Of a stretch of DNA of 64,000 nt, positions 1 to 64,000 are shown piece by piece (positions within the stretch are counted from its first letter, which is position 1; each line of letters starts with the position of its first letter). The notes beneath the pieces were generated by a model. That model had not been told where the DNA came from and did no database searches. It worked only from the letters and a program-made list of their open reading frames with translations. The translations under genes were made by a program, and so were the position numbers. Source of the stretch: a virus; IMG/VR virus record IMGVR_UViG_3300004805_000006, positions 1-64,000 of that record. One strand, 5' to 3'.

Positions 1-117
1 CTACAGCAATGTAGCGTTAAAAAGGGTAAATGGCGAGTTATTCCCTTCTCGCCAACTTTAAAAAAAGGCTTACATCCCCTACCCTAAAGGGATAGGGGTT
101 TTACGCCATTCTTATAA
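1..117. mobile_element. Probable end of an IS200/IS605-type (tnpB/iscB) element, running off the window
   Basis: Subterminal hairpin CCCCTACCC-TAAA-GGGATAGGGG flanked by GGCTTACAT/TTTTACGCC resembles IS200/IS605 end palindromes; a second hairpin TGGCGAG..CTCGCCA lies upstream; no transposase gene visible. Confidence 0.5.
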
Positions 118-119
118 AT

Positions 120-278
120 CCGATAAGTTCTGGAGTAATCGGAAAACTTGATCACGTCCTGTTCAATAGTTCAGGTTAAAAGTAGTTGGGAGAGACCCAA
201 TGTCTCCAGTAATGGAAGAACGTAAAAACAGTGATCAACCTCTTATATCCCCCTTCAACGAAAGTTGTTGGGGGATTT
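120..278 (+). ncRNA. Structured RNA fragment of unknown class
   Basis: CCGAT/ATCGG; TTGATCAC/GTGATCAA enclosing CCTG/CAGG, TTGGG/CCCAA and TCCA-GTAA-TGGA; then TCCCC..CAAC-GAAA-GTTG..GGGGA. Confidence 0.45.
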
Positions 279-296
279 CTATCCTAAGGAGTAGAA

Positions 297-458
297 ATGA
301 ATAGCAAATGGAATTGTACTATGTATAATGAAGTCGATGATAGTGTATGTTGCGTAGGATATTGTAAATTAGATAACATGAAATGTAATCGTCTATTGTG
401 GAGCTGTAAACAATATATAGAACCTGGTAAAACATTTAAAAACAAAAAAAAATACTAA
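297..458 (+). CDS. Small Cys-rich hypothetical protein (53 aa)
   Basis: AAGGAG RBS then MNSKWNCTMYNEVDDSVCCVGYC...; below the ORF-track cutoff. Confidence 0.55.
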   Translation: MNSKWNCTMYNEVDDSVCCVGYCKLDNMKCNRLLWSCKQYIEPGKTFKNKKKY

Positions 459-479
459 AATTTTAGAGAGATATAAATC

Positions 480-1238
480 ATGAGAATATTTAGTAAATAC
501 CACGACTATTATGACACGGCATTAGGTTATGGTATAGACCCGTCAATCATATACGAAAGAAAAGATGAAGATATAACTGACCTATATTCCAAACAACCAT
601 TTTTGTATGATAAACTATCAAAAATTTATAGTAAAGTATTTGATTTTAATGCCTCAAGAATTGATAATGAAGAACTACAAGTACTTTCGAAAAACTTAAT
701 TATTTTTTGTGGTAAAATATACTCGTGTATTGAGGTAGTATACAAAATTAAAAATACAAATAAAACCATAGAAAAATCTATAGAAAGTACTACAGAATTT
801 GTTTACACATATGAAGCATTTAACAAAATTATTACCAACTATACTAAAATAAATTTAGAAAAAAATTTATCTGATTATTTCTCATACAATATGAGTAATA
901 TGTCAGCTGAAAAAAGATTCAAATTATTATTTGAAAAACAAGGAATTGAATCAAAAGATGCTACTGATCTTCACTTTAAATTAGATTCACCATTAATAGT
1001 AATGATTAGAAATACCTCCAGTAAAAATGGAAAAATATTTACCATACACAAAAATAGTTGTCTAAAAAATATAGAGTTTTATAAAATTGTTAGTCCATTT
1101 GAAGCCTTTCAAGAACTATCAATGTTCATAGGTGGTATTATGGGTGGTAAATCACCTATAATGATTGAAGTATCTGATAAAGACCGTATAGCTAAACATG
1201 GATTTGATAAATTCTCTTTTAGAAAGGATAAAAAATAA
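480..1238 (+). CDS. Hypothetical phage protein
   Basis: 252-aa ORF; MRIFSKYHDYYD start and KHGFDKFSFRK end resemble a conserved phage family. Confidence 0.75.
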   Translation: MRIFSKYHDYYDTALGYGIDPSIIYERKDEDITDLYSKQPFLYDKLSKIYSKVFDFNASRIDNEELQVLSKNLIIFCGKIYSCIEVVYKIKNTNKTIEKSIESTTEFVYTYEAFNKIITNYTKINLEKNLSDYFSYNMSNMSAEKRFKLLFEKQGIESKDATDLHFKLDSPLIVMIRNTSSKNGKIFTIHKNSCLKNIEFYKIVSPFEAFQELSMFIGGIMGGKSPIMIEVSDKDRIAKHGFDKFSFRKDKK

Positions 1239-1240
1239 AA

Positions 1241-1313
1241 CGCTCATGTAGTGAAACCTGGTATCACGAATACTTTGGGAGTATTAATAGCCGTTCAAAT
1301 CGGACATGGGCGA
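1241..1313 (+). tRNA. tRNA-Pro(TGG)
   Basis: Acceptor CGCTCAT/ATGGGCG; anticodon arm AATAC-TT TGG GA-GTATT; T arm CCG-TTCAAAT-CGG. Confidence 0.85.
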
Positions 1314-1341
1314 AAGTTAACATATATTATGGGGGTGCCAA

Positions 1342-2238
1342 CTGGAAAAACAAAATAAAAATTTGCATGATGCAAAACTAAATAAAAATGATGAATTCTA
1401 TACAAGAATGACTGATATTGAAAAAGAATTATCTCATTATGATAAATACTTTAAAGATAAAAAAGTATTTTGTAATTGCGATGACCCTAGTTATTCTAAC
1501 TTTGTTAGATATTTTGCCCTTAATTTTGAATTTTTAGGTATAAAAAAACTTATTAGCACTCATTATGAAAATGATATACCATCCTATAAAATTGAAATAG
1601 AACATAAAATAGAGGATATAAATGAGTTTGATAATGTTGAACACCTTTATTTAGCAGAAAATGGTGACTTTAGAAGTCCAGAAAGCATAGAATTATTAAA
1701 AAAATCAGATGTGGTTGTAACAAATCCACCATTTTCACTGTTTAGAAAATATGTAGCTCAATTAATTGAATATAAAAAAAAATTTTTGATTGTCGGAAGT
1801 TATAATGCTGTAACCTATAAAGAAATCTTTCCTTTAATTAAGGATAATAAGATATGGATAGGTCATAATTCTATAAAAGAATTTACAGCATACAATGGAG
1901 AAACTAAAAAATTTGGTAATATTATATGGTATACTAATATAACACATAAAAAAAGAAATGAAAAACTTACTTTATTTAGAAATTACTATGGAAATGAGAT
2001 AAGTTATCCTAAGTATGATAATTACGATGCTATAGAAGTTAATAAAGTTGCGGATATTCCAAAAGATTATTATGGGGTTATGGGTGTACCAATTACTTTT
2101 CTTGATAAATACAATCCTAAACAATTTGAGATTTTAGGAGACAGTAGATATATTACAGGGGAATGTAATGATATAAATATTATTAATGGTGTGATAAAAT
2201 ATCGAAGAATTATGATAAAAAGAAAGGATGGTAAATGA
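1342..2238 (+). CDS. EcoRI-family adenine-specific DNA methyltransferase
   Basis: KNDEFYT, CNCDDP, GDFRS, TNPPFSLFR and GVMGVPITF motifs; probable in-frame CTG start at 1342 after GGGGGTG (track start 1363). Confidence 0.9.
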   Translation: MEKQNKNLHDAKLNKNDEFYTRMTDIEKELSHYDKYFKDKKVFCNCDDPSYSNFVRYFALNFEFLGIKKLISTHYENDIPSYKIEIEHKIEDINEFDNVEHLYLAENGDFRSPESIELLKKSDVVVTNPPFSLFRKYVAQLIEYKKKFLIVGSYNAVTYKEIFPLIKDNKIWIGHNSIKEFTAYNGETKKFGNIIWYTNITHKKRNEKLTLFRNYYGNEISYPKYDNYDAIEVNKVADIPKDYYGVMGVPITFLDKYNPKQFEILGDSRYITGECNDINIINGVIKYRRIMIKRKDGK

Positions 2239-2551
2239 AAATAAAGGCAAATTTATGAATAGAATAGAAATAGAAATAGGTAATAAAGTAACTCCAGTAA
2301 CACCGGCAGGATTATGTTTATCTTCTGTTCCAACTACAGGTAAATATAAGCAGAAATATGATACTACTTGTGTGTTTACTGGAGTAGGTACAGTACTGCG
2401 ATGTATAGCTACTGTAATTAACTATGATAATTGGGATGATGGATATGTTGGACTTGGAAAAGTTCTATATGTAAACTGTTTTATAAAGTGTGATATGGGT
2501 GTTGGATGGGCTGGAGAAGGAGCATTAAGAAAGGTAGATTTATATGAGTAG
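2228..2551 (+). CDS. Hypothetical protein
   Basis: ORF coupled to both neighbours. Confidence 0.6.
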   Translation: MVNENKGKFMNRIEIEIGNKVTPVTPAGLCLSSVPTTGKYKQKYDTTCVFTGVGTVLRCIATVINYDNWDDGYVGLGKVLYVNCFIKCDMGVGWAGEGALRKVDLYE

Positions 2552-2933
2552 ATACAAAGTAATATCTTTACCATCGTTTTTGGCTATAGAAGATGAAGTT
2601 CACTTTTATATGTTCAATAATCTAACTTCAAAGATAAAGATAGAATCTATTTTTAACCGCCACGGAATGTATTTTGATAGAAAAAGTAATGTATGTTGGG
2701 TAGAAACTAAATTTGGTTGCTGGATTATTGGTAATAGCAAACATTTTAAGTGTGAACTTGACTACCAAACATCCAATGATTATATTCTACCTAACAAAGT
2801 AATAACAGCTTTTAAACTATTAGAAAAGCATAATATACTACCATCAGAGTTAATAGCTAAATGGTATAGACATACCATTGCAGTAGAATTAAAAAAATCT
2901 TATTTAAGATCCAAATTACATTTTAATTGGTAA
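2544..2933 (+). CDS. Hypothetical protein
   Basis: ORF overlapping the upstream stop. Confidence 0.6.
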   Translation: MSRYKVISLPSFLAIEDEVHFYMFNNLTSKIKIESIFNRHGMYFDRKSNVCWVETKFGCWIIGNSKHFKCELDYQTSNDYILPNKVITAFKLLEKHNILPSELIAKWYRHTIAVELKKSYLRSKLHFNW

Positions 2934-2940
2934 TAAATAT

Positions 2941-3013
2941 GCCACTTTAGCTAAAATAGTATAGCAAACAACTTATAATTGTTAGGATCGGAGTGCAAAT
3001 CTCTGAAGTGGCA
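2941..3013 (+). tRNA. tRNA-Ile(TAT)
   Basis: Acceptor GCCACTT/AAGTGGC; anticodon arm AACAA-CT TAT AA-TTGTT; T loop TGCAAAT. Confidence 0.85.
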
Positions 3014-3046
3014 CATAAATTTTATAGAGGTTAGTTAAATATCAAT

Positions 3047-3130
3047 GCCAGGATAATGGAATCGCAGACATTCAAGACTTAAAATCTTGTGGGAATTATT
3101 CCCGTGCGGGTTCAAGTCCCGCTCCTGGTA
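3047..3130 (+). tRNA. tRNA-Leu(TAA)
   Basis: GCCAGGA/TCCTGGT; CAAGA-CT TAA AA-TCTTG; long variable arm GGGAA/TTCCC; GCGGG-TTCAAGT-CCCGC. Confidence 0.92.
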
Positions 3131-3176
3131 CAAGAGTTTTTATGTTGTTCAAAAGATGGGTTGGAGGTGGTGTTAT

Positions 3177-3554
3177 ATGAAAAAATTAATTTTTATTTTA
3201 TTATTAATACCATCTCTTATCTATGCTTTAGACTTTGGTATGGACAAATCAGTCATCAGTTTTAAATCATCATCCTCAATAACAGATGAGGAATACGATA
3301 ATATAAAACAGTTACTATCAAGTGGACATATTTATACAATAAGAGTTGGAAAAGAAGCTGATAAATATCGTATAAATGATATACTAGATTCTGATGTAGG
3401 TATTAAATTAAAAATTATCAGCGTCAAAAGAATAAAAAATATAAAAGAATACAGATTTTATGATAATCTATCATCAGAATTAATAGACTATCTAAATAGG
3501 TTTGATAAAATAGATATTCTTAAACTAGAAAAAGTTAAGGACAAAGATATATGA
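3177..3554 (+). CDS. Hypothetical secreted protein
   Basis: GGAGGT RBS, signal-peptide-like MKKLIFILLLIPSLIYA; the track start at 3087 overlaps the tRNA. Confidence 0.7.
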   Translation: MKKLIFILLLIPSLIYALDFGMDKSVISFKSSSSITDEEYDNIKQLLSSGHIYTIRVGKEADKYRINDILDSDVGIKLKIISVKRIKNIKEYRFYDNLSSELIDYLNRFDKIDILKLEKVKDKDI

Positions 3555-3790
3555 AAAGTTTATATCATGATAAAGATGAAACCTATTTGGATGATGCCCG
3601 TAATTTAGAAGAAGAAACTGCAAATGCAATTCAACCAATTCTAGAAAAATATGCTGCCATGAATTACCCAGTTCGTCAAATTTCACAAGTAATGACTTGG
3701 GCAGTAGAGATGGTTGAAGGAATATTTATTATGGAAAGGAATGGAAAGGTACAAAAACATGACAGAAACAAAGACATCATTAATGCTTGA
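3551..3790 (+). CDS. Hypothetical protein
   Basis: ATGA-coupled ORF. Confidence 0.6.
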   Translation: MKSLYHDKDETYLDDARNLEEETANAIQPILEKYAAMNYPVRQISQVMTWAVEMVEGIFIMERNGKVQKHDRNKDIINA

Positions 3791-4652
3791 TACAGAAAAA
3801 TTTATGGTGGGATATAACTCTGCTTCATATAATGTAACTTATGAAGTATTCAAATCTGATATTGATACAACAGAAATACCTACTATTAAAGCCCATAGGT
3901 TATATAAACAAAGGGTAATTAAAGAAGCTCAGTCATGTTTTTCAGGATTTGTTAGTAGTTATTTGTCATACACTACAACAAATAAAGTAAGTCCAAATAG
4001 ATTACGTTTTTTCTGTAACTATCAAAAACATGACAAGAAAAATACCCACTTAACAAAAGATGAAATAGAATTTTGGGTAGAATTATGCAAACAAAATAAA
4101 TTGATGCCTGAAAATATCGGTAAAAATTTTATAGAGAACGGTATTTATGACATACATTTTGAAGATATTTCTATGGATATGATGTATGTTTATCTTTGCG
4201 CGGCTAGATATCTTCAAGAAGAGCCATTCTTTGTAAGAGGTATCATACACTTAATTAAAGATAATGGACTAGGATTTTTTACAGCATTTGGAATAGCCTC
4301 TTACTATTTAATAACTAATGCTGCTCATCATATACTTCCTATATCCAGGGATTATAGAGCTTGTATGTATGTACGTTCAAAAAGTATAAATGCTCCCAAA
4401 AAAGGAGATTTTGGTAGTTCTTTTGACTTAATTTATATTCCAAGATTAGTAAATTTCTTATATGGTGGTGACGCAGGTAAGCATATCAAAAATATAGCAG
4501 TAATTAAACACGCTACTTATAGTTTACATTGTAATATGAAATTTTATTGGGATAAAAATTACCCTACAACTTATATTGTTAATAGGGAAGACTTGACAAA
4601 CACTGATTTAGAACCTATGTTAAAAGCTGGAGAGTTTGCAAAACCAGTGTAA
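3714..4652 (+). CDS. Hypothetical protein (true start probably ~3759-3783)
   Basis: Long ORF with no confidently recognised motif. Confidence 0.7.
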   Translation: MKEYLLWKGMERYKNMTETKTSLMLDTEKFMVGYNSASYNVTYEVFKSDIDTTEIPTIKAHRLYKQRVIKEAQSCFSGFVSSYLSYTTTNKVSPNRLRFFCNYQKHDKKNTHLTKDEIEFWVELCKQNKLMPENIGKNFIENGIYDIHFEDISMDMMYVYLCAARYLQEEPFFVRGIIHLIKDNGLGFFTAFGIASYYLITNAAHHILPISRDYRACMYVRSKSINAPKKGDFGSSFDLIYIPRLVNFLYGGDAGKHIKNIAVIKHATYSLHCNMKFYWDKNYPTTYIVNREDLTNTDLEPMLKAGEFAKPV

Positions 4653-4660
4653 ATTTTTTA

Positions 4661-4733
4661 GTCTCTGTAGCTCAGTGAATAGAGCAAAAAACTTCTAATT
4701 TTTAGGTCGCAAGTTTGAATCTTGCCAGAGACA
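4661..4733 (+). tRNA. tRNA-Arg(TCT)
   Basis: GTCTCTG/CAGAGAC; AAAAA-CT TCT AA-TTTTT; GCAAG-TTTGAAT-CTTGC. Confidence 0.9.
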
Positions 4734-4753
4734 CAAGAAAGGAAAATTAAATA

Positions 4754-4996
4754 ATGAAAACATTGAAATGCCATGAAATTAGTAAAGGAATGAGAGTAGT
4801 ATTAACTGCACCTGATAATAGTTATAATATTAATGAAACTAATCCAGAAGTTGGTACAGCGTGGGAATGTATAGGCACTGTAGCATCCTGTAGTAGTGGT
4901 AGTATTAGTGTTGTATGGGATAATGGATGTTCTAATTCTTACAAAGATAATGAACTTTCTGCATCGTATGAAGGAAGATGTAAATCAATTTGGTAA
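4754..4996 (+). CDS. Hypothetical protein (SH3-like, V.WDNG motif)
   Basis: GMRVV...GTV...ISVVWDNG..NSY. Confidence 0.6.
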   Translation: MKTLKCHEISKGMRVVLTAPDNSYNINETNPEVGTAWECIGTVASCSSGSISVVWDNGCSNSYKDNELSASYEGRCKSIW

Positions 4997-5382
4997 AGGA
5001 GTATTCTATGTTTTATACTAGGAAAGATAAAGAAAAATATGAAGACCTACAAAAATATTCAAATGTTTTGGAATTAGAATATGATAAAATTAAAAAAAAA
5101 TCTTATGGTTATAATTATAATGGAGAAAAAAGTCTACAAGAATATTCCAAGGAAATAGGATTAGACTATGTTCTTTCTGTTGAAGAATTAATCGACTCTC
5201 ATAGAAATTTACGTAATTCTAATATTAAAAACCTTACTGAATTTAGAGCTGTATCAGAAGAGTATAGAAAAAGAGGTTACGAGGAAGGTTATGTAAACGT
5301 AATCAATAGAGAATTTATCTCGTTTGAAAATTTGAAAAAAATGAATGTTAAAGAATTTGCTGATCACTTATGTGATTATTAA
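4990..5382 (+). CDS. Hypothetical protein (probable start MFY at 5008)
   Basis: AAGGAG RBS before the internal ATG. Confidence 0.6.
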   Translation: MVKEYSMFYTRKDKEKYEDLQKYSNVLELEYDKIKKKSYGYNYNGEKSLQEYSKEIGLDYVLSVEELIDSHRNLRNSNIKNLTEFRAVSEEYRKRGYEEGYVNVINREFISFENLKKMNVKEFADHLCDY

Positions 5383-5415
5383 AAAAATATCTCTCTAAAA
5401 AAGGAGAAGTGAACT

Positions 5416-7008
5416 ATGGATACAAATCAAGGTGAAATTGAATCTCATATTAATTTTATGGGTGCTCAATCATATGATATTAATTCTCCCATTCTAAAAT
5501 TAATTTGTATATCCTCATCATCTTTCTTTGGTGAGCCGATGTATTATAAAGGAATGAAACCAAAAAATAAACATAGTAGGAATTCAAGTAGAAATAGTCT
5601 TAGTAATGGTCAACGAGATTATTTACGTGCTACTTTAAATGCTATAGATAACTACGAGTGGAGAAATCTTTTACCAGAAGAAGCAATGGAAAAAGCTATA
5701 GATGAGGCTCTGGATTACGATCCAGAAACTACTCTCCAATGGGCTGTAACTTTGCGCAACGAAGAATTTATTCGTGCAACTCCACAAGTAATATTAATTC
5801 GTGCGGCCAATCATCCTAAGGTCCGTGGTACTGGTTTAATTAGAAAGTATGCAGCTTTGATTACTGGGCGTTTAGATGAGCCGGCAGTTCAACTCGCCTA
5901 TCAGCTGTCAGCTTTTGGAAAACCAGTTCCAAATGCTATGAAGCGTGCTTGGATGGACATTTTATCTAGTGCTAATGAGTATCAATTAGCAAAGTATAGA
6001 ATGGAGGATCGTGTTGTGAAGACTGTTGATGTAGCTAACATGGCAATGGGTAAAGGGTTCTACGGGTATAATTCACCAATTGGTAAACTCATGCGTAGAG
6101 AGTTAAAATTGGGTGATGATATTAAAACTTGGGAATCTATTCGTTCTAGTGGTGGCTCATGGGAAGAAGCAATAGAGGTTATGGGTCATATGGCTCTTCT
6201 TCGCAACATTAGAAATTTTGTAGAGGCAAAAGTTCCACCCAAATTGTGGATTAAAAAATTAACATCAACTGCAGAAAAGGGAAAACAACTTCCGTTCCGC
6301 TATTTATCTGCATATAGTGCCAATAGAAGTGCTTCTGGTTTTGTTCTAGATGCCATAGAAGAGTGTCTTGAAATATCATTAAACAACCTTCCTGTATTAA
6401 ATGGCAGATCTTTAGTACTTACAGACAATTCTGGTTCGACACATGGTGCGCCTATCTCAGAATTAAGTTCTATGACTGTAGCTCAGATTGGAAATTTAAT
6501 GGGAGTTCTAACTGGACGCATATCTGATGATGGTGTTTTAGGTATTTTCGGAGATAGGTTAGAATATATTCCTATACGAAAAAAATCATCAATTATGGAT
6601 CAAACAAAGCATGCCAATAAGATTGGACATAGTGTTGGCGGAAGTACTGAGCATGGTATTTGGTTAGCTTTGGATAATGCAATTAGTAACAAGGAACATT
6701 GGGATAATATTTTTATTTATTCTGATATGCAAGCTGGGCATGGCGGTCTTTATGGTAGAGGACATGGTGAGTACAAAGATTATATTTGGGGAAAATCTAG
6801 TGCTAACATTGATGTTCCTCTACTTATCAGCGAGTATAGAGCCAAAATTAACTCTAAAGTTAATGTATTTCTTGTTCAAATAGCTGGTTATGAGGACACT
6901 ATACTTCCAGAATTTTATAATAGAACATTTATTATAGGTGGGTGGTCTGGGAGCATACTTAAGTTTGCAAAGCGTATGATTGATACGGCAAATCAGTTCA
7001 ACAAATAA
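5416..7008 (+). CDS. rsr: Ro60/TROVE-domain RNA-binding protein with C-terminal vWA
   Basis: INFMG, FFGEPMYY, YQLAKY, TWES, MGHMALLRNIRN, KQLPFRYLSAY, vWA DNSGS, SDMQ, GGWS. Confidence 0.92.
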   Translation: MDTNQGEIESHINFMGAQSYDINSPILKLICISSSSFFGEPMYYKGMKPKNKHSRNSSRNSLSNGQRDYLRATLNAIDNYEWRNLLPEEAMEKAIDEALDYDPETTLQWAVTLRNEEFIRATPQVILIRAANHPKVRGTGLIRKYAALITGRLDEPAVQLAYQLSAFGKPVPNAMKRAWMDILSSANEYQLAKYRMEDRVVKTVDVANMAMGKGFYGYNSPIGKLMRRELKLGDDIKTWESIRSSGGSWEEAIEVMGHMALLRNIRNFVEAKVPPKLWIKKLTSTAEKGKQLPFRYLSAYSANRSASGFVLDAIEECLEISLNNLPVLNGRSLVLTDNSGSTHGAPISELSSMTVAQIGNLMGVLTGRISDDGVLGIFGDRLEYIPIRKKSSIMDQTKHANKIGHSVGGSTEHGIWLALDNAISNKEHWDNIFIYSDMQAGHGGLYGRGHGEYKDYIWGKSSANIDVPLLISEYRAKINSKVNVFLVQIAGYEDTILPEFYNRTFIIGGWSGSILKFAKRMIDTANQFNK

Positions 7009-7016
7009 CATATTAC

Positions 7017-7049
7017 TACACGTCTGACAATTCTAAAATCAGGCGTGTA
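7017..7049 (+). terminator. Hairpin after the TROVE gene
   Basis: TACACGTCTGA / TCAGGCGTGTA inverted repeat. Confidence 0.5.
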
Positions 7050-7077
7050 TGAATTAATTTTTAGTTAATAAATAGTT

Positions 7078-7237
7078 ATGTAATCGACTTTAAAACTCGT
7101 TTATATAAATCACTATAAGAAATTTTAAATATTCTGAATCAATTAACTAGTAGGTTGTTAGCGTCTAACGCGGTGGAAGGTAGGAATATTATAAACAACA
7201 GAAAGTAACAATTCAGATAATTCTTTAGTGGTTGCAT
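7078..7237 (+). ncRNA. Candidate structured RNA (Y-RNA-like long stem)
   Basis: Nested pairings ATGTAATC/GGTTGCAT, CACTA-AAGAA/TTCTT-TAGTG, TCTGAAT/ATTCAGA. Confidence 0.4.
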
Positions 7238-7511
7238 GTTTATATGTCATATTGTAAAGTGGTAATTTAGTACGTTTTTAAATTAATACTATGTATTTAC
7301 AAAATATATTTATGCTGTATAGCCTTTATTAACTTGAGCTGGTAGAAAAATTTAATTATATCCAATTATTATTAACATTAAATAATAATATTAAATTTAT
7401 TTGGGCACGCAAAAAAAGTTATAACTGGTATATTATTCATAAGTATGTTGTAATGTTATGTAGATCATTTAAAAATAGGAAGTGTTACCAATAATTGTGT
7501 AGTACGCAGCA

Positions 7512-7628
7512 ATATGTTAGATACAAACTTTATAGCATATACCAGGACTAAATGCATCTTTCAAAAAATAATATTGAAAGACTAAATAAGGTTCGAATCC
7601 TTATAAAAGTAAAGTATCTTATACATAT
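7512..7628 (+). ncRNA. YrlA-like tRNA-mimic Y RNA candidate
   Basis: Interrupted closing stem AGATAC/GTATCT and ACTTT/AAAGT enclosing a D-like arm (TAGCAT..GG..ATGC), TCTTTCAA/TTGAAAGA and a T arm ATAAGG-TTCGAAT-CCTTAT; downstream of Ro60. Confidence 0.6.
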
Positions 7629-7647
7629 AAACATGTTAGTGTTTATA

Positions 7648-7789
7648 GGTGGAGTACGACAGAGCATATGGCTACCAGATACACGATAATAATCATGCAT
7701 TGATAATTATTCTCTATTGGCAAGCATAGTAAGTTCTCAATAAGGGTCGTAGTAGTTTCAAGACTGGGGTTCAATTCCTCGCTCCACTA
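7648..7789 (+). ncRNA. tRNA-like RNA: acceptor stem + T arm joined by one long hairpin
   Basis: GGTGGAG/CTCCACT-A; GAC-TGGGG-TTCAATT-CCTCG; inner TACGAC/GTCGTA and AGAGC/GTTCT. Confidence 0.6.
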
Positions 7790-7803
7790 ACGGAGGTAGT
7801 ATT

Positions 7804-8433
7804 ATGTTTTATAAATATCCTAGAACACCACACTTACCATGGTCTCCTGGAAAAAGTAATGATGATCGCGTACTTAGTGATACTAATCACTTTAACAATA
7901 AAGAATTAGTTGCCTCAATTAAACTTGATGGAGAAAATACTTCCATATATTCGACACATATTCATGCTAGGTCTACTGATTCAAAGGATCATGGTTCTCG
8001 TCATTGGGTTAAAGCTTTTTCTCATAGTATAAAACATCTTATTCCTGATGGATGGAGAATATGTGGTGAAAATTTATATGCAAAACATTCTATATACTAT
8101 GAAGATTTATGTAGTTATTTCATAGGATTTTCTGTATGGGATGAAATAAATGTATGTCTTGATTGGCATACTACTATTGAATTTTTTAAAGAATTAAAAA
8201 TAACTCCAGTAACAGTTTTTTCAACTGGTAGTTTAGAAGAAATAAATAAAATATTTAATGAATCATTCAAAGATAAACAAGAAGGATATGTTGTACGTTT
8301 AGCAGATGAATTTAAATATAGTGACTTCGAAAAATCAGTTGCTAAGTATGTTAGAGCTAATCATGTACAAACAAATAAACATTGGATGTACGAGGAGATA
8401 ATACCAAATAAATGTATACAGAAACCTACATAA
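7804..8433 (+). CDS. ATP-dependent RNA ligase family protein
   Basis: KYPRTPHLPWSPG, KLDGEN (motif I), CGENLYAKHSI, EGYVVR, KYVRANHVQT. Confidence 0.9.
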   Translation: MFYKYPRTPHLPWSPGKSNDDRVLSDTNHFNNKELVASIKLDGENTSIYSTHIHARSTDSKDHGSRHWVKAFSHSIKHLIPDGWRICGENLYAKHSIYYEDLCSYFIGFSVWDEINVCLDWHTTIEFFKELKITPVTVFSTGSLEEINKIFNESFKDKQEGYVVRLADEFKYSDFEKSVAKYVRANHVQTNKHWMYEEIIPNKCIQKPT

Positions 8434-8681
8434 CAGGAACTGGACAACGAGTTAGAGTTCATGATAAGAGAAAATGTGATGGTGAATTTTGTTCTATTCA
8501 TAATCCATCAGATCATAAAATGAAAAATTATCCTACAAACTGGAGACAAGATAGATACTTAATGGAGAGGATATGCCCTTGTGGAGTAGGGCATCCTGAT
8601 CCAGATGATCTAGCTTATAAAAGAAAATTTGGTTTACCTGATTCAGAAGGTATTCATGGTTGTTGTGGTTGTTGCTGTTAG
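8412..8681 (+). CDS. Conserved Cys/His-rich phage protein
   Basis: CSIHNPSDH, MERICPCGVGHPDPD, HGCCGCC. Confidence 0.75.
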   Translation: MYTETYITGTGQRVRVHDKRKCDGEFCSIHNPSDHKMKNYPTNWRQDRYLMERICPCGVGHPDPDDLAYKRKFGLPDSEGIHGCCGCCC

Positions 8682-8694
8682 AATTAAATTTTTT

Positions 8695-8777
8695 GGGGGG
8701 TTATACCGTAGGGGAAGCGGGCGTGGCTGTAGCCCACGCGTCTCACGGCTCGGGTGGTTCGACTCCATCACTCCCCA
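8695..8777 (+). tRNA. tRNA-Tyr(GTA)
   Basis: GGGGGGT/ACTCCCC; CGTGG-CT GTA GC-CCACG; variable arm; GGTGG-TTCGACT-CCATC. Confidence 0.9.
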
Positions 8778-9047
8778 CAAGTTTATTACTATTTTTTTAA
8801 AAAAATTAGATGGACATAATATACCATACCCTTGTCAAGGCACTCATATCCTACTAGGTAGCGCAAAGCAAATACCGAACGCATTAGAGTCAGAGCACAT
8901 ACGTAAGTATATATTATTATACCTAATAAAATAGTAATGGGCGTAGAGCGAGTGGGGTTGGGGTGGGCGCGTTTAGCTATCTATATGGTAGCTAAACATA
9001 AGTTTTTAAATAAAATAGTTTTATAGTTTTAAAGAAAGGAAGTAATT

Positions 9048-9497
9048 ATGTATAATGAAGATAGAAATGCAAAATTAGTACTTAGGAGTGCAGAAAAAGA
9101 CATTAAAAAATTGTTGAATATCAAAGTTGAAATAAAAACTAATGACGATTATGGTTATAACGAAAATATAGAAAATAAATATGTAGTAATTGAGGTTGCT
9201 ACTAAATCAAAAATAGCAGCATTTTCTATGACAGGTCTTCCAGGTTGTTGTGGAGTATGCGTATCACATTATTCTCATGTAGCAAACCGATTTCAAGGAA
9301 AAGGACTTGGTACGCTGCTATGTGGTATTAGAAAAGATATAGCCAAAACAATGAGATATAGTTGTCTATTATGTACTGATGTAGATGATAATTTACCTCA
9401 ACAACGTATACTAGACAGGCATGGCTGGAAAAAAGTTCATAACTTTAAAAATATTAGAACTGATTCTATGGTAAATATTAATGTTGTGGATCTTTAA
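9048..9497 (+). CDS. GNAT-like acetyltransferase
   Basis: V..RFQGKGLGTLL acetyl-CoA motif; N..Q..I....GW. Confidence 0.65.
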   Translation: MYNEDRNAKLVLRSAEKDIKKLLNIKVEIKTNDDYGYNENIENKYVVIEVATKSKIAAFSMTGLPGCCGVCVSHYSHVANRFQGKGLGTLLCGIRKDIAKTMRYSCLLCTDVDDNLPQQRILDRHGWKKVHNFKNIRTDSMVNINVVDL

Positions 9498-9519
9498 TAA
9501 ACACTAAATTGGAGTAAAA

Positions 9520-9717
9520 ATGATATTAGACTCGATTAAAATATATAAAACAATTATTAAATATTATGAAGATAATGTAACTACTCCATTTAAATCACCA
9601 CATAAACCAGAATATTATACTATGACAGACTATCGTCCTGGTTATTATTTAGATGATAATTTTGTTCTTCCTAATAATACTTATCATGGTGATAAATTGG
9701 AAGGATTGGGAAAATGA
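9520..9717 (+). CDS. Hypothetical protein
   Basis: GGAG RBS. Confidence 0.55.
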   Translation: MILDSIKIYKTIIKYYEDNVTTPFKSPHKPEYYTMTDYRPGYYLDDNFVLPNNTYHGDKLEGLGK

Positions 9718-9887
9718 TTACACTTAGAGAAGATGTAATTTGCCCTATTGCGTGTGGTTCTTGCTGCATTGATTGCAAAGATCTTACTAAAGATGGTTGT
9801 GCAATTAAAGATAGAACAAAACGACCAATAGCTTGTAATGCATACATGTGTGGAGAAGGTAGTATGAAATTTAATGACATTGAATAA
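9714..9887 (+). CDS. Small YkgJ-like cysteine-cluster protein (57 aa)
   Basis: MITLREDVICPIACGSCCIDC..GCAI....RPIACNAYMC; ATGA-coupled; absent from the track. Confidence 0.6.
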   Translation: MITLREDVICPIACGSCCIDCKDLTKDGCAIKDRTKRPIACNAYMCGEGSMKFNDIE

Positions 9888-9893
9888 TTTTAA

Positions 9894-9988
9894 TATAACG
9901 CAGTGAGGATTATGGTTACTTCAACAATCTATTAAATTGCAAGGGCATAGCCCTAGAAAAGACAACCATACCCAGTTATCTCGTTATA
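9894..9988 (+). ncRNA. Y-RNA-like unit 1
   Basis: Outer stem TATAACG/CGTTATA, internal loop CAGTGA/AGTTATCT, stem TATGGT/ACCATA followed by TACTTC. Confidence 0.65.
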
Positions 9989-10001
9989 CATCTTTAAAAA
10001 A

Positions 10002-10087
10002 TTTATGAGTGTAGTGAGTTATTCGGTTACTTCAATAACTCATACTTATTAAAAAAAATCACCGATAACAATTATCTCACTCATAAA
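10002..10087 (+). ncRNA. Y-RNA-like unit 2
   Basis: Outer stem TTTATGAGTG/CACTCATAAA, internal loop TAGTGA/AATTATCT, stem GTTAT-TCGGT/ACCGA-TAAC followed by TACTTC. Confidence 0.65.
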
Positions 10088-10248
10088 ACAAGAAATAAAT
10101 TTTACTAAAGAGTAAATATAAAAATGAAAAAGTTTACGGATTTAATAAAAAACTCACATAACGGTTAGCTTAATTCGGCTTAAAATATGGATTCGATTTT
10201 GTCCGTAGTCGTTAATAAACTTTTTCGAACTTCAAAAGGAGTTTTGCT

Positions 10249-10788
10249 ATGGAAATACTGCAATTAGCTCATAGATTTGCTGAACAAAAATATGGTGATT
10301 ACAAAATTAAATTTACTAACAGACCATATTTAAGACACTTAGAAGAAACAGCACAACTACTTTGGGAGTATACAGATGGAAATGCACCATATGACGAATA
10401 TATAGCTGCTATATTCCATGATATTGTAGAAAATACTTCAACTACTTTAGATGAAATAGGACAAGATTTTGGTGGAAAAACTATGGGAATAGTAATAGAA
10501 TTAACAAACAATAACACACAAATGGAGATTGAAGGAAGAGATTTATATTTAGCTAAAAAAATTAATAATTTAACAGAAGAAGCTTTTACAATAAAACTTT
10601 GTAGTAGATTAAGTAATGTAGTTGAATTAGAAAATATTGCTATTCCTAATTACTTTGTAAAAACCCAAATCAAAAATACACAGTATATTTTTGAACAACT
10701 TAATCGTACTTTAAGTGATTCACAACAAAGTTTAATTAGTAGAATTGAAAGTATGCTTATGTTTTTACGGCTGAAAAGAAATCTTTAA
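10249..10788 (+). CDS. HD-domain protein, Mesh1/SpoT-like (p)ppGpp hydrolase fold
   Basis: RPYLRHL, AAIFHDIVENT, FG, ELT, IKLCSRLSN. Confidence 0.8.
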   Translation: MEILQLAHRFAEQKYGDYKIKFTNRPYLRHLEETAQLLWEYTDGNAPYDEYIAAIFHDIVENTSTTLDEIGQDFGGKTMGIVIELTNNNTQMEIEGRDLYLAKKINNLTEEAFTIKLCSRLSNVVELENIAIPNYFVKTQIKNTQYIFEQLNRTLSDSQQSLISRIESMLMFLRLKRNL

Positions 10789-10789
10789 C

Positions 10790-11215
10790 ATGAGGCTATT
10801 AATTATGTCTGAAAATGATCAATATTATGAAAGCATAAATGGTGATGATGTAGATGTGGGAGAAGAATATTTCTATGACACATATGATAGAATCATAGAT
10901 ACAAACAGAGGTGATCAAGATATGGATACATTTGGAGAATTAGGTCCAGGAAGTATGGGATTTGCGTTTGCTGTAGCAGAGAGTCTTGCTGAAGATTTAC
11001 ACAATTCAGAATTAAATGATGATGATTGTAATTATCTTAAAGATGAATTTAGCTGTGAGTTTAACGTAGACGAAAATACAGATAGTGAAAATTGGGAAAA
11101 AGTTAGAAAAATTTCCTCATTACAATCACGACATAACGAAAGTAGTAGAATTAGACCATTCGAACAATACATTAATGACATATGTAGAGGTCGAAGACCG
11201 TTATTTGATGTATAG
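10790..11215 (+). CDS. Acidic hypothetical protein
   Basis: Asp/Glu-rich ORF. Confidence 0.65.
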   Translation: MRLLIMSENDQYYESINGDDVDVGEEYFYDTYDRIIDTNRGDQDMDTFGELGPGSMGFAFAVAESLAEDLHNSELNDDDCNYLKDEFSCEFNVDENTDSENWEKVRKISSLQSRHNESSRIRPFEQYINDICRGRRPLFDV

Positions 11216-11225
11216 GTAGAATATA

Positions 11226-11984
11226 ATGGCTAATATACAAATTATTGGAAAAAGAAATTCTAAATCTTGTAATGCAATATCCACTGAAGCTGATATACAA
11301 CGATATACTGGTAAAAAAGTAGATGCTATTATAAATTATGGTTTAAGTGGAGAATATCTAGAATTATATTTTAAAAAGTATCCTTTAATTAAAGATATAC
11401 CAATCATAAATAGATTTGTAGGACAATCTAAATACTCAGCAGTAAAATATGTAAAACAACATGGGATACTTGTACCAGAAACAAAATTATTTCTTTCAAA
11501 AACAGATGAAATTTCAGATTGGATTGAAAAAAAAGTTTACTCAAGTCAGGGTATAGGAATTATAGCTGCTACAAAACGAGATAGAATACTAGGTAAATAC
11601 TACCAAATGATGATAAAAGATAGACTATATGAACTTAGAGTTCACACATTTTTATGGGTACCTAAAAAAGATTGGGTAGTTCATAAACGTACTGGACCTA
11701 TAGATCAGATAGCTTGGAACTTTCATCAAGGTGGACATTTCCAATATATGGACACAAGTAATAAAGTATCTATTGAAGCTAGAAATATTTCTGAAAAGAT
11801 TCTTAGTATAATTGGAATGTCTTTTGGAGCAGTAGATTTTATTGTGGATACCAGTATGAGGATTTATTTTATTGAAGTTAATTCTTCTCCTGGGTTTTCA
11901 GAATTTAGTAAAAATATTTATTTTGATGCTATGAGAAAATTAAAATTATTATCAGTAGATGAGGTAATTAAATTTTCTCAGTAA
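11226..11984 (+). CDS. ATP-grasp (RimK-like) ligase
   Basis: VPET, SQGIGI, YELRVH, WNFHQGG, FGAVDF, IEVNSSPG. Confidence 0.85.
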   Translation: MANIQIIGKRNSKSCNAISTEADIQRYTGKKVDAIINYGLSGEYLELYFKKYPLIKDIPIINRFVGQSKYSAVKYVKQHGILVPETKLFLSKTDEISDWIEKKVYSSQGIGIIAATKRDRILGKYYQMMIKDRLYELRVHTFLWVPKKDWVVHKRTGPIDQIAWNFHQGGHFQYMDTSNKVSIEARNISEKILSIIGMSFGAVDFIVDTSMRIYFIEVNSSPGFSEFSKNIYFDAMRKLKLLSVDEVIKFSQ

Positions 11985-12499
11985 ATGGTGATTGTAATAG
12001 ATTGATGGAGAAAAATTAGTTGTGCCGCTATACACAGAGTTTTAAGTATATAAATATTATAATTAAAATACGTTATACGCTTGTTGCAACAATTTTTTGT
12101 AGAAGTTATATATTACAATCATATCATGGAGACGAGTAGGCACATCACAACGTGATAACCGAAAATTTCTGTTCGCAACACCCGTTTGTGATGGAGAAAT
12201 ACTCTTTTTGATTTATATTTATTATTATTTAGTCATATCAAAAATTAGATAATAGTTTATATAAAACTTATAAGAGTATGATCTGATCAGACATAGGTCG
12301 AGTGGGTTGGGGGTGGGGGCAGTATGTTTTATTAGTATTAAATGTCGGATTATCGTACCAAAATATTGCGATATATCCGACGCAAGTTTAAATTTTTTTC
12401 GACCGATTAAAAAAATTGCTACTATTAACATTAGCAATGTTGATTAACGTATTTTAACCTGGTCGTCATCGCCAAATTAGATGATAGAAAATTTAAAGT

Positions 12500-12821
12500 A
12501 TAGGTGGGAGGTGGGCTTAGGGGCAGCCAGACGAAAGTCTGCAGAATATTTAAATTCTGTACCTATAATGAGTTGCCCGCCATCATTGCAAAAGACTGGC
12601 GTTTAAGGAGATGGCAGTTATTTAGATTTGTTAGTGAATTTAAATAAACCTATTTCCGTATACGTACTGCCTTGGTGAAGAGAGTAGACTTTACCAAGCC
12701 CAAACGCGTGTTATGTAACACACGACTTCACACAGTGTTTAACAAGATAGATAATGTGTGTTGTGGGAGTGATAATCTTGTGGTAGAAGACAGGCATTTG
12801 GCGTAACAGCACACCACCTAT
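12500..12821 (+). ncRNA. Large (~320 nt) multi-helix structured RNA, unclassified
   Basis: Terminal ATAGGTGG/CCACCTAT plus many internal helices (see findings); GC-rich against AT-rich background; no ORF. Confidence 0.65.
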
Positions 12822-12854
12822 TTTTTAATACTAAAATACTATAGGAGAAATACT

Positions 12855-13040
12855 ATGATTGAAACTTTGAAATCAGCATTTAGGCGTAAAAAAAGAAAAA
12901 AACTAACTGAAAAAGATAAGTCAGATATTGTAATTAAAAAAATAATAAATGGTCAATCTACGGATCAAAAAGACTTACAAATTTTTGCTAACAATTCAGA
13001 GTATATCGAACAGAAATTACGGGAACTTACTACTAAATGA
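12855..13040 (+). CDS. Hypothetical protein
   Basis: AGGAG RBS. Confidence 0.6.
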   Translation: MIETLKSAFRRKKRKKLTEKDKSDIVIKKIINGQSTDQKDLQIFANNSEYIEQKLRELTTK

Positions 13041-13669
13041 AAATACAAAAAATAAAAACATTACTTTTTGGTGGTGCATTCGATCCTCCTCATAAAAGTC
13101 ATTTAGATACTGCTATTGTAGCAATGGATTATCATGAATTTAGAAATTCTCCTGTAGAATTGTGGTTTGTTATGTGTAATTCAAATGAATTTGGTCATGA
13201 AGAACTTACATCAATAGAGTATCGTGAATCAATGCTAGAACAGCTTACCAGTTATATATCTAATTCTTATACATATATAGATAAAAAAAGTAAGGATGGT
13301 ATATATGCTTCAGTAATAAAGCTTATAAGTAAATACCCTGAAAGAGAATTCTACTACGTTATGGGAACAGACCAAGCTCGTAAAATAAGAGGATGGAGAC
13401 ATAGTAGAGATTTTTTAAAAACAATTCCAATTATAGTTGTTGCCAAATCTTATATCCCAAAAGCTGGACTCTTTGACTGGTGCTTTAACCCACCACATAT
13501 ATTTATTAATTTTCCAAACGTAACTCACCATGAAAAAGATAATTCATATAGATCGTCTAATATTAGAATGGAGTATAGAAAAAATCATAAACAAATTGAT
13601 GAATTTAAGCCAGCTGGTATCTTATATGGTGTTCATAGGTACATTATGAAGCATGGTTTATATAAATAA
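13037..13669 (+). CDS. nadD: Nicotinate-nucleotide adenylyltransferase-like protein
   Basis: FGGAFDPPHKSH (HxGH variant), MGTDQ..I..W, SSNIR, V..YI.KHGLY. Confidence 0.8.
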   Translation: MKIQKIKTLLFGGAFDPPHKSHLDTAIVAMDYHEFRNSPVELWFVMCNSNEFGHEELTSIEYRESMLEQLTSYISNSYTYIDKKSKDGIYASVIKLISKYPEREFYYVMGTDQARKIRGWRHSRDFLKTIPIIVVAKSYIPKAGLFDWCFNPPHIFINFPNVTHHEKDNSYRSSNIRMEYRKNHKQIDEFKPAGILYGVHRYIMKHGLYK

Positions 13670-13702
13670 TAAACTAACCTCTTAGTATTAAGAGACTCTA
13701 TT

Positions 13703-13828
13703 ATGGGCAGTAACCCATAGCTGGTGCAGTGGTCATAAACACAAAGGGATTATGGAGGTTCAAGTCCTTCGACACAAGCAGGTGCAGTGAGATCCCATTG
13801 GTATGAGTTCAATTCTCATTCTGTCATT
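13703..13828 (+). ncRNA. Double tRNA-elbow RNA
   Basis: Two AGC.GGTGCAGTG D-like segments and two T arms (GGAGG-TTCAAGT-CCTTC; ATGAG-TTCAATT-CTCAT) inside GGCAG/CTGTC. Confidence 0.55.
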
Positions 13829-14253
13829 ATACATAATGGAGGTAAATATGACATCTTTCTGGATCGGAGTATATGTTGGTCTTGTTGCTGGATCTTGTAT
13901 AACTTTAATGATTATTATTATGAGAGGCGGCAGTCGATAAATTATTCAAAATGGTATCTAAAAAATGTAGATAGTAAAACCATAGACTTCATATTAGTAT
14001 GTGTCTATGTTATACTTTTTAATACCTGGTTATGGTTTTGTAGCTATATGTTAAATCAAACAAATCTATTTATAAAATAGACATAATTAAAATTCAAATA
14101 CATACAGGACGATATTATGAATGGAAAAACAAGAAAATAAAACAACAAATTATTCACCTGATTACTTAGACAATATTGCAAGTGCTTATGTTTTTTATAA
14201 GGACTGGGAACTTGCAAAAGATATTGCTAGAATTAGACCTTCGTCTATAAAAA

Positions 14254-14496
14254 GTGATAAAGAAATTAAAGAGATTAATTATGATTGAAAAAAATGATAA
14301 AACTTATACTGGTATTGAAATGATATATCATATAGTATCATCAGAAAAAAATAATTCAAATGTTAATATACCGACCCATATTAACTCTTATAAAAATAGA
14401 ACTGTATCTACAAATCGTAAAGATGTAATTGTTAAATTACGTATGTCTATTAGAGAAATACCAGAAACATTAGTTACAACATCAACTGTATATTAA
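14254..14496 (+). CDS. Hypothetical protein
   Basis: ORF in a cluster of small genes. Confidence 0.5.
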   Translation: MIKKLKRLIMIEKNDKTYTGIEMIYHIVSSEKNNSNVNIPTHINSYKNRTVSTNRKDVIVKLRMSIREIPETLVTTSTVY

Positions 14497-14733
14497 TTGT
14501 AGAATAATTATTTTTATTTAGGGGAGAATAAATTTGAATCTACTTAAAATTTATGAATATGTCTTTGGTACAAACTTAGTTGAGTATGATAATAAATCAA
14601 CTGTACCACCACAAACTACATACCCAGTAGGATATTACACTAATTGATTGTCTATAGAACCTATAGACTATATAGATTTTGTAGAGAAGAAAAGAAAACC
14701 ACATCATAGAAGAAGAAGAAAAGGCTGGGAGAA

Positions 14734-15153
14734 ATGAAAGATATTTGCATATCTCGATTTGAAAAGTTGTTGCTATTAAAAATTATTAAGAAAGTAATAG
14801 TAGAAGGATTTGAGAAAGATTTGTCTAAACTTTACGAATTGATTTATAATCAAGCAGTATCACATCTTTCTGCTTTTCCTAACTACAGTATAGATAAGTA
14901 CATAATACGTTGTTTCAACAATTGTGATTTAAAAATAATAAAAGGGGGTGATAACATGGAAGCTTACCAAGAAAGAGTTATGAAGGAAAAAGAAGATTTG
15001 GATATTAAGATACATAAACTTGGTTTATTTCTATACCAAAATAAAGTATCCGAAGAAGAGACTAATCTTTTGGAAAAACAGTTAACTGCAATGGAAGAGT
15101 ATTCTGATGTTCTAAGTGATAGAATTTTTCTTTTTGGTGGGGAAATTGAATGA
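14734..15153 (+). CDS. Hypothetical protein; C-terminal half resembles the small crAss001_48-like phage family
   Basis: MEAYQERVMKEKEDL..K..KL..F....LL..QL.AM..Y..VL..RI with an internal RBS AAGGGGGTG. Confidence 0.6.
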   Translation: MKDICISRFEKLLLLKIIKKVIVEGFEKDLSKLYELIYNQAVSHLSAFPNYSIDKYIIRCFNNCDLKIIKGGDNMEAYQERVMKEKEDLDIKIHKLGLFLYQNKVSEEETNLLEKQLTAMEEYSDVLSDRIFLFGGEIE

Positions 15154-15380
15154 CACTTACTGGTTTTCAAACATGGATTTTAAAAAAGATATTTAAAAAA
15201 ACTATAATACAAGGATATGCTGAAAAAAATATTACTACTATATATGGGCTTATCCATGAAGCTGCAGAAGAGACATTTTATGAAGACAATTCTATGACTC
15301 TTGACAACTATCTTCGGCACTGCTTTAGTAAAAGTAGTAAACTTTATTTAGTCTCAGAAAAGAGATGGGATGAAAGTTGA
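15150..15380 (+). CDS. Hypothetical protein, paralogous to the N-terminal half of 14734-15153
   Basis: F..W/LLKKI.KK.I..G.EK....Y.LI...A........D.Y...CF pattern shared with the upstream ORF. Confidence 0.6.
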   Translation: MTLTGFQTWILKKIFKKTIIQGYAEKNITTIYGLIHEAAEETFYEDNSMTLDNYLRHCFSKSSKLYLVSEKRWDES

Positions 15381-15497
15381 TGTGATTGATGTATGTGTTT
15401 AAAATAAAAAAAAATTAAAGGAGAAAAATGAAAAAACTAATATTTGTTTTATCTTTGTTAGTTGGGAATCCAGTGCATTAATAATTAGTTAGAGATA

Positions 15498-15529
15498 GTA
15501 AGGTTGAGTTAGATAGATCAACCTTACTA
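15498..15529. terminator. Hairpin at the convergent strand switch, followed by a (TAC)n tract
   Basis: GTAAGGTTGA/TCAACCTTAC. Confidence 0.55.
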
Positions 15530-15912
15530 CCCATTACTACTACTACTACTACTTACCGTATATTCTATGTCGTTGTGTTGGGTCAAACCATGCTGCTAAC
15601 TCATAAAGTTGTCTACTATTAATAATTCCTTCTTGCTTCGCTAAACAAAGTAACCTGCATATTTCTGTATTACACATATGGTGCGTAATTCTCAAAAGTA
15701 ATAACTTTAATCTAGTATTCAATATCTGTAATTTCATAAATCTCCTATTAATCCTCGCTTGACTTCTTCCTGTTGTTTCTGCTGTATCCAAACACCACTG
15801 ATTTTTACTACGACTTCGGAGTTCTAATCCACGTTTTTTCCTACGTTTACTACAGAACCGGCATGTTGTTTATTATGGTATTGTGGTTCTGTTTTTATGG
15901 TTCTGGTTTTGG

Positions 15913-16068
15913 TTTTTTTAAAATTAAGGCGATTTTTTGTTCTACGGAACTAGCCTAAATTTTTGACCCTGAAAAATGCCGGTAACCATAATTTTTTTTT
16001 ATTTTAAGGCGTTTTTTCATTCTAGGGAACCGAACTTTATTTTTTGACCCTGAAAATTTCCTGTAAAA
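15913..16068. repeat. Imperfect ~80-bp direct repeat with T-tracts
   Basis: TTAAGGCG..TTCTA.GGAAC..TTTTTGACCCTGAAAA..CC.GTAA occurs twice. Confidence 0.75.
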
Positions 16069-16084
16069 CTTAATCAAATATTAT

Positions 16085-16720
16085 TTATTTTCTTCCAAAG
16101 GTCATGGTATAATATGTATTCCAGTCGCTAGTTGATTTACTTGCCCATCCAAACCCAATAACATTTGATGTAGAACTCATGATAGCAGAACAGTGACCTG
16201 GACTATTAATCCAACCAGTCACCACGCTAGCCATATCGTATCCTGCTGCTATATTTTCACCAGTGGGTGTACCAGTAAACCCTGCTTTTGCGATTCTATC
16301 CCAGGGACTTGAGCCATCTAAACCGTAGTGGTCGAAGTAATTATTTGCTGCCATATCGATAGAATGGTTGAGTGCAGCGGTAGTTAGCTGCTGATTATAT
16401 GCAACTGAAGGAAGACCACCATTAGCACAGGGTGCACCATTAGCACGGTATTTATTTATTTCTGCTAAAATAGAAGCCTCACCTGAGCCGTACGCATCTA
16501 CATCCTGTGATGGTTTGGTTGGTTCTAATGAATATATGTACCATGTTCCATTACTGTTATGTTTTAATACTGCTTTATAATTTATTTTAGCGCCCTGATA
16601 TTCTATATTAGATAAAGTAAGTGTTAAGTCTTCACTTAAAATAGCTACATCATCTGCAAAACAAAGGGTAGTCATACTGATTAAAACTAAAAATACTAAT
16701 TTGGTAAATAAATTTTTCAT
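16085..16720 (-). CDS. Secreted CAP/SCP-domain protein
   Basis: Signal peptide; INKYR, AALNHSIDMA..YFDH, GENIAAG, WINSPGHC. Confidence 0.9.
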   Translation of the reverse strand: MKNLFTKLVFLVLISMTTLCFADDVAILSEDLTLTLSNIEYQGAKINYKAVLKHNSNGTWYIYSLEPTKPSQDVDAYGSGEASILAEINKYRANGAPCANGGLPSVAYNQQLTTAALNHSIDMAANNYFDHYGLDGSSPWDRIAKAGFTGTPTGENIAAGYDMASVVTGWINSPGHCSAIMSSTSNVIGFGWASKSTSDWNTYYTMTFGRK

Positions 16721-16732
16721 TGTTACCTCCTA

Positions 16733-17311
16733 TTAATGTACAAATTTATGAATACAAGTTACTAGATTACTATTAGACAATCCATCTGGAGTAAGAATGT
16801 TGTTGCCTAGAACATAATCATAATCATCTTTAAAAATATTATTATAACAAGTGTCCACTAGCTCAGAGCAGTAAAAATTAGAATTTTCGCTTTCAAATTT
16901 CCAATCATATTGAGCTTTTTCTTTTACCAATTCTTTTGCTTTGTCTATAGCATACACTACCTGGTTATAAGTTACACTGGGTCGGTATAAAGCCAGACTG
17001 TCGCATCTGCAAAAATTCAAAATATCTTCTGAGTTTACTCCAGTACCGACCGCTTGAATTACATTGTTATCACCAACATAAATTGCTGCATGGCACCAGA
17101 ATGACGATATAGACATTAATATAGTATCTAAGTAGCCATCATACCGGCGAAAAAGAATATCACCTGGCTTTATATCGTTAAGAATCATTCGTATTTCTTC
17201 ACCTTTAATTTTGTGAAATTTTGGTTTATAGCTTAGAAATAGAGGACGCCAACAACAATATAAATCCCCTGGAAATTTAAGCATCCATTTTGGAAGTTGT
17301 AATTTAAGCAT
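16733..17311 (-). CDS. Permuted papain-like amidase (YiiX/YebB, NlpC/P60 superfamily)
   Basis: PGDILF, HAAIYVG, YD, FYCSELV, TP. Confidence 0.85.
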   Translation of the reverse strand: MLKLQLPKWMLKFPGDLYCCWRPLFLSYKPKFHKIKGEEIRMILNDIKPGDILFRRYDGYLDTILMSISSFWCHAAIYVGDNNVIQAVGTGVNSEDILNFCRCDSLALYRPSVTYNQVVYAIDKAKELVKEKAQYDWKFESENSNFYCSELVDTCYNNIFKDDYDYVLGNNILTPDGLSNSNLVTCIHKFVH

Positions 17312-17326
17312 TATGTTTCCTCCTTA

Positions 17327-17731
17327 TTATTTTATACTCATTGAATTATTAATTGTATGCACTAGTAAACTAGTTATCTCATCAAACGAAAGTCCTCCAT
17401 TAAGATACACCATATTAGCTACAGCGCCTAATGATTTCCATTGACTATCAGTAAATTTTTGACCTCCGTCTTCTCTTACTCTAACGAATATAGTCTTTGC
17501 AGGTCGTTTATTACTGTCATCAACTACTTCAGCAATTGAATATACTCCTGTCATCTTAGGAGTAATAACGTACAAACATAGATCGCATTCTTGACGTTGT
17601 TTAATTTCTTCTTTCATGCATTCAGGAGTCCAGTCTTTAACTACTGGATTAAAATAATCTATTGTAAGATTAGGTATTAACTCATCACGCCATGTAGATT
17701 CATTACAAGTTCCACCTAAAAATATCTTCAT
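17327..17731 (-). CDS. Nucleoside 2-deoxyribosyltransferase-like protein
   Basis: IFLGGTCNESTWR, YFNPVV.DW, GVYSIAE. Confidence 0.8.
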   Translation of the reverse strand: MKIFLGGTCNESTWRDELIPNLTIDYFNPVVKDWTPECMKEEIKQRQECDLCLYVITPKMTGVYSIAEVVDDSNKRPAKTIFVRVREDGGQKFTDSQWKSLGAVANMVYLNGGLSFDEITSLLVHTINNSMSIK

Positions 17732-17748
17732 GATAATTTCTCCTTTAA

Positions 17749-18069
17749 TTAAAAATGTCCTGGTGACGCTGATACGGCTGATAGACCAATTCTTGCTACT
17801 GCTAATACAGTTCCAGCTGCGACTACATTGTTTGAATAAGTATATTTATCAATGCGATCATTCCTATCACCATTATACCCACCCCCAAACAGTCCATATC
17901 CGTATCCCTGACTAGCGCTGTAAAAGTTACTCATACTAATAGGTCCAGTAAGAATACTACTCAAAGTTCTAGGAGCAGTATCTCCTAATGAAATTTGAGT
18001 ATTAGCTGGTAAACCTAGTTCTACATTAATTTGTCCGAAGTCAATCGGACCTGAAGATTGAAGTGTCAT
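17749..18069 (-). CDS. Small virion/fibre-associated protein
   Basis: MTLQSSGPI...INVELG...ISL...GPISMSNFY, a phage structural N-terminal pattern. Confidence 0.65.
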   Translation of the reverse strand: MTLQSSGPIDFGQINVELGLPANTQISLGDTAPRTLSSILTGPISMSNFYSASQGYGYGLFGGGYNGDRNDRIDKYTYSNNVVAAGTVLAVARIGLSAVSASPGHF

Positions 18070-18358
18070 TTTAAGCTCCTTAGTAAATATATAACTACCT
18101 TATCATTTTTCATTACTCATCACCCAAGTCATAGTTAGTATACCAACAAAAAATCCAATAACCATTCCCATTATTAATCCTTCATAAAACATTTTTGCCA
18201 CCTCCTATGTTAAATTTAATGACTGTATCTTTTGTAAAGTTCGTTACGTAATGAATCAAGTTGTGCTTCAAGTTGTTCTACTTGTCTTACTAGGCTTCTA
18301 CATCTATAGAACAATGCTATAACAAATGAGATCAATACTACTATAATATCGTATTCTA

Positions 18359-19225
18359 TCATAATTTGTACCTCCTATATAGTAATGCTTTATACCAAGC
18401 TGTATGCCACTCACGGTCAGTGTTAGCTCTAGCGTTGCAAGATCTACACACTGTTATTAAATTACTAGGACCACAATTCTTTTTGTTGTAGTCTATATGA
18501 TGGATAGTTAATCCTGAATATTTTTTAGTGCATGCTGGATTAAGACATTTATAGTCGTCACGTTCTTTAATGTAATTTTTGTATTCTTTATCCTTCCAAA
18601 TTGGGCAGTATGGTTCAAAAGAAATACCTCCTTTCCAGTTTGGATGACCCAATCCTGAAAACTGTATATTTTTACATGTTGGACATCTTCTTCCTTGCTG
18701 CCAATTAGACCAACTTATACTATGTATATGACCTTCAGGGCATTTACAATCTAATTTAATATGAGCGCCTATATATTCTTTAGATAATAATTCATAACCA
18801 CTTTTAATAAAAGATTTTTTAATGTTCTCTAAAGTTAGTTTAATTTTTCCATAACAAATTGAGCATCTCTGACCCATTCTCCAGTTATTAAAAGTAATAC
18901 TACGTTCATGTCCATTAGAACATTTATAATATAATTTAGTACTACAGTCTATATATTCTTTAGAAAATAAAATATATCCATCTTTATTAAAACATTTTTT
19001 AATATAATCTAAAGTAAATTTAATATTATTATTACTACAATACGGGCATCTTTGTCCTGCTTTCCAGTGACCCCAAGTAATATTATGCTTATGACCATTG
19101 GAACATTGATAATTCAATTTAGTTTGAGCATTAGTATACTCATTAGATAATAATTCATAACCACCATCTTCAAATGATTGTTTAACAAATTCATAAGTAT
19201 GTTTTTTACCCATCGATTCCACCAT
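18359..19225 (-). CDS. HNH endonuclease with 3 zinc-ribbon repeats
   Basis: C..GH.H...W...G.RC..C x3; PNWKGG; RD..C, IHHIDYNKKNC, C..CN. Confidence 0.88.
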   Translation of the reverse strand: MVESMGKKHTYEFVKQSFEDGGYELLSNEYTNAQTKLNYQCSNGHKHNITWGHWKAGQRCPYCSNNNIKFTLDYIKKCFNKDGYILFSKEYIDCSTKLYYKCSNGHERSITFNNWRMGQRCSICYGKIKLTLENIKKSFIKSGYELLSKEYIGAHIKLDCKCPEGHIHSISWSNWQQGRRCPTCKNIQFSGLGHPNWKGGISFEPYCPIWKDKEYKNYIKERDDYKCLNPACTKKYSGLTIHHIDYNKKNCGPSNLITVCRSCNARANTDREWHTAWYKALLYRRYKL

Positions 19226-20012
19226 CCAAATCTATTTCACTTATGACCTCTATTTTTGCTTTATCATAATCTACACGTTTACTAAAAACTCCCTCTAGTT
19301 CTTTTAGCAATGCATTTTTTATAGCTTTAAGATTTCCAAGTTTCATCACAACCTCATCCAACTGTCCATCATCCAAAAGTAGATTTATAGTCTTGTCAAT
19401 AACACATGCTGGATCAAATTTATTGGATGACGATAAACTTCTACAAGTAGCCTCCACCCTATCTACTATCATCAGAATAGCAGCTTCCAATCCTGTGGGT
19501 TTTGTAGTTTTATACCTGAAAGTATCTTCTACACCTTTACCAGACTTATCAAAAAAATATTGTAATATAGATGTTCCATGGTGTTGAGAAATTACTTCGA
19601 TAACATCTCTTGGAAATTTGTGATCATTGATAAGTATCATTACTGAATCTGACACATGCCTAGTAATAATATTGTAACTTATACTCGGTAATAATTTTAA
19701 ATGAGGGTCTTCATCATCTTCAATATGGTTTTCAGTAAAGTATTTAGGATTAAATGTTTTTCCTATATCATGGTAAGTAGCTATGACTTTCATCTTCAGT
19801 ACATTCAGACTTAAAGATAGTGCTATACCTTCTACTATTCCAGAAATTGTCTGTGAGTGATGATAAGTACCAGGACACTTATCTCTAAATCTTTGTAGCA
19901 ATGGATACGATGGGTCCAGTAATAGTTGTAGATCTTTAGATTCTTTGGATTCTTTATCTTCAGTAATAGCACCATTTATAATTCGTTCTTCAGTCATAGC
20001 TACCTCCATCAT
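19206..20012 (-). CDS. HDIG phosphohydrolase, PgpH/7TM-HD-like catalytic domain without transmembrane part
   Basis: PGTYHHS, YHDIGK..PKYFTEN, PH..L.P..S..II..HV, QHHGT, FRY...KP...EAAILMIVD.VEA. Confidence 0.88.
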   Translation of the reverse strand: MMEVAMTEERIINGAITEDKESKESKDLQLLLDPSYPLLQRFRDKCPGTYHHSQTISGIVEGIALSLSLNVLKMKVIATYHDIGKTFNPKYFTENHIEDDEDPHLKLLPSISYNIITRHVSDSVMILINDHKFPRDVIEVISQHHGTSILQYFFDKSGKGVEDTFRYKTTKPTGLEAAILMIVDRVEATCRSLSSSNKFDPACVIDKTINLLLDDGQLDEVVMKLGNLKAIKNALLKELEGVFSKRVDYDKAKIEVISEIDLDGGIDG

Positions 20013-20212
20013 TTCCTACCCACTAGTTTACTAGCATTTTGTGTATTTAAATCTTCTAATTGCTCACCACAATTTTTACATACTGCATTTGCAAATTCAA
20101 CATTAGCTACTATATGACTTTCTTTACACTTAGGGCAGTACATACTTTTACCCTTTAGGTTTGATAGTTCTTGTTTTGGTGCTGGTTGTAGTCGTCCGTT
20201 ATCTTTTAGCAT
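20009..20212 (-). CDS. Zinc-ribbon protein
   Basis: CPKC...CKNCG. Confidence 0.7.
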   Translation of the reverse strand: MLKDNGRLQPAPKQELSNLKGKSMYCPKCKESHIVANVEFANAVCKNCGEQLEDLNTQNASKLVGRK

Positions 20213-20223
20213 ATTTTTAACTC

Positions 20224-20760
20224 CTATATTAATCGAATTTCTTCTGGCATGGTATCAAAAAAACCAGGATCGCTTCCAATTTCTCTGATCATACCATTTT
20301 TTAAAGCCATTTTATTATCTTCAATAAAGAATTTATACTTTGGTTTATCACCCCATATTCTTAATCGTTCTCTTATAATCTTTTGTCCTAAATTCTCAGG
20401 TCCATTTATGATACTTTTTACTTGGCGCGGGAAAGTAAATCTTAGCCATTTCATATAACCACAACGCATAAGTTCCCAAAGTAATTGGTCTCTTTTTTCT
20501 GAAAAATTATCACTTGTGGTTATATAAACTATACGCCACTCCGCATAATACTTCAAAATAACGTCCTGTATCTGACTAAAATCCCTATAATCTAAATTAC
20601 AAACTAAAAGTCCGAAATCGCTTATGATGAACTGTACAGATACTCCTCTAACCATGTTCATCTTTTTAAAGCTGACCTTGAATTGACTTAACATTACACC
20701 AGTATTAATTTCTAGCTCTTTTAAATCCATAGTACTCCTTGTGTGGGGCTTTCGCCCCAC
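20224..20760 (-). CDS. Hypothetical protein
   Basis: ORF in operon. Confidence 0.7.
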   Translation of the reverse strand: MGRKPHTRSTMDLKELEINTGVMLSQFKVSFKKMNMVRGVSVQFIISDFGLLVCNLDYRDFSQIQDVILKYYAEWRIVYITTSDNFSEKRDQLLWELMRCGYMKWLRFTFPRQVKSIINGPENLGQKIIRERLRIWGDKPKYKFFIEDNKMALKNGMIREIGSDPGFFDTMPEEIRLI

Positions 20761-20764
20761 TATA

Positions 20765-23257
20765 TTAGTTAGCGGTTAAAGACACAAGTTCTTTATGTAC
20801 TTCAGATTTTTTAATTACTTCTACGTCTTTAATATAGAAAGCAACCTTGGACTGTAATACCGACACCAGTACTGTAGCATCCAAAGGTATGGCATCTCTT
20901 AGCAACTTCAATGCTAAAGGCGTAGCTATTTCTTTTTCAATACATCTTTTTAATGGTCGGGCTCCAAAATCTTCATCTATACCATGTTTTAAAATATAAG
21001 ACTTAATTTTTTTATCAAATTTTAATGTCAAATCTTTAAACTCAGTATCATTATTCTTAAGATTTTCATTAAGTTTATAAAGTTCAATGTCTATAATTCT
21101 AATATAATCTTGTTTAGATAATGAATTAAAGTGAACAATAGAGTCAATTCTATTTAAGAACTCAGGTTTAAATTTCTTTTTAATTGCTTTTTCAATTGCT
21201 TTAGTTTTCTTATCATCGGTTACTTTAGCAACATCTCCAAATCCTATAGTTTTTTTAACATCATCAACTTCAGACACACCTATATTAGAGGTCATAATAA
21301 CTATAGTATCCTTAAATGATACCTTCTGACCTTTACCATCAGTAAGTCTTCCTTCCTCTAGAATCTGTAATAACAACTCATGCACTTTATGACTAGCCTT
21401 TTCTATCTCATCAAAAACAACTACGCTAAACGGGTTCTCCATTACTGCATTTGTAAGGGTACCTCCTTGCTCAAAACCTATGTATCCATTTGGACTATTA
21501 TGCACAATAAAATCAAGTACATACGATACATCTTCTTCTACTGCTAAATCATATACTTTACCGGTATAGTTTATTATATCTATCTTTTTTATTTGTTTAT
21601 AGATATAATTTTCATCAGCATACTCGTATAAATTTGTATTTTTTAAATACTCTTCTGTAACTTGACACACTGGATAAACTAAAGTATCTCCGGCTATTAA
21701 ATCTTTAGCTTGAACCCATTTTAAATTATTAACATTAAATTGTTTATTATCTAAATTAGTTTTTGATTTTATAGCAAGTACTTCATGAGTTTTAGTCATG
21801 GTTTCTGAGATATTAGAATTTACTGTGGTGATTTCTATCATTTCACCTTTTTGATCATACTCATGAACAAATTCTACATTTCTACTTCGACCTTTATGAG
21901 TTATTACTTTATCACCTATGTTAATAGTTTCAATATTTTTTCTCTCTCCACTTTCCATAAGAACTTTAGTTCCTGGAACAAAACATCCAATTAATTTAGA
22001 GTACTCGTGGTCAGAAGAAAATTCTGAACAATCAATTGTAACTAAATTATCCCTGTCTTTAATCAGTTCATCTGCTAGAATCTTAGTTGTGAGACTTTTT
22101 CCAATACCAGTTGAGCCTGCAAATAAGAAAGATCCTATTGGTTTTATAGGATCTTTCAACCCAACACTAGCCCTCTGAACCGCTTCTACAATTTGGTCTA
22201 CCGCAGAATCTTGTCCTATAACAAACACCTTCATAGTGTCATTGAGTTTTAAAAGATCATCTTTAGACACGTCTTTAAAAGTTTTTTTATGCTTCTTTTT
22301 CTTTTTAGAATTTTGTTGTCCGGCATGAGAAGACATTCTATTCGGAGGTTGATTTCTTTTGTTTTGTGGCTCATCATCTTCTGATTCTTCACTATTATCA
22401 GACATATTCTGTGCATTTTCATATGTAAGAAATGGGTTTGCATCGTGTGCTAATAGATATACTTCATGCATTAAAATAGGAGGAGCAACTCTATTAGGAA
22501 GTCCCATATTATCTAGCATGATAAATAAGTCCTCACTATCAACTACGCACACTGTTACCACATAAGTCTGAAAACTAGATCTATTATGGAAAAATTTATG
22601 ACTTAGTATACTAGCTGCATCCTGCTCATTAAATTTTTTAACTTCCACGTATCTATTGATTCGTTTCCACCACTGTTTAACTACAGTGAATTCAATGTCT
22701 TCAATGTTTTTAAGTTCGGATGGTAATTCTTTTTTTACTTTTTTAGTATCTTCTGGAATACTTTCAATAGTATCCTCAGGTTCTTGTTCATTAACATCAT
22801 CATAGTAAGAAACATTCCATTGTTTATTTTCTGTAAGTGGTCGTTCTTCTTCACTTAGTATATCTGTACTCTTAAGTTTAATTACTGAATTACGATTAAT
22901 GACCAAGTTATCTGGATTTAATAATGGATTGAAGAATATGACTTGTGTCATAACTTCTTCTCTAACCTGCATTAAGCTAGGTGGTAAATTAGCTTGCTGC
23001 TTAATATGAAACAATAGTTGATTAATATTAGCCACGCAGGTTGCAATTACATAATCCTCATAAAAACTTCTATTAATGCTTCCCTTATCTCTTGCAAGAT
23101 AAGCTAGTTTATCTTCTATTTCATTTTTAGGAATTTCCAGAACTAATATTTCAAATTCTGCTTCTTTAATCCATGCTTTATGTATTTTATAATTTTCTGA
23201 CATAGTTATATTTTCCTTATCGTTTACGGAATTTTTCATTACCAAATTTAACCACAT
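20765..23257 (-). CDS. ClpA/B-like AAA+ ATPase (single D2-type domain) with intein
   Basis: VIGQD, GSTGIGKS, IDCSEF, FDEIEKA, EGRLTD, PEFLNRID, GARPLKR; long acidic N-terminus; probable start MSEN at ~23203. Confidence 0.9.
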   Translation of the reverse strand: MWLNLVMKNSVNDKENITMSENYKIHKAWIKEAEFEILVLEIPKNEIEDKLAYLARDKGSINRSFYEDYVIATCVANINQLLFHIKQQANLPPSLMQVREEVMTQVIFFNPLLNPDNLVINRNSVIKLKSTDILSEEERPLTENKQWNVSYYDDVNEQEPEDTIESIPEDTKKVKKELPSELKNIEDIEFTVVKQWWKRINRYVEVKKFNEQDAASILSHKFFHNRSSFQTYVVTVCVVDSEDLFIMLDNMGLPNRVAPPILMHEVYLLAHDANPFLTYENAQNMSDNSEESEDDEPQNKRNQPPNRMSSHAGQQNSKKKKKHKKTFKDVSKDDLLKLNDTMKVFVIGQDSAVDQIVEAVQRASVGLKDPIKPIGSFLFAGSTGIGKSLTTKILADELIKDRDNLVTIDCSEFSSDHEYSKLIGCFVPGTKVLMESGERKNIETINIGDKVITHKGRSRNVEFVHEYDQKGEMIEITTVNSNISETMTKTHEVLAIKSKTNLDNKQFNVNNLKWVQAKDLIAGDTLVYPVCQVTEEYLKNTNLYEYADENYIYKQIKKIDIINYTGKVYDLAVEEDVSYVLDFIVHNSPNGYIGFEQGGTLTNAVMENPFSVVVFDEIEKASHKVHELLLQILEEGRLTDGKGQKVSFKDTIVIMTSNIGVSEVDDVKKTIGFGDVAKVTDDKKTKAIEKAIKKKFKPEFLNRIDSIVHFNSLSKQDYIRIIDIELYKLNENLKNNDTEFKDLTLKFDKKIKSYILKHGIDEDFGARPLKRCIEKEIATPLALKLLRDAIPLDATVLVSVLQSKVAFYIKDVEVIKKSEVHKELVSLTAN
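21497..21985 (-). mobile_element. Mini-intein (163 aa) in the Clp ATPase
   Basis: KLIG|CFVPGT...T..H...VYDLAV...IVHN|SPNGYIG; no LAGLIDADG domain. Confidence 0.92.
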
Positions 23258-24269
23258 AGACAGCTTCTTGATAAGTCAGTTTATCCTGATCTGGGATAGG
23301 TCGTTTAGTATAGTTATTAAGCTCAAAAGCCTCTGTAGCTAATGATTCATATTCTGCACCTTTAATGCATAATATACTCTGCAAAGCCACTTTCTGAACA
23401 TCTGATATATATTCTGGTTCTCCAGTATTAATAGTCTCAGTCTTAGACTCAGGTATATTATTTACTGGTGGACTTGATATTGCAGGCGATGTTTTTGACA
23501 TATTTTTCTTAGCCATTTCAATTCCTGGAGGTAATGGCATACTTCCTTTTGGTATTACTGGTGGTGTACTTTCAGTAGCTATTGACTCCATAAATGGTGA
23601 TGGTGTTACAGGTGTTGTAGTTGCTGTAGGCACTATAGGTTCAACCGAAGCTGTCAGTGTAGGTGCTACAGGTGTAAATGGTACTACAGACGCTGTAAGA
23701 GCCATAGGAGCTATAGGTGTTACTACTGGGTTAGTTGGAAATGTACCAGATACTGTTGTAGCCATAGGAGGAATAGTTGTATCCATCGGTGGAATTTGTG
23801 ATGGGTACTTAGATGGTAAAGATGAAGATGCTTTTGTATTAATAGGTTTCATAGAAGATGGTAATCCAAATTCTTTATGCCCACTATGTGTAGGAGAAGA
23901 AGAGCTATTACTATCATCATCATCGTCTAAGTATAATCCTACTCCCCATTTCTTACATGCGTCCTTTAGTGCTTTAGAGTAAGCAGATTTAAAAGCATTT
24001 CCTGCTTCGCCATTATCATTAGGAGCACCACCAAAACCTTCTTGTATAAAGGCTATTTTATTATCACAATTAAGTATAGTAACTTTTACTCTAACAATAA
24101 CATTATTTCCTATAATGTCTTGAAATACAACTTCGCTTGACCAGTTTACTCCAAACACTTCATTCATTCTATCTGCTACATCCTGCCAACGAATGTAGGA
24201 ATAAGTTCCACCTCTGCCTTTTCTAGTTGGTACATTGTCAAAATTTTTATACAGTAGTTCGTTTTTCAT
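23217..24269 (-). CDS. Rad52/22 (Sak)-family ssDNA-annealing protein with Pro/Thr-rich linker
   Basis: RKGRGG.YSYI....V..RMNEVFG..W, AFKSAYSKALK.A...GVGLYL. Confidence 0.85.
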   Translation of the reverse strand: MKNELLYKNFDNVPTRKGRGGTYSYIRWQDVADRMNEVFGVNWSSEVVFQDIIGNNVIVRVKVTILNCDNKIAFIQEGFGGAPNDNGEAGNAFKSAYSKALKDACKKWGVGLYLDDDDDSNSSSSPTHSGHKEFGLPSSMKPINTKASSSLPSKYPSQIPPMDTTIPPMATTVSGTFPTNPVVTPIAPMALTASVVPFTPVAPTLTASVEPIVPTATTTPVTPSPFMESIATESTPPVIPKGSMPLPPGIEMAKKNMSKTSPAISSPPVNNIPESKTETINTGEPEYISDVQKVALQSILCIKGAEYESLATEAFELNNYTKRPIPDQDKLTYQEAVYVVKFGNEKFRKR

Positions 24270-24329
24270 ACTATTCTCCTTTAAATGTTAACAGCTTAAT
24301 TATTAAGTTAAAGTAACTTTCATACATGT

Positions 24330-24357
24330 AATATAATACACAACTTCTATTTGTCAA
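24330..24357 (-). promoter_or_regulatory. Sigma70-like promoter TTGACA-N16-TATATT
   Basis: Read on the reverse strand; upstream of the Sak gene. Confidence 0.75.
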
Positions 24358-24361
24358 GTAA

Positions 24362-24817
24362 TTAACTCATCTCACTTTCATAGTGTTCTGATTTAGCAAA
24401 CTGCCACTTATTAGTTTTCTTTAGTTGTTTACGAAATACTGAACTTGGAACTTGAATTCCATCAGTTCCTTCATCCATCCGTGGACGATTTTCTGGGTCT
24501 GATTGAATACCTAAACTATCATTACCTTCTTGGCAATTTGATTTTATTTCTTCTTGAGTAAATCTATTTTTTCGTTCTTCAAGATTGGACATTTCATCTA
24601 TGTCTCTTACAGCTGTGTCAATAGGATTTTGATCTGTATTAGGATCGTCTCCTTTACGTACTGTATAATCGTTATCATCTCCAACAGATGTATGTAATTT
24701 TTGTCTTTGCCCGCCGAAATTAGAATGTGTAGCATCAGACTTATTATACATTACTGGTGAATCATTTGGTGTTAGTACTGTAAAATTCATAATTTTTCTC
24801 CTTAAATATACAATCAA
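24362..24817 (-). CDS. Hypothetical protein (probable start MNF at 24790)
   Basis: AAGGAG RBS. Confidence 0.65.
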   Translation of the reverse strand: MIVYLRRKIMNFTVLTPNDSPVMYNKSDATHSNFGGQRQKLHTSVGDDNDYTVRKGDDPNTDQNPIDTAVRDIDEMSNLEERKNRFTQEEIKSNCQEGNDSLGIQSDPENRPRMDEGTDGIQVPSSVFRKQLKKTNKWQFAKSEHYESEMS

Positions 24818-24943
24818 TATTTAATATTTCAAAATAACTACATGCTCTTTCTGATGGATTTTCTAAATCAAACATAATTTTTTTCACTTCTTCTGTGTTG
24901 CTCAAATTGATGACCTCCTTTAATTAAAAACATTAAAATACTT

Positions 24944-25302
24944 TGGAGATGCCGAGAGTCGAACTCGGGTCCACAATGCCGTTACTAAAAAGTTGACGAT
25001 GATAGTTTAAAACTACTACATAGTTTTTTAAGAGAAACTACTAAACTCTATTTTACTAGTTTAAAACACTGTTAGATTCTGTTGCTAGGCTCTAACAAAG
25101 CCCCATGATAGTGCTTATTAAGCAGCCATCAAATAGTTGCTCTTAGATTTAACAACACTAATTCCGTCATTAAGTGATCCACGAGCATAATCAACCATTT
25201 TTACTTTGCCATTTATATTTCTGAACAAGTGTTAACGTAGTTTGTTCCGTCTACGCATCGAGTCTTTAGCTTCATACACCATGTCGAAACCATTACATCC
25301 CC
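24944..25302 (-). ncRNA. ssrA: tmRNA
   Basis: 5' GGGGATGTAATGGTTTCGAC, 3' GGACCCGAGTTCGACTCTCGGCATCTCCA with G3-U pair; tag ORF (A)GKVKMVDYARGSLNDGISVVKSKSNYLMAA*. Confidence 0.95.
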
Positions 25303-25404
25303 ATAATATGGTGCTTCTATTTATATGCAGGTTACATAAAACATTAATAGATAATCACTACTTTAGAATAATGATTATCTACTTATGTGTAACTTGATAT
25401 AGTT

Positions 25405-25432
25405 AATATAATACATGTTTTACGTTTGTCAA
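25405..25432 (-). promoter_or_regulatory. Promoter TTGACA-N16-TATATT
   Basis: Upstream of tmRNA. Confidence 0.75.
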
Positions 25433-25442
25433 GTATTTAGTA

Positions 25443-26078
25443 TTAAAATTTTTCAATTCCCAAATTTACAATCTTTTTTTGAAAAACAATAAAGTAAGAA
25501 TGATGCTTTCTAGCATTTTTTTGTCCATCAATTTGCCATTGCGGAGTAAGTCTGTTCTTCGCCAATAATATAAATAAATCTTTAGTATAGAAACCTAATT
25601 TTTCAGCATAGTTTATAATAAAATTATGACTTATATATTGTTTACCACTACTTACTTTATCTTGGCATTTAGTTATTAAAATGCCATTTGAAGTTAATAT
25701 CCTTTTAAATTCAGTTAAAGATTTTTTGTAAAATATAAATAATTCTTTTTCGGTCGGGTAACATCCGAATCTATTTACCATTTCATTCTGTCCATCTTTT
25801 TTATTAATTAATGAAGGACCAGTGGTACTAAGAAAAGGTGGATCAAATATCATTGTTTTAATACTACTATCTTTTAAAGGTAAAGCTTCAGCCATTGCCG
25901 CAATAACGCCTGGCTTCTGAGGATATATATCAAATTTATATTTAGGTTCCTTTATTCCATGTTTATAAAACTTACCTGTACTATATGTAGGATCTAGTTC
26001 TATATCCCCTTCACAGTGCAGTTGTAGTATCCATTTGATAATCTGGTGTTGGTCATAGCTAATACTTTTGACATACAT
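25443..26078 (-). CDS. DNA amino-methyltransferase (N6A/N4C)
   Basis: LDPTYSTGKFY, FDPPF, EFKRIL...GILI.KCQD. Confidence 0.8.
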   Translation of the reverse strand: MYVKSISYDQHQIIKWILQLHCEGDIELDPTYSTGKFYKHGIKEPKYKFDIYPQKPGVIAAMAEALPLKDSSIKTMIFDPPFLSTTGPSLINKKDGQNEMVNRFGCYPTEKELFIFYKKSLTEFKRILTSNGILITKCQDKVSSGKQYISHNFIINYAEKLGFYTKDLFILLAKNRLTPQWQIDGQKNARKHHSYFIVFQKKIVNLGIEKF

Positions 26079-26092
26079 AATAGTAATTCCTA

Positions 26093-26950
26093 TTAATTGG
26101 AGGGTTGTTGGCAGGTAACTTTAGGTAAGTTTTTAATATACATTTGGACTAAGTTATTAAAATTTTTAGACTCTTTATATTTTAAATCGCCATAAGAATC
26201 TAATCTTATTATATTAACTTCAACATTATTAATTATATTGTATATAGCCGACTTTAATTTTTTAAGTTCTTCTGTAGTATCATTTTCTCCTTCTATAAGT
26301 AGTTGATTTAAAATAATATCTACACCATACCACTGTTTAAATTGATTAAGTAAGTGCAGGTCACTAATTGGAGTATTAGCTCTACTAGCTGGCATAAGTA
26401 AATTTCTATTATGAAATCTATTTAATGAATAGAATAATTGTAAATTACTAACTTTATTTTTTTGAGGATTAATTCTATAGTTAAAACAATCATCATTTAA
26501 TAAAGCAAGCTGATGCGGCCATCCTGGTTTAACTTCAGGTAACATGGTTGTTATATGTATACTGTCTATTCCTATAGCTGCACCAGCATCTGTTACTGAC
26601 CAACTTATTATTTTATTTGAAATGTGTCTTAATTCAATAGGATCTATTAAAAATGCGTCTCCCATCCCACTCCAATCAAGCCTAATATATTTTTTTCTGA
26701 GTTCAGGTTTAAGCTTTATTTCATTAGATACCGCAATTTTTATATTTTCAAATACTTGTTTAGAGCTAAGTTCTTGATAAGGATAATTTTGTATTGTTAA
26801 ATAACAATATTTACATCCTAAAGAACATCCAACTGATGATGAAATAGATACTGTAAACATACTAGTATTAGTTTCTGATGTTTTTATAATTGTTTCTGAT
26901 CCATCATCATGAATATACTTACTATTATCTTCAGTCCTATAAACTTTCAT
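26093..26950 (-). CDS. RlmN/Cfr-like radical SAM protein, degenerate
   Basis: SISSSVGCSLGCKYC, GMGDA, SL, GENDT; lacks the C-terminal CGQL; start MKVYR lies downstream of the promoter. Confidence 0.75.
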   Translation of the reverse strand: MKVYRTEDNSKYIHDDGSETIIKTSETNTSMFTVSISSSVGCSLGCKYCYLTIQNYPYQELSSKQVFENIKIAVSNEIKLKPELRKKYIRLDWSGMGDAFLIDPIELRHISNKIISWSVTDAGAAIGIDSIHITTMLPEVKPGWPHQLALLNDDCFNYRINPQKNKVSNLQLFYSLNRFHNRNLLMPASRANTPISDLHLLNQFKQWYGVDIILNQLLIEGENDTTEELKKLKSAIYNIINNVEVNIIRLDSYGDLKYKESKNFNNLVQMYIKNLPKVTCQQPSN

Positions 26951-26980
26951 AATCAATCCTTTATTTAAGTGTTTACTTAC

Positions 26981-27008
26981 TATATAGTACATGTTTTCTA
27001 TTTGTCAA
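26981..27008 (-). promoter_or_regulatory. Promoter TTGACA-N16-TATATA
   Basis: Same architecture as the other copies. Confidence 0.7.
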
Positions 27009-27012
27009 GTAG

Positions 27013-27324
27013 TTATAATATTTGTATTCCTTCTTCATTTACTTTAATATTATAATATTTTTGAGCACCCATACGATAATCTATTTTATTTTTACGTAAT
27101 TCTTCTACATAATCTATTTTAGATTGCTTAATTATGCCGCGCCCGAAAAAAATTCCTTCTGGGTCGTTTTGATAATCCCATATACCATATAATTCTTCTT
27201 TACCATCCTTATCAGTAATTGCTTCTAAAGAAAATCCAAGTGGATGAAAAAATTTTCTATTCACCTCTTGTAAAAATCCTAATTTTTCAAATTCTTCTAC
27301 ATCAACTAATTTAATATCTTCCAT
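27013..27324 (-). CDS. Hypothetical phage protein
   Basis: AGGAGG RBS, MEDIK...GFLQEVNRKFFHPLG...WDY..DPEG; the track start overlaps a tRNA. Confidence 0.7.
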   Translation of the reverse strand: MEDIKLVDVEEFEKLGFLQEVNRKFFHPLGFSLEAITDKDGKEELYGIWDYQNDPEGIFFGRGIIKQSKIDYVEELRKNKIDYRMGAQKYYNIKVNEEGIQIL

Positions 27325-27343
27325 TGCCTTTTCCTCCTTGTTG

Positions 27344-27416
27344 AGCGGGTAGCAGAACTTGAATCTGCACCATAGAGATTGGAAATCTCTTGTTCCACCA
27401 GTTGAACTATACCCGC
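27344..27416 (-). tRNA. tRNA-Gly(TCC)
   Basis: GCGGGTA/TACCCGC-T; AGAGA-TT TCC AA-TCTCT. Confidence 0.9.
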
Positions 27417-27424
27417 ATATTGTT

Positions 27425-27811
27425 TTAAAATAATGGTAATCCACCAGTTACTTCATCTATTCTTGAAATTAACCCAGGACCAACTGCTACAGATGTGTAT
27501 GTAGGAATTCCATGAAACTCAGTTTTACCTATATCTTTAATTAAAGAACATGGTAGATCTTTAGATTTTGCTTTATCATATATAGCTATTAGTTCTTCTT
27601 CTGAGTTAACATAAACACAAATTTTAGTAAATGATTCATTCAGCCACTCTCTAATTTCTGATGTAGGAGTGTAAATCCATCTAACTTCATCAGTCTTTGT
27701 AAGATAGTTAGTAATTGCTGCAGCCATAGATGCGTGTGCCACCTGTGACGCTAATTTCCCGGTACGCATCTTTAAATCTTTTCTTATTACTATAACTTGT
27801 TTTGTTTCCAT
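27425..27811 (-). CDS. pth2: Peptidyl-tRNA hydrolase Pth2
   Basis: KQVIVIRKDLKM..GKLASQVAHAS, KIC, DIGKTEF...T..AVGP. Confidence 0.93.
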   Translation of the reverse strand: METKQVIVIRKDLKMRTGKLASQVAHASMAAAITNYLTKTDEVRWIYTPTSEIREWLNESFTKICVYVNSEEELIAIYDKAKSKDLPCSLIKDIGKTEFHGIPTYTSVAVGPGLISRIDEVTGGLPLF

Positions 27812-28144
27812 TTAAATTTCCTCTGATAGTAACACACTACTAAGGTTTTCAAATTTATCATTGAATTCAGTTTCTTCTCTTACAAATACTTTTTTTCTTC
27901 GCATATACATTGTCATAACTTGACCTTCAAATCCATTAGTAGCATTTACTATACCTTTACTAACTAGTTCATATACATTACCTGTTTTCTTATGAATGAA
28001 ATTATTTACCCAACAATCTATACCATATTTTTTAAGGGTCTCTATTTCTACTTCATTAGCCAGTTGTTTCAATGCAGTGTATAATGCTGAACTATTTGGC
28101 AGTCCTATTTGTTCCATCAATTCCCTTAATCGCTCGTCTCTCAT
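27812..28144 (-). CDS. Hypothetical protein, C-terminal DUF1653-like part
   Basis: HKKTGNVY...NAT.....Y....FVRE..EF..KF. Confidence 0.6.
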   Translation of the reverse strand: MRDERLRELMEQIGLPNSSALYTALKQLANEVEIETLKKYGIDCWVNNFIHKKTGNVYELVSKGIVNATNGFEGQVMTMYMRRKKVFVREETEFNDKFENLSSVLLSEEI

Positions 28145-28173
28145 ATCTTTTTTCCTTAGTATTAAAATTAATG

Positions 28174-28266
28174 TGGCTCCAGAGAGAGGGGACGATCCTC
28201 CATACCGTTCGAGACGGGTTATACTAGATTAACAGTCTAGCCACTTACCAATTAGTGTACCCTGGA
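28174..28266 (-). tRNA. tRNA-Asn(GTT) with long variable arm
   Basis: TCCAGGG/CTCTGGA-GCCA; CTAGA-CT GTT AA-TCTAG; extra arm CCGT-CTCGA-ACGG. Confidence 0.8.
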
Positions 28267-28273
28267 ATATTGT

Positions 28274-28633
28274 TTAAAAGAAATAAATAGCTGGTAATTT
28301 TTCTAACTTAGTTCTAGCTTCCTCTAATGCTTCTATAAATGTTTTTAACCCATCTTCACGAAGTATGAATTCACTTTCTATTTTAATACTTCCCGTAAAT
28401 AAAATTTTAAAGGCACACTTTATTCTATATAAAAAATCCATAATACTATTATGAGTATGATTATATGAAGACCAAGATAAATTTTTATAAAAATTAATAA
28501 AAATCATTTGAAGTTCAGTATCTTTTTCAATATCTATTGTCATGTCGCAATCAACACTTCCACATTCACACATTGCTCTATACATGACTGAATTTGTATT
28601 TTCGCATACTTTCATTACTTTATTGGATATCAT
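28274..28633 (-). CDS. Hypothetical protein
   Basis: GGGAG RBS; CECGS motif. Confidence 0.65.
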   Translation of the reverse strand: MISNKVMKVCENTNSVMYRAMCECGSVDCDMTIDIEKDTELQMIFINFYKNLSWSSYNHTHNSIMDFLYRIKCAFKILFTGSIKIESEFILREDGLKTFIEALEEARTKLEKLPAIYFF

Positions 28634-28658
28634 TTAATCTCCCAATTAAAAATTTTTG

Positions 28659-28742
28659 CGGAAGGCAAAGGACTCGAACCTTTAGAGCTGTTACACTCAC
28701 TTGTTTAGCAAACAAGCTTCTTACCTATTAGAATTAGCTTCC
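28659..28742 (-). tRNA. tRNA-Ser(GCT)
   Basis: GGAAG../..CTTCC-G; CTTGT-TT GCT AA-ACAAG; variable arm; AAAGG-TTCGAGT-CCTTT. Confidence 0.88.
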
Positions 28743-28955
28743 TTATTTAAAAAAATTCATTATATATTTTAAAATATTTTCATCCAAGATAGTATATTCA
28801 TCAAATATGAATATCAAAGTTAATGTAACAATAGGACCTATAATAAGCACTGCTATATTAATACCTAATAAAAATCCTTTCCATGCTATTTTTTCTTCTT
28901 CTGATAAATGTTTGTTAAAAATTCCTTTGGATATTTTTTTTAATGTTATATACAT
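28743..28955 (-). CDS. Small membrane protein
   Basis: One hydrophobic helix. Confidence 0.55.
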   Translation of the reverse strand: MYITLKKISKGIFNKHLSEEEKIAWKGFLLGINIAVLIIGPIVTLTLIFIFDEYTILDENILKYIMNFFK

Positions 28956-29311
28956 GAGAGCCTCTTTATCTCATTTAAAAAATCACCATACCCAAATGGT
29001 TTATCAAACCAACTATCAAATCCTGCAAGATGGAAATTACTGCTATTAATAAGGTCACTATATCCAGATAATGCTATTATTTTTACTTCTTTGTCTATCT
29101 CCCTGATTTTTAAACAAAATTCTAATCCATTCATTTTAGTTAAACCTATATCGGTTATTATTAAATCGTATTTACCAGGTTCAAAAAGTTCTAACGCTTC
29201 TTCTGCAGACCCAACATCATCTAATAATTCTATTCCAGCTATATGTCTAACAATAGAACGTAATAATATTCTACCACTTTCATCATCTTCTACAATTAGA
29301 ATTTTTTTCAT
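28946..29311 (-). CDS. Stand-alone response-regulator receiver (CheY-like)
   Basis: ILIVEDD, DLIITDIGL..MNG, IIALSG, KPF. Confidence 0.92.
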   Translation of the reverse strand: MKKILIVEDDESGRILLRSIVRHIAGIELLDDVGSAEEALELFEPGKYDLIITDIGLTKMNGLEFCLKIREIDKEVKIIALSGYSDLINSSNFHLAGFDSWFDKPFGYGDFLNEIKRLSCI

Positions 29312-29334
29312 GACTACCTCCTAATTTAATTTTA

Positions 29335-29406
29335 AGTCCGTGACATGGATCGAACCTGCATGAACCATTTTCGTAAAATGGGGCTACTCCTTTTAGCTAC
29401 ACGGAC
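29335..29406 (-). tRNA. tRNA-Arg(ACG)
   Basis: GTCCGTG/CACGGAC; CCATT-TT ACG AA-AATGG; imperfect T stem. Confidence 0.8.
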
Positions 29407-29411
29407 ATTAG

Positions 29412-29491
29412 TACCCAAGAGAAGATTTGAACTTCCATACCTATTGGCACAGTTTCTAAGACTGCTGGCTATACCGTTCGCCTACTTGGGC
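29412..29491 (-). tRNA. tRNA-Leu(TAG)
   Basis: GCCCAAG/CTTGGGT; GCAGT-CT TAG AA-ACTGT; variable arm. Confidence 0.88.
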
Positions 29492-29513
29492 ATTTTATAT
29501 ATATAATATTTTA

Positions 29514-29581
29514 TGCGGGAGAGGGAATCAAACCCCCTAAAACTGATTTATGAGACCAGTACGAATATCAATTCTTCCCGC
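29514..29581 (-). tRNA. Compact tRNA with CAT anticodon (Met or Ile2)
   Basis: GCGGGA/TCCCGC-A; D arm GAAT-TGAT-ATTC; CTGGT-CT CAT AA-ATCAG; 68 nt. Confidence 0.7.
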
Positions 29582-29586
29582 AATAT

Positions 29587-29985
29587 CTATTCAAAATCTA
29601 AATCCATGCCAGGATTAGTAATTGATTCTTCTACTAATTTTTTAGTGAACGCAAATTCTGGTGAATCATATAATTCTTGCATATCTAAAGTTAAATAACT
29701 ACTTGTTTCCTTTTTCTTATCACTTGCTCCTGGGCAACCCATCTTTTTTCCTTTACGCATAACACAACTTCTAATCTTTGCTTTAGTTGCGTCAGAAAAC
29801 TTTGAACGGTTTAAAAGCCTAAGTGCTGCTGTATAATGAATACAATCAGGAACTGGAAAACTGCGTTCAGGACCACAATAAGTACTTGATTTTAAAGCTT
29901 TTCTATCCTTAGTAGTTAAAACTTTAGCTATTTCTAAAGCCTTCTGTGCCCTCTTAATGGCTGAATTTAAACTATCTATTTCCAT
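29587..29985 (-). CDS. Hypothetical basic protein
   Basis: AAGGAGG RBS; R..LKSS.YCGP.RSFPVPD..H..AAL motif. Confidence 0.75.
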   Translation of the reverse strand: MEIDSLNSAIKRAQKALEIAKVLTTKDRKALKSSTYCGPERSFPVPDCIHYTAALRLLNRSKFSDATKAKIRSCVMRKGKKMGCPGASDKKKETSSYLTLDMQELYDSPEFAFTKKLVEESITNPGMDLDFE

Positions 29986-30001
29986 ATTTCCTCCTTAAAT
30001 A

Positions 30002-30031
30002 AAGGTAGAGAGGATAATATCTCTCTACCTT
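30002..30031 (-). terminator. Hairpin downstream of the micropeptide array
   Basis: AAGGTAGAGAG/CTCTCTACCTT. Confidence 0.6.
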
Positions 30032-30055
30032 GTAAGGTTACATTATTATTTCAAA

Positions 30056-30094
30056 TCATTTTGGTTTCGGTTTCGGTTTTGCCTTGCATCCCAT
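30056..30094 (-). CDS. Micropeptide MGCKAKPKPKPK
   Basis: AAAGGAGGTGA RBS 7 nt before ATG; TGA stop. Confidence 0.7.
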   Translation of the reverse strand: MGCKAKPKPKPK

Positions 30095-30136
30095 TAATCA
30101 ATCACCTCCTTTTCCATTATTTAATAATATTAAAAA

Positions 30137-30175
30137 TCATTTGGGTTTTGGTTTCGGTTTTGCCTTGCATCCCAT
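30137..30175 (-). CDS. Micropeptide MGCKAKPKPKPK
   Basis: Same RBS; differs from the neighbouring copy only at synonymous Pro codon positions. Confidence 0.7.
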   Translation of the reverse strand: MGCKAKPKPKPK

Positions 30176-30217
30176 TAATCAATCACCTCCTTTTCCATTA
30201 TTTAATAATATTAAAAA

Positions 30218-30268
30218 TCATTTGGGTTTTGGTTTTGGTTTTGGTACTGGTTTTGTAGTTCCGCCCAT
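30218..30268 (-). CDS. Micropeptide MGGTTKPVPKPKPKPK
   Basis: AGGAGGTGA RBS; TGA stop. Confidence 0.7.
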   Translation of the reverse strand: MGGTTKPVPKPKPKPK

Positions 30269-30285
30269 TATAAGTCACCTCCTAA

Positions 30286-30870
30286 TTAATATTTATTAAA
30301 AATGTTTTGAAAAGCTTCATAATATGGACCAGGTGTTTGTTTATCTATCCACCCTATCATTCTTCCCCCACGACTTAATATTCTAGAACAAGCCGTAGAC
30401 ATATCCGCTATTAATGGTAATGTTTCATCGTCAATTATATTATAACAGTCTATAAAAATAAAATCATATTTTTTATTTGTTTGATAAGCATACTCAATGC
30501 CGTCAGAATGTAAAATTCTATGTTTTTCTGGAGTATATGATAAATCTAATCCTCTATCTTCTTCTTTTATCTTACCACATACCTTTATAACATCCATATT
30601 ATTTTCTACTGTAGTTACATGCGTAACCTTAGGAAATGTTAATAGATACCTAGAAACTATACCTAACCCTAAACCTACGTCTAAACAATTTCCTTTTGGA
30701 AAGTCAGATATCTGACGCATATAATCTACAAGTTCGCCTTCAGCACAACATAGAGTATGACCCGTACCCACCTCAAGAAATAGTTCTCTGTTCATTTTAT
30801 AAACTCTAGCTTTGCCATGTTCAGCTATCATTTCACCATCTTTAAAATAAATAAGTCCCTTTTTAGTCAT
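30286..30870 (-). CDS. Class I SAM-dependent methyltransferase (spermidine-synthase-like)
   Basis: CLDVGLGLG, VTTVENN.DVI, SDG, YDFIFID. Confidence 0.82.
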   Translation of the reverse strand: MTKKGLIYFKDGEMIAEHGKARVYKMNRELFLEVGTGHTLCCAEGELVDYMRQISDFPKGNCLDVGLGLGIVSRYLLTFPKVTHVTTVENNMDVIKVCGKIKEEDRGLDLSYTPEKHRILHSDGIEYAYQTNKKYDFIFIDCYNIIDDETLPLIADMSTACSRILSRGGRMIGWIDKQTPGPYYEAFQNIFNKY

Positions 30871-30888
30871 TATAACTCCTAAAAATAT

Positions 30889-31182
30889 CTATTCTACTCG
30901 TGGTTTAGTAATATCAATTGGTTTATCAAACTTTAGATCAATTGTTAAAAGTACACCACCTTTAAGTATTGGGTCTTTGACATCACCACTCTCTAAAGTT
31001 TCAATAATATGAGCGTAATACCCAACATTAATATTAGATTTTTTAGATATTGGTATATAAATATCTAGAGCAGCATTAACTTCTGACCTAACCCAATTAG
31101 CCCAAGCCTGTATTTTTTCTTCTTCGGTTAATTCACTAATATTTTGAACTACATCCATTTCCTGATCAGATACTTCTACCAT
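30889..31182 (-). CDS. Hypothetical protein
   Basis: AAGGAG RBS, coupled ORF. Confidence 0.65.
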   Translation of the reverse strand: MVEVSDQEMDVVQNISELTEEEKIQAWANWVRSEVNAALDIYIPISKKSNINVGYYAHIIETLESGDVKDPILKGGVLLTIDLKFDKPIDITKPRVE

Positions 31183-31703
31183 GATTGATCTCCTTTATCT
31201 ACTTGTTTACCCTGTTTAGACATTTCTTTTTCTTGGTCATAAACATCATTAACTAATGTAGCAAGTTTAAACTTCCAATCTGGATCATCTACATTACACT
31301 GTTGTTCCATTCTAAAATCTGATAAATCATGAGGCAAAAGTTTAATTTTATCTTGCTCGTCGATAAAAATATGTCTTAATTCATGTGACATAATTCTTTT
31401 TCTATCTGCGGCATTAGCTAATTCCCAAGTTTTTTGATCAAAAACAATAATAACATCATACCCATCTGTCGCAATATCATCCTTAGAGAAGAATTTAATT
31501 TTATCAGATGATACTTCAGCGCTTGCTAATATTACTTCACCTTGTTTAATTCTTCGTTTAGTATCAAAAATTAATTTAATTTTTAATTGCGCCAAATTAG
31601 GAAATCTTTCTTCCATTACCGATAAAAAAACTTCAACTACATCATCATCAACATCTGTAAATCTAATCATAATCCTTCTCCTTTTAAACGTGATAGTTAG
31701 CAT
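31176..31703 (-). CDS. Putative phage metallopeptidase (probable start MIRF at 31670)
   Basis: W......R...MSHELRHI...PHDL.DF. Confidence 0.75.
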   Translation of the reverse strand: MLTITFKRRRIMIRFTDVDDDVVEVFLSVMEERFPNLAQLKIKLIFDTKRRIKQGEVILASAEVSSDKIKFFSKDDIATDGYDVIIVFDQKTWELANAADRKRIMSHELRHIFIDEQDKIKLLPHDLSDFRMEQQCNVDDPDWKFKLATLVNDVYDQEKEMSKQGKQVDKGDQSW

Positions 31704-31932
31704 TAATATGATTTTTAAGTTCTAGTAGACTATCTACTAACCTATAACTCATATCAACTTGTTTTTTATTTTTTTCGTCGCTATTAGCATTTAATTGTTT
31801 TTCTATTATAATGCCACCAGAAAAAGAGTTTCCACTTTTATCGTAGCAAAGACGAATAGATTTGCCATTTTTTAATTTTTTTATTCTAACTCTTCCACCA
31901 TTATTTACACATTCTTCGAAATCCTTCCTCAT
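31684..31932 (-). CDS. Hypothetical protein
   Basis: AGGAGG RBS. Confidence 0.65.
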   Translation of the reverse strand: MRKDFEECVNNGGRVRIKKLKNGKSIRLCYDKSGNSFSGGIIIEKQLNANSDEKNKKQVDMSYRLVDSLLELKNHINANYHV

Positions 31933-31991
31933 TCCAATCCTCCTAAAGTTAATTATTAATATTTACTATTGGTTAATTCTAACTTATCTTA

Positions 31992-32019
31992 AAGATAAGC
32001 ATCATTTACTAAATGTCAA
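31992..32019 (-). promoter_or_regulatory. Promoter TTGACA-N16-TATCTT
   Basis: Same spacing as the other copies. Confidence 0.6.
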
Positions 32020-32362
32020 GGTTTAAATTATAAAAAATTTCAGTATTAAATGGTGCAGATATAGCATTAGGAATTAAACTTTTAATAATAGCTGAAGCTG
32101 GAATATTCCATGAGTGGATTATAGTAATAGCTGTATTATTAAAATTACGTGGATTATTTTTTAAAAATTTTGCCACATCAATACCCTTACCATTACCTTT
32201 ACCAAGATCGTTGTCTAGGAATAAGTAATCAAATTTATAACACTGCAAATATTCTATAGCATTAATAGCATTTTCAGTTATTTTTAAATTGTATTGTCCA
32301 AAACGTTCTACAAAAAATCTTACCCTAAATACATCATCTTCAAGTACCATTATGTGTGTCAT
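32009..32362 (-). CDS. Receiver-like domain (cyclic-phosphate-processing REC type)
   Basis: MVLEDD..R, FDYLFLDNDLG, G.DVA, IIHSWN. Confidence 0.75.
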   Translation of the reverse strand: MTHIMVLEDDVFRVRFFVERFGQYNLKITENAINAIEYLQCYKFDYLFLDNDLGKGNGKGIDVAKFLKNNPRNFNNTAITIIHSWNIPASAIIKSLIPNAISAPFNTEIFYNLNLDI

Positions 32363-33167
32363 GTATTTTACCTGTTATATTGGTAATATTGGTAATAGTA
32401 GAAATAAATAAATCACTTTTTTTAATTTGCACGGCTTTTAAAAACACATCTAGTACTTTACCATCTTTAGTTACAAATTGTGTTTCTATTTCTCCTACTC
32501 CAGTTTCTTTTATCTGTTTATATTTTAATTCACCCACACGTTCAAATTCATCATCTGTTAAGTAATATAATCGCGTAGATTTATTTAATAATTCTTCTTT
32601 AGTATAACCAAGTAAATCTAAAAGATACTGATTAGTATTAATTAATATTCTTTTACCACTATTACCCTCTATAAGTACTATACCTATAGGAGTAGCATTA
32701 AATAATGCATCTAAAGTTGCTTCTCTACATGTTAGATCTTCTAAAGCTTTCTTTTCTACTGTTATATCTTTTAATACATGTATAAAACCTAAAAGTTGAT
32801 TACTATGAGAATAAATAGGGGATACAGTTACATCAAACCAACCAGTTAATTTTTTTATATAAATATCTTTTACTATTCTACTTGGTTTACATACGCTATA
32901 ATCATAAATACTTAGGCTTGACAAAACATCTTGTGGATAAACCTGTATTTCTTCGTAACAAATCTTGTCATAAAGTTCCTCTTTACTCTTTTTTAATCTT
33001 GTAGATAAAATCTCATTAACAAATTTTATTTCAAGTTTATTATTTATTATATAGATACATTCTGGTATTGCATCTAAAGCGTATTCCCACATCTTTGCCT
33101 GGTCTCTAAGATACCCATTTTTAGTCAGTGCCTCAGTTAGTTCTCTAAGTTTTTTTAGTTCGTCCAT
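32340..33167 (-). CDS. Tandem PAS-domain protein with no output domain
   Basis: ALDAIPECIYII...IKFVN...SPI....GFIHVLKDIT; LFNATPIGI...N....LLGYTKEEL...TKDG. Confidence 0.85.
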   Translation of the reverse strand: MDELKKLRELTEALTKNGYLRDQAKMWEYALDAIPECIYIINNKLEIKFVNEILSTRLKKSKEELYDKICYEEIQVYPQDVLSSLSIYDYSVCKPSRIVKDIYIKKLTGWFDVTVSPIYSHSNQLLGFIHVLKDITVEKKALEDLTCREATLDALFNATPIGIVLIEGNSGKRILINTNQYLLDLLGYTKEELLNKSTRLYYLTDDEFERVGELKYKQIKETGVGEIETQFVTKDGKVLDVFLKAVQIKKSDLFISTITNITNITGKIHDTHNGT

Positions 33168-33196
33168 AATCTTTGATTTCCTTTTATGGGCTAGAC

Positions 33197-33661
33197 CTAG
33201 TTTTTAATCATACGGAGTATAATGCCCATAACACCGCTACCAATAAATCCAGCTATAAGACTCCAAATTCCTAGTTTAACAGTTAAAGTAACAACTGTAT
33301 TACTAAGTGGAACAATAATTTCTTTTTTATACATTTTAAGTTCATCATCATTTTTTTCTGCTTTAGTTTCTATTTTTTTAATTAATTCTTTTAAATCGCC
33401 TATATCATCTTTACACTCACTTCGAAGATTGACCATTTCTACATACCTTAATGATTCTATTTGATCGTTTAATTTTTCAACACTTATTAGAACATGTTTA
33501 AACCAAGCTTTTTTTAAATCCTCACCACCTAAATTACTTGAATAAGGGTCATTAGCATTTGATGGAAATGTACTATTAGGTTTAGAAACAACATCAAGTA
33601 GATCTTGCATTTCTATATCTAGTGTCACAACATTTGATTTTCCTTTAGGTCTTTCAGCCAT
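33197..33661 (-). CDS. Coiled-coil protein with C-terminal TM helix (possibly holin-like)
   Basis: C-terminal LGIWSLIAGFIGSGVMGIIL. Confidence 0.6.
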   Translation of the reverse strand: MAERPKGKSNVVTLDIEMQDLLDVVSKPNSTFPSNANDPYSSNLGGEDLKKAWFKHVLISVEKLNDQIESLRYVEMVNLRSECKDDIGDLKELIKKIETKAEKNDDELKMYKKEIIVPLSNTVVTLTVKLGIWSLIAGFIGSGVMGIILRMIKN

Positions 33662-33676
33662 TTGACACCTAATCCC

Positions 33677-33868
33677 TTATATATATTTTAAATCACTTCC
33701 ACATAATGGACAAAACTTTATAGGTATACCATATTTATGAACTTGAGTAAATCCTGGTTCTTCTGTTAATTCTATCCAGTGTAGGATCCAGCCATATGCT
33801 GGATCCAACTGAAAAATATTTGGATTACTACATTTTTTTAAAGTTTCCCAATCCTCACAATTACACAT
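33677..33868 (-). CDS. Small zinc-binding protein
   Basis: MCNC...IKFCPLCG. Confidence 0.65.
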   Translation of the reverse strand: MCNCEDWETLKKCSNPNIFQLDPAYGWILHWIELTEEPGFTQVHKYGIPIKFCPLCGSDLKYI

Positions 33869-33883
33869 ATATTTCCTATGTAA

Positions 33884-34423
33884 CTATTTAAGTATTCCAC
33901 CAGAATATGGTGTTTCGAAATCATACTTACCACCAAGCGATCTCCAACCTTCAGTAGGCCAATTCTTGAAAGACTGGTTAAGAGCTACAATACTCTCTGC
34001 AGACCTATCTTTAGTATCCATAACATCAAATTTTGGAGGATCAATTTGAGCACCTTCATTATTATTTGACATTGTCATTCTAATGAACTGATCATCTCTT
34101 ACATATTTAATTGAATCTCCCCAAATATGTGGATTATGATTTACATTCATACTACGAGAAGCTACATTACTACCAATTCCAGTATCCTCAGTAAGTACAT
34201 TCCAGTCTTCCGACTCACCTTTAGCCTTAAAAGCCATAGTATTGGTTCTTGTATAATCACTAGTTAATCTAGCACCTGTATTCATAGACCCAAAATTAGA
34301 CATTTTCATATCAAAAGTTCGTCTAATAGCTACGTCTACTCCTGCCCGTGCCCCATCTAGATCTGGTTCTCTAACACCAGTCTGTGGGATCTGATAAAAA
34401 TCAAAATAAAATTGCTCTGCCAT
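33884..34423 (-). CDS. Hypothetical protein (possibly virion)
   Basis: AGGAGG RBS. Confidence 0.7.
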   Translation of the reverse strand: MAEQFYFDFYQIPQTGVREPDLDGARAGVDVAIRRTFDMKMSNFGSMNTGARLTSDYTRTNTMAFKAKGESEDWNVLTEDTGIGSNVASRSMNVNHNPHIWGDSIKYVRDDQFIRMTMSNNNEGAQIDPPKFDVMDTKDRSAESIVALNQSFKNWPTEGWRSLGGKYDFETPYSGGILK

Positions 34424-34497
34424 TTTTAATTCCTCCTGTTTATGGGGTGTAATTATAACCCTCTATTATTCTATATAGTACAAAAATACAAATATGT

Positions 34498-35544
34498 TCA
34501 ATCTGTTGATCTTCTTTTTTGTAACATAGTTTCGTACTGTATATCTGTAAAACCAAATAGTCTAATTTCTAGGCTACTATTATTAATTAAATACAAAGCA
34601 TTATCATCATATGTTTTTAAAGATAACACAACAATTTCCTTAACTCCGGCATTTATAATTTCTTTAATACAATTAGAACATGGTATTGAACAGTACATAT
34701 ACATTGTAGAACCTTTAGTATATATTCCATTTTTTGCAGCATTTAAAATTGTATTAACTTCGGCATGTGATGCTATACACATGTGTAATCCTTCTATAGA
34801 AGAAAACTCCAATAAGTGCCTAGGACATTTATCTTTTGTATCATTATCTTTGATATACTCATTGTAATTATCAGAAAAAACTTTATCAATATTCCATCTA
34901 TTATCACATCTTGGAACTCCTGAAGGTGGTCCATTGTAACCTGTGGAAATAATACTTTTATCTCGCACTAAAATAGCTCCAATTCTTCTAGATAAACATT
35001 TAGAATTTCTAGCTACTTGTCTACATATATTATAAAAATATTCATCCCAGTTATTAATTGCTGAGTCTGTAATTGAGTAACCAAACGAAGCAGATTTATC
35101 TGATACAGACAAAGTGTCAATAACCATTTGATCAGTTACTTTATTAAGTGAGGTTCTAAAATACTTAGCAGCTACTTCTTTATGTATATCTCTAGGAGAT
35201 CTAATAAGGTCATTAAAAGAAGATGTTCCAGAAGCTATCATAACTTTTATAACTAAGCTTATAACAAATTTATCTATATTATCATCAACTGGAAATTTGT
35301 GCAGAATTGTTTTAATAACTCTATCTGAACAATCAGTATATGATGATCCTAACGCTGATGATGTCTTTATAATATTAATAGCATCAGTTATTAATTCTAC
35401 ACTGTAAGTAACAAATATATTATTTATTTCCTCCATAATGAGCTTATCTCTTAAATCACCATAATAAAAATCATAAGTTTGTTTAAATTCATCATCTATA
35501 ATTAACTCCATTAGATTATTCTCCATTATTAAGTTCTTCTTCAT
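34498..35544 (-). CDS. dCMP deaminase with N-terminal extension
   Basis: WDEYF, SKCLSRRIGA, STGYNGPP, HAEVN, PCSNC. Confidence 0.9.
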   Translation of the reverse strand: MKKNLIMENNLMELIIDDEFKQTYDFYYGDLRDKLIMEEINNIFVTYSVELITDAINIIKTSSALGSSYTDCSDRVIKTILHKFPVDDNIDKFVISLVIKVMIASGTSSFNDLIRSPRDIHKEVAAKYFRTSLNKVTDQMVIDTLSVSDKSASFGYSITDSAINNWDEYFYNICRQVARNSKCLSRRIGAILVRDKSIISTGYNGPPSGVPRCDNRWNIDKVFSDNYNEYIKDNDTKDKCPRHLLEFSSIEGLHMCIASHAEVNTILNAAKNGIYTKGSTMYMYCSIPCSNCIKEIINAGVKEIVVLSLKTYDDNALYLINNSSLEIRLFGFTDIQYETMLQKRRSTD

Positions 35545-35782
35545 TGATAGAAGGAACCCATGATAAATCTATATTGTCTATATTATCAAGCATTACTTGC
35601 TTACTGTATTCATCATTATACTGCATTAAAATCATTCTATCTGCATCTTGGCAAGCTAAGCATTTAATATCTATTACTATAGTAGCTTCTTTATTCATTG
35701 GCTTAAATGAACACATACCCATAGCTCCACAGTCACATTCATAATGTATAATATTATTTTCGTGTTTTTTAATTTTAATCAT
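35516..35782 (-). CDS. Small zinc-binding protein
   Basis: CDCG...CLAC. Confidence 0.6.
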   Translation of the reverse strand: MIKIKKHENNIIHYECDCGAMGMCSFKPMNKEATIVIDIKCLACQDADRMILMQYNDEYSKQVMLDNIDNIDLSWVPSINEEELNNGE

Positions 35783-35813
35783 AGTAGTTCCTTACTATAA
35801 CAAGGTTAGTTAA

Positions 35814-37130
35814 TTACAGATCTTTTCTAAGTCTAAAAAGCCTAGGAAATCTCATTCTTCCATTGGCTCCCCATTCTTGATGTTTAATTTCTACCGTACT
35901 TCCCATTAATTCCCATGGATTATCTGTATATTCTCGTCTAAAATCTAATGAATAACCAGAACCAACTTTGCATTCTATACCATTTTCTTGCATAACCCAT
36001 ATTTTATTAAGTAATTTTTCAGTGCATAATTTACCATCTTTTACAACAGTGAAATTATCATTATACTCTATTTTTGTAACTACACAATCAGAAATAACTT
36101 CTACTTGATTAGACAATTCTCCAATCAAACTTCGTTTAAGTTTAAGTAGGGCATTAGACCGCTTATAGTCATAAAGATTATTAGGATCTCTTAGCATTAT
36201 ACCTTCATATCCTTGTTCAAAAGCTTCTTCTACTTTATCTATAATTTCATAAAAATTTATAATGCCTCTATTAACAACTTTAATATGAGTAGCTTCTAAT
36301 TCTGTTATTTCATTTATAACTTCTACATAATTTGGTTTTTCGCCTGCCAAAAAATTTTCAGCATTACCACCTACAAATAAATGATATTCCATTTCAGGAA
36401 CTTGCCCCTTAGTAAAAGCCATAACAGGACCTTGAACTTCTTCAAATGTTAATCCATGTTTATATAATTCACCATCAAAGAAAGTCCACCCTTTACTATT
36501 ATATATAAGTTCTAGTTGAGGTTTTATATGGTCAACTGTAAGAAGTTCCTTACCTTTACGAGAGTATAAAGTCCACTTACCATCACCATTTCTTATAGCT
36601 ACGCACCTTAAACCATCTAGTTTATACGATACATACCATTGTGGTAATTTATGCCCTGACTTAGTTGGATCATAAGTATTAGAAAGTTGAACATTAAATT
36701 GTTTTATTATTCCAGGAAGTAATTTTAATACAGCTTTAGAACTTATACCAGATTTCCAGTTTTTATTTATTACACCTACCAATAATTCTTGAGAACCGGC
36801 ATTCAATTTTTCAAGTAATGCAACTACTAATTCCCTATTTTGTTTAGCTGAGTTAGAATGTTCACAGAATGTAAGTACAGACTGAGCTTGGTAAAATAAT
36901 TCTCCAAGATCAAGCTCAGATGGTAGAGGCATATCTTTAGGCTTAATACTTACATTAAATAAAACAAAATTATCATATGTTAATCTTAAAAGCTCTCTAA
37001 GTTCTGGGCAATCATAACTAATGAGTACATCTTGCTTTTCAGAAGGTTTAGTTGTATTCCTTAAATCACTAAGAAGATTTTCAAATTTCATAGCATACTC
37101 CTTATTTAGAACATTATTAAATACCACCAC
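35814..37130 (-). CDS. ATP-dependent DNA ligase
   Basis: KLDGLRC, SRKGK, DGELY, EGIMLR, KRS..LLKLK, VGSG, RFPR. Confidence 0.93.
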   Translation of the reverse strand: MVVFNNVLNKEYAMKFENLLSDLRNTTKPSEKQDVLISYDCPELRELLRLTYDNFVLFNVSIKPKDMPLPSELDLGELFYQAQSVLTFCEHSNSAKQNRELVVALLEKLNAGSQELLVGVINKNWKSGISSKAVLKLLPGIIKQFNVQLSNTYDPTKSGHKLPQWYVSYKLDGLRCVAIRNGDGKWTLYSRKGKELLTVDHIKPQLELIYNSKGWTFFDGELYKHGLTFEEVQGPVMAFTKGQVPEMEYHLFVGGNAENFLAGEKPNYVEVINEITELEATHIKVVNRGIINFYEIIDKVEEAFEQGYEGIMLRDPNNLYDYKRSNALLKLKRSLIGELSNQVEVISDCVVTKIEYNDNFTVVKDGKLCTEKLLNKIWVMQENGIECKVGSGYSLDFRREYTDNPWELMGSTVEIKHQEWGANGRMRFPRLFRLRKDL

Positions 37131-37159
37131 TTAAAAGTAGTGGTATTTAAATTAATATA

Positions 37160-37420
37160 TTACTTCTTTTTCTTTTTATAAGCTTCTTCATTACCTACAG
37201 TATTTTCTATTGCTATACCCAAGGACAACATAGCACAAGTTTGGCTAAGTTTAAGTTCAATATAATTAGTTTGGTCTGCTAAAAAAGCAGAAGTATTTTT
37301 CATTACTAAATTTTTACAATTAGGGCATACAGTTTCTATCAACGGTCCAAACATTTTTGTATTAGACTTATGACAGTAGTAGTTTTTTCTACAAGAAAAA
37401 CAACGTAGTTTAATTTCCAT
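37160..37420 (-). CDS. Zinc-ribbon protein
   Basis: CFSC...CPNC. Confidence 0.6.
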   Translation of the reverse strand: MEIKLRCFSCRKNYYCHKSNTKMFGPLIETVCPNCKNLVMKNTSAFLADQTNYIELKLSQTCAMLSLGIAIENTVGNEEAYKKKKK

Positions 37421-37424
37421 TATA

Positions 37425-37802
37425 TTATTCCTTATTGGCAGTAGTTAAAAACCTACTTAAATCGCCTGTTAAAGGATGTTTAGTATCTGTTGTTCTAGCA
37501 TAAGCTTTATAATCCTCTAATGAAGGTGTTTTAAACTCATTTGAATTTGAATTAATTTGAGCAGTATCTTTACCCATAGAATTTTTAAGTACCTTAAGTT
37601 CTCTTTTTAAATTTTGTTTATATTTCTGTTGGTCTTCATAACCAATTTTAATAGTAGAAACAGCATACTTAATTTTTAATTTATCTTTATCATAAAGATA
37701 CTCTTCACAAATACGTGGTTTATTAATTGCAACACCTATATTTTTAACCGTACATATATGATTTTTCATATTACCACACACATTACATTTTACTTTAGCC
37801 AT
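37425..37802 (-). CDS. Hypothetical protein
   Basis: GAGGAGG RBS; CNVC. Confidence 0.65.
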   Translation of the reverse strand: MAKVKCNVCGNMKNHICTVKNIGVAINKPRICEEYLYDKDKLKIKYAVSTIKIGYEDQQKYKQNLKRELKVLKNSMGKDTAQINSNSNEFKTPSLEDYKAYARTTDTKHPLTGDLSRFLTTANKE

Positions 37803-37843
37803 AATTCCTCCTAGTTTATAGTTGTTTATTCCTTGTTGAACGT

Positions 37844-37871
37844 AATATAATACATAAAATCAGTTTGTCAA
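37844..37871 (-). promoter_or_regulatory. Promoter TTGACA-N16-TATATT
   Basis: Read on the reverse strand. Confidence 0.75.
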
Positions 37872-37886
37872 GTGCTATTGTAATAT

Positions 37887-38483
37887 TTATCTATTAGCAA
37901 CACCTACATGTCTTAAAATATCATACCAATCATACACACGTTTAAACTTACTACCGTCTATATAATCAGTATTCCAAGGTTTATCCATTAATAGAAGACC
38001 TTTTCTCCAACGTTTTTTGTAACGTAACATAGATTCTAAATGACTATGAAGATCATCTACATACATATCTAAACTATATCTTCTACCTAAAATACCTTTA
38101 GGTTGAGTATGCCCTACCACAGCAAGTTCGTCGAAAGGTACATTATTTTTTCTTAACCACTTAAAAGTCATTGATTGATTTTGTTTAGGTCTAGATGTTA
38201 TAAAGTATAATTTATGACCTGCTCTTCTAAGTTTATGCAAAACTTCTACTGCACCTTCTATAGGTTTGGCTTTAAATTGAAAATCTTTATCATTGGCAAT
38301 GTTATCCATATCCTCAATTATTTTGGCATTTAATTCTTCATCGCGGCTAAAAAGACATTTTGCAAATCCGTAATGAATAAAACAACCTATTGGCCATTCT
38401 ATACCATAAGTACTTTCTAAATGTATTTCAAATTCAGAAGTTAAATCTACAACTACCTCGTCTAGATCGAATCCTAGTCTCAT
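37887..38483 (-). CDS. HAD 5'(3')-deoxyribonucleotidase (NT5C-like)
   Basis: GFDLDEVV, PIEGA, ITSR, YVDD, PWN. Confidence 0.85.
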   Translation of the reverse strand: MRLGFDLDEVVVDLTSEFEIHLESTYGIEWPIGCFIHYGFAKCLFSRDEELNAKIIEDMDNIANDKDFQFKAKPIEGAVEVLHKLRRAGHKLYFITSRPKQNQSMTFKWLRKNNVPFDELAVVGHTQPKGILGRRYSLDMYVDDLHSHLESMLRYKKRWRKGLLLMDKPWNTDYIDGSKFKRVYDWYDILRHVGVANR

Positions 38484-38511
38484 TTTTTATCCCCCATAAT
38501 TTGTATTTAGT

Positions 38512-41500
38512 CTATCCACATCGGCTATATCCACAAGTACAACTTATACAACCCTCATAAAATTTCATAGATTTTTCACCACATTCTGGGCAGACCATAC
38601 CATGTACATCATGTTCTTTAACAAATCTACCTAAAAATTTTGTAATATGAAATACAAAAGTACCAACTATAGCCTCTAATTCACTTAATCCTTTAACTAT
38701 CGTAAATACATCTACATTATGTCTAAGAAGTAATCCAAGCATACGACAAATTTTAACAGGATTTTTTTGCCCTGCATACTTCTTTTTCGTCTCTTCTACA
38801 AAATAATTATTTATATTTTTGAATACCGCTATTTCCTCTAGTTTTTCAAGAGCATTAAAAGTCAAAACATTATCTTCTCTATTATTAGTATTTACAAATA
38901 TCGCAAACGGTCTAGTACATGCTCTATCTTTAAAAGCTACATGAAGATAATATTTTTTTCCATCGGATTTTAAAATATATCCTTTAGCTGGATATTCTTC
39001 AGGTAATTGTATATCACTAGTTATAATATCACCATTTTTTTGTTCTTCAAAAACTTCTAAAAATTCAGTTTGTTGCTTTTCTACAGACTTTTCTTGTTCT
39101 TTTTTCTGTATTTCCAATACTGCTATAGATGTTCCTTCTCTATAAGTAGTACATCCCTTAACTCCATAAGAATGAATATCACCATACAATGATTTGAAAC
39201 TATCAAAAGAAATATCATTAGGTAAGTTTATAGTTTTAGATATTCCTTGATCAGTATATGACGATACTAGCTTCAATACTTTAAGATGCTCTTCCACACT
39301 TAATTCCATCGCTGTAGCAGTTTCTGTAAAACCACGCTCAAGTGCTATTTTATAACCATAATCCATAATAGTTATTTTTTCACATAGACCAGTATTACTA
39401 TCTATTCTGAATTTACCATCTGTTGAAATAAGTACTACCTCATCAGCTACCTTTTCTTCTTTAAAGTATTCAGTTTCAAACCATTCTCCTATATGAACAT
39501 TAGGATATTTAAAATCTACTGCTTTACCTTCTGACCTATTCCACCTAGTAAATTCACGAGCAAACACCGGTTCAACTCCTCCAGATATATTACCTGCTAC
39601 AATAGACAAAGTATTATGTGTAATAAATCCATTGGCTACATATGTTTGAGAAGAATCATTAACAGAGATGTCCTGCACGTGTTTTAATATATTGCTATTA
39701 TTTATAGTAGAAATGGTATCTAAAAACATATTATTTTCTATAAACCAATTATAATTATCTTTTTTAATTTTTCTTCTATAAATACTATTAGTAACACAAA
39801 TAATACCTTTATCAAGATATTTTTTAATAAAAGTATCTCGTGAAAAAATATGATGTTCCTTTGGTAATAATAGAACAGGTTCAAAATTTCTTCCAACATA
39901 TTTTATATCTATTTTTTTTGAGTCTACACCCATTAATTTACATAGTTTTCTAGAATTAAAAACACTTAATTCTATTCTTATAGCATTAAAATTAGATTTA
40001 GTTTTTCTATGTAATATTTCTATTTCTTTTCCTACAGTTTGTTCAGTATATATATGTGAAGGTATTCCTATACCTAAAAGGATAGTGTGTAATTGATTAG
40101 CCATTTTTTCTGATACTGTAGTAAATCTAACACATTGTTTAGAGATATTAAATCCACCATCACCTAAAAAATAACCTTTAATAAAACTATAAATTATATT
40201 TCTATTGCTACACATAATAATTTTAGGTATAAAAGCATTTGATGACCCATTTTTTACACATATATTTTTATCAAACCACTCTCTAATTTCTTTAGAATTT
40301 ACTTCGATACGTAAACTATTAGTATCATCTCTTTTTCTAATTATAATTCTAGTATACTTATCACTAAAACAAGATGTTATTAATTTTGTTATATATTCTT
40401 CTTCATCAGTATGTATTTGAAAATATAATCTATTATTACAAAACCATCCTTCTGCCATATAAAAACCTAAAAGTTCAGCTAAATTCTCGTTCATGTCTGT
40501 AGTATTAATGTCATTAAATATAAAATCTTTTTTCATAACAACAACATCATCTACTAATATATCTTTTAATTCCTTCCATATATATTCACCATTATTATTT
40601 ATAGTTCTTACTTTATGTGGTAATGTTCCTTCTATACTATATCCATTATGAGTAGTTATTTTTACAGTTTTTGAGTACCCTTTATCATACCATCCTTTAA
40701 AAGATGAATTTTTAAAATCTGAAGATAATTCAAGACTATCTGTATATAGTGATATTTCCTTAGAATCACTTATTTCCAAACAACCTTTAGAAGTTGATAT
40801 TAAAGTATCGTCAACCAAACAACCAGTCGGAGCAATTGCACTCAGTGCTGAATGACGTAATCCATGCTTCTTTATTAAATCAATTACTTCTTTGGATAGT
40901 GTACCATTTTTAACATACCCACACTCAATTAATTCTGGACTATATAATTCAAAAGGACCCTTTTCTTTAGCCAATAAAGCAGAACTCTTATACGCTTGGT
41001 TAATAAATTCCTTTAAAATAACATCAAGAACATCTAAACATTCCTCTCCACCATAGCGAAGATTCATCATCATCATTAACGAACCTATGCCCATCAATCC
41101 TATACCTATCTTTCTTTTTAACTTGGCAGCTTGTTCATACATTGGTAATGGATATGATGAAATTTCTATAACATTGTCTAGAGCATTTACCATAATATCA
41201 ATGGCTTCTTTAAATTCAATTAAACAGAATTTATTTTTGTCCACGTCAAAAAATTTAGTAAGATTAAGAGATCCTAAATTACATACATCACCCAATTCTA
41301 TAGCTTTACCATTTACATATTCAATTCCTGTATGTCCGAAGATTTCTCCACATTGTAATGTACTTAATCCATTGCATATAACAGATCCATAATCTTTTTG
41401 TGTTAAACAATATACATCTTCTTTACCAACAAATTCTATAAATTTTATAGGATCATAAAATGATTGTTTATAAGGTTCATGGTGTTCTCTCCAACTATCA

Positions 41501-43407
41501 AATTTATTATTTTTATAAGGCAACATAAACCCAATTTCTTTCATAAATATATCGCGACTAATACTACAAAGTATTAATTCGTATTGATCTCTACACCAAT
41601 ATTCCTTCATACCACCTTTACCATCAGGTAGTTTTCTATAACCAGCTTTACGTCTAAAATATATACTAGAACGTATACCAAAATTAGATAATAAAATTTG
41701 TACATCTTTCAATAATGTCGGTTCAGAACTACTAAGTCTTATAGAACACCTAGATTTAATATCCACTGCAACCGTACCATCAGATTGAAATAATCCTTGT
41801 AGATATCCAATAACCATTTCTTTACTGCCTTTAAAAATATAATCTGGAACATTCTTTTTTATATTAAGTAAATTAAAACTATCAAAAATTCTGTATAAAA
41901 CAGCTGATCTTACTTCAAACATATCTTTTTGTTTAATGTATTGTTTAGATATAATTACGTTTGAATAATCACCGCCATATTGAAGAATTAAACTATTAAT
42001 GGTATTAGTAATTTCATCGATTAAACAGTTATCCTTTCCCCATAATCTTGCAATAACAACATTACTTTTACAATTATCAATTTTATTCCAGCCATTATAA
42101 ATAGTACCATCTCCAGTAATTAATCCGATTAATCTACCAAAATCATAATTACCATTTTCTCCAAAGCCACACTCACCCGAACAAATTCTTAATTTATCAC
42201 CTACAATTAAATCTTTTAATTGTTTATCACCAATATCTGTAGAAAATCCATGATATTCTGTAGCTTTAATTTCATATCCTGAATTAGTTGTGATCTTATA
42301 TACATCTTTATTACCAGTCTTGTATACATTAGAAGCTAATAATCTTGTAGTTCCTAAATTACCATTAATTTTTCTATTGTCAACATAAACTATATTATCT
42401 TTCCCATCAATATAAAGATCATGTATTCTTTCCATACCTTTAGATGTGTGTAGTAACATATCTCCAGTAAAGCATGGGTTAGTTGATAACATATCACCAT
42501 TTAGATAGCTAATATTATTCATCTTTCTAGCATTATCTATAAACAAGATCCCCGGTTCATTCCGAGTATAGCTATTTCTAAGTAAAAGCTCCCATAGATA
42601 ATCAGCTCTTACTGTTTTATAAATAACAACTGGGAATCCTTTTTCTGCCCACTTCTCAAAATTACCATCCCATAATTCATCATACCTTTCAAAATTAATA
42701 TCTGGAAACCATAAGTCCCAATCCATATCATTCTGTACTGCATACATGAACGCATCAGAAATTAACACTGACATATTCATCTTGGTTAGTTTATTCGGTG
42801 TAGCTTTAGCAACAATAAAACTCTCAATGTCTGGGTGATTAATACTCATTGTAACCATTGTAGCACCCTTACGAATGGACTTCTTTGTTGGAATTCCCTG
42901 ATAACTATCATTCTTGTCCACACTTCCTGACGTTATAACCTCAGATACCTTGTCAAAAATTTCAAGGAATTTGATACTACCAGGACTCCCTACTCCTATT
43001 TTCCTAATCAAAGTTTTTGCTGGTCTAAAAAAGTTAGCGCAAAAACCCACTCCACCTTCACTCTTCAGAGTATAAGAGAATTTGCCTAACATATCCAGAA
43101 TACCCTCTAAAGAGTCTGGATTTTTTGTAACCGACTCTATGAAACAATTGAATAAAGTTAACCCTTCCTCAGAAACTCCAATATTAGCATTTATTCTCCC
43201 ACCAAAAAGTACTTTAAAATCCATCAGCATATCAAAAAGTTTTTTGTTTTTTATTTTTTCATCTTTAAATATATTATTTGATAATCTACTACAAAATTCT
43301 TTATAAGATTCATCTTTATACTGGTATTTATCAGACCATATTTTTCTCTGAAATGGATCAATTAATGTATTCATAGTTCTCCTATTAATTATATTTAGAG
43401 CCACCAC
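38512..43407 (-). CDS. nrdJ: Class II (B12-dependent) ribonucleotide reductase with two inteins
   Basis: GGRI, FNCF, GGVG, HPDI, EPG, TNP|CGE, CNLGSLNL, IGIGLMG, IAPTG|T, SKTINLP, KGCTTYR, C-terminal TSCPD/zinc ribbon. Confidence 0.93.
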   Translation of the reverse strand: MVALNIINRRTMNTLIDPFQRKIWSDKYQYKDESYKEFCSRLSNNIFKDEKIKNKKLFDMLMDFKVLFGGRINANIGVSEEGLTLFNCFIESVTKNPDSLEGILDMLGKFSYTLKSEGGVGFCANFFRPAKTLIRKIGVGSPGSIKFLEIFDKVSEVITSGSVDKNDSYQGIPTKKSIRKGATMVTMSINHPDIESFIVAKATPNKLTKMNMSVLISDAFMYAVQNDMDWDLWFPDINFERYDELWDGNFEKWAEKGFPVVIYKTVRADYLWELLLRNSYTRNEPGILFIDNARKMNNISYLNGDMLSTNPCFTGDMLLHTSKGMERIHDLYIDGKDNIVYVDNRKINGNLGTTRLLASNVYKTGNKDVYKITTNSGYEIKATEYHGFSTDIGDKQLKDLIVGDKLRICSGECGFGENGNYDFGRLIGLITGDGTIYNGWNKIDNCKSNVVIARLWGKDNCLIDEITNTINSLILQYGGDYSNVIISKQYIKQKDMFEVRSAVLYRIFDSFNLLNIKKNVPDYIFKGSKEMVIGYLQGLFQSDGTVAVDIKSRCSIRLSSSEPTLLKDVQILLSNFGIRSSIYFRRKAGYRKLPDGKGGMKEYWCRDQYELILCSISRDIFMKEIGFMLPYKNNKFDSWREHHEPYKQSFYDPIKFIEFVGKEDVYCLTQKDYGSVICNGLSTLQCGEIFGHTGIEYVNGKAIELGDVCNLGSLNLTKFFDVDKNKFCLIEFKEAIDIMVNALDNVIEISSYPLPMYEQAAKLKRKIGIGLMGIGSLMMMMNLRYGGEECLDVLDVILKEFINQAYKSSALLAKEKGPFELYSPELIECGYVKNGTLSKEVIDLIKKHGLRHSALSAIAPTGCLVDDTLISTSKGCLEISDSKEISLYTDSLELSSDFKNSSFKGWYDKGYSKTVKITTHNGYSIEGTLPHKVRTINNNGEYIWKELKDILVDDVVVMKKDFIFNDINTTDMNENLAELLGFYMAEGWFCNNRLYFQIHTDEEEYITKLITSCFSDKYTRIIIRKRDDTNSLRIEVNSKEIREWFDKNICVKNGSSNAFIPKIIMCSNRNIIYSFIKGYFLGDGGFNISKQCVRFTTVSEKMANQLHTILLGIGIPSHIYTEQTVGKEIEILHRKTKSNFNAIRIELSVFNSRKLCKLMGVDSKKIDIKYVGRNFEPVLLLPKEHHIFSRDTFIKKYLDKGIICVTNSIYRRKIKKDNYNWFIENNMFLDTISTINNSNILKHVQDISVNDSSQTYVANGFITHNTLSIVAGNISGGVEPVFAREFTRWNRSEGKAVDFKYPNVHIGEWFETEYFKEEKVADEVVLISTDGKFRIDSNTGLCEKITIMDYGYKIALERGFTETATAMELSVEEHLKVLKLVSSYTDQGISKTINLPNDISFDSFKSLYGDIHSYGVKGCTTYREGTSIAVLEIQKKEQEKSVEKQQTEFLEVFEEQKNGDIITSDIQLPEEYPAKGYILKSDGKKYYLHVAFKDRACTRPFAIFVNTNNREDNVLTFNALEKLEEIAVFKNINNYFVEETKKKYAGQKNPVKICRMLGLLLRHNVDVFTIVKGLSELEAIVGTFVFHITKFLGRFVKEHDVHGMVCPECGEKSMKFYEGCISCTCGYSRCG
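39613..40821 (-). mobile_element. LAGLIDADG intein (403 aa) in RNR
   Basis: PTG|CLVDD, T.PH, LLGFYMAEG, FIKGYFLGDG, ANGFITHN|TLS. Confidence 0.92.
41353..42474 (-). mobile_element. LAGLIDADG intein (374 aa) ending in Gln, inserted at the RNR catalytic NP|C site
   Basis: CFTGD, TEYH, LIGLITGDG, YLQGLFQSDG, VYCLT..CNGLSTLQ|CGEI. Confidence 0.9.
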
Positions 43408-43430
43408 ATTAGTAGTGGCTCATATCAATC

Positions 43431-43874
43431 TTATCTACCAGTATGTCCAAACCCACCAGTTCCTCTATCTGTAGTATCAAGAGAATCTGTTTCCATAAAA
43501 TAACCAGTATATACAGGAGAGAACTTCATCTGCGCTATAGCGTCTCCCTTTACTATACTGATATCCTCATCACCTAGATTAACAAGTATGACCATTAATT
43601 CTCCTCTATATTGAGAATCAATAGTGCCTGGAGTATTTAAAACTGTTAATCCTTTCTTCCAAGCCAGACCACTCCTAGGTCTAATCTGTGCCTCAAACCC
43701 ATCAGGAACAGCTATCTTCAGTCCAGTCTTAGCTAGGACCCTATGTCCTGGCTTGATTGTATAATCCTCGATTGTCCTCAAAGAGCATGCGCAGTCCCCA
43801 AATTTTTCATAAACAGGGAACACTGCATCTACGTGTGTCTTTACACAAAAAATCTTTAAGCCATTTGAATTCAT
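43431..43874 (-). CDS. dut: Trimeric dUTPase
   Basis: QIRPRSGLA, NTPGTIDSQYRGE, IAQ, RGTGGFGHTG; AAGGAG RBS before MNS. Confidence 0.93.
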   Translation of the reverse strand: MNSNGLKIFCVKTHVDAVFPVYEKFGDCACSLRTIEDYTIKPGHRVLAKTGLKIAVPDGFEAQIRPRSGLAWKKGLTVLNTPGTIDSQYRGELMVILVNLGDEDISIVKGDAIAQMKFSPVYTGYFMETDSLDTTDRGTGGFGHTGR

Positions 43875-43885
43875 GTTGTCTCTCC

Positions 43886-44935
43886 TTAATATTTGTATTT
43901 GTATCTCATGTACATCAACGCCTGATACCAGGCTATGTGCCACTCACGGTCAGTATTTGCTATAGTATTACAACTACCACATAAGGTTATTACGTTAATA
44001 GGACTACAACTTTTCTTATTATAGTCAATATGGTGAATATGGAGTCTTGAATCTTTTTTATTACAAGTAGGATTTAAGCACTTATTACCATCTCTAAGTC
44101 TTATATCTTTCTTGTATTCCTTATCACTCCAAATTGGACAGTAAGGTTCGTAAGAAGTTCCTCCGTTCCAAACTGGATTTCCTGGACCAGTTTGTCTTAT
44201 AGACTGTCTAATACGAGAACAAAATGGACACTTATATCCGTGAGACCAATCATGCCATGTAATGCTATGTTCATGACCTTCAGAACATCTATAATATAGT
44301 TTAGTTTTATTATTAACATACTTTTCAGACAACAAAGTATAACCTTCATTCTTAAAAGATTCTCTTACCTGGTCTAAAGTAAGTTTAATTGTACCATAAC
44401 ACATAAAACATCTATGACCTCGTTGCCATGCGTTCCAAATAATATTATGTTCATGCCCCTTAGGGCATCTATAATCCAATTTAGTAGTACTATTAACATA
44501 TTCTGTAGATAATAAAGTATACCCTTTACTTTCAAAAGATTCTCTAACTTGTTCAAACGTAGGCTTAGTATTTCCAAAGCAAGTGATACATCTATGACAA
44601 CGTTGCCAACAACTCCATGAAATACTATGTTCATGCCCTTTAGGACATCTATAATCTAACTTCATTAGAGAATTAATATACTCCGTAGACAATAAAGTAT
44701 ATCCTTCATTTTCAAAAGATTCCTTAATATATTCTAAATTAAGCTTAGTATTTCCAGCACAAGTTGAACACCTATTTCCTTTTTTCCAATTAGTCCAAAT
44801 CATACTATGTTCATGACCTTTAGAGCATCTATAATCCAATTTTGTACTACTATTAATATAGTCATCTGATAAAAGAGTATACCCTCCACTCTCAAAAGAC
44901 TCCTTTACAAACTCATAAGTTAATTTTTCTGGCAT
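43886..44935 (-). CDS. HNH endonuclease with 4 zinc-ribbon repeats
   Basis: Same architecture as 18359-19225. Confidence 0.88.
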   Translation of the reverse strand: MPEKLTYEFVKESFESGGYTLLSDDYINSSTKLDYRCSKGHEHSMIWTNWKKGNRCSTCAGNTKLNLEYIKESFENEGYTLLSTEYINSLMKLDYRCPKGHEHSISWSCWQRCHRCITCFGNTKPTFEQVRESFESKGYTLLSTEYVNSTTKLDYRCPKGHEHNIIWNAWQRGHRCFMCYGTIKLTLDQVRESFKNEGYTLLSEKYVNNKTKLYYRCSEGHEHSITWHDWSHGYKCPFCSRIRQSIRQTGPGNPVWNGGTSYEPYCPIWSDKEYKKDIRLRDGNKCLNPTCNKKDSRLHIHHIDYNKKSCSPINVITLCGSCNTIANTDREWHIAWYQALMYMRYKYKY

Positions 44936-45828
44936 GATGCCTCTTTGTACTTCATAAATTTAAAGTTACCACAATCAAAAATTCTATCAAAACCTAGCGC
45001 CTGGGCTAGCGCAAACTCAGTCATCGTATTTATTTTCTCTACGCCAAGATCCGTTTCTTTAGCGGCTCTGAGTCTTAAAACATCTCTACGAAAAGCGAAA
45101 CGATGAACTCTATTTGTGAACCCAGGAACCTTTAAATAGAAGTAATTAGGATCTGTAATCTTTTCTAATTCGAATCCTATTTGTCTGTACAAATTACCTG
45201 TCGGGCTCCAGCGCTTATCTGCAAATGTAAGTATCGTAGTCCATTCATAATTCTTTTCAAAGTAGCTCATAAGCTTACCTGCTGCACCTATACAACGATA
45301 TTTGCTATCAGTACAAAATCGTATCAGTTCAAAATTTCCTTCTGTACGAATTTTGTTTCCTTTAGCTCTGGATAATACACCAAAAGTCATGACTGAAATA
45401 AGTTCATCTGAGTCTTTTTTAAATAATCCTAGCTTAACTCTAGACCCCCCGTTACCTTGTATATGAAATTTGTTTACAAAATCCGATGATCTCCTAGTAG
45501 GTATTTCTCTAATGACACATTTCCTAGCAAAAACTTTCTCACCTTCATTTTTTCCTAACAGATTTCTTACTCTAGATATCACTATGTCTTTCTTATTCAT
45601 ATATTCATCCTCAAAGATAACATAGAATTTATATCCCTCTGCTAAATATTTTTCTTGTTTTACTTTATGATGTGTTCTATGCAACCCTGAAGCAGCATCA
45701 CAGAAATCCTTAAATACACAATACTCGAATATTAGTTTCCTATCTTCTATCAAAATATCCCCTGACTCATTAACTATAAAGCATATTTCAAGTTTGTCAA
45801 TATCCTCTTTAAAATTTTCTATACTCAT
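44920..45828 (-). CDS. Hef-like phage protein: degenerate Vsr/PD-(D/E)XK N-part plus GNAT/Mom-like C-part
   Basis: IFEDE...K.IV.SR, ARKC.IREI, HIQG, SVMTF, ELIRFC, GAAGKL, TFADKRWS, LY..IGF, PNY. Confidence 0.6.
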   Translation of the reverse strand: MSIENFKEDIDKLEICFIVNESGDILIEDRKLIFEYCVFKDFCDAASGLHRTHHKVKQEKYLAEGYKFYVIFEDEYMNKKDIVISRVRNLLGKNEGEKVFARKCVIREIPTRRSSDFVNKFHIQGNGGSRVKLGLFKKDSDELISVMTFGVLSRAKGNKIRTEGNFELIRFCTDSKYRCIGAAGKLMSYFEKNYEWTTILTFADKRWSPTGNLYRQIGFELEKITDPNYFYLKVPGFTNRVHRFAFRRDVLRLRAAKETDLGVEKINTMTEFALAQALGFDRIFDCGNFKFMKYKEASCQKN

Positions 45829-46711
45829 ATTTATATCTCCTATACATTAACGCTTGATACCAGGCTGTATGCCACTCACGGTTAGTATTTGCTCTACTAT
45901 TACAACTACCACATAAAGTTATTACGTTACTAGGACTACAACTTTTTTTGTTGTAGTCAATATGGTGAATATGAAGTCTATGATCCTTTTTATTACATGT
46001 TGGATTAAGACACTTATTACCGTCTCGATCCCTAATATACTGCTTGTATTCTTTATCACTCCAAATTGGGCAATAAGGTTCATAGGAAAGTCCACCTTTC
46101 CATTGTGGATTGCCAGAACCAGAAACTTTGATAGAATATTCAATATCAGCACAAGTAGGACATCTTATTCCTTGTTGCCAGCTATTCCATATCATAGAAT
46201 TATTATGACCTTCTGGACATTGGTAATCTAATTTACTCTTACCATTAATATATATATTAGATAATAAAATATAATTATCTTTTTCAAAGAGTGCTCTAAC
46301 CTGCTCTATGGTAAGTTTAATATTATTATTAATACAGTATGAACACCTCTGTCCTTTTTGCCAATTGCTCCACCCAATACTATGCTCATGACCTTCAGAA
46401 CACCTATAATCTAATTTCGATCTATTGTTAATATAATGTTCAGATAATAATACATAATTTTCTTTACTAAACGATTTCCTAATGTGGTCTATAGTAGGCT
46501 TAGCTAAACCGGAACATGTTGGACATCTTTGACCTTGTTTCCATGCATACCATACTATACTATGTTTGTGACCTTTAGGGCACTCATAATTTAGCCTGCT
46601 TCCACTATTAATATATTCTTTAGAAATTAAAGTATAACCACAACTTTCAAAAGATTGTTTTACAAATTCATAAGTTAATTTTACCCCTCTCATTCTTGAC
46701 CACCTCCACAT
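45809..46711 (-). CDS. HNH endonuclease with 3 zinc-ribbon repeats
   Basis: Same architecture; probable start MRG at 46693. Confidence 0.88.
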   Translation of the reverse strand: MWRWSRMRGVKLTYEFVKQSFESCGYTLISKEYINSGSRLNYECPKGHKHSIVWYAWKQGQRCPTCSGLAKPTIDHIRKSFSKENYVLLSEHYINNRSKLDYRCSEGHEHSIGWSNWQKGQRCSYCINNNIKLTIEQVRALFEKDNYILLSNIYINGKSKLDYQCPEGHNNSMIWNSWQQGIRCPTCADIEYSIKVSGSGNPQWKGGLSYEPYCPIWSDKEYKQYIRDRDGNKCLNPTCNKKDHRLHIHHIDYNKKSCSPSNVITLCGSCNSRANTNREWHTAWYQALMYRRYKYEYRKF

Positions 46712-49700
46712 TTACTACATATCAACTTTGATCCATATTTTTCATCAAAAACAAATTTCATTTCATTATGACCGCATTTTTGTTCATTGACTTTATTTTC
46801 ACATAAGCCTTTAAGCCACGATTTACCGATTAAAGCTTCTGTTTCCATTGGAATTTCAGTAAAATACTTACCAAATCCTTCTTTTATTGATTTAACTATT
46901 ATTTCTGAAACTTCATATCTTTGATCATCTCTAACTTCAACTATAATTTCATCATGCACACATAACAAAAGTTTTGCATCATAATCTTTAAGTCTATCTA
47001 CCACTAAAATCATAGCTTCTTTTATCGTATCTGCATCGGCACCCTGTATACCTGAATTCATACCTTGTCTTTCAATACCACTTTGAATCATTTTCCTATC
47101 AGGATGATTAAACTCTGGCATATTATAATAACGCTTTCTACCACTTACAGTAGTACTATATCTATTAACAACAGCATCATGACCAGCTTTATCTAAGTAT
47201 TTCTTAACGCCCTTATATCTATTGAAATACTTATTTATCATGATTTCTGACTCACGCTTCCCAATTTTTAATCTTTTAGAAAGACCCATAGAAGACATTC
47301 CATAACAATTATGAACAATAAAACCATTAGCCAAAAAATATTGATGGTTTTCTATAGATAAATCATATACCTTTTTAATCCCCTTTGATGTAATAGACTC
47401 TATTGGTAAAGGTACTATACCATTTTTATAAATAAGATTAAAAAAATCATCATATTCTGATAGCTCTTTAAAATATACATTACCTACATGATCAGAATAT
47501 CTACTACTATAAAATCTATCTTTAAGCTGTTTACTTGTATTACGATTACTCATTATATTCTTCATTCTATCTACATTACTATTTATAAAATATGCTGAGC
47601 TATTATAAATATTTTTATTAATCGCCAAATTATTTTTTCTATTAGTTAAAAATCCTATTCGGTCCATAAAAGTAAAACTTCCTTCATTAGATACAATGGA
47701 TAAACAATAATATTTATCTGGATACCCATTTCTATTCTCTGATGTTATAGAGGATAATATTCCAAAATTTAATAACATTAATTGTATATCCTTAACTAAT
47801 ATTTTGGACTTACTACTATATTGGATTACATAGCTATTTCCCCTTGATTTTATGGTACCATCACCTTCAAATAACCATTTTAAAAATTCTATTTGATACT
47901 CCATTTTAGATTCTTTAATGCATTTAGGAATACTTATTTCTTTTGTTTTATCAATATTTTTTATATTTAAAATATTTACCAACCACTCTGAAAACAATAT
48001 AGAATTTATTGAGTATCTAGCGTATTTATCATTAGGTTTAGAAACTCTATTACCAAATAAATTATATAATAATGTATCTATTTTATGTATAAATTCTTTA
48101 TCTGACTTACTAAAGCCAAATGATACCACACTATAAGTTTCTCTATTTCTTACTTTAATAACACAACCTTCAGCTATAAAAAGCCCTAAAAAAGCTGCCC
48201 ACTCTATAGTTAATTTTTTAGGTAATACTAAAGCTTTATAATTAGTATTTTTATAAGTTTCAAAATTATCAAAGTAAACATCATTTTTAGGAAATAAATT
48301 AGAACCTTTTTTTATACATATTGAATCTTTAGTTATATCTAAATTTTTTAATTTGGTATCAACATATTCTCCTAAATAATTTACAACTTTAACTAAATGG
48401 TCTTCGGTAACTTCCATTGAGTAACCATATTTAGTTATAATTTCAAATACTTCTTTTTCTCCCATGTATTGTTTATCAATAACTATATTTTTACCTATAT
48501 CATGTGCAACTTCTTCACCTAATTTAATATCTTTTATTATTTTTATACCGTGATTTGTTATTATATTTGTATCTTCTATTGTACACAGACCAAAATTGAT
48601 CGCCTTGGCTGCATTCCTCATATTCTTATCAACTTTATCATAAGTAACATCAAAAATTTCAGATGCAGTTCTAGTATGAAGATCTTGTCCTGTAGCATAC
48701 GCGTCAATAAATACTGGATCTTTAGAAAGATTTCCAAGAATTCTTAGTTCTGCACCAGCTTGATCAGCTGTAATTAAGGAGTACCCTGGTGCTGCAATAA
48801 AACATGATCTATATCTTTGTTGTTTAGGTATATTCTGAAGATTAGGACTTGAAGAACTCATTCTACCTGTCGATACCATTTGACGGAAATCAGTATGTAA
48901 TCTTCCAGTATACTTACTAATCTTAGCTAATAAAGTTTCTGAATAAGTAGAAATTAATTTATTAGCTTTTCTATAATCTAATATTGCGTCAATTATAGGA
49001 AGACCAGCATGTTTTTCTAGAGAGGCAAAATCCGTTTTCTCAATATTTAATCCATATTTGACTAAAGATTTTTTCAATTGCGCATTACTATCTATATTGA
49101 CTAGTGATACTCCAAATAAGGTATTTTGATCTTCTACTTTAGCTAATATATTTCTTATAATACCACCTACTTCAACTCGTTCTTTTTCTACATCTTTCAT
49201 AATAATACGCCATTTTTCTGTATCAATATGGATACCATTTAATTCCATCTCACATAAGGGTTTAATGAATTCAAATTCTAGCCGCGCCGCATTTTCTAAA
49301 CCTTCCTTTATGACCGTAGACCATTGAAGATCTCTAATTAGATGTAAAGGAGTAACATCATTTGCTGCATATATTAACTGGAAGTCTTCATACTTTTGAC
49401 CATAATCTGAGAAAGTAGTTCTTGGTTCTTTAGACATATATAATCCTAAATGTTTAAGTACTATAGCTGCTAAACTAGCCTTAGTAAATGGAAGACCCAG
49501 TGTAGACAGTTGTTCTACTAACATAGTATCATATATATTAGTTAAGTAGTACCCTCTACTCCTCTTAATTATTTTCATATCGTATGCTGCATTTTGTAAT
49601 ATACGCATCTTTGTAGGGTCTGTCAATAGAGGGTCTAAAACTTCTGGGTGTAGACTACTATGCTCAGTATCATGTCTAACATCAAAGACAAAAACTTTAT

Positions 49701-49890
49701 TTGTAACACCAACTTGTAATAGGGTCCATTTAGCCTCGTATGGATCTAAGGCAGTGGTTTCAGTATCTATAGCATGGATAGGGTAGTTATTCAAAAAGGA
49801 CATAGCCTTACGCGCCTCGTCCTCATTTGTGACATAAGTATAATTTGGAATAGGAAGTGTTGCTTGATTTTGTTCTATAATAGATGGCAT
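46690..49890 (-). CDS. polA: Family A DNA polymerase (3'-5' exonuclease + polymerase) with intein
   Basis: DTET, QNAAYD, YAANDV, TGRMSSSSPNLQNIP, DQAGAELR, R..AKAINFGL|..YG, QG..AD, VHDE. Confidence 0.95.
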   Translation of the reverse strand: MPSIIEQNQATLPIPNYTYVTNEDEARKAMSFLNNYPIHAIDTETTALDPYEAKWTLLQVGVTNKVFVFDVRHDTEHSSLHPEVLDPLLTDPTKMRILQNAAYDMKIIKRSRGYYLTNIYDTMLVEQLSTLGLPFTKASLAAIVLKHLGLYMSKEPRTTFSDYGQKYEDFQLIYAANDVTPLHLIRDLQWSTVIKEGLENAARLEFEFIKPLCEMELNGIHIDTEKWRIIMKDVEKERVEVGGIIRNILAKVEDQNTLFGVSLVNIDSNAQLKKSLVKYGLNIEKTDFASLEKHAGLPIIDAILDYRKANKLISTYSETLLAKISKYTGRLHTDFRQMVSTGRMSSSSPNLQNIPKQQRYRSCFIAAPGYSLITADQAGAELRILGNLSKDPVFIDAYATGQDLHTRTASEIFDVTYDKVDKNMRNAAKAINFGLCTIEDTNIITNHGIKIIKDIKLGEEVAHDIGKNIVIDKQYMGEKEVFEIITKYGYSMEVTEDHLVKVVNYLGEYVDTKLKNLDITKDSICIKKGSNLFPKNDVYFDNFETYKNTNYKALVLPKKLTIEWAAFLGLFIAEGCVIKVRNRETYSVVSFGFSKSDKEFIHKIDTLLYNLFGNRVSKPNDKYARYSINSILFSEWLVNILNIKNIDKTKEISIPKCIKESKMEYQIEFLKWLFEGDGTIKSRGNSYVIQYSSKSKILVKDIQLMLLNFGILSSITSENRNGYPDKYYCLSIVSNEGSFTFMDRIGFLTNRKNNLAINKNIYNSSAYFINSNVDRMKNIMSNRNTSKQLKDRFYSSRYSDHVGNVYFKELSEYDDFFNLIYKNGIVPLPIESITSKGIKKVYDLSIENHQYFLANGFIVHNCYGMSSMGLSKRLKIGKRESEIMINKYFNRYKGVKKYLDKAGHDAVVNRYSTTVSGRKRYYNMPEFNHPDRKMIQSGIERQGMNSGIQGADADTIKEAMILVVDRLKDYDAKLLLCVHDEIIVEVRDDQRYEVSEIIVKSIKEGFGKYFTEIPMETEALIGKSWLKGLCENKVNEQKCGHNEMKFVFDEKYGSKLICSKCGGGQE
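47308..48585 (-). mobile_element. LAGLIDADG intein (426 aa) in PolA motif B
   Basis: NFGL|CTIED, TEDH, FLGLFIAEG, FLKWLFEGDG, ANGFIVHN|CYG. Confidence 0.92.
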
Positions 49891-50972
49891 TAGTTTCTCC
49901 CATTTGATTCTGCTATAATATCTGAAACTTTGAACATATAATTATACCATTTATGCTCAGCAAGTTTACCTTGTTCATATATAGGAACTGTTAACACGTC
50001 AAGTACTTTTGAATATTTACGCGCTTCGCCAACTTTTTTTGCACGTTTAATACATCCTACAAAAAGACCTGTGATACCTATACGCATACTTTCTACTGGT
50101 ACTGATTTAATATTAACAAATATATCTATAGATTCTTTAAAATTACCATTATTTAAAGACTTAAATAATTCAATTACTTGTGGATCAGCATCGTTAATTC
50201 CAGATTGACAAATTTCTTTTCCTGCAGCTAAGGTCCAAGAGCCTTCTATAGCTATTTGGCTTAAACAAACTAAAGCGTTTCCTGGAGCACCATCTGCCTC
50301 TTCTGAAATAAGGTTTAAAATATCTTGATTATATTGAAATCCTTCAAACTCACATACATTTTTTAAAAGATCATTCATAATTGTAGTTTCTACTCTTTTA
50401 AATTCTAAAGAAAAACATCTTCTTAAAAAAGCTTCTCCAGCATCTTTTGCTTTACTTCTTAATTTTTCGGGTTGATTTGTACAGAAAATAAAATAAACAT
50501 GTTCATATCCATACTCTATGGGTTTTAACAAAAGATCTTTTGCTGCAGTTGTAAGTTCATGAGCTTCATCAAATATTAATATTTTAAACCTAGTATTAAA
50601 TGGAGCCATAGGTAAATCCCTGACTATAGAGTCTACGTAATCTTTTCCTCCAGATTGACCTACATTAATTTCTTTTACATCAATATTATTTCCTTCAAGA
50701 ATAGTTCGACAAGAATTACATTGTAAACATGGATTAGAACTTATACCATTAGTCTCACAATTTAATCCTAGAGCTATAATCTTTGCTGCAGTTGTTTTAC
50801 CACATCCTGATCCGCCTGTAAATAATTGAGTATGTGGAACTTTATTAGAGTCCAATGAATTTTTAATAATTCTTTTATTTGTATCATTGCCTATAAGTTC
50901 ATCTATTGTGCAAGGTCTATAAACAACATTTAAGTCATTAGACCCCATTTTAGTTTCGCGTCTAATAATCAT
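49890..50972 (-). CDS. dnaX: DNA polymerase III gamma/tau-like clamp-loader subunit
   Basis: YRP, GGSGCGKTT, C...PCLQCNSC, DEAH.L, LLK..E, CT. Confidence 0.9.
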   Translation of the reverse strand: MIIRRETKMGSNDLNVVYRPCTIDELIGNDTNKRIIKNSLDSNKVPHTQLFTGGSGCGKTTAAKIIALGLNCETNGISSNPCLQCNSCRTILEGNNIDVKEINVGQSGGKDYVDSIVRDLPMAPFNTRFKILIFDEAHELTTAAKDLLLKPIEYGYEHVYFIFCTNQPEKLRSKAKDAGEAFLRRCFSLEFKRVETTIMNDLLKNVCEFEGFQYNQDILNLISEEADGAPGNALVCLSQIAIEGSWTLAAGKEICQSGINDADPQVIELFKSLNNGNFKESIDIFVNIKSVPVESMRIGITGLFVGCIKRAKKVGEARKYSKVLDVLTVPIYEQGKLAEHKWYNYMFKVSDIIAESNGRN

Positions 50973-50994
50973 AATACCTCCTTTCCTTTTACTA

Positions 50995-51022
50995 AATATA
51001 AGACCTATTACTTATTTGTCAA
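50995..51022 (-). promoter_or_regulatory. Promoter TTGACA-N16-TATATT
   Basis: Upstream of the dnaX-polA-nrdJ block. Confidence 0.75.
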
Positions 51023-53421
51023 GATGCTAGTAAATAAATTCTTTTTTCACTATTAATTTCATCACCACGTTTTTCTTCTATTATAATCGCTCCCCATGGA
51101 GTAGCTATGAATATTACATTTCCATTATTATGCTTAGATGTTCCTTCTGTTACATAAATATCAGATATATAAGATGATCTTAATACACTATATTTTTTAG
51201 ATATATATTCATAGCCCCCGCCGCTATTATAAACAGCACATAATTTAGCTGCTTGAAATATGTCATTTATACTGGCACCTCTACTTACAGTATATGTGGA
51301 AGGTGAAGGATCATAATGTCGTACTCTAATCCAATCTATTTCAATCTTTGGCTGATAATAGTCATTACAAAAAGTAAATATTAATTGCCTATAAGCAGGA
51401 TCAGTTAATATTCCAGATGAAACTAAAGTTTCTCCATCATAATTAGACATTTGGTAGTTAAGAGTTTCAACAAATGTATGAGTTTTAAAGGAATAACTAG
51501 TAAGTTTGGTTCCATATTTTATACCTTGATTTGAAGCAGATGATAAATAATGAGGAGTTTCCGTAGGGCAACCTATATAAACCATAGCACCACCATTAAA
51601 ACCAACTTCCCAATCTAAATCTGAATCATAATTATGCCCAGTAGCAGGAGGAACTGTTCTAAAACTATATTCAATAACACTATTACTAAATACATCTGAA
51701 CTTATTAAAGATATAGGATAACTATTACTATAAGTATTTAGTCTAAGTATACTATTAGAAATAGTATACGTATTGTTAGCATATCCACTATTAGCAAATG
51801 TCCAATTGTTAGATAAAGTAGATTCATTAAAATCATCAAATAAAGTAAAAGTATCTTTTTGACTAGATTTAGTTTTAACATCAGGATTACCATAAAGAAT
51901 ATAAAATTTTTCGGTGCCTTTAGAAAGTTTAACCCATATTTTAGGAGGAGTAATATAATTCCAAGATTCAATATAGTAAAATACAGCTACGCCTTTATCG
52001 TCAACTATTCTTATATCAGCACCTTCTTTTTGAGATTGTCTATATATTTCATCAGGTTGTGTCATGGGTATTTCAAACAAAAATTGGTAATTATTTTCTG
52101 GTATAGGAGATAACAATTCTACTAGTCTATTATACTCCCAACCAAAAATATTGTCATCCAGTCCTATTACATTATTAAATGGATTTACTGTATAATAATA
52201 ATCACCAGTTGAAGTCTGAAAACATTTTGTTATATCATCTTTAATTATATATTCTCTTGCCCCGTCAGAAAATTTATATCTATCAACGCCAGATACTGTA
52301 GACGCACATAGATAATCACCACTTCCATGCAAATAATTAACATCGTTAGCTGTTATAAATGGATAACTTCTATACTCTTCTAAAAATAATGTTCCACTAA
52401 TAGTATCTACTGAACCTCTGTATATACCTGAATTAGTTGTAGCGACATAAAAATAATCACTATTAGCCCATATAGAGTTTGCACCATCAACAAGTGATAT
52501 AGAATTTGTTAATATTTCTGAGGATGAATTATATATTTCTACACCTTGTTTTGTAGCTTTATAGATATATGGGTCGTTGTACCATATATTTCTTTTTCTA
52601 TTTGAATAAAAAGTTGATATTACTTTAAATATTCCAGGTACTATAAATTTATGTATTGTCTTACTTCCAGATATAGTAATTATACCACCGGTAGCCATAA
52701 TATCTTCAGTTTTATAACTAATAATGACTATACCAGATCCTCCAGTACCAGTAACTCCAGAACCACTTCTCTCTGATCCACCTCCACCACCACCAGTATT
52801 AGCTATTCCAGGTGTAGCATTAGCTTTGGATCCATTACCTCCACCTCCTTTACCACCTATTCCAGGAGTTCCAGAGTAATATGTAGAGCCACCTCCTCCA
52901 CCACCAATCCAACGAACACCGTCTATATCTACTCCAGCATTTGATGATATCAATAAATCAGAATATAAATTTGTACCATCACCACCCTTACCACCAGCAT
53001 TATATGTACCATTTACTCCATCAGTTCCAGCCCCACCTCCGCCACCTTGACCATAATATGATGAAGAATATCCAGTTCCGCCCTTATTACCTCCCACTCT
53101 AAGTGCTACTCCAGGATAACCTGTTTTTGTAGCACCACCACCAGAACCACCATTATTACCATTAAAATTACTATCATCTCCTCCAGCACCGCCACCTAAA
53201 GATACTATATTGTCAAAATATGAGTATTGACCGTTTATATGATGGGTAGTTCCTCCTATACCTACAAACACATAATATTCAGCAACATGCACTAAATAGT
53301 CGCTTACATAAGTAACACCACCAGCACCACCACCTGCTCCATGGTAAAGTGTGGCACCGCCGCACCCACCACCTGCAACTACTAAAACTTCTACATAACC
53401 GTCAATATCTGTTAATGCCAA
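51019..53421 (-). CDS. Virion protein with glycine-rich domain and DUF2341-like domain
   Basis: VLVVAGGG..GGGGAGG, ANTGGGGGG, GGSGIVII; DIRIVD...YYIESW...IWVK...YGN, FDDF, DWIRVR. Confidence 0.75.
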   Translation of the reverse strand: MALTDIDGYVEVLVVAGGGCGGATLYHGAGGGAGGVTYVSDYLVHVAEYYVFVGIGGTTHHINGQYSYFDNIVSLGGGAGGDDSNFNGNNGGSGGGATKTGYPGVALRVGGNKGGTGYSSSYYGQGGGGGAGTDGVNGTYNAGGKGGDGTNLYSDLLISSNAGVDIDGVRWIGGGGGGSTYYSGTPGIGGKGGGGNGSKANATPGIANTGGGGGGSERSGSGVTGTGGSGIVIISYKTEDIMATGGIITISGSKTIHKFIVPGIFKVISTFYSNRKRNIWYNDPYIYKATKQGVEIYNSSSEILTNSISLVDGANSIWANSDYFYVATTNSGIYRGSVDTISGTLFLEEYRSYPFITANDVNYLHGSGDYLCASTVSGVDRYKFSDGAREYIIKDDITKCFQTSTGDYYYTVNPFNNVIGLDDNIFGWEYNRLVELLSPIPENNYQFLFEIPMTQPDEIYRQSQKEGADIRIVDDKGVAVFYYIESWNYITPPKIWVKLSKGTEKFYILYGNPDVKTKSSQKDTFTLFDDFNESTLSNNWTFANSGYANNTYTISNSILRLNTYSNSYPISLISSDVFSNSVIEYSFRTVPPATGHNYDSDLDWEVGFNGGAMVYIGCPTETPHYLSSASNQGIKYGTKLTSYSFKTHTFVETLNYQMSNYDGETLVSSGILTDPAYRQLIFTFCNDYYQPKIEIDWIRVRHYDPSPSTYTVSRGASINDIFQAAKLCAVYNSGGGYEYISKKYSVLRSSYISDIYVTEGTSKHNNGNVIFIATPWGAIIIEEKRGDEINSEKRIYLLAS

Positions 53422-53910
53422 TTATTCCTCCCTATTCCTATTAAGTTTAAAATTATTAAGTAATTCATAAACATGGCATAAAACACCTGCACCACTGTAA
53501 ACAGGAATTATATAATTAACTATAGCTTTTACTTGCTGAACTGAATCTTCTGGGCACATAGAAAAACCTGACATTTGTATACAACTAATATCAGAATAAC
53601 TACTTCCTATATATAAAACATTATCTGGGGCTATACTATATCGTTGAAGAATTTGATTGTAAACTTCTTTTTTATTTTTTTCAGCAAAGAAAAAAGGTAT
53701 ATTTCTTTTTTTACTAAGTGAAGCATTAATATTAGCATCAGATGATAAAAAAGCAAATCCCCAATCCTTCTTAATAAGATTTATAGCTTCAAAATCTTTC
53801 ATGTAAAATTGCTTAAACATAACGGTATTTAATTCACCATAACCTACTAGGTGTTCAGTAATTATCCCATCAATTTCACTGATAATAAGTTTAATATTAC
53901 CAAAATCCAT
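53422..53910 (-). CDS. KdsC-like HAD protein, probably catalytically altered
   Basis: IKLIISEIDGIIT (DxD to ExD), F..KD, YIG...SD, G.GV. Confidence 0.75.
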   Translation of the reverse strand: MDFGNIKLIISEIDGIITEHLVGYGELNTVMFKQFYMKDFEAINLIKKDWGFAFLSSDANINASLSKKRNIPFFFAEKNKKEVYNQILQRYSIAPDNVLYIGSSYSDISCIQMSGFSMCPEDSVQQVKAIVNYIIPVYSGAGVLCHVYELLNNFKLNRNREE

Positions 53911-53936
53911 ATGTGTTTCTCCTTTTCCACTATAAA

Positions 53937-55049
53937 TTATTTTTTAGTATTAAAAAATTCCTTTATAATATCACATATAAATGTAACTTCTTCTTCCAAT
54001 AATGTAGGATGCATTGGTAAAGATAATAAAGTATCTGAAAGGTTATCTGAAATTGGGCAAATGGAATAAAAATTTTTGTACATAGTTTGTTGATGACATG
54101 GTTTTGGATAATGCAAACTAGTAGAAATATTATTTTTATTGAGAAAATCTTTTAATAAATCTCTAGTAATTTTATCTTCACATTTTAATTCATACAAATG
54201 AAATACTGGTTTTATTTCATCAGTTTTCATAAGCGGAGTTTTAACATTAGCTACATCCTTAAGTTGTTGGTAATACCAATTAGCTACTTTTACACGATGA
54301 TTATTCCAGTAATCTAAAGTCGCTAAACCATAAGACAAAAACTTAGCGTTAATTGTATCTAAACGAGAATTGAGTCCAACATGAGAGTAGTCAAACCATG
54401 AACCAGATGATCTACCTACATTGCCCATCTCGCGGACATAGTTAGCTATAAATTCCTCATTAGTAACTACTGCTCCACCTTGACCTAAACCACCCAAATT
54501 TTTTGTCGGGTAAAAAGAATAACATCCTACTGCATCAAAAGATCCAGTACGCTTACCTTTATAAATAGCACCAGCAGACTGAGCACAATCTTCCACTATA
54601 AATAATTCATAAGTTTCAGCAAGACCCATTATCCCATCCATATCAGCAGGATAACCATATAAATGTACCGGAATAATAGCTCTAGTTTTAGTGGTAATTG
54701 CATCTTCTATGCTTTCTGCGTCGATAGTGTATGTTTCTGGATTAGGATCAACAAACACTGGTTTAGCCCCAGTATGAGATACTGCAAATGCAGTAGCAAT
54801 ATATGTATTAGCTGGAACTATAACTTCATCTCCAACACCTATACCTAAAGCTTTTAAAGATAACCATAAAGCATCTGTACCTGATCCTACTCCTACTGCG
54901 TATTTAGTACCACAGTATTTAGCAAAACTATCTTCAAATTCTTCTAGAGCTTTACCACCTACAAATTGACCATGCTTAATAAGATCAATTAAAGGAGTAA
55001 CATCTAAATTTTCATATTGTTTTTCTAAATCTACAAAATTAATTTTCAT
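53937..55049 (-). CDS. DegT/DnrJ/EryC1/StrS sugar aminotransferase
   Basis: SGTDAL, GDEVIVP, PVHLYG, EDCAQ, SFYPTKNLG, NSRLD. Confidence 0.95.
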   Translation of the reverse strand: MKINFVDLEKQYENLDVTPLIDLIKHGQFVGGKALEEFEDSFAKYCGTKYAVGVGSGTDALWLSLKALGIGVGDEVIVPANTYIATAFAVSHTGAKPVFVDPNPETYTIDAESIEDAITTKTRAIIPVHLYGYPADMDGIMGLAETYELFIVEDCAQSAGAIYKGKRTGSFDAVGCYSFYPTKNLGGLGQGGAVVTNEEFIANYVREMGNVGRSSGSWFDYSHVGLNSRLDTINAKFLSYGLATLDYWNNHRVKVANWYYQQLKDVANVKTPLMKTDEIKPVFHLYELKCEDKITRDLLKDFLNKNNISTSLHYPKPCHQQTMYKNFYSICPISDNLSDTLLSLPMHPTLLEEEVTFICDIIKEFFNTKK

Positions 55050-55209
55050 TATTTTTACCCCGCAATTTATTTTTTTTATTGACTACTTTTATTAACTTGC
55101 CTCCACACTCTGAACATTTCGTACCATAATCATGATCAGCATTATAAATTTCCATACCACAGCCACCAATACATCTATAATCCAAAGTTGATTCTTTAAA
55201 TGTCTTCAT
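55039..55209 (-). CDS. Small zinc-ribbon protein (56 aa)
   Basis: MKTFKESTLDYRCIGGCG...KCSECGGKL; ATGA-coupled; absent from the track. Confidence 0.6.
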   Translation of the reverse strand: MKTFKESTLDYRCIGGCGMEIYNADHDYGTKCSECGGKLIKVVNKKNKLRGKNNEN

Positions 55210-55886
55210 ATTTTTTCTCCTCTTCCACAGACGCTATTACCATTTTCCATCAATATCCAGTTAGTTACTGTAAAATATTCTTTTAATTTATCTTTCCAAA
55301 ATTCCTCAGAATGTTTCTGAGTATGAAATCCACCATCAGCCCAGTCATTAAAAGGTAATGCAAAAATAAAATCACCACCAATTTTTAAAACTCTTTTTAT
55401 TTCTAATAAAGATTTATTTAAATCACCTACATGTTCAATAGTTTCCAGTGCATATACTCTATCAAAGATATCATTTTTAAATTCTATATCTTCTGAAAAC
55501 ATTGTGTAGCGTTTAATATTTTTTATATTAAGTAATTCTAAATGTTTTATTGTAAGTTTTGTTATATCAGTTGATATATCCGTTACAGATAACCTCATTT
55601 CTGGAAAATTTAATGCTTTATATAAACTAAATCTACCAAAATGACCTCCTATCTCTAACACTTCACCATAAGTTAATGGAAATTCTTTTTCACATAGTAA
55701 TTCGTGCCATTCAATATTAGTAATACTTTTACAAAAATCAGTATCTTTTTCTAATATCTTACTTTTAGATATACACCAGTCATTATTATTGGCACTAAAA
55801 TTATGAACTTCTTGCCAAATTTCTTTATTAAAACCTTTATGTATTAATTCCATGGCATTTTCTAAACTATTTATGTTTATTGACAT
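55206..55886 (-). CDS. Class I SAM methyltransferase
   Basis: VLEIGGHFG, TDIS, FD.V...ETIEHV, RVLK.GG. Confidence 0.85.
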   Translation of the reverse strand: MSININSLENAMELIHKGFNKEIWQEVHNFSANNNDWCISKSKILEKDTDFCKSITNIEWHELLCEKEFPLTYGEVLEIGGHFGRFSLYKALNFPEMRLSVTDISTDITKLTIKHLELLNIKNIKRYTMFSEDIEFKNDIFDRVYALETIEHVGDLNKSLLEIKRVLKIGGDFIFALPFNDWADGGFHTQKHSEEFWKDKLKEYFTVTNWILMENGNSVCGRGEKI

Positions 55887-57172
55887 TATATTTTCTCCAA
55901 TGATTTTATTCTATATTCTAATTCATCATTTTTAAATTTTAATTCTTGTATAGCTTTTATCATAGATGATATAAATTCACAGTATCTTAAACCATATTTA
56001 TCTGAGTCTTTATCGTAAATTATTCCAGCAAAATCATTGGTAGTTTTATTAAATTTATATACTGCATCTTCAACATCTTGAGCAAGTAGTCCGTAATGTG
56101 TCCTATTATGCATATGTTTATGCTCTATGCTCTGCTTTATTTCACTTCTTTCACCATTATTATTTACTTCAACTTTAACAATTTCTTCAACTGAAGTATA
56201 GTCTTTTTGTTTATATGATACAGGTTTAAGCTCACATATAAAAGATAATCCTAAATCTGATTCTTTAATATTTTCTTTTTCTCTAGCATCAGAAGTTTGT
56301 ATTGTAGCATTAGTAGCATAAATATCATTATACCTTAAAGAAGATGTTCCTAAATCTGTAATATTATCTGCTCCAGGACAAATATTTCTTCCTTCAGTTA
56401 ATTTCATAGTTACTACTGGAGAACCATTAGACACATTAGCTGTATAAAAATTAATTTCTCCCCCGCAGTTAGCACCGCTTACTCCTTTTATATTAGCAAT
56501 AATGTTACATGGCTGTTTCCAATTTGTAGTATATGCAAACCACTCAAGTTGGGCTAATCTATCACCATCATAAACTGTTGTTGGACTACTTAAACTACCT
56601 CTAGACTTATAAGTATCTACCATAGGACAGTTATCGGCTACTGAACCAGCATACCATATTTGAAGTCCACCCCAATCATTTTGCACATAATAACAATACT
56701 TATTATTAAAAAATTTTACTTTTTGAACGCCATCTATATTGAATTGAATATAAGCATCGGAACCATTGTCATATATTTCTATAGAAGAGTCATCTTTATT
56801 TATTAAGGAGTGTATATGATTTCCCATCGCTAATTTATCATTTGTTTCTCCTACATCACCATTATTATATAGTGTTTCAAATGTTACATGAGAATTTATT
56901 CCCCCAATGATATCGTCATCAATATGAAAATGTTTTGGAATATCAGTATAAGCTATAACACTATATTTTACATCCATAATATCTCCATATAAAATATCAC
57001 TGCCTATTGCAAGCTCAACTAAAGTATTACCATCATTATATAAAGAATTTTCTACAGACCCATAATAATCAATACCAGAACAAGTAGCTTTTATTTGACT
57101 TCCGAAATTAAAAGTATTAGTTAAATCTCCACAAATAGAAAAAGAATTAGAATTTATATACATAGCTAACAT
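55886..57172 (-). CDS. Tail fibre/spike with C-terminal intramolecular chaperone (peptidase S74)
   Basis: LGTSSLRY...IQTSDAREKENI, LKPVSY, HYGLLAQDV, LRY.E..KAIQEL. Confidence 0.88.
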   Translation of the reverse strand: MLAMYINSNSFSICGDLTNTFNFGSQIKATCSGIDYYGSVENSLYNDGNTLVELAIGSDILYGDIMDVKYSVIAYTDIPKHFHIDDDIIGGINSHVTFETLYNNGDVGETNDKLAMGNHIHSLINKDDSSIEIYDNGSDAYIQFNIDGVQKVKFFNNKYCYYVQNDWGGLQIWYAGSVADNCPMVDTYKSRGSLSSPTTVYDGDRLAQLEWFAYTTNWKQPCNIIANIKGVSGANCGGEINFYTANVSNGSPVVTMKLTEGRNICPGADNITDLGTSSLRYNDIYATNATIQTSDAREKENIKESDLGLSFICELKPVSYKQKDYTSVEEIVKVEVNNNGERSEIKQSIEHKHMHNRTHYGLLAQDVEDAVYKFNKTTNDFAGIIYDKDSDKYGLRYCEFISSMIKAIQELKFKNDELEYRIKSLEKI

Positions 57173-57187
57173 AATATTACCTCCAAA

Positions 57188-57823
57188 TTAATTTAATTTT
57201 TTTTCTCTACACACAAAGAAAAAATGTTTAGTTCCATATTTACTTTCTATTACGTCTGGATAAGAACTTTCTACTGATATATCTCTAAAAAATAATTTTA
57301 AAATTTCCACGTAATTATTCACAGTTCTATATATAGCAGAGTATTCACTTTCTAATTCATTTGAATAAACATTTATATACTCATCACTACCACTCATAGA
57401 ACATGGAGTTCTTACTATTAATTCTTTAGATTTTATTTTACTTAATAAATTACATAAATCTTTACTTTCAAATATATAAGGAAACATGCCCAATGAAATA
57501 GTTAAATCAGTACAAGGAAAATCTATTAATGTAGTAAAATCTTGAACCTTTGTTATTAAATTTCTCTGTTCGCCCCACCTATCTTCAAGTTTTAGTAATA
57601 ATGGTTGCGATATATCATACCCATAGAATAATTCTATGTCTGTAAATTCTCTGAGAGCTATTAATAAATAACCATCTGCACAACCTATGTCTATTACTGA
57701 TTTTATAGAATCTATATTATTCATAATAAAATTAAAATCAATTAATCTACGTTGCTTAACATTAGGGTATTTAGGATAAGCGCCTCTACTCTTCCAAAAA
57801 TTTTTAGCTACGTTGTAACTCAT
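57188..57823 (-). CDS. Class I SAM methyltransferase
   Basis: VIDIGCADG, GYDIS. Confidence 0.75.
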   Translation of the reverse strand: MSYNVAKNFWKSRGAYPKYPNVKQRRLIDFNFIMNNIDSIKSVIDIGCADGYLLIALREFTDIELFYGYDISQPLLLKLEDRWGEQRNLITKVQDFTTLIDFPCTDLTISLGMFPYIFESKDLCNLLSKIKSKELIVRTPCSMSGSDEYINVYSNELESEYSAIYRTVNNYVEILKLFFRDISVESSYPDVIESKYGTKHFFFVCREKKLN

Positions 57824-58199
57824 CTCTTATTTCCGTTCCACTAAATAGATAACCTTCAGATCGTGGTATAAACTCGGTTTCTATATTAAATTTTTTTGCC
57901 CAATTTAAAACATCTGGATTTCCTGATACTAACATATCAAATTCTGGTAAACCAAGTAAGTCTATTTTTTTAGTTAATACCCCAAAAATTCTATAAATTT
58001 TTACATTATTATGTAATGAAAATAAATCCTTTAATATATTAAGTACTATATCTGGGTTAGTGACTGGATTATCTGGTATATCCTCACTAACACCTACAAT
58101 AACTCTTTCATACTTAGACATTAAATTTAAAATAGTTCTAGCATGTCCAAGATGCGGTGGATGAAATTTTCCAGGAAAAAATACTGTTTTATCTATCAT
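57804..58199 (-). CDS. Cytidylyl/adenylyltransferase (HxGH family)
   Basis: FPGKFHPPHLGH, SGN, SGTEIR. Confidence 0.8.
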   Translation of the reverse strand: MIDKTVFFPGKFHPPHLGHARTILNLMSKYERVIVGVSEDIPDNPVTNPDIVLNILKDLFSLHNNVKIYRIFGVLTKKIDLLGLPEFDMLVSGNPDVLNWAKKFNIETEFIPRSEGYLFSGTEIRDELQRS

Positions 58200-59197
58200 G
58201 CTGTCTCCTTAATAAAATTATAAATAACATTGTATGCATGTGGCAATGAATAATAATCTTCATCGAACCACTCTAAAAAAAGTTCTCTTTGAATTTTTTT
58301 ATATAAATCATAATCATTTTTAAGAAATGCTATTTTCTCTGTTAAATTACTAGTTGTTACACATTTAAACGACTTTATACCAGGAGGTTGCCATAGTCTA
58401 ACTTCAACCTGAGATAGTATATCATCTATCATGGAATCTTTAGTAATAGTTCCAGGCATAAGTATAGGAATGCTTCCAAATAATAATGCGTCTTGGTAAC
58501 AACTACTACCCATAGTCATAAAAAATTTACAAACATCAGTACAATACTTACTACCTATAGGTCCATTAAATTGTTCTGGAAGCATTTCTATACCATTAAC
58601 ATGCCAATCACTAGTATATTTTTTATACCATACTTTATGAAACGGTATAAATATTCCGTCTAAGGGTATATTTATACCATTCCAAATACCAGTACCTATT
58701 AAAATAACATCATTCCATCTATCTATATCATTAAAAGACATACTATAATACATAATACTTAATTTTGGCCACTTAGCATTTATAATACTTCTTCCATCAT
58801 TAAGTAATTTTATAGCATTTTCATAATGACGTTTTTGAAAAGTTACCAATAATGACTTACCATAAGTTAAACAATTTTCAGGTAAATCATTAGCAAATAA
58901 ATCATGCTCTATGTCTATGAATCCTACTCTAGGCTTCACATTCTTTTGAAAATATCTAAATTCAGGCATCGTAGCGCTATGTGTAGCCCATAAAATATAA
59001 TCATATTTTTCAAATATATGTCTTTTACAGAATCCTGCGTTCATAAACTGCTTTGCATCTATACCATAACTATTTACTGCTTGAATAGCCTGCGGTATTA
59101 TTTCTATATTTTTGGACTGTAAAAATTTAATTATATGGGCATTAACACATAGTTCAGATTTGGAAAATATATACAGTAGTTTAATCTTTTTATTCAT
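58196..59197 (-). CDS. Hypothetical protein in glycan cluster (possible GT-B glycosyl/phosphotransferase)
   Basis: Cluster context; IEHD, SS...DALLFG.IP. Confidence 0.5.
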   Translation of the reverse strand: MNKKIKLLYIFSKSELCVNAHIIKFLQSKNIEIIPQAIQAVNSYGIDAKQFMNAGFCKRHIFEKYDYILWATHSATMPEFRYFQKNVKPRVGFIDIEHDLFANDLPENCLTYGKSLLVTFQKRHYENAIKLLNDGRSIINAKWPKLSIMYYSMSFNDIDRWNDVILIGTGIWNGINIPLDGIFIPFHKVWYKKYTSDWHVNGIEMLPEQFNGPIGSKYCTDVCKFFMTMGSSCYQDALLFGSIPILMPGTITKDSMIDDILSQVEVRLWQPPGIKSFKCVTTSNLTEKIAFLKNDYDLYKKIQRELFLEWFDEDYYSLPHAYNVIYNFIKETA

Positions 59198-59817
59198 TTT
59201 TTAATCGATGCTAAAAAAGTTTCTGCTATTTCAGTTAATAAATATTTCTCTTTAGGTAAAGCATGTCTATCTAAACCTACCCTATTAACTTTTAATGGCT
59301 TACATGGAACTCCTGCCCATACTATAGCTGCAGGTGATTCACCTTTATAAACACCATTTGCTCCTACTATACAGAAATCTCCTAGCTTAGCAAATGGGTG
59401 AGTAGAACAATTAAGACCCATATAACAGTAACGTCCTATCTCAGAATGCCCACCTATAATTGCCCCAGTATGAAGAACTACTCTTTCAGCGAGCTTGGCA
59501 TCATGACCTACATGAGACTTAGCCATAAGATAACAACCTTTACTTACTAAAGTTCTATCAGTAAAAAGTGGTGTATTAATAGTAACATACTCTCTTATTT
59601 CCACATTGTCACCTATCTCAATAATACCACCTCCATCCTTAGCCCCATTAGGATGTTCTCCAGGTAGTCCTATAGATGCTGAATATATTCTACAATTATT
59701 TCCTATTTTAACTCTATCAGATATATATGTAAACGGACCTATGTAAGTTCCATAACCTATATCTGTTGTCTCTACCACTGATGTTGGATGAATAAATGTA
59801 TTGTAAGTACTAACCAT
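59194..59817 (-). CDS. Hexapeptide-repeat acyltransferase (LpxA-like)
   Basis: IHPTSVV, IGP, IGDNVEIREYVTI, LMAKSHVGHD, AGVP. Confidence 0.88.
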   Translation of the reverse strand: MVSTYNTFIHPTSVVETTDIGYGTYIGPFTYISDRVKIGNNCRIYSASIGLPGEHPNGAKDGGGIIEIGDNVEIREYVTINTPLFTDRTLVSKGCYLMAKSHVGHDAKLAERVVLHTGAIIGGHSEIGRYCYMGLNCSTHPFAKLGDFCIVGANGVYKGESPAAIVWAGVPCKPLKVNRVGLDRHALPKEKYLLTEIAETFLASIKK

Positions 59818-59829
59818 ATTCCTCTCCTT

Positions 59830-60660
59830 TTAAAAACACCAAAGTTTATTAGTTTCACCATCTTGAGCATTAAAATACGTATCCTGATTAACATGTCTAT
59901 TATACCAGTCCGCAATATATTTTGGATGGGCACCACTAAAAATTTTAGCACCAACAGAATCAAATGCGTATGTAAAAGATCTAGGAGATGCTATCTTACC
60001 ACCCTCATATACATTACTATACTGATATAGATCATCGGCTTTTTTAGCTTTCATACCCAATGCTTTTGGATCTCTACAATTACCATAATGATAAATACTG
60101 GCTCCACAATTAATATTGCGTCCTGAATGAGCTGGAAAACCATCTGCCCACACTAAATCATCAGCACAACCATTATTCCTGTGTAAAAGTCTAATGCCGG
60201 TAGAGTGCCTCCAGAGGCGTGTATGCTGTTTATACCAAGCAGGTCCCTCAATATAATGAGTTGGAACTCCATAGAAGTGAATAACATTAAACGCAATAGC
60301 CGGAATCTCCATACTAACTGCTTTTCTAATCTGGTCAAAGTCGTTTTCATTTAGAACCTCATCAGCATCTATAGCGAGAATATAAGCATCGATTGGCATT
60401 TTGTCAAGTAGGAAATTCTTTTCATTTGCCCACATTTGTCTATTATGTTGCCAATCCTTTACAAATAACTTTATTCTACCTTTACCATATTCATTCTGAA
60501 GAGAATACAAAATATCTAAAGTTCCATCCGTAGAACTTCCATCATTAATGTATATGTCATCACATAGACCCATCATACATCTTATAGTAGATTCTACACA
60601 ATAGTCGAGTATAACACACTGATGAGTTATTAGATGCGCGGATATCATACTTTTTTCCAC
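59830..60660 (-). CDS. Glycosyltransferase family 2
   Basis: NDGSSTDGT, IDADE, IYHYG. Confidence 0.88.
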   Translation of the reverse strand: MEKSMISAHLITHQCVILDYCVESTIRCMMGLCDDIYINDGSSTDGTLDILYSLQNEYGKGRIKLFVKDWQHNRQMWANEKNFLLDKMPIDAYILAIDADEVLNENDFDQIRKAVSMEIPAIAFNVIHFYGVPTHYIEGPAWYKQHTRLWRHSTGIRLLHRNNGCADDLVWADGFPAHSGRNINCGASIYHYGNCRDPKALGMKAKKADDLYQYSNVYEGGKIASPRSFTYAFDSVGAKIFSGAHPKYIADWYNRHVNQDTYFNAQDGETNKLWCF

Positions 60661-61658
60661 CAGCCATTGTCAGATAATGATTTTTGAGCCGCGACTAAAA
60701 CTTTAACTACGTTCACCCCAACATCACCATTACTTAGAGGCTGTCTATTTTCTTCTATACACGAAATGAATTCTTGGCACTCTTTAACCAATGGCTCCCA
60801 TGTTTCTATATAAGGATAGACTACATCTCCATACTTATAGCTTAAAAGATGTCTTGAATAATCCAAATAGGTTTCAGACTGAAGCTTGCTTAAGTCCACT
60901 GTTTTATTGTATATAGCTATTGTTTTGTTAATAGAGTCACATACAGCCATTTGTTTATCGCCTACTACAACAGTACTCCTTACTTTATGAGGATCTAGCC
61001 AACTAAGATGAAGATGAGCTTTGATATCATCACCATAATCCATTATTACAAATGCTACATCTTCAACATTGGTTAATACATTCTTCATTCCAAATGCTGA
61101 TACACTGTTACATGTTCTATCTAAAAGAAAATCTATGATAGAAATATCATGTGGTAAAAGATCCGAAAGAACCCCACAAGATTGTATTTGACCAAGGTTT
61201 AATCTTTGTGTGTAAACATAATGAACCTTTCCAAAGGCTTCACTATTTATAATTTCTTTTAGCTTTAAAATTTCCGGTGCGTACAAAAAAATATGACCCA
61301 CCATAACTATTAAATTTTTACTTTTAGCATACTTAACTATAGCTTCTGCTTCTTCCAAACTTGTAGCAATAGGTTTTTCTACAAATATATGTTTATCATG
61401 TTGAAGAGCTTTCATTGCTATTTCAAAATGATTTTTCGGTGGTGTAGCAATAACAACACCTTTAACTTCGTCTCTATCAAGACACTTTTCCCAATCTGTA
61501 TCAAAATAAACTCCCCTATAGATCTTCTGCTTTGTAAAATTTATCAAAGATTCTTTGTCTAAGTCAAAAACTCCAGAAAGAACATTAAGACTATTTAAAG
61601 TTCTTAACAAATTCTTTCCCCATATGCCGCATCCTACTTGAACTATTTTAGTATTCAT
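60645..61658 (-). CDS. Gfo/Idh/MocA NAD-dependent sugar oxidoreductase
   Basis: VGCGIWG, IATP..H, EKP, VGH, DL.PHD, SWL.P.K.R. Confidence 0.92.
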   Translation of the reverse strand: MNTKIVQVGCGIWGKNLLRTLNSLNVLSGVFDLDKESLINFTKQKIYRGVYFDTDWEKCLDRDEVKGVVIATPPKNHFEIAMKALQHDKHIFVEKPIATSLEEAEAIVKYAKSKNLIVMVGHIFLYAPEILKLKEIINSEAFGKVHYVYTQRLNLGQIQSCGVLSDLLPHDISIIDFLLDRTCNSVSAFGMKNVLTNVEDVAFVIMDYGDDIKAHLHLSWLDPHKVRSTVVVGDKQMAVCDSINKTIAIYNKTVDLSKLQSETYLDYSRHLLSYKYGDVVYPYIETWEPLVKECQEFISCIEENRQPLSNGDVGVNVVKVLVAAQKSLSDNGWWKKV

Positions 61659-62502
61659 ATTTATATCTCCTATACATCAGTGCTTGATACCATGCTGTGT
61701 GCCACTCACGATCTTTATTTGCCCTAGCATTACAACTCCTACATACTGTGATAAGATTTTTAGGACTACAGCTTTTCTTGTTGTAGTCTATGTGGTGGAT
61801 AGCAATAATATTATCTTTTTTCCAACAACCAGGATTAAGACATCTATTTCCATCTCTTAATTTTATATCTTCCTTATAATCTTTGTCACTCCAAATTGGA
61901 CAGTATGGCTCATAAGAAGTTCCACCATTCCAGTTTGGATGCCCTGAACCTGAAAATTTTATATCAGCACAAGTTGGACATCTTTTACCCTTTTTCCAAT
62001 TAATCCAAACCATAGAATGTTCATGATTATTAGAACATATATAATCTAACTTAGTATGGTTGTTAATGTATTTTTTAGATAAAAGAATATAACCTTCCTT
62101 ATTAAAAGATTGTTTTACATACTCTATAGTAAGATTAACATTACCAGCACAAGTTAAACATCGACTACCTTGTTTCCAATTATCCCATACTATACTATGT
62201 TTGTGACCTTTAGGGCATTCATAATTTAGCCTGCTTCCACTATTAATGTATTCCTTAGAAACTAAAGTATAACCTTCACTCTCAAAAGATTGTTTTACAA
62301 ATTCATAAGTTAATTTAATATCCGCACAAGTTGGACATCTTTTTCCTTGTTTCCAACTATCCCAAACAGTACTATGCTCATGATCATAAGTGCATCTATA
62401 GTATAGTTTATTTTTACTACCGGTATACTCTTCCGATAGAAGAGTATACCCATATTTCTCAAATTCTGATCTTATATATTCTATATTAAGTTTAGTCCCC
62501 AT
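61648..62502 (-). CDS. HNH endonuclease with 3 zinc-ribbon repeats
   Basis: Same architecture as the other three copies. Confidence 0.88.
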   Translation of the reverse strand: MGTKLNIEYIRSEFEKYGYTLLSEEYTGSKNKLYYRCTYDHEHSTVWDSWKQGKRCPTCADIKLTYEFVKQSFESEGYTLVSKEYINSGSRLNYECPKGHKHSIVWDNWKQGSRCLTCAGNVNLTIEYVKQSFNKEGYILLSKKYINNHTKLDYICSNNHEHSMVWINWKKGKRCPTCADIKFSGSGHPNWNGGTSYEPYCPIWSDKDYKEDIKLRDGNRCLNPGCWKKDNIIAIHHIDYNKKSCSPKNLITVCRSCNARANKDREWHTAWYQALMYRRYKYEY

Positions 62503-63142
62503 CTGGCCAGATATTTTTGCCTCCTTCCTGTTTTTCTAAAGCCATCAAACTATTGTAAAGAGTATTCATCTTATCCAAAGTATACTCCATCCTTCCTTTC
62601 CAATATAAATTGAAATGATTCAGATCAAATTTCATACAAACAACAGATCCACGCAGACCTATAATGGGTTCATGAACATATTTAACAGTATGTATTCGTG
62701 GATAATCATTTCTTAGTAATCTTAATTGTACATCAGGATACCACTTAACTTCTGTATACTCATTTTTCATTTCTAAATCTAACCAGTGCCTTCTTGGAAA
62801 GTGAAAACCATCTACTTTACTATTCTGATTATCGTCTATAAGTTTCAATAAGTTTTCACCAAACTCTTTTGATATGGTTTCATCTGGTGCCATATTGAAG
62901 CTCCAATCTGAAAAATCCTTTACCCATGAAAATAGAGTATTTTGAGCTTTGCCAAAGTTTTCAAATTTAAAATCTTTAACATGACACCCATGTGCTTTAG
63001 CTATTTCTCTGGTATTATCAGTTGTAGTATTATCCACAAGTATGTAGCTATCACCAACGTAGGGTAATATAGATTCTAACATGTTACTTATACAATGAGC
63101 CTCATTCTTTACAAATACACTGTGTATTAATCTATGCTTCAT
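62492..63142 (-). CDS. Glycosyltransferase family 2
   Basis: VKNE..I...LES, D..TD.T.EIA, F..A.N, PDE, WYPD.QLRL, VHE. Confidence 0.85.
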   Translation of the reverse strand: MKHRLIHSVFVKNEAHCISNMLESILPYVGDSYILVDNTTTDNTREIAKAHGCHVKDFKFENFGKAQNTLFSWVKDFSDWSFNMAPDETISKEFGENLLKLIDDNQNSKVDGFHFPRRHWLDLEMKNEYTEVKWYPDVQLRLLRNDYPRIHTVKYVHEPIIGLRGSVVCMKFDLNHFNLYWKGRMEYTLDKMNTLYNSLMALEKQEGGKNIWPDGD

Positions 63143-63146
63143 AAAA

Positions 63147-63737
63147 TTACTCCTCTACCTTATCGCAGGATAGTTTAATCAAATAATGGTCTTCACCAGA
63201 AGCATTTTTAAGTGTTTCTAGCGTTGTACTATACATATCAGCAACTTGCCAGAATCTAGTAAGAATTGAAAACATATTATGACCATTATGATCATTGTAA
63301 GAACGAGTAAAAACATATAGTGCATTAGACATTTTTGTAAATGCGTGTAAATAATTTAAAAGATCGACTGTATAAATATGTTGCAAACAAATTGAACAGA
63401 ATATAACATCTACTTTTTTAGTAGCAAGCTCATCCCAGTCTGTAAAACATTCAATGTTGGTACGTCTCCGATAAGCTTTAGTAGACCTAAGCATATTAAT
63501 CATATTTTCAAAATCAAAAGCATATACTTTCTCGAATTTCTTACTTAACTGTATTGTGTTCCTGCCCACTCCACATCCGAAATCCAGAATTGTTCCCTTT
63601 TCTGTTATAACGTTTATGAATTTATCATATTCCTTATATAGACTATGAATACTGCTAGCTGTACCAGTTAATATTTCTTTTGGTGCATTAATTTCAGTAG
63701 CGTCTGTCCAAACATTGTATGTTCCTTTTAATTCCAT
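63147..63737 (-). CDS. Class I SAM methyltransferase
   Basis: ILDFGCGVGR, CLQHI. Confidence 0.82.
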   Translation of the reverse strand: MELKGTYNVWTDATEINAPKEILTGTASSIHSLYKEYDKFINVITEKGTILDFGCGVGRNTIQLSKKFEKVYAFDFENMINMLRSTKAYRRRTNIECFTDWDELATKKVDVIFCSICLQHIYTVDLLNYLHAFTKMSNALYVFTRSYNDHNGHNMFSILTRFWQVADMYSTTLETLKNASGEDHYLIKLSCDKVEE

Positions 63738-63755
63738 AATTAGTTCTCCTCTTTA

Positions 63756-64000
63756 TTAAAATTTAATGAATTTTACTGTCATATTATAACCATCTCTTGT
63801 CCAACTCATCTCACTCAAACCACTCTTTTCACAGACATATTTAAAAAGTCTTCTATCATATTGAGTATAATGTATATTATAATCATAATCCTGACCACCA
63901 CCCAAAAGCCAATTAAAGTAGTGAGTTATAGGTACGTCAAACATATCAGTCCTATTTTCATCTTTTCTTTTTATGTAATCGGTGGCTATGGCTTCTAAAT
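63756..64000 (-). CDS. 3' end of a gene truncated by the window edge (possibly methyltransferase)
   Basis: L.GGQDY..N.H...D......GL; the frame appears to continue to the window edge. Confidence 0.5.
   Translation of the reverse strand, partial: LEAIATDYIKRKDENRTDMFDVPITHYFNWLLGGGQDYDYNIHYTQYDRRLFKYVCEKSGLSEMSWTRDGYNMTVKFIKF

Follow-up and report, generated by a model that had tools for sequence, protein, structure and literature searches.

Can tandem ORFs of a dozen codons in a phage genome be genes and, if they are, do their products serve as substrates for the enzyme encoded next to them or have a different role? The question was raised by a locus on a 64,000-nucleotide stretch of DNA (IMG/VR record IMGVR_UViG_3300004805_000006, positions 1 to 64,000; hereafter the window) from a freshwater giant phage, in which three tandem minus-strand ORFs encode strongly cationic Lys-Pro peptides of 12–16 residues. 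The features of the locus are listed below.

30870..30286, minus strand: enzyme with a spermidine-synthase fold, 194 aa (Pfam, profile and fold)
30275..30282, minus strand: Shine-Dalgarno site of micro-ORF 1, GGAGGTGA
30268..30218, minus strand: micro-ORF 1, 16 residues and stop, MGGTTKPVPKPKPKPK
30183..30190, minus strand: Shine-Dalgarno site of micro-ORF 2, GGAGGTGA
30175..30137, minus strand: micro-ORF 2, 12 residues and stop, MGCKAKPKPKPK
30102..30109, minus strand: Shine-Dalgarno site of micro-ORF 3, GGAGGTGA
30094..30056, minus strand: micro-ORF 3, 12 residues and stop, MGCKAKPKPKPK
30044..30205, minus strand: two full 81-nt tandem units (site, ORF and spacer), with a third, diverged unit to about 30283
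30031..30002, minus strand: hairpin (11-bp stem) at the end of the array; the outer pairs extend to the ribosome site of the next gene
29587..29985, minus strand: conserved downstream gene, 132 aa, phrog_16160, with a conserved Cys/His motif around TTKDRK...CGP...DC.H

Organization and conservation of the micro-ORF array

The original prediction had described the 81-bp repeat as three minus-strand genes with properly spaced ribosome-binding sites, and this layout was confirmed: GGAGGTGA lies 6–7 nt before each micro-ORF ATG and occurs exactly three times in the 64 kb, always at these positions (mean 0.70 in the shuffled window; a count of three was reached in 5 of 100 shuffles). Micro-ORF 1 starts 17 nt past the enzyme stop codon, the distance given originally, and its position matches that of a small basic ORF in relatives. 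Tandem Repeats Finder reported a repeat of period 81 with 2.4 copies and 97% matches; the two full 81-nt copies are 94% identical. The (Lys-Pro)3-Lys coding pattern was present three times in the window versus 0.00 times in 100 shuffles. ORF2 and ORF3 differ at two nucleotides, both of them synonymous changes at Pro third positions, just as had been noted for the two 12-residue copies. The 12-residue peptide has five Lys and no acidic residue, which gives it a high positive charge density, and across the 12–16-residue peptides the repeat is preceded by just 3–7 residues, with no leader. Among the 11 Pro codons of the array, five are CCG or CCC, two codons that together account for 10% of Pro codons in the long ORFs of the window. 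Such rare codons are odd for bulk expression.

Conservation could be followed in two pairs of lineages. Micro-ORF 3 matched the single ORF of L002, the one close relative, at 36 of 39 nt (92%), with two synonymous changes and one change of Ala to Ser; the corresponding identity was 80% for the enzyme gene, 17/34 for the upstream flank and 46/88 for the downstream flank. The second pair, L107 and L109, belongs to a different phage lineage described below, and its ORF matched at 46 of 48 nt (one synonymous change, one Lys to Arg) versus 55/126 and 40/95 in the flanks. Because the ORF is conserved above its flanks and the neighbouring enzyme gene, and considering also the excess of the coding pattern over shuffles and the ribosome sites, the micro-ORFs appear to be genuine genes under selection that escaped standard annotation, as had been anticipated; genes of 12–16 codons are invisible to gene callers. 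Judged from sequence, the array suggests three separately initiated genes whose products belong to a class of phage micropeptides that recurs and had not been annotated before.

The phage was detected in runs of 12 studies, from fresh water. In three of four runs, contigs carried a form of the array without one 81-nt unit, which may be real variation or assembly collapse; among these read-derived contigs, uncovered parts of the window and very deep 36–49-nt contigs on the repeat carry no information. The array was also covered by RNA-library contigs (X8 and X16, from one study); such libraries can hold DNA, and the contigs show no transcript ends. A DNA search of the window against cultured phages gave no match, and a protein search with the DNA polymerase gave distant matches only, which did not indicate the host. 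The window contains ten tRNA genes, five of which lie no more than 3 kb from the array, and a tmRNA; a phage tRNA-Pro is present. In the array search, Rfam matches were confined to the neighbouring tRNAs.

The array ends, as predicted, at a strong hairpin, which starts 23 nt after the last micro-ORF stop codon (−20.4 kcal/mol, z −3.8; 0 of 200 shuffles folded as well). L002 has a matching hairpin (−19.5 kcal/mol, z −3.3). Folding of the array predicted this single hairpin and no competing fold. A simple terminator scan of positions 29000–32000 returned no sites and did not call the hairpin, so the label of terminator is not established.

The upstream enzyme

The earlier assignment of the enzyme as spermidine-synthase-like was borne out by Pfam (PF01564, 27.2 bits; cut-off 22.9), by a profile search against solved structures (E. 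coli SpeE, 3o4f, E 2.1e-9) and by fold: with the AF2 model (pLDDT 91.3), the top Foldseek matches were all spermidine/spermine synthases (E 1.6e-9, TM 0.64). Among curated equivalogs, the best NCBIfam aminopropyltransferase model scored 33.8 bits, far under its cut-off of 260. We found 174 relatives of the enzyme, and the closest homologues are 98–76% identical, with one at 98%; in the protein search, cultured phages gave one weak match only.

Alignments showed that the Gly-loop Asp, which binds decarboxylated SAM and repels SAM, is replaced by Leu69, invariant in all 31 family members aligned. The catalytic Asp after strand 4 is kept (Asp141, 31/31 members) and aligns to the motif Asp of E. 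coli SpeE. An Asp-to-Ile change at this site is described as turning a plant spermidine synthase into a putrescine N-methyltransferase (PMC3725402). Since the Asp that selects decarboxylated SAM is lost, we infer N-methylation of an amine with SAM, and the enzyme is probably a SAM-dependent amine N-methyltransferase derived from spermidine synthase. It shares with putrescine N-methyltransferase the spermidine-synthase fold, a hydrophobic residue in place of the loop Asp (Leu here, Ile in the plant enzyme) and the catalytic Asp, but it has only 194 residues, scores far below the aminopropyltransferase cut-offs and is likened to that enzyme by fold and residues, its substrate being putative. Residues 61–172 align with positions 86–195 of the 294-residue E. 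coli SpeE chain and about 20 residues remain beyond; this short C-terminus might leave a more open site. In that case the family would have branched off from spermidine synthase as a compact form specific to phages, with an altered cofactor site.

Occurrence of small polycationic ORFs downstream of the enzyme in related phages

The original prediction interpreted the enzyme and the array as an operon of an enzyme and its multicopy substrate, similar to a RiPP system, and expected linked (KP)n ORFs beside homologues of the enzyme. The homologue scan went against this proposal: a linked (KP)n ORF was found at one of 42 non-redundant enzyme loci. These loci were retained from 52 after five with the enzyme off the contig end (L082, L094–L097), one with too little downstream sequence (L084) and four identical to L010 (L011–L014) had been dropped; L001 (28% identity) was left out of the 42-locus count.

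What occupies the slot after the enzyme differs among relatives. Nine of 20 syntenic loci have some small polycationic ORF there, mostly Gly/Arg-rich and of about 50 residues, and the other 11 have nothing convincing. Three types of slot ORF were distinguished by composition: (KP)n, the Gly/Arg-rich type with about 50 aa and a single Lys/Arg-rich ORF that lacks a ribosome site. A small polycationic ORF with a ribosome site no more than 60 nt past the enzyme stop codon was present at 10 of the 42 loci (one of them, L009, is probably an overlapping-frame artefact), compared with 3 of 243 for the remaining ORFs (100 aa or longer) of these loci and 1 of 66 for ORFs in the rest of the window. The syntenic block, which is inherited together, comprises genes for a receiver protein, an 82-aa protein, a metallopeptidase, a 97-aa protein and the enzyme, followed by the slot and the downstream gene. 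Because the enzyme and the slot lie within this long, vertically inherited block, their adjacency by itself says little, and the enrichment of slot ORFs counts relatives rather than independent events. The (KP)n ORFs are confined to the sub-clade of the window and L002, and are thus not a core function of the phage group; a (KP)3K stretch was absent throughout the records of four relatives, one of them a complete genome of 296 kb.

The Gly/Arg-rich slot protein scored 16.6 bits against DUF5320 (PF17253), below the threshold of 27, and resembles it in the N-terminal motif alone. No second copy of the slot protein was detected in its 72-kb contig, where the matches were just Gly-rich low-complexity segments. 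An exact-sequence look-up of slot proteins of 46–55 residues found three of four on record, all as 'hypothetical protein'. Complex prediction for the enzyme of a relative with its 55-residue Gly/Arg-rich neighbour gave a score of 0.01 (mark 0.32), which argues neither for nor against binding. With other small polycationic ORFs in the slot at 9 of the 20 syntenic loci, a broader link between the enzyme and polycations may exist.

Similar micro-ORFs in unrelated phages

We identified peptides with an N-terminal Cys followed by (Lys/Arg-Pro)n, encoded behind ribosome sites, in no fewer than five unrelated lineages of phages, where they occur between terminase, portal, scaffold or capsid genes. 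The class is characterized by a Met-Gly/Ala-Cys start (or a Cys within the first four residues), the (Lys/Arg-Pro)n repeat and a terminal Lys or Arg. Pattern scans of viral contigs without a Cys requirement found L026 (MGCGGSRKPKPKPKPK), L046 (MACKPKPKPKPK), L112 (MGCKPKPKPKPR) and L119/L128 (MDKCKPKPRPKPR), in each of which the ORF either is preceded by a ribosome site or overlaps the adjacent gene at TAATG/ATGA. Cys adjoins the start in five of the nine lineages found in this way. A scan that required Cys added L107/L108/L109 (MACKPKGKGKKPKPK, with one Lys-to-Arg change in L109), and all six of its matches were in frame. By comparison, the strict pattern had no match in 185,579 prokaryote genomes, and a relaxed pattern had seven, of which two were in frame, five were out of frame and none had a ribosome site.

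Gene orders around these micro-ORFs, based on PHROGs, were as follows.

L026: portal, peptide, scaffold
L107: terminase, portal, peptide, scaffold, major head
L112: terminase, peptide, portal
L128: portal/minor head, peptide, and further on protease, major head
L043/L052: portal, and further on a 301-aa protein, peptide (no Cys), major head
L046: major head, Ig-like tail protein, 151-aa protein, peptide

The 301-aa protein of L043/L052 belongs to an unnamed family with a weak protease match, and its scaffold position is assumed. The supporting contigs are mostly 4–8 kb long and 8–22% complete, and the association with head modules is inflated because short contigs get called viral largely via terminase, portal or capsid genes. 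The array of the window is not among recognized head genes; the closest structural match, to a tail-fibre-like ORF, lies about 25 kb from it. Both near-complete phage records that carry (K/R-P)n micro-ORFs lack a homologue of the enzyme (positive control 3/3). The L026 micro-ORF shares its reading frame with the stop codon of the portal gene; read-through from that gene was considered and the position was judged to be chance (1 in 3), because an ATG and a ribosome site exist and the micro-ORFs of other lineages are out of frame.

The repeat also occurs outside genes. The first scan yielded 46 stretches ending in (KP)3K and a stop codon, 20 of which lacked a start codon and five of which formed the ends of ORFs longer than 45 residues; of the 42 new stretches in the second scan, 22 lacked a start codon, and (AAACCN)n was found as a non-coding repeat as well. 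Because the peptides are of low complexity, their common descent cannot be shown. In the literature searched, whose coverage leaves out subscription journals, we found no description of phage (KP)n micropeptides.

Possible roles of the Lys-Pro peptides

Our preferred explanation, which we put forward tentatively and would not yet call probable, is that the peptides are bulk-made counter-ions of nucleic acid that help genome condensation or packaging. The micropeptides would be made in bulk and would bind nucleic acid in the manner of polyamines, with the difference that genes encode them. With Lys residues evenly spaced along a rigid Pro backbone, they could screen the phosphate charge of DNA during condensation, packaging or inside the head, and Cys would permit disulfide pairing or tethering beyond the reducing cytoplasm. 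The enzyme possibly serves the same polycation economy by acting on polyamines or Lys side chains; direct action on the Lys-Pro peptides is not supported. Multivalent cations and polyamines are described as condensing DNA to densities like those in phage heads and as lowering capsid pressure (PMC2771126). Also in favour of this role are the polycationic slot ORFs in the clade of the window and the weak head-protease similarity of long proteins that contain the domain of the downstream gene. The DNA-condensing role that had been suggested for polycationic peptides beside a modifying enzyme fits the gene context; the dedicated operon that came with this suggestion is not supported.

If the peptides are counter-ions, they would represent a new, genetically tractable component of phage heads, would bear on how phages handle the charge of DNA and the pressure in the capsid, above all in fresh water that is poor in ions, and would offer a simple natural design for DNA-condensing peptides. 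More speculatively, and in our view unlikely as a whole, 'peptide polyamines' might exist across many tailed-phage lineages, in which Cys-headed (Lys/Arg-Pro)n peptides of 12–20 residues would load at packaging, replace or supplement host polyamines and lock by disulfide outside the cell; in the phage studied here they would be amplified threefold beside an N-methyltransferase tuning the same polycations, possibly the Lys amines of the peptides themselves.

Several known systems resemble parts of this locus. Polyamines such as putrescine and spermidine are small, flexible polycations with regularly spaced amines, and an enzyme of the polyamine family is encoded by the neighbouring gene here; however, the peptides of the window, known from genes alone, would be ribosomally made products of 12–16 residues with a charge of about +5 to +6 and a Cys, not metabolites. 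Protamines and the small basic core peptides and proteins that eukaryotic DNA viruses encode are rich in Arg, are longer or arise by cleavage of precursors, and are found in virions. The shared features are a very high positive charge density and, for the viral peptides, being virus-encoded and thought to condense the genome, whereas the Lys-Pro repeats would be translated directly from 39–51-nt genes of a tailed phage, and no homology can be claimed. In microcin C-type systems, a tiny ORF lies beside SAM-using tailoring enzymes; the window similarly has genes of a few codons with their own ribosome sites and an adjoining enzyme of a SAM-dependent class, but a scan of the neighbours revealed neither an adenylating (ThiF/E1-like) enzyme nor an immunity gene or exporter, and the peptide composition is unrelated. 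(Lys-Pro)n spacers and Ser/Thr-Pro-Lys-Lys-type DNA-binding motifs are segments of large proteins; alternating Lys and Pro likewise give an extended, stiff, cationic strand, but here the repeat makes up almost the entire gene product.

An unlikely alternative is that the peptides are effectors with a different target, which would bind RNA of the host, its ribosomes or one of its anionic proteins or defence components during take-over. The translation-related island of tRNA and tmRNA genes around the array would suit such a role, maximal ribosome sites together with tandem amplification suggest a dose-dependent binder, and the genes are young, lineage-specific and possibly variable in copy number, as is common in accessory and arms-race genes. 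However, the look-alikes of other phages are located in packaging and head modules and not in early regions and, to our knowledge, the micropeptides contain none of the known motifs of ribosome-targeting proline-rich peptides.

We consider it quite doubtful that the peptides are substrates of the enzyme, that is, that their Lys or N-terminal amines are methylated or aminopropylated in a minimal modified-peptide system. The first ORF is immediately downstream of the enzyme gene, polycationic ORFs are enriched in the slot relative to both controls, three compositional types occupy it, the amine-activating Asp141 is retained, and the short C-terminus might open the site. These points are countered by the single (KP)n locus among 42, by the 11 of 20 syntenic slots with no convincing ORF, by co-inheritance of the block and by the two near-complete phage records that carry (K/R-P)n ORFs and no enzyme homologue. 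Compared with a RiPP cluster, the array has no leader, recognition or export component, and the enzyme and (KP)n are not co-inherited.

It is decidedly improbable that the array has no function as peptides and represents a young hexanucleotide expansion and 81-nt duplication with a chance start signal, or an element acting at the level of DNA or RNA. Such an origin would agree with the many (AAACCN)n stretches that lack a start codon (20/46 and 22/42), the atypical codon use and the restriction of the array to one sub-clade. It does not readily account for an ORF conserved above flanks and neighbouring gene in two lineage pairs with synonymous or conservative changes, for Cys beside the start in 5/9 lineages found without asking for it, or for the in-frame ratio of the Cys scan (6/6) versus the prokaryote control (2/7), and the array matched no Rfam family. 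Least credible, and very improbable, are cis-acting leader ORFs in which translation of Lys/Pro codons would sense tRNA or elongation status and set read-through of the hairpin into the downstream gene: the stable hairpin close to the array with its outer pairs touching the next ribosome site, the rare CCG and CCC codons kept in L002 as well and the phage tRNA-Pro would fit, but there are three copies with a maximal ribosome site each, no alternative competing structure on folding, a last stop codon at which a halted ribosome would barely reach the hairpin, look-alikes between structural genes that have overlapping stop and start codons and no such hairpins, and conservation across lineages of peptide composition, not nucleotides.

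The downstream gene

The 132-aa protein encoded beyond the hairpin had no match in a protein search against cultured phages and nothing significant in Pfam, among solved structures or in the PDB (Foldseek). At least 242 long phage proteins (311–2000 aa) contain its domain as well. One such fusion protein matched a cargo protein of a crAss-like phage without significance (E 0.38), and this match was dropped. Weak matches to head maturation proteases were detected in two of nine long fusion proteins tested, and the best BFVD match of the downstream protein itself is named prohead protease (E 1e-3).

Micro-ORF array and its conservation

Downstream of a gene for a 194-aa spermidine-synthase-fold protein (hereafter, the enzyme), the window contains an array of three micro-ORFs coding for Lys-Pro repeats, (KP)n, followed by a hairpin and a 132-aa gene (the downstream gene):

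30870..30286, minus strand: enzyme ORF, 194 codons, ending with TAA
30268..30218, minus strand: ORF1, MGGTTKPVPKPKPKPK, starting 17 nt past the enzyme stop
30175..30137, minus strand: ORF2, MGCKAKPKPKPK
30094..30056, minus strand: ORF3, MGCKAKPKPKPK
30031..30002, minus strand: hairpin with an 11-bp stem (-20.4 kcal/mol, z -3.8), 23 nt past the last stop codon
29587-29985: downstream gene, 132 aa, phrog_16160, with conserved Cys and His residues

A unit comprising ribosome site, ORF and spacer is repeated in tandem (period 81 nt, 2.4 copies, 97% matches); the two full copies are 94% alike and the third has diverged. The (Lys-Pro)3-Lys coding pattern occurs three times in the 64 kb, compared to none in 100 shuffles. 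The 8-mer GGAGGTGA has only three occurrences in the window, each 6–7 nt upstream of a micro-ORF ATG; since it is restricted to these starts, no other ribosome site in the window is as strong. The only differences between ORF2 and ORF3 are at two bases, each the third position of a Pro codon. The repeat, pattern, 8-mer and fold analyses thus agree with the original prediction, which described the enzyme, three micro-ORFs, their ribosome sites, the repeat and the hairpin accurately. The hairpin was not called by a simple terminator scan, and Rfam matched no known RNA in the array. Five of the 11 Pro codons in the array (30056-30268) are CCG or CCC, which together account for 10% of Pro codons in the long ORFs of the window; CCG at the first Pro of the micro-ORF is retained in L002, the closest relative.

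Between the window and L002, 36 of 39 nt of the micro-ORF are identical (two synonymous changes and one Ala to Ser), compared to 17/34 in the upstream flank, 46/88 in the downstream flank and 80% in the enzyme gene. Two loci of a lineage unrelated to the window, L107 and L109, share 46 of 48 micro-ORF nt (one synonymous change, one Lys to Arg) and only 55/126 and 40/95 nt of the upstream and downstream flanks. In both pairs, the micro-ORF is an island of conservation in which the changes spare the peptide. The most economical account is that the micro-ORFs are real genes, predicted to be highly translated, for nucleic-acid-binding polycationic peptides.

Look-alike micro-ORFs in unrelated phages

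Scanning a viral contig collection for (Lys/Arg-Pro)n coding patterns, we detected ORFs of the same type in phages of unrelated lineages (34–60% G+C).

Look-alike micro-ORFs at other loci and their neighbours
L026: MGCGGSRKPKPKPKPK; portal, scaffold
L046: MACKPKPKPKPK; after major head, Ig-like tail protein and a 151-aa ORF, ATG overlapping the preceding stop
L107/L108/L109: MACKPKGKGKKPKPK (one Lys to Arg in L109); portal, scaffold, upstream of major head
L112: MGCKPKPKPKPR; terminase, portal
L119/L128: MDKCKPKPRPKPR; after portal/minor-head fusion, before protease and major head
L043/L052: Cys-less; between a 301-aa protein (unnamed family, weak protease match, taken as the scaffold position) and major head
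L122/L134/L138: Cys-less; about 1 kb upstream of terminase and portal
L028: Cys-less, similar style
L110: Cys-less; near a virion structural protein

In scans that did not demand Cys, five of nine lineages had a Cys among the first four residues, which by a rough estimate is far more than chance would give from the few non-repeat residues. All six matches of the viral scan demanding Cys were in frame. In prokaryotes (one genome for each of 185,579 species), the strict pattern had no matches; the relaxed pattern found seven stretches in the same set, of which five were out of frame and all lacked a ribosome site. Such short, simple peptides do not suffice to prove common descent. Look-alikes with Cys are on contigs of 4–8 kb (8–22% complete), and short contigs are labeled viral through terminase, portal or capsid genes, so that adjacency to such genes is partly built in. 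In longer records (L052, 38 kb; L110, 73 kb) the micro-ORFs are still among structural genes; those of the window and L002 are not.

Identity of the enzyme

The enzyme scored barely above threshold for the Pfam spermidine-synthase family (27.2 bits vs 22.9) and far below the cut-off of NCBI curated aminopropyltransferase models (33.8 vs 260). A profile built from 31 family members matched E. coli spermidine synthase (E 2.1e-9), and the best structural matches of a confident AlphaFold model (pLDDT 91.3) were, without exception, spermidine or spermine synthases. When aligned to E. coli SpeE, the enzyme retains the catalytic Asp141, and Leu69, invariant in all 31 members, takes the place of the Asp in the Gly-rich loop. 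In plant spermidine synthase, this loop Asp binds the amine group of decarboxylated SAM and presumably repels SAM, and its change to Ile abolished spermidine synthesis and conferred putrescine N-methyltransferase activity (PMC3725402). On the basis of these residues, the enzyme is probably a SAM-dependent amine N-methyltransferase.

Association of the enzyme with basic ORFs

We gathered 52 loci with enzyme homologues (23 viral and 29 metagenomic) and scanned 42, after removing five cut at a contig end, one short of downstream sequence and four duplicates. The original prediction had proposed an operon of an enzyme and its multi-copy substrate; in the linkage check that it suggested, a (KP)n ORF was present at one of the 42 loci, L002 (77% protein identity), where a single MGCKSKPKPKPK ORF precedes a similar hairpin. 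The records of four relatives, including a complete 296-kb genome, contained no (KP)3K stretch anywhere.

At 10 of 42 loci (one of them probably an artefact), a small, strongly basic ORF with a ribosome site lies no more than 60 nt from the enzyme stop; among the other ORFs of these loci, the figure is 3 of 243. Twenty loci retain the enzyme together with the downstream gene; the slot directly after the enzyme gene holds a polycationic ORF in nine of them and none in 11. These phages are collinear for a receiver protein, an 82-aa gene, a phage metallopeptidase, a 97-aa gene, the enzyme, the slot and the downstream gene, and the association can therefore be put down to descent as much as to function. 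At 28946-33167 of the window and in relatives, the enzyme shares a collinear block with two receiver-domain proteins, a PAS protein and a putative phage metallopeptidase (PF18894), whose position upstream of the enzyme is conserved in 26 of 52 loci.

Eight of the 10 basic slot ORFs form one Gly/Arg/Lys-rich family of 45–57 residues, whose N-terminus is weakly DUF5320-like, below threshold.

Slot-family members directly after the enzyme gene
L004: 3589-3753
L072: 587-724
L073: 3089-3256
L074: 3087-3227
L075: 3088-3261
L076: 3089-3250
L077: 905-1045
L081: 888-1028

The exact L073 sequence is present on 21 contigs in the protein collection, named only 'hypothetical protein'. In another relative, L006, a 39-residue Lys/Arg-rich ORF without a ribosome site (3533-3652) occupies the slot and overlaps the end of the enzyme gene; it weakly matched COX24_C (E 0.04), the C-terminal domain of a mitochondrial small-subunit protein family.

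Predicted function of the peptides

The predicted peptides might screen charge during genome condensation or packaging. We favor this role tentatively, because of peptide composition, dosage signals, gene context in other phages and the established physics of polyvalent cations and packaged DNA (PMC2771126). An adjacent enzyme of the polyamine family and the other polycationic ORFs seen in the slot are in keeping with a common polycation theme. Both polyamine counter-ions and basic peptides that condense genomes are already known; a Cys-headed (Lys/Arg-Pro)n micropeptide encoded directly by tailed phages would add a new variant to these kinds, and our literature search found no description of phage micropeptides of this kind.

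Some other effector role is rather unlikely. Direct pairing of the enzyme with the peptides as its substrates is unlikely and a weaker reading than charge screening, given the single locus with a (KP)n ORF and the synteny that partly explains the adjacency. That the peptides have no function appears improbable: (AAACCN)n runs are often plainly non-coding (the start codon was absent in 20/46 and 22/42 stretches in two scans), but the micro-ORFs are conserved above their flanks in two lineage pairs. A cis-regulatory role is very improbable.

Downstream gene

The downstream protein had no significant structural match in PDB; its best match among predicted viral structures was a 650-aa protein named prohead protease (E 1e-3, 37% identity). 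At least 242 long phage proteins (311–2000 aa) have the phrog_16160 domain embedded in them. All nine that were tested matched phrog_16160 again, eight had an unnamed family N-terminal to it and two weakly matched a head-maturation protease family. These matches are a lead that this neighbor of the array may be head-associated. DUF5824 was carried by seven of 120 listed long proteins (P0121-P0240). In several relatives, the downstream protein itself starts with Met-Gly-Cys.

In three relatives (L006, L019 and L076), an interruption splits the downstream gene just after its Cys/His motif. In L006, a group I intron was confirmed at 3789-4111 (57.4 bits, over the Rfam gathering score). L019 has an insert with a 284-aa ORF at about 3800-4850, and in L076 the gene is broken at a nearby site (about 3400-4350). 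Directly after the downstream gene of the window, a third tRNA-like element (29513-29582, minus strand) scored 28.8 bits, against a Rfam gathering score of 29, and was not called by ARAGORN.

Phage and occurrence

The window (30% G+C) contains 10 tRNA genes and a tmRNA, and also encodes ribonucleotide reductase, DNA polymerase, ligase, a Lon-like protease and a tail-fibre-like gene. The source record is a virus fragment of 72,452 bases; relatives reach 296 kb with terminal repeats, indicating a giant phage. DNA search, and protein searches with the enzyme and DNA polymerase, found no close cultured phage. All or part of a 2-kb stretch was present in public freshwater and lake runs of 12 studies. 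Metatranscriptome contigs from two runs of one study span the micro-ORFs and the enzyme 3' end, one continuing through the hairpin into the downstream gene; they mark presence in RNA libraries, not transcription.

In contigs from three of four runs compared (one RNA, two DNA), exactly one 81-nt unit (30068-30150) is absent, leaving a two-gene array; either the copy number varies naturally or the repeat collapsed during assembly. Low-depth contigs from three runs match only ORF2 and its start region (30135-30179, five differences in 43–45 nt) and then enter unlike sequence that opens again with a strong ribosome site, a hint that other lake phages carry this micro-ORF in different surroundings.
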